Virus record (IMG/VR): IMGVR_UViG_2706794687_000006
Reading direction: 5' to 3' (one strand)
DNA from: a virus
Taxonomy: Duplodnaviria > Heunggongvirae > Uroviricota > Caudoviricetes
Length of the DNA stretch: 4,213 nt
Part shown: positions 1 through 4,213 of the stretch, piece after piece
Position numbering within the stretch: the first letter of the stretch is position 1
Layout: the number at the start of each line of letters is the position of its first letter
The notes under the pieces: model-generated
What the model saw: only the letters and a program-made list of their open reading frames with translations
Database searches by the model: none
Told to the model about the DNA's origin: nothing
Program-made: the position numbers and the translations under genes

Positions 1-60
1 CGTCTGGGGAATATCTCCCCGGCAGCCTTCAGGGAAAAATATCATCAGATGGCTGCTTAA
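1..60 (+). CDS. 3' end of an upstream gene (partial; 19 codons then TAA at 58-60), probably the structural gene preceding the sheath gene
   Basis: Frame 1 is open from position 1 to the TAA at 58-60 (RLGNISPAAFREKYHQMAA*), co-oriented with the downstream tail genes. Too short to assign a product. Confidence 0.3.
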   Translation, partial: RLGNISPAAFREKYHQMAA

Positions 61-102
61 AAAAAGAACAAATGGTAGTGTCCGCTATTGCCAGTACACC
101 TC

Positions 103-112
103 AAGGATAAGG
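103..112 (+). promoter_or_regulatory. Shine-Dalgarno region for the sheath gene (AAGGA at 103-107, AAGG at 109-112)
   Basis: Purine-rich AAGGATAAGG lies about 10 nt upstream of the ATG at 123. Confidence 0.4.
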
Positions 113-122
113 CTAAAAAATC

Positions 123-1619
123 ATGACGATAAGTTTTAATACTGTTCCGTCGAATACGCTGGTGCCGTTGTTCTACGCCGAGATGAACAATTCTGCGGCA
201 AATACAGCGGTGACCAGCGCGCCTGCATTACTGATCGGGCATGCCAGCAACGATGCAGCCATTGAGGTTAACAGCCTGGTGCTGATGCCATCGGCAGATT
301 ATGCCCGCCAGATTTGTGGGGCGGGGAGCCAGCTGGCGCGTATGGTGGAAGTCTACCGTCAGACAGATCCTTTCGGTGAACTGTATGTTATTGCAGTACC
401 GGAAGCCAGAGGGGCGGCGGCGACGGTCAGGGTGACGGTTGCCGGAGAAGCAGAGGAAAGCGGCACCCTGAGTCTGTATGTCGGGCGCTCCCGTGTACAG
501 GTGCCTGTGGTGAATGGCGATGATGCCACTGCGGTTGCCACCGCGATTAAGGAAGCGGTAAACGGGGTTATCACCCTGCCGTTTACGGCGTCATCTGATG
601 CAGGTGTGGTGACGCTGACTGCCCGTCATAAGGGGCTGTATGGTAATGAGTTACCGGTCTGTCTGAATTATTATGGTTCTGGTGGTGGTGAGATTCTGCC
701 AGCAGGGCTTCGGGTGGTGACGGAAGTCGGTGCTGCCGGTAGCGGAGCGCCTGATCTTACCGCCGCTGTTGCTGCTATGGGCGATGAGGCATTCGACTTT
801 ATCGGTCTGCCGTTCAACGATGCCGCCTCCATCAATATGATGATGACCGAAATGAATGACAGCAGCGGTCGCTGGAGTTATGCGCGCCAGTTATACGGGC
901 ATGGCTATACCGCAAAACTGGGAACGCTGTCAGAGCTGGTTGGTGCCGGAGATATGCATAATCAGCAACATATCACGCTTGCCGGTTACGAAAAAGAAAC
1001 CCAGTCGCCTGTCGATGAACTGGTTGCCAGTCGCCTTGCCCGTGAAGCGGTATTTATCCGGAATGATCCTGCCCGTCCGACACAGACGGGGGAGCTGGTG
1101 GGGATGCTTCCGGCACCGAAAGGTAAGCGATTCATCATGACAGAGCAGCAGACCCTTTTATCTCACGGCGTGGCGACGGCTTATGTGGAAGGCGGCACGT
1201 TGCAGATCCAGCGTTCCGTAACCACCTACAAAAAGAATGCGTATGGCGTGGCAGACAACAGCTATCTGGACAGTGAAACTCTGCATACCAGTGCATATGT
1301 TCTTCGCAAACTGAAATCGGTCATCACAAGCAAGTACGGACGTCACAAGCTGGCAAATGATGGTACCCGTTTTGGTCCGGGGCAGGCGATTGTCACTCCT
1401 GCCGTTATCAAAGGGGAACTTCTGGCGACATATCGTCAGATGGAGCGTGCCGGTATTGTGGAAAATTACGATCTGTTTAAACAGTATCTGATAGTTGAGC
1501 GTGATGCAGATAACCCGAACCGACTGAATACGCTGTTCCCGCCGGATTATGTTAATCAGTTACGTGTCTTTGCGGTGGTTAACCAGTTCCGTCTTCAGTA
1601 TTCAGAGGAGTCAGCATAA
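123..1619 (+). CDS. Phage contractile tail sheath protein (Mu gpL-like family), 498 aa
   Basis: Long uninterrupted ORF with ATG start and upstream SD. Its size (~500 aa) and position directly upstream of a 118-aa tube gene, chaperone and TMP follow the sheath-tube-chaperone-TMP order of myovirus tail modules. The N-terminus (MTISFNTVPSNTLVPLFYAE...) resembles Mu-type sheath proteins as I recall them, but this is not verified by search. Confidence 0.8.
   Translation: MTISFNTVPSNTLVPLFYAEMNNSAANTAVTSAPALLIGHASNDAAIEVNSLVLMPSADYARQICGAGSQLARMVEVYRQTDPFGELYVIAVPEARGAAATVRVTVAGEAEESGTLSLYVGRSRVQVPVVNGDDATAVATAIKEAVNGVITLPFTASSDAGVVTLTARHKGLYGNELPVCLNYYGSGGGEILPAGLRVVTEVGAAGSGAPDLTAAVAAMGDEAFDFIGLPFNDAASINMMMTEMNDSSGRWSYARQLYGHGYTAKLGTLSELVGAGDMHNQQHITLAGYEKETQSPVDELVASRLAREAVFIRNDPARPTQTGELVGMLPAPKGKRFIMTEQQTLLSHGVATAYVEGGTLQIQRSVTTYKKNAYGVADNSYLDSETLHTSAYVLRKLKSVITSKYGRHKLANDGTRFGPGQAIVTPAVIKGELLATYRQMERAGIVENYDLFKQYLIVERDADNPNRLNTLFPPDYVNQLRVFAVVNQFRLQYSEESA
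1605..1610 (+). promoter_or_regulatory. Shine-Dalgarno (GAGGAG) for the tube gene, inside the 3' end of the sheath gene
   Basis: GAGGAG at 1605-1610 sits 8 nt before the ATG at 1619. The sheath stop TAA (1617-1619) overlaps that ATG as TAATG, indicating translational coupling. Confidence 0.5.
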
Positions 1620-1975
1620 TGGCAAAGATCGCCGGAACCTGTTTTTTTAAAGTGGATGGTCAGCAGTTATCGCTGACAGGTGGCATTGAAGTGCCGATGA
1701 ACACCAATGTCCGGGATGACATCGTCGGCATGGCAGGGGATGTGGATTACAAGGAGACCTGGCGGTCACCTTACGTTAAGGGCACGTTTAAAGTGCCCAA
1801 AAACTTTCCGGTCGACAAAATTACCACCTCAGACCAGATGACGATTACCGCTGAGCTGGCAAACGGCATGGTGTATGTGCTTTCGGCGGCATGGCTGCAC
1901 GGAGAGGCTAATCATAATGCCGAAGAAGGCACGGCAGATCTTGAATTCCACGGCGAAGAGGGAGGGTATCAGTAA
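1619..1975 (+). CDS. Phage tail tube protein (Mu gpM-like), 118 aa
   Basis: 118-aa ORF immediately after the sheath gene with a TAATG overlap. Size and position are typical of the tube protein in contractile tail modules; the family assignment is from recall only. Confidence 0.75.
   Translation: MAKIAGTCFFKVDGQQLSLTGGIEVPMNTNVRDDIVGMAGDVDYKETWRSPYVKGTFKVPKNFPVDKITTSDQMTITAELANGMVYVLSAAWLHGEANHNAEEGTADLEFHGEEGGYQ
1961..1965 (+). promoter_or_regulatory. Shine-Dalgarno (GGAGG) for the chaperone gene
   Basis: GGAGG at 1961-1965 lies 9 nt upstream of the ATG at 1975. The tube stop TAA (1973-1975) overlaps that ATG as TAATG. Confidence 0.5.
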
Positions 1976-2064
1976 TGGCAATGAACGTTACAGAAATAGT
2001 TTTAAAAAAACCGGTGACAGCGCATAACGAAATGCTGCATGTGCTGGAGTTGCGCGAGCCCACG
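1975..2064 (+). CDS. Tail assembly chaperone (P2 gpE / Mu gp41-like), 5' portion only; the remainder is hidden in the N-run
   Basis: ATG at 1975 is coupled to the tube stop. The N-terminus MAMNVTEIVLKKPVTAHNEMLHVLELREPT resembles the conserved N-terminal region of tail assembly chaperones, which sit between tube and TMP genes. The ORF runs into the N-run at 2065. The ORF-track continuation after the gap (RVPEPQYWGRW...) is in the wrong frame and is not part of this protein. Confidence 0.55.
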
Positions 2065-2115
2065 NNNNNNNNNNNNNNNNNNNNNNNNNNNNNNNNNNNN
2101 NNNNNNNNNNNNNNN
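2065..2115. other. Run of 51 N (masked or unsequenced gap)
   Basis: Directly visible in the sequence. Coding frame differs on the two sides (codon starts are 1 mod 3 before, 0 mod 3 after), so the run does not represent in-frame continuous sequence of its stated length. Confidence 0.95.
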
Positions 2116-3946
2116 CGGGTGCCGGAACCGCAGTACTGGGGGCGCTGGCGCTCCCGGTCAAATCTGCCATTGCCCTTGAATCAAAAATGGCGGATGTCCG
2201 GAAAGTGGTGGATGGTCTGGATACGCCGGAAGCGTTTAAGGCAATGACGGAGCAGGTGCGCGANNNNNNNNNNNNNNNNNNNNNNNNNNNNNNNNNNNNN
2301 NNNNNNNNNNNNNNNNNNNNNNNNNNNNNNNNNNNNNNNNNNNNNNNNNNNNNNNNNNNNNNNNNNNNNNNNNNNNNNNNNNNNNNNNNNNNNNNNNNNN
2401 NNNNNNNNNNNNNNNNNNNNNNNNNNNNNNNNNNNNNNNNNNNNNNNNNNNNNNNNNNNNNNNNNNNNNNNNNNNNNNNNNNNNNNNNNNNNNNNNNNNN
2501 NNNNNNNNNNNTACCGGTCCTGCAAGTGCGAAAAAGATTTCTGATGTTGTGACCCGTATTGGCCCTTTAGGCAGTGTTGCGGGTGTGGCCTCCGGAGAGA
2601 TTGCCGCAATGGGGGCAACCATTGCCGGAATGGGGGTGGAGTCAGAAATTGCTGCGACGGGGATAAAGAATTTTATGTTGTCGCTGACAGCGAGGGATTC
2701 TGCCACCAAATCGCAGAAAAAAGTGCTCCGCTCGTTGCGCATTAGCCCGAAAAAACTGGCGGCGGATATGCAGAAAGACGCCCGCGGGGCCATGCTGCAC
2801 GTACTGGATTCTCTGGCAAAAGTGCCGAAAGAAAAACAGGCTGCTGTGCTGAAAGCGCTGTTCGGGAAGGAATCCCTGGGGGCCATTGCGCCGCTGCTCA
2901 CGAATCTGGATTTGTTGCGAACCAACTTTAATCGTGTGGCGGATGCGCAGCAGTATGGCGGCTCAATGCAGAAAGAATATGCCGCCCGTGCCGCGACGAC
3001 AGAAAATCAGTTGTTGCTGCTGCAGAACCAGATCAATGCGATTTCTTCCACGCTGGGGGAAACCTTCCTGCCTTCACTCAATGAAGGCATAAAAGAGATG
3101 AAGCCTTTTCTGGAAGAAGTGCGCACGTTTGTCAGAGAAAATCCTGAGGTCGTAAAAACCATCGCGAAAACTGGTGCGGCATTACTGACGATGGGCGTGG
3201 CGATTGGCACATTGACACGCATAACAAAAATCATGGGTAGCGTGATGAATATGACGCCGGCAAAGGGATTAATTGCGCTTCTCGTCGGTGGTGCATATCT
3301 CATAATTGATAACTGGGAAACGGTCGGTCCGGTTGTGAAAAAAGTCTGGCAGGAGGTTGATCAGGTTGTCAGAGCAATGGGGGGATGGGAACAGGCAGTA
3401 AAAACAATAGCAACGGTTTCTGCCCTGTATATTGGTGTGAAGGCGGTGGCAAGTATTCGTGCGGCAACAGTCGCCCAGAATCAATGGACAACGGCGGCAG
3501 GAAAAACAGGGCTGAAATTAAAGGGCCTCGGAAAGATCAGTCTGATTGGTGGATTGCTTGAACTGGGCATGATGGCGCAGGAGTTTGAAAAAGCACATCC
3601 CTGGCTTGTTAAAAATTTTGTGGCTGATGCACTGAACAGTGGATTTGGTCTGAATGATAAGTTCGACGAGTGGGGCAAACAGTTCCATGATTTTGTCTAT
3701 GACATGACCGGATGGCAGATGCCACGTGGTGATGGGTATTTATCTCCCGATAAACGCTACACCCCGAATGTATCACTGGAAAGGAATCAGCTGTTAAGCC
3801 TTGCATCTTCACCGGCAACCCGCAGCGAACTTAAGGTGACGTTTGACAACGCGCCGCCTGGAATGCGCGTTATCGATTTGCCGAAAACAGGCGATCCCTT
3901 TATGAAAATCACCCATGATGTTGGGTATTCTCCATTTAAAAGGTGA
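2116..3946 (+). CDS. Phage tail tape measure protein (TMP); 5' end not visible, interrupted by the N-run 2264-2511, stop TGA at 3944-3946
   Basis: Segment 1 (2118-2263, codon starts 0 mod 3) translates to GAGTAVLGALALPVKSAIALESKMADVRKVVDGLDTPEAFKAMTEQVR, which resembles the conserved TMP core motif as I recall it. Segment 2 (2513-3946, codon starts 2 mod 3) is open from the gap edge: TGPASAKKISDVVTRIGPLGSV...LFGKESLGAIAPLL..., followed by several long hydrophobic stretches typical of TMPs. The ATG at 2187 and GTG at 2549 used by the ORF track are internal codons, not true starts. Confidence 0.8.
2264..2511. other. Run of 248 N inside the tape measure gene
   Basis: Directly visible. TMP coding frame shifts from 0 mod 3 before to 2 mod 3 after, so the stated length is not frame-consistent with the flanks. 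Confidence 0.95.
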
Positions 3947-4013
3947 GTTCTTTTTTTGTGGTGAAAGATGAGGCAAAATTATCGCGTAACATGCTAACAA
4001 TGGAGTTTGTTTT

Positions 4014-4145
4014 GTGATAAAGCCATTTTTAATGACGGTTGCAATATTAACCTCTTGCTGTGCTCAGGCGAAAATACTAACAAATGAGGAGATTGTTTCA
4101 CGATTTATTAGTAACGTTAAAACGGTGATGCTGCCAACTTACTGA
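4014..4145 (+). CDS. Candidate small exported protein or lipoprotein (43 aa) of unknown function; hypothetical
   Basis: GTG start at 4014 preceded by GGAG (4002-4005) with 8-nt spacing; stop TGA at 4143-4145. Translation: MIKPFLMTVAILTSCCAQAKILTNEEIVSRFISNVKTVMLPTY. It has a Lys-containing n-region, a hydrophobic core, a lipobox-like L-T-S-C (Cys15) and an alternative A-Q-A signal peptidase I motif. Short ORFs can be chance, and the region is AT-rich. Confidence 0.35.
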   Translation: MIKPFLMTVAILTSCCAQAKILTNEEIVSRFISNVKTVMLPTY

Positions 4146-4213
4146 TTTAGTGTATGATGGTGTTTTTGAGGTGCTCCAGTGGCTTCTGTTTCTATCAGCT
4201 GTCCCTCCTGTTC

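Follow-up and report, generated by a model that had tools for sequence, protein, structure and literature searches.

N-runs of probably unfaithful length over the tail chaperone and tape measure genes of a probable phiP27-like prophage remnant of Shigella sonnei

Related tail modules and the window

In phage lambda the slip site of the tail chaperone gene is G_GGA_AAG, and in the general scheme it is the short chaperone product that coats the tape measure protein (TMP). According to the lambda model, the two chaperone products both bind the TMP through their common part, the extension of the longer one brings in the tube protein for polymerisation of the tube around the TMP, and neither product is found in the virion (PMC5009743). 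In P2, a -1 shift at TTTTTTG yields E (91 aa) and E+E' (142 aa), and P2-type sites have been reported without a downstream RNA structure (PMC3091744). Mu was reported to use a -2 shift (PMC5009743).

The window analysed here is the whole of a 4213-nt stretch of the IMG/VR record IMGVR_UViG_2706794687_000006 (Table 1). Its closest described relatives are genes L44-L47 of phiP27 (NC_003356) and a locus of Shigella sonnei Ss046 (CP000038.1), both of which, like the window, carry sheath, tube, chaperone and tape measure genes in the same order. The visible segments share approximately 96-99% DNA identity with phiP27 and 100% with Ss046, and the stretches hidden in the window by two runs of N measure 457 and 240 nt in both. 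Unlike phiP27, which is a complete phage, the S. sonnei copy is truncated by an IS600 on its upstream side and by an IS1 on its downstream side. The chaperone start of phiP27 is annotated 6 nt later (giving 109 aa), and the small ORF that follows the tape measure gene in the S. sonnei copy is absent from phiP27.

Several traits of the E/E+E' pair of P2 recur in these copies, namely a gene located between tube and tape measure in a contractile-tail operon, a match to PF10109, a T-rich X_XXY_YYZ heptamer located around codon 90, a 142-aa fused product and the absence of downstream RNA structure. There is, however, no BLAST-level similarity (P2 was absent from the tblastn matches at E <= 1e-3), the heptamer ends in T instead of G, the short product has 111 rather than 91 aa, and the extension gave no match to the P2 GpE' domain (PF06528), the 142-aa fusion being searched at E <= 0.01. 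As with lambda G/GT, two products with a common N-terminus would result from infrequent -1 shifting shortly before the tape measure gene (PMC5009743), which is the mechanism assumed here; the lambda tail, in contrast, is non-contractile and the sequences are unrelated. The resemblance to Mu (gpL sheath, gpM tube) is seen in the homologues of phage ST64B, which are annotated 'similar to Mu gpL/gpM', and in PF10109, which also covers the Mu gp41 chaperone. Unlike Mu with its reported -2 shift (PMC5009743), the conserved extension here lies in the -1 frame.

Table 1. Features of the window, with positions counted from its first nucleotide
Feature	Position	Strand	Evidence or content
IS600 (IS3 family) right end: last OrfB codons and terminal inverted repeat	1..103	+	100% match to annotated copies
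Tail sheath, 498 aa, intact	123..1619	+	PF04984, PF17482, PF17481; sheath annotation in relatives
Tail tube, 118 aa, intact	1619..1975	+	PF10618, E = 1.4e-33
Tail assembly chaperone, visible codons 1-30	1975..2064	+	Identical to the 111-aa chaperone of N-free copies
N-run 1, 51 N for 457 nt	2065..2115	+	By N-free copies: chaperone codons 31-111 and stop, slip site, extension, TMP codons 1-43
Tape measure codons 43-92, visible island	2116..2263	+	100% identical to TMP of L012, L041-L049
N-run 2, 248 N for 240 nt	2264..2511	+	By N-free copies: TMP codons 92-172, inside PF10145 domain
Tape measure codons 172-649 and stop	2512..3946	+	Restored TMP 649 aa, PF10145
160-aa hypothetical ORF, 5' fragment (37 codons), cut by IS1	4014..4123	+	
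IS1 left end, right border of the probable remnant	4124..4213	+	100% match, 'IS1-like element IS1A family transposase'

The N-runs and their counterparts in N-free copies

A position scan of the window placed the two N-runs at exactly 2065-2115 and 2264-2511, and recomputation returned the reading frames given in the first-pass annotation for the three visible coding segments: 1 (mod 3) for the chaperone, from its start at 1975; 0 for the tape measure island, read from 2118; and 2 for the 3' part of the tape measure gene, read from 2513. The annotation had argued from these frames that both runs are off by the same single nucleotide and that the gap lengths are unfaithful. Both points were borne out by the N-free copies described below, in which the first run corresponds to 457 nt (1 mod 3) in place of 51 N (0 mod 3) and the second to 240 nt (0 mod 3) in place of 248 N (2 mod 3). 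Each N-run is thus one base short modulo 3, which produces the visible 1/0/2 pattern. The two sides of the first run belong to two different genes, the chaperone and the tape measure; they share a frame because the tape measure ATG lies 420 nt after the chaperone ATG, and frame continuity across this run is a coincidence of gene spacing, not the mark of a single ORF.

Thirty-six related loci were assembled from E. coli genomes, phiP27, species-representative genomes, IMG/VR and metagenomes and compared with the window by segment-by-segment BLAST. Megablast against complete E. coli genomes and phages located the same module in phiP27 and in many prophages, and the matching span was always about 390-400 nt longer than the window. 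Exact scans of genome, viral and metagenome contigs gave 33 N-free relatives and no copy containing the Ns; exact-product look-ups of the X-containing ORFs had no match, and that of the 465-aa ORF matched another isolate alone. The stretch under the first run, suspected from the outset of compressing several hundred bases, is 457 nt long in 34 of the 35 loci covering it and 458 nt in the remaining one, while that under the second run is 240 nt in all 34 covering loci. When the 845-nt hidden region was used as query, at least 80% of it was carried in one place by 52 of the 53 matching E. coli records; among the 30 matches listed, every one was a single aligned piece of 842-845 nt.

The most useful of these copies is a 4498-nt draft contig, IMGVR_UViG_2690316343_000004 (L012), which has no N, includes both IS junctions and shows zero mismatches to the three visible segments over window positions 54-4153. 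In place of the 51 and 248 N it has stretches of 457 and 240 nt. Exchanging the Ns for these stretches gave a restored window of 4611 nt. Ten complete chromosomes were then retrieved by an exact-product look-up with the sheath protein of the window. The restored sequence is identical at every base in nine of them, Ss046 (CP000038.1) among these, and differs from the tenth at one base; the gene calls in all ten are 498, 118, 111 and 649 aa. In the assembly collection, 2065 blocks record this sheath protein, and for 1888 of them the longest contig with it measures 2-5 kb, as would follow if short-read assemblies ended at the IS copies on either side. The window extends further into both IS elements than L012 does, which places its origin in another assembly, either of the same strain or of one nearly identical to it. 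From these identical loci we infer that the content under the Ns of the window is the same as theirs.

On this comparison the N-runs are very probably not biological at all but assembly gaps or masks, with lengths unequal to the DNA that they replace. Runs of 51 and 248 N around a 148-nt island would be compatible with scaffold gaps whose size was estimated and which may have been filled in part, with the caveat that for a scaffolder a misestimate of 406 nt is a big one; just as possible are masks of arbitrary length introduced at a later stage. A repeat-induced assembly break found no support, the 845-nt hidden region being single-copy in the closest complete E. coli genome, and no reason for a break at the site of the N-runs was found.

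Were the N lengths faithful after all, the window would have suffered a 406-bp deletion, in which most of the chaperone gene was lost along with the slip site and the tape measure start, together with an 8-bp insertion in the tape measure gene, and its tail module would be decayed and out of frame. Simple masking would indeed preserve length, and a functionless, IS-bounded remnant tolerates indels, as illustrated by the 7-bp tape measure deletion of isolate ERR137872 and the 1-nt insertion of locus L018 (both described below). Against this, the nine complete genomes and the one draft contig that are identical to the visible window carry the 457 and 240 nt, such a deletion was seen in none of the 36 related loci, and the 52 E. 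coli records (of 53) that hold at least 80% of the hidden stretch do so without it. Both indels would also need to fall wholly inside the N-runs and spare every visible base right up to the Ns, which makes faithful lengths very unlikely. A genuine chaperone-TMP fusion, with one ORF running from 1975 into the tape measure core, is more improbable still, to the point of being negligible. It may be suggested by the mere 51 N between the two genes in the window and by their common frame in intact copies. However, every N-free copy has a chaperone TGA after 111 codons and a separate tape measure ATG 84 nt later, and with 51 N the chaperone and tape measure sides are not even in frame. For all the identical copies, as far as their sequences tell, the fusion is refuted. 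The first-pass annotation had itself named a continuous chaperone-TMP ORF and genuine frameshift mutations as observations that would speak against it; both were looked for in the identical copies and both were absent, and the sequence comparison supports its interpretation in all parts. Gaps or masks of unfaithful length are accordingly the reading retained in what follows.

The chaperone, its slippery heptamer and the tape measure protein

The annotation had expected a full chaperone of 90-140 aa under the first run, and the restored gene encodes 111 aa, or 142 aa when frameshifted. The 111-aa protein matches PF10109 (Phage_TAC_7; 'Phage tail assembly chaperone proteins, E, or 41 or 14') with 29.8 bits against a cut-off of 25, a match made with the protein restored from identical loci, since the 30 visible residues are too short alone. 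It also matches phrog_166, 'tail protein', with E = 5e-28. The position of the gene, between the tube gene (1619-1975) and the downstream tape measure gene, is that of a PF10109-type chaperone.

A slippery heptamer, T_TTT_TTT, is found at chaperone codons 89-90 in the identical N-free loci, at restored positions 2238-2244 of a chaperone gene spanning 1975-2310; in the window it would lie under the first N-run, where a -1 frameshift site had been anticipated. From the heptamer the -1 frame stays open for 52 codons and ends 5 nt past the tape measure ATG (restored ATG at 2395, TGA of the extension at 2400-2402), giving a frameshifted product of 142 aa, whereas the 0 frame continues for 21 codons beyond the heptamer to complete the 111-aa product. 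The run of seven T is invariant in 34 of 34 related loci, each of which also has the 52-codon -1 ORF. These close relatives are too similar for a codon-position analysis of the extension, which found only five variable sites.

More divergent relatives were therefore compared. Tblastn with the 142-aa fusion returned 20 phage records with at least 80% query coverage, and in the 19 listed of these 20 the match came in two pieces. Identity to the fusion is 69% in ST64B (Salmonella), 44% in YeP2 (Yersinia), 40% in AH07 (Pantoea) and 37% in EPP-1 (Edwardsiella). At the equivalent codons all four have T_TTT_TTY, following ...GFF, ...RFF or ...NFF, and a -1 extension of 52-53 codons that stops 7-10 nt past the first base of the tape measure start. 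The motifs (W/Y)(F/Y)W(K/R)(L/I/M)NP and RI(N/E) are common to the four extensions. Heptamer and extension are present in every one of these phages, and the slip site and the extension, the latter at protein level, are conserved beyond the immediate lineage. In PHROG, the 142-aa fusion gave weak matches to families of unknown function. No downstream RNA structure was detected, the 90 nt after the heptamer folding no better than shuffled sequence (z = -0.10).

Other candidate recoding sites were considered and rejected. The in-frame chaperone heptamers TTTAAAA, AAAAAAA and GGGTTTT lead in the -1 frame to stops after 5-6 codons. A Mu-type -2 (+1) extension was also discarded; the +1 frame is open for 44 codons and gave no tblastn match, the conserved extension being in the -1 frame. 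Within the visible part of the gene, an in-frame A_AAA_AAA at window positions 2004-2010 (chaperone codons 11-12), with TTTAAAA just before it, occurs in all close relatives. Slipping by -1 at this point would run into a stop after 5 codons and yield a 17-aa peptide.

On the model of lambda G/GT and P2 E/E+E', the 111-aa chaperone would be completed by most ribosomes; the smaller share that slips back by one base on T_TTT_TTT would produce a 142-aa protein with the same first 90 residues. The occurrence of frameshifting and the roles of both products are inferred from those systems. The longer product might instead come from slippage of RNA polymerase on the seven T, with one U added in some of the mRNAs. 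This lineage shares a homopolymer of this length with ST64B and YeP2. For transcriptional slippage to be efficient, roughly nine or more residues are usually required. The process itself is known on A/T runs in bacteria, including Shigella (PMC5009743). However, the site of AH07 and EPP-1 is T_TTT_TTC, with only six T and yet a canonical X_XXY_YYZ in the right frame, which argues for a ribosomal mechanism, and P2 uses its TTTTTTG ribosomally (PMC3091744). Polymerase slippage is considered unlikely on these grounds, and ribosomal -1 frameshifting is the preferred explanation.

Two observations on individual loci are relevant to this gene. In L018 (IMGVR_UViG_2529292715_000008), a 1-nt G insertion (GG to GGG) about 28 nt past the slip site, at restored position ~2272, lengthens the stretch under the first run to 458 nt and leads the 0 frame directly into the extension frame, so that a 142-aa ORF results without frameshifting. 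This could be either a natural 'always fused' mutant or a homopolymer sequencing error. It was also observed that the annotations of L001, L002, L003 and L037-L040 list the short chaperone ORF alone, without the 142-aa product, and show an 'empty' gap of approximately 84-140 nt before the tape measure gene.

The restored tape measure gene is intact, and its 649-aa product is the one called in the 10 complete genomes. PF10145 (PhageMin_Tail) matches residues 88-290 with 152.8 bits (cut-off 33.2; E = 1.4e-44), and this match, together with the position after the chaperone gene, identifies the protein as the tape measure. As had been proposed, its N-terminus (residues 1-43) lies in the stretch under the first run in the N-free copies. 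The residues of the visible island, 43-92, cover the part just before the PF10145 domain and its start from residue 88. In one isolate (L051, Logan contig ERR137872_442), a 7-bp deletion at restored positions 2875-2881, lying under the second N-run, divides the gene into ORFs of 182 and 465 aa, which indicates that the locus can decay.

The remnant and its surroundings

Judging from its borders and from its complete counterparts, the window is in all likelihood an IS600- and IS1-bounded remnant of a phiP27-like prophage of S. sonnei. The IS600 end matches copies annotated as 'IS3-like element IS600 family transposase', and the OrfB C-terminus, ...HSRLGNISPAAFREKYHQMAA, was also found in L005. 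At the other border, similarity to the relatives stops at window position 4123, and InsA domains are called just downstream of the IS1 end of the window in complete genomes. Both bordering elements are multicopy insertion sequences, and the window is thus a short contig or scaffold that spans the interval between them. In S. sonnei the remnant is preceded by an IS4-family element, a 120-aa piece of a head protease and IS600, and on its downstream side the small ORF after the tape measure gene is truncated by IS1. No baseplate or head genes adjacent to the S. sonnei remnant were present in the complete genomes examined, and the four tail genes are therefore probably relics without current function.

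Although IS600 and IS1 have removed all other parts of the prophage, the core of sheath, tube, chaperone and tape measure genes, slip site included, is intact, and nine of the ten complete S. sonnei chromosomes carry it without a single base difference. It could be supposed that the four-gene cassette has been retained because the host uses it, and not because the S. sonnei clone is too young for decay to have set in. Since the clone is young and the copies are identical, intactness is uninformative about selection, and retention through use by the host is thought highly improbable.

In S. flexneri SFBU1023 and E. coli ECMA0423 (L004/L005), the same IS600 end is located 485 nt further upstream (L005 5035-5626), and the interval before the sheath gene still holds ORFs of 118 and 53 aa. 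A distance of 19 nt separates the IS600 end from the sheath ATG in the window and in S. sonnei, a shorter spacing that suggests an IS-adjacent deletion. On the opposite side, the ORF of which the window retains the start has 160 aa when complete, as annotated in L001 (5809-6291) and L002 (7113-7595), and the N-terminus of its product resembles a signal peptide or lipobox (MIKPFLMTVAILTSCCAQ...). The place of this ORF in E. coli prophages is between the tape measure and DNA circularization genes. phiP27 lacks it and IS1 truncates it here, so this ORF may represent a moron-type insertion.

The locus is an already known and repeatedly sequenced prophage remnant, and the feature hidden in it is a textbook tail-chaperone frameshift site, so that the case, a record artefact over an ordinary prophage remnant, is of small biological weight. 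Its consequence is for the reading of the record: the N-run lengths in IMGVR_UViG_2706794687_000006 are untrustworthy, 51 N standing for 457 nt, and gene calls or frame arguments made across these runs would falsely suggest a chaperone-TMP fusion or a frameshifted tape measure gene.

Follow-up and report, generated by a model that had tools for sequence, protein, structure and literature searches.

A probable accessory gene cassette, cut by IS1, directly after the tape measure gene of a phiP27-like prophage tail module

The AT-rich stretch that follows the tape measure protein (TMP) gene at the end of the window, by which is meant the whole 4,213-nucleotide piece of viral DNA analysed here, is in all probability the start of an accessory gene cassette in the tail operon that has been cut by IS1. 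Read in this way, the odd stretch is fully explained by two familiar processes, namely the acquisition of a moron by a tail operon and the insertion of IS1 in a Shigella lineage. The finding also draws attention to an uncharacterised family of exported prophage proteins, which is small and has members in E. coli, Shigella and Yersinia.

An earlier note had singled out this segment for an abrupt fall in GC content directly after the TMP gene, and its hand counts prove to be exact (36.0% for 4001-4100, 56.0% for 301-400). The GC content of the whole flagged segment (3947-4213) is 38.6%, compared with 52.1% for positions 1-3946, and the onset of the fall coincides with the TMP stop codon (TGA, 3944-3946). 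Within the segment the composition is uneven, with 34.5% GC in 3947-4123 versus 46.7% in 4124-4213. The first of these values confirms that the shift is real, being lower than that of any upstream window of the same 177-bp length: the N-free 177-bp windows of 1-3946 have a minimum of 40.7% (mean 52.1%, s.d. 4.4%), and none of them has a GC content of 34.5% or less. The same division is evident in a megablast search with positions 3600-4213, which breaks these positions up into three stretches. The TMP end (3600-3937) has matches in phiP27 and in 24 complete E. coli genomes, the match extends to 4123 in only 11 of these genomes, and positions 4124-4213 yield thousands of matches annotated as IS1.

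The gene upstream of the segment is indeed the tape measure gene, as the earlier note had it. Its readable 3' part (2116-3946, plus strand) shares 97.9% identity with the annotated tape measure gene of phiP27 over 3600-3937, the matching gene carries the TMP annotation in the 24 E. coli genomes, and it is preceded by tail sheath, tube and chaperone genes in the expected order. The true start of the TMP gene is hidden under a run of Ns at 2065-2115. The full-length protein, of 649 aa, can be read from an IMG/VR contig (IMGVR_UViG_2874968258_000001, here L018) that is 100% identical to the window over 2116-2263 and 2512-4213 and extends past the window end. The N runs of the window, at 2065-2115 (51 bases) and 2264-2511 (248 bases), do not preserve length, and comparison with L018 and with the prophage of E. 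coli FDAARGOS_944 (L001) gives 457 and 240 bases, respectively. The masked sequence comprises the end of the tail chaperone gene, the start of the TMP gene and part of the TMP gene itself, and the '465-aa GTG-start TMP' of the list of open reading frames is consequently an artefact of this masking. The L001 prophage, otherwise the closest one with an intact moron, is likely to be defective as well, because an ISEc60 (IS4-like) insertion at L001 1275-2569 splits its tail sheath gene.

The tail module is phiP27-like and of the Mu type, and in it the cassette fits exactly into the gap that separates the TMP gene from the DNA-circularization (Mu gp43/N-like) gene. In a direct comparison, the collinearity of L001 with phiP27 breaks off after L001 6337 (window position 3937) and is restored at L001 6940, which is 4 nt upstream of the ATG of the DNA-circularization gene, such that 21 bp of phiP27 are replaced by 602 bp in L001. 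These 602 bp constitute the whole cassette and have a GC content of 36.7%, with flanks of 52-55%. The window contains the 5' 186 bp (3938-4123, plus strand; 34.4% GC), a part that phiP27 is without. In phiP27 the TMP and DNA-circularization genes are separated by 15 nt, and a 15-nt gap is also found in E. coli ATCC 43886, A31 and ETEC1732 (L007-L009), which are the 3 of the 13 cassette-free genomes that were inspected at the junction. Of the 24 complete E. coli genomes in which this TMP 3' end occurs, 11 carry the cassette and 13 are without it, and carriers and non-carriers interleave when the genomes are ordered by the identity of their TMP gene to that of the window. The comparison of this junction among related prophages, which the earlier note had proposed, thus identifies the segment as an indel, absent from phiP27 and from more than half of these E. 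coli genomes. It is not an AT-rich spacer fixed in the module, given that only 11 of 24 genomes carry it, nor is it the start of a normal baseplate gene, since what it opens is a gene of the family phrog_5586.

Intact copies of the cassette have a simple layout, in which a 67-nt leader with the motif GGAG is followed by a 160-codon gene and a hairpin with a T-run that forms a terminator. In E. coli FDAARGOS_944 (L001) and AST215 (L002) the gene is annotated as a 483-bp 'hypothetical protein' gene between the TMP and DNA-circularization genes. The intrinsic terminator, GCCGCCAGAAATTGGCGGTTTTTTT, is located at L001 6903-6925, directly 3' of the stop codon of the gene, and so belongs to the part of the cassette beyond the window end. 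Upstream of the gene, a simple consensus scan, which weak or non-canonical promoters could escape, returned no sigma-70-type promoter site, compared with 2.7 sites expected in shuffled sequences. The sole promoter-like site of the window segment (4131-4158) falls within the IS1 inverted repeat.

The last 90 positions of the window (4124-4213, plus strand) are nucleotides 1-90 of IS1, with 100% identity to the IS1 copies in phages P1, SfIV and others, and the window ends inside the element. Alignment to the annotated IS1 of P1 places the left inverted repeat, GGTGATGCTGCCAACTTACTGAT, at 4124-4146 and the GTG start of insA (IS1 nucleotide 56) at 4179, both on the plus strand. The element is complete in L018 (2232-2999), where it measures 768 bp and contains insA and insB (ORFs at 2287-2562 and 2481-2984). 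Immediately before IS1, the window has the 9-bp sequence CGTTAAAAC (4115-4123, plus strand), which recurs right after the right end of IS1 in L018 and is present once only in intact alleles; it is the left copy of the target-site duplication. IS1 elements are 768 bp long and create target duplications of 8 or 9 bp (PMC12428005), and the copy in the window is ordinary in all its features, with only the insertion site in the moron gene being specific to this lineage. Beyond IS1, L018 continues with the remainder of the moron gene and then with an intact DNA-circularization gene of 463 aa. Further along, the baseplate hub ORF of L018 (4816-5898) has 360 aa compared with 351 aa in L001, and the alignment of L018 with L001 3' of IS1 contains a few gap positions; a small frameshift near the 3' end of this ORF may account for the difference.

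The point of insertion is after the second base of codon 37 of the moron gene. The result is a stub, MIKPF...NVKT-VMLPTY-stop, in which codons 1-37 are native (MIKPFLMTVAILTSCCAQAKILTNEEIVSRFISNVKT) and codons 38-43 (VMLPTY) and the stop codon are supplied by IS1, and the moron gene is dead in this window. An identical product of 43 aa has been annotated in Shigella sonnei 3226-85, and other protein fragments from S. sonnei either end in ...NVKT or begin with ESLPVKTSADN, the latter read out of the right end of IS1. Coming from independent assemblies, these fragments confirm both IS1 junctions. The same junction is found in a second IMG/VR contig (L040). In the complete E. coli genomes no match spans the junction, and an exact search for the junction in a one-genome-per-species collection gave no match, so that the lineage of the window is not the representative genome in that collection. 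The earlier remark that the segment contains no long ORF is literally true, the longest one there having 43 codons (4014-4145), and is misleading as a description of a native feature: the ORF is a truncated 160-codon gene, and appears short because IS1 cuts the gene and the window ends inside IS1.

The arrangement shows the beginning of an AT-rich moron of about 600 bp, which occupies the gap between the TMP and DNA-circularization genes of a phiP27-like tail module, and an IS1 copy that transposed into codon 37 of the moron gene, giving rise to the 9-bp duplication and the 43-codon stub. AT-rich targets are preferred by IS1 (PMC5009759), and we infer that the element landed in the cassette because of this preference.

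In the window, the moron gene begins with a GTG codon at 4014, which has a Shine-Dalgarno sequence, GGAG, 8 nt upstream of it (4002-4005, plus strand; read from the sequence), and appears in the list of open reading frames as 43 codons and a stop (4014-4145, plus strand). The N-terminus of the ORF, roughly codons 1-19 (4014-4070, plus strand), is a signal peptide. The intact gene encodes 160 aa (L001 6415-6897), and its product matches phrog_5586 from end to end (residues 1-160 versus profile positions 1-161, E 9.7e-89, PHROGs v4), of which the window encodes residues 1-37 only. Searches with the intact product found no family in Pfam, NCBIfam or PADLOC, the PDB sequence search was equally empty, and a literature search with the protein accessions and phrog_5586 found no paper. 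The nulls from PADLOC, Pfam and NCBIfam argue against membership of the intact product in the known anti-phage defence and superinfection-exclusion families, and do not speak against an exclusion function.

A signal peptide is found at the N-terminus of most full-length members of the family, and in the clade of the window it reads MIKPFLMTVAILTSCC-AQA, with cleavage before K. In this clade residues 12-15, LTSC, also fit the lipobox [LVI][ASTVI][GAS]C, as does LISC in the Yersinia homologue, the fit being in both cases a match to the pattern. The other clades of phrog_5586 have cleavage sites of the Ala-X-Ala type and no cysteine at the lipobox position. The protein of the window's clade is possibly anchored to lipid through its LTSC motif. 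Among family members Cys150 is invariant and Cys57 nearly so, a pattern that would suit a periplasmic disulfide. Homologues with as little as 24% identity retain the reading frame, the signal peptide and both cysteines, and dN/dS among close copies is 0.27-0.60, a figure that few substitutions underlie; the moron gene evolves as a protein-coding gene. The AF2 model of the intact protein consists of one helix followed by an eight-stranded beta-barrel, which is predicted with confidence (pLDDT 84.4, pTM 0.77) from an input of 12 diverse sequences; with 8 close sequences the pLDDT was only 41.

The family is small. Clustering at 90% identity gives 9 clusters among 5.8 billion proteins, and an exhaustive search returned 19 representatives at E <= 0.001. 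Three giant proteins (P0018, P0021 and P0025) were dropped as repetitive cadherin/Ig-like adhesins or domain-free proteins for which weak repeat matches had been summed. Named members come from Shigella flexneri, S. sonnei, E. coli, Escherichia sp. and Yersinia enterocolitica, and the family is present in about 112 of the 5,426 complete E. coli genomes. In the P0001 cluster, Shigella flexneri is represented by many N-terminal fragments (61, 92, 124, 133 and 151 aa) from contigs about 5 kb long; from these varying lengths, S. flexneri assemblies break inside or just after the gene at varying points, in contrast to the fixed IS1 junction of S. sonnei.

The slot between the TMP and DNA-circularization genes is shared by a number of divergent versions. 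A homologue with 50% protein identity (66% at the DNA level) occupies it in phage vB_EcoM-720R4 and 101 further complete E. coli genomes, a 74% homologue in a Yersinia prophage (L005), and homologues of 34-39% in two assemblies from sequencing runs. All of the versions in this slot are GC-poor relative to their flanks (34-40% GC), and all except that of L043 end in a hairpin and a T-run. Given that the stems differ between versions (L004/L010, L005 and L041), it is the structure of the terminator that is conserved. The L043 version has no terminator and is spaced 16-17 nt from both neighbours. Compared with L001, the TMP, DNA-circularization and hub proteins of L043 are 73, 68 and 77% identical and the moron protein 38%, and for L005 the DNA-circularization and hub proteins are 68 and 73% identical and the moron protein 74%, such that the divergence of the moron protein is decoupled from that of its flanks. 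Two sequence features of these loci may be recorded here. In the 50%-identity version, the TMP stop codon is immediately followed, in the leader, by a short and perfect inverted repeat, CTACTT-TAATC-AAGTAG (L004 4937-4960 and L010 2847-2870). In the Yersinia enterocolitica prophage (L005 4970-5010), the called start, MMLISCC..., is without a proper signal-peptide N-region, and an upstream ATGAAAAAACC... in another frame would provide one, which suggests a frameshift or a sequencing error at this position.

A distant member, P0020 (24% identity), is encoded on a plasmid-like contig with an IncFII repA gene (L042 2919-3413), where its neighbours are small ORFs on one side and a MazE/PemK toxin-antitoxin pair on the other. 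This gene has a normal GC content (54.7%) and its own terminator, and its location means that members of the family also occur outside phage tail modules. No family gene is found at the slot in phiP27, and the slot is empty in SfV, ST64B, F1055 and YeP1. In two other phages the slot holds unrelated genes: in Pantoea phage AH07 (L048 1961-2455) a gene for a protein of 164 aa that has a signal peptide and matches no protein family, and in Edwardsiella phage EPP-1 (L049 2060-2437) a gene for a 125-aa bacterial PH-domain (bPH_1) protein. Both genes have a GC content of about 40% amid 49-57% GC and each has its own terminator, which suggests that the junction is a recurrent cargo site in Mu-type tail modules.

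The properties that define a moron (sensu Juhala/Hendrix, as given in PMC3594210) can be recognised in this cassette. It is extra DNA at a precise intergenic site that only some of the closely related genomes carry, its composition deviates both in overall GC (34.5% versus 52.1%) and in the GC3 of the intact ORF (0.31 versus 0.51-0.59 in the eight neighbouring tail genes measured), and intact copies other than L043 carry their own terminator. Judged by presence and absence, composition and terminator, 3938-4123 appears to be part of a moron; the classical definition also asks for a promoter of its own and for independent expression from the repressed prophage, which would be putative here, given that the scan returned no sigma-70-type site. 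The horizontally acquired insertion, or moron, that the earlier note had suggested therefore stands for 3938-4123, with an indel, deviant GC and GC3, a gene of its own and a terminator behind it, and falls for 4124-4213, which is IS1.

It could be argued instead that the gene is no moron at all and is a regular, dispensable component of the Mu-type tail module, expressed only with the late operon and lost by those relatives that are without it. Homologues of 34-50% identity do hold the identical slot in divergent modules, and the constancy of the slot in tail modules whose proteins are only 50-70% identical could mean that the function is tied to the tail; the L043 version, with its tight spacing and no terminator, resembles an ordinary operon member, and the scan returned no promoter consensus upstream of the gene. 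However, the signal peptide is conserved in most full-length members, and an exported protein cannot join a tail that is assembled in the cytoplasm. The gene is also absent from the records of phages phiP27, SfV, ST64B, F1055 and YeP1, its GC3 (0.31) is well below the value of about 0.55 in the flanks, also where the gene is an old resident, the divergence of its product is unlinked to that of the flanks (38% versus 68-77% for L001/L043 and 74% versus 68-73% for L001/L005), and a homologue lies on the plasmid-like contig. Membership in the tail module proper is accordingly considered improbable.

Two further explanations concern the segment itself. The regulatory spacer between tail genes that the earlier note had offered as an alternative, a non-coding stretch such as a terminator, an attenuator or a small RNA, could draw on the 67-nt leader (3947-4013), which has no ORF, and on the shortness of the only ORF in the window segment. 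It has to be discarded almost entirely, as the ORF with its start at 4014 opens a conserved gene for a 160-aa protein, a gap of 15 nt suffices in phiP27 and closely related prophages, and the segment has no credible match in Rfam, the best hit (17.8 bits versus a gathering score of 100) being a sub-threshold chance match. Equally remote is the notion that the AT-rich DNA was delivered by IS1, as flanking DNA or as part of a composite transposon, or that the join arose as an assembly artefact where a contig ends. IS1 is able to mobilise neighbouring DNA, and the window ends within a repeat element, as is typical of contig breaks, but the whole cassette occurs without IS1 in 11 complete E. coli genomes, the junction is identical in independent assemblies, and the 9-bp direct duplication around a complete 768-bp IS1 points to a simple insertion into a pre-existing cassette. 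Both the delivery by IS1 and the artefact are ruled out by the target duplication and the IS1-free alleles.

For the cassette as a moron, the question arises of what its product might do for the lysogen. The signal peptide, the absence of the gene from sequenced phages with the same tail and the relative on a plasmid-like contig together point to a protein that would be exported to the periplasm and act as an accessory envelope protein of the lysogen, outside the virion. The single most likely role, proposed only tentatively by analogy with HK97 gp15, Cor and other tail-operon morons and exported prophage proteins (PMC3594210), would be to protect the lysogen at the cell envelope against superinfecting phages. 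A contribution to host fitness, ligand binding or virulence is possible and rather less probable, and a periplasmic role late in infection, such as preventing the re-adsorption of progeny to debris, is unlikely. Homology supports none of the exclusion, host-fitness or late periplasmic roles. In a bolder form, which we regard as doubtful, phrog_5586 would be an undescribed class of exported beta-barrels, encoded beside the TMP gene by temperate phages with Mu-type tails, that blocks envelope penetration or DNA entry by competitors, and the junction would be a dedicated hotspot for envelope cargo, because AH07 and EPP-1 carry unrelated AT-rich, terminator-bearing genes there. The family and the recurrent slot are, in any case, reasonable places in which to seek new envelope-level functions in phage exclusion or host fitness.

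Exported proteins that block superinfection include Cor of phi80 and N15, Sp of T4 and Ltp of TP-J34, and PliC, MliC and PhiA are periplasmic lysozyme inhibitors. With PliC and MliC, no detectable sequence similarity or specific structural similarity to the moron protein was found. The moron reported in the SfIV paper lies near Q and the lysis cassette and is not the element found here. The closest parallel drawn here is with the gene 15 moron of HK97 (Juhala et al. 2000; Cumby et al. 2012; reviewed in PMC3594210). Compared with that system, in which gene 15 lies between the tail chaperone gene and the TMP gene (PMC3594210), the present gene follows the TMP gene, and the proteins are without sequence similarity, HK97 gp15 being a small inner-membrane protein of the YebO family and the product here a predicted exported beta-barrel of 160 aa. 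For HK97 gp15, moreover, both the promoter and the exclusion phenotype are proven, and for the gene described here they would be putative. Despite these differences, both are small accessory genes that adjoin the TMP gene in a tail operon, and they share a deviant GC content, a terminator of their own, a patchy distribution in close relatives and a product directed, in the present case by prediction, to the envelope (PMC3594210). HK97 gp15 and Cor themselves illustrate that superinfection exclusion at the cell envelope can be accomplished by unrelated proteins (PMC3594210).

Follow-up and report, generated by a model that had tools for sequence, protein, structure and literature searches.

Gene content of the prophage segment

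The window, that is, the whole 4,213-nt stretch of DNA analysed here, covers part of a Mu-like tail module and is bracketed by two insertion sequences, IS600 at its left end and IS1 at its right. Positions 1–113 are the 3′-end of the IS600 copy (IS3 family), with the orfB stop codon at 58–60, and matches to annotated IS600 copies extend to positions 111–121. The tail sheath gene (123–1619) lies directly 3′ of an IS; in intact relatives, a DUF2635 gene and head genes occupy this left end instead. Two runs of N (2065–2115, 51 N; 2264–2511, 248 N) do not have their true lengths. In the matching Shigella sonnei contig AGRD01000060.1 (L005), they correspond to 457 nt (7654–8110) and 240 nt (8259–8498), and the sequence behind them comprises the 3′-end of the tail assembly chaperone gene and, within the tape measure gene, parts of its 5′ third. 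In all segments tested (1–300, 1500–2000, 2116–2263 and 2512–4213), the window is identical to this contig; positions 1–2064 taken whole are not an exact substring of it.

The 3′ part of the tape measure gene occupies 2549–3946 on the plus strand, as identified from the ORF list and from the annotation in E. coli relatives. The true start of the gene lies upstream, within and before the masked N-runs, and in the S. sonnei contig the gene has a match to PF10145. Its stop codon (3944–3946) coincides with the left edge of a low-GC insert. A preliminary description of this DNA had placed a small ORF in an AT-rich stretch, and the composition bears this out, with a GC content of 34–35% at 3940–4119 vs 47–52% upstream. 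The insert begins with a leader (3947–4013) that is the same in intact E. coli copies and carries the Shine-Dalgarno sequence GGAG at 4002–4005. The GGAG is well spaced, 8 nt ahead of a GTG start codon, and the 43-codon ORF that follows (4014–4145, plus strand) is present in the sequence as described, with the product MIKPFLMTVAILTSCCAQAKILTNEEIVSRFISNVKTVMLPTY. Three segments make up this ORF and its surroundings. Positions 4014–4123, which hold codons 1–36 and the first two bases of codon 37, are the native 5′ fragment of a gene for a PHROG 5586 protein; the last of these positions, 4115–4123, are the left copy of a 9-bp target-site duplication, CGTTAAAAC; and positions 4124–4213 are the left end of an IS1A element in plus orientation.

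The N-terminus of the product has a lysine at position 3 followed by a hydrophobic core, with a best 8-residue Kyte-Doolittle mean of 2.76. According to signal-peptide rules, codons 1–19 (4014–4070) would encode a signal peptide. The signal peptidase I motif AQA reported earlier is found at residues 17–19 (4062–4070), and the −3/−1 rule is satisfied for cleavage after A19. A lipobox-like LTSC (codons 12–15, 4047–4058) ends in Cys15 and fits both the PROSITE-type lipobox pattern and the pattern [LVI][ASTVI][GAS]C in rule-based matching. A consensus scan of the window detected no sigma-70 promoter ahead of the ORF. The single promoter-like site in this region (CTGCCA, a 16-nt spacer and TATGAT; 4131–4158, plus strand) is inside the IS1 end and belongs to IS1, not to the ORF. 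IS1 has a promoter located partly within its left inverted repeat.

The IS1 junction

The left inverted repeat of IS1 (IRL; 23 bp, 4124–4146, plus strand) has the sequence GGTGATGCTGCCAACTTACTGAT. A 94-base query comprising positions 4120–4213 is 100% identical to annotated IS1A. It found matches in 4963 of 5426 complete E. coli genomes, at a median of 10 places per genome, and the places matched at 100% are annotated as “IS1-like element IS1A family transposase.” The window extends over no more than the first 90 bp of the element. The junction consists of AGTAACGTTAAAAC joined directly to GGTGATGCTGCC, and this exact combination of gene and IS1 had 0 matches in species-representative genomes. 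To the left of it, the native fragment is 100% identical to the start of WP_000594909.1, encoded by the prophage of E. coli FDAARGOS_944 that carries the closest intact copy of the gene. When the upstream region was searched alone, the match to the native gene in related E. coli prophages ended at 4123, and the alignment with intact copies likewise diverges exactly at 4123. Codons 1–37 of the ORF are thus native, barring the third base of codon 37; this base, codons 38–43 (VMLPTY, 4125–4142) and the TGA stop codon (4143–4145) are supplied by IS1. Because these last six codons and the stop lie inside the IS1 inverted repeat, the mature peptide of 24–29 residues that had been proposed is a product of the insertion, and the ORF is not the complete small gene for which it had been taken.

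The whole insertion can be read in AGRD01000060.1, in which IS1 spans 10111–10878 (768 bp, with IRL starting at 10111 and the right inverted repeat, IRR, ending at 10878). The site corresponding to window position 4124 has the exact IRL sequence, and a PF03400 (DDE_Tnp_IS1) gene lies within the element at 10360–10863. The sequence CGTTAAAAC flanks IS1 on both sides, at 10102–10110 and 10879–10887. In BLAST comparisons, each half of the interrupted gene aligns with the intact gene of E. coli FDAARGOS_944 at 100% identity, and the two segments overlap by the nine duplicated bases (query 216–224). Joining the two halves restores a 160-aa protein with zero changes. Another S. sonnei assembly (L006) and one IMG/VR locus (L025) carry the identical insertion.

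An exact-protein look-up located the 43-aa product on two NCBI contigs, with IS1 immediately downstream on both; its GenBank entry is a hypothetical protein of S. sonnei 3226-85. “Partial” proteins of S. sonnei either end in …NVKT or start with ESLP followed by VKTSAD, the latter start being the right end of IS1 read into the duplicated target. Simple IS1 insertions with a 9-bp target duplication are abundant in Shigella genomes, and the present one shares with them the exact IS1A end, the 768-bp length, the 23-bp inverted repeats, the 9-bp direct duplication, the PF03400 transposase and an AT-rich target, with no notable difference. At the insertion site, assembly L006 has two tandem IS1 copies (4881–6424) separated by 8 bp: the IRLs are at 4881 and 5657, and the IRRs end at 5648 and 6424. 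This tandem may be real or an effect of assembly.

The host prophage and its decay

The prophage that carries the insertion is a decayed, IS-riddled prophage of S. sonnei with a Mu-like tail. Copies of IS4-family elements, IS600 and additional IS1 surround the insertion, and the prophage has no head module. IS expansion and pseudogene formation are characteristic of the S. sonnei genome.

Insertion sequences are also found in related prophages. In Shigella flexneri SFBU1023 (L018, from about 4563), the 160-aa gene is intact, and a different IS1 in the opposite orientation breaks the downstream gene for the DNA-circularization protein (N) about 30 codons in. The same prophage region has been inactivated independently in S. 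sonnei and S. flexneri. In the prophage of E. coli FDAARGOS_944, an ISEc60 element (IS4-like; L001, 1296–2486) splits the tail sheath gene.

The intact gene and its family

Genes of 160 codons that start at the same GTG, with the same ribosome-binding site, are present in E. coli FDAARGOS_944, AST215 and STEC309, where they are annotated as “hypothetical protein.” The intact protein matches PHROG 5586 (function unknown) from end to end (E = 9.7e-89). It had zero matches in Pfam, NCBIfam and PADLOC at E ≤ 10, and a PDB sequence search also returned zero matches. A search of the literature library for the protein accessions, the PHROG identifier, the locus tag and phage vB_EcoM-720R4 returned no paper, and a broader search on morons and Mu-like phages returned nothing relevant.

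Conservation of the reading frame had been suggested as a check on the 43-codon ORF, and it went against that frame. All 38 of the uninterrupted copies, which were drawn from E. coli and S. flexneri chromosomes, IMG/VR contigs and phage vB_EcoM-720R4, continue to 160–162 codons and retain the full frame (483 or 489 nt). These copies fall into two subfamilies with approximately 50% protein identity; WP_000594909.1 belongs to the first and WP_000738066.1 to the second. ETEC H10407 (ETEC_RS23655) is among the strains with an intact copy. Between the subfamilies dN/dS is 0.17, with dS saturated; inside each of them it is 0.5–0.65, with few substitutions and no excess of variable sites at third positions. 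Across nine homologs that share 36–99% identity, FKMPRGQFFVDV is an invariant motif. A full-library profile search returned 19 representatives, including proteins of approximately 150 aa at 24–41% identity.

The family is present in 112 of the 5426 complete E. coli genomes, as well as in prophages of Shigella, Salmonella and Yersinia and, more distantly, in phage-plasmids. The multi-repeat proteins P0018, P0021 and P0025 each matched through 8–12 short stretches and were discarded as noise; P0018, the one of the three that was read, has cysteine-containing repeats. In a 100-aa protein from a Logan assembly (P0007), an unrelated N-terminus of 40 residues is fused to residues ~101–160 of the family, which probably represents another disruption or rearrangement at a different point in the gene.

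Genomic slot

Members of both subfamilies are flanked by the tape measure gene on one side and the Mu N-like DNA-circularization gene on the other, and are encoded on the same strand. This arrangement was seen in 27 of 27 IMG/VR loci, in phage 720R4 and in the copies examined from E. coli and Yersinia. The gene is dispensable even so, being absent from sibling prophages with a tape measure 3′-end that is 97–99% identical; there the two tail genes are 15 bp apart. The distance from the tape measure stop to the N start is 15 bp in E300082 and ETEC1732 and approximately 600 bp in FDAARGOS_944 and others. The insert has a GC content of 35–38%, vs 50–58% in its flanks. It is followed in FDAARGOS_944 by a terminator-like hairpin of 10 pairs and then TTTTTAT (L001, 6903–6925; pattern match), and in phage 720R4 by a hairpin of different sequence and a T-run at the equivalent position. 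In S. sonnei the terminator is located beyond IS1, outside the window.

In Mu-like tail modules, the ancestral gene behaves like accessory cargo of the moron type, located where the tape measure and N genes meet. The moron, in the sense used here, was reportedly defined in the comparison of HK97 and HK022 by Hendrix and colleagues. With the lambdoid morons bor and lom of phage lambda, the gene shares its position as an extra gene separating two genes that adjoin each other in related phages, a deviant low GC content and an intrinsic terminator of its own, here a terminator-like hairpin; like Bor and Lom, its product would be exported, as predicted here. It differs from them in that the consensus scan did not detect a promoter belonging to it, with no sigma-70 consensus site in L001 6100–7100. 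This result weakens the strict label of moron, and expression may occur only from the late tail operon. The gene may have a weak or non-sigma-70 promoter. The suggestion of a prophage moron with an export signal thus holds for the ancestral 160-aa gene, in respect of both export signal and cargo behaviour, and fails for a gene of 43 aa.

Relatives with approximately 25% identity (L015, 740–1270; L016, 2919–3413) are found next to genes for IncFII RepA and ParA-like proteins. Their neighbours also include toxin-antitoxin genes (MazE/PemK, Gp49/HTH) and genes for CI-like repressors. These settings are apparently phage-plasmids, and they constitute a second, unrelated cargo slot for the PHROG 5586 family.

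Export signal and predicted fold

The c-region of the predicted signal peptide ends in A-x-A in the full-length relatives examined, with a lysine directly after it in all but one. By rule-based comparison, AQA-K of the window aligns with SFA-K, ALA-K, VSA-K, VFA-K, ALA-K and AMA-K of the relatives. The lipobox cysteine is part of a cysteine pair (SCC). Outside the E. coli/Shigella subfamily, this pair occurs in the Yersinia copy alone; the lipobox cysteine is missing in the subfamily with ~50% identity and in the relatives with 24–41% identity, which have AxA-K instead. The lipobox proposed at Cys15 is accordingly retained as a pattern match, but its reading as a lipidation site is weakened because the cysteine is limited to a subfamily and the AxA-K site occurs in all full-length members examined. 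Since A-x-A sites extend across the relatives and the SCC pair is confined, Sec export with cleavage by signal peptidase I is the predicted trait of the family. Lipidation of Cys15 is possible in the E. coli/Shigella subfamily, and elsewhere in the family the protein would be soluble and periplasmic, cleaved after AxA.

Two of the sequences deviate at the N-terminus. The distant sequence P0019 is without an N-terminal signal and looks truncated. The homolog of Yersinia enterocolitica (L017, 5970–6010) is annotated from MMLISCC…, without a charged n-region, and ATG AAA AAA CCT (MKKPIYLCL*) is found upstream in another frame, which suggests a 1-nt indel or a sequencing error in the signal-peptide region.

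In the mature part of the protein, C57 and C150 are invariant family-wide. Their invariance fits a periplasmic disulfide, and a C57–C150 bond linking the first strand to the last is probable. An AlphaFold model built from 12 sequences, including distant relatives, has a pLDDT of 84.7 and a pTM of 0.78, and contains a helix at 24–41 followed by eight beta-strands. A model from 8 close sequences (pLDDT 40.7) was discarded. The predicted fold would be a small eight-stranded up-and-down beta-barrel, without a match to a specific family; the viral fold library BFVD returned nothing at E ≤ 0.001. Periplasmic or lipoprotein lysozyme inhibitors (PliC/MliC and PhiA) were among the known systems compared. 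MliC/PliC became a lead through the fold class and an “SASGA” string, with no Pfam match, and homology to them was rejected: hhalign comparison of the family alignment with E. coli MliC, whose sequence was checked against PDB 2F09, gave a probability of 0.05%. Any likeness of the model to MliC/PliC would be one of fold class only and not of family membership.

Origin of the 43-codon reading frame

Almost certainly, the reported ORF is a 5′ stub, left behind when an insertion inactivated a longer gene. A 768-bp IS1 inserted into codons 35–37 of a 160-codon prophage gene and duplicated a 9-bp target. Translation from the native GTG would now proceed through 37 codons and six more inside the IS1 inverted repeat to the TGA stop; the remaining 123 codons and the gene terminator are intact on the far side of IS1. 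None of the analyses made gave an observation contrary to truncation by IS1. The within-subfamily dN/dS values, obtained from few substitutions, are counted against this explanation as a whole.

It is very improbable that the 43 codons are themselves a genuine moron for a small exported or lipidated peptide of the exclusion-lipoprotein or entericidin kind. The ORF, the spacing of its ribosome-binding site, the n- and h-regions, the lipobox pattern and AQA are all present, and the product has a GenBank entry of its own (hypothetical protein, S. sonnei 3226-85), but such a gene would have to take its last six codons and its stop from an IS1 inverted repeat. Its exact product was found only on the two contigs with IS1 right downstream, the uninterrupted copies uniformly encode 160–162 aa, and Pfam gave zero matches at E ≤ 10. 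Slighter still is the chance that the frame opened at random in an AT-rich spacer where there was never a gene, intact or otherwise. The window does contain 46 ORFs of at least 25 aa, most of them spurious; absence from Pfam and NCBIfam and the lack of a third-position excess at variable sites within the subfamilies would fit such an origin. A random frame would nevertheless hardly stay open for 160–162 codons in 38 copies with a dN/dS of 0.17 between subfamilies, keep FKMPRGQFFVDV invariant across the nine homologs, preserve a signal peptide and both cysteines in relatives of 24–41% identity, or yield a confident AlphaFold model.

A third reading accepts the intact 160-aa gene and takes its product for part of the Mu-like tail or for a factor in tail assembly, acting for example with the tape measure protein or N, in which case the IS1 insertion merely adds to the tail defects of the prophage. 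The constant slot and strand in every tail-module copy examined, across two subfamilies only ~50% identical, speak for this, as does the failure of the consensus scan to detect an own promoter. A tail function is nonetheless improbable: the predicted cleavable signal peptide would export the protein from the cytoplasm, where tails assemble; sibling prophages join their tail genes across 15 bp without it; the GC content of the gene is ~15 points under that of its flanks; a terminator follows it; and no tail genes are near the distant homologs, which are located in maintenance regions of plasmid type.

Under truncation by IS1, the stub would consist of a signal peptide and approximately 18–22 native residues of a beta-barrel protein of ~140 residues. 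Such a stub cannot fold as a barrel and is therefore most likely a non-functional pseudogene fragment, although residual translation of it is possible.

Possible role of the ancestral protein

The ancestral protein would have been exported, with a signal peptide, one helix and an eight-stranded up-and-down beta-barrel. As a tentative suggestion, it may have been a cell-envelope binding or inhibitor protein that benefited the lysogen, for example in superinfection exclusion or in protection against peptidoglycan hydrolases; what probability remains is shared among other periplasmic roles, with a small part for a tail-related one.

The comparison with T5 Llp, phi80 Cor and entericidins in the preliminary description was made on size and architecture. 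It stated that there was no sequence similarity to these proteins, which agrees with the lack of a match to them in any library used. The analogies themselves fall, because they rested on small size, and the small size is an artefact of truncation by IS1. What the intact protein has in common with T5 Llp and phi80/N15 Cor is that all are phage-encoded and envelope-targeted, here by prediction, together with an LTSC in the E. coli/Shigella subfamily. It differs in having no detected sequence similarity to them, in a mature protein of ~141–145 rather than ~25–30 residues, in the absence of the lipobox cysteine from most of PHROG 5586, and in its location between the tape measure and N genes. The llp and cor genes, by comparison, adjoin a receptor-binding or fibre gene.

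Implications

The disruption described here is one more IS1-disrupted prophage gene of S. sonnei. It carries a caution for annotation: short ORFs abutting the ends of insertion sequences can mimic small secreted peptides, and this one has been deposited as a 43-aa protein. The residual value of the finding lies in PHROG 5586, a fairly common, predicted exported beta-barrel cargo in a fixed slot of Mu-like tail modules. That PHROG 5586 constitutes an undescribed class of exported beta-barrel protein protecting the lysogen at its envelope is a more speculative and, on balance, unlikely proposition. If it is true, these proteins might block the receptor or the tail-associated peptidoglycan hydrolase of an incoming phage, which would place them in functional analogy with Llp and Cor or with Spackle of phage T4 and the PliC/MliC inhibitors, and S. 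sonnei would have lost an envelope-protection function via IS1. With a confident structural model at hand, intact PHROG 5586 alleles are reasonable candidates for lysogenic-conversion or exclusion screens.
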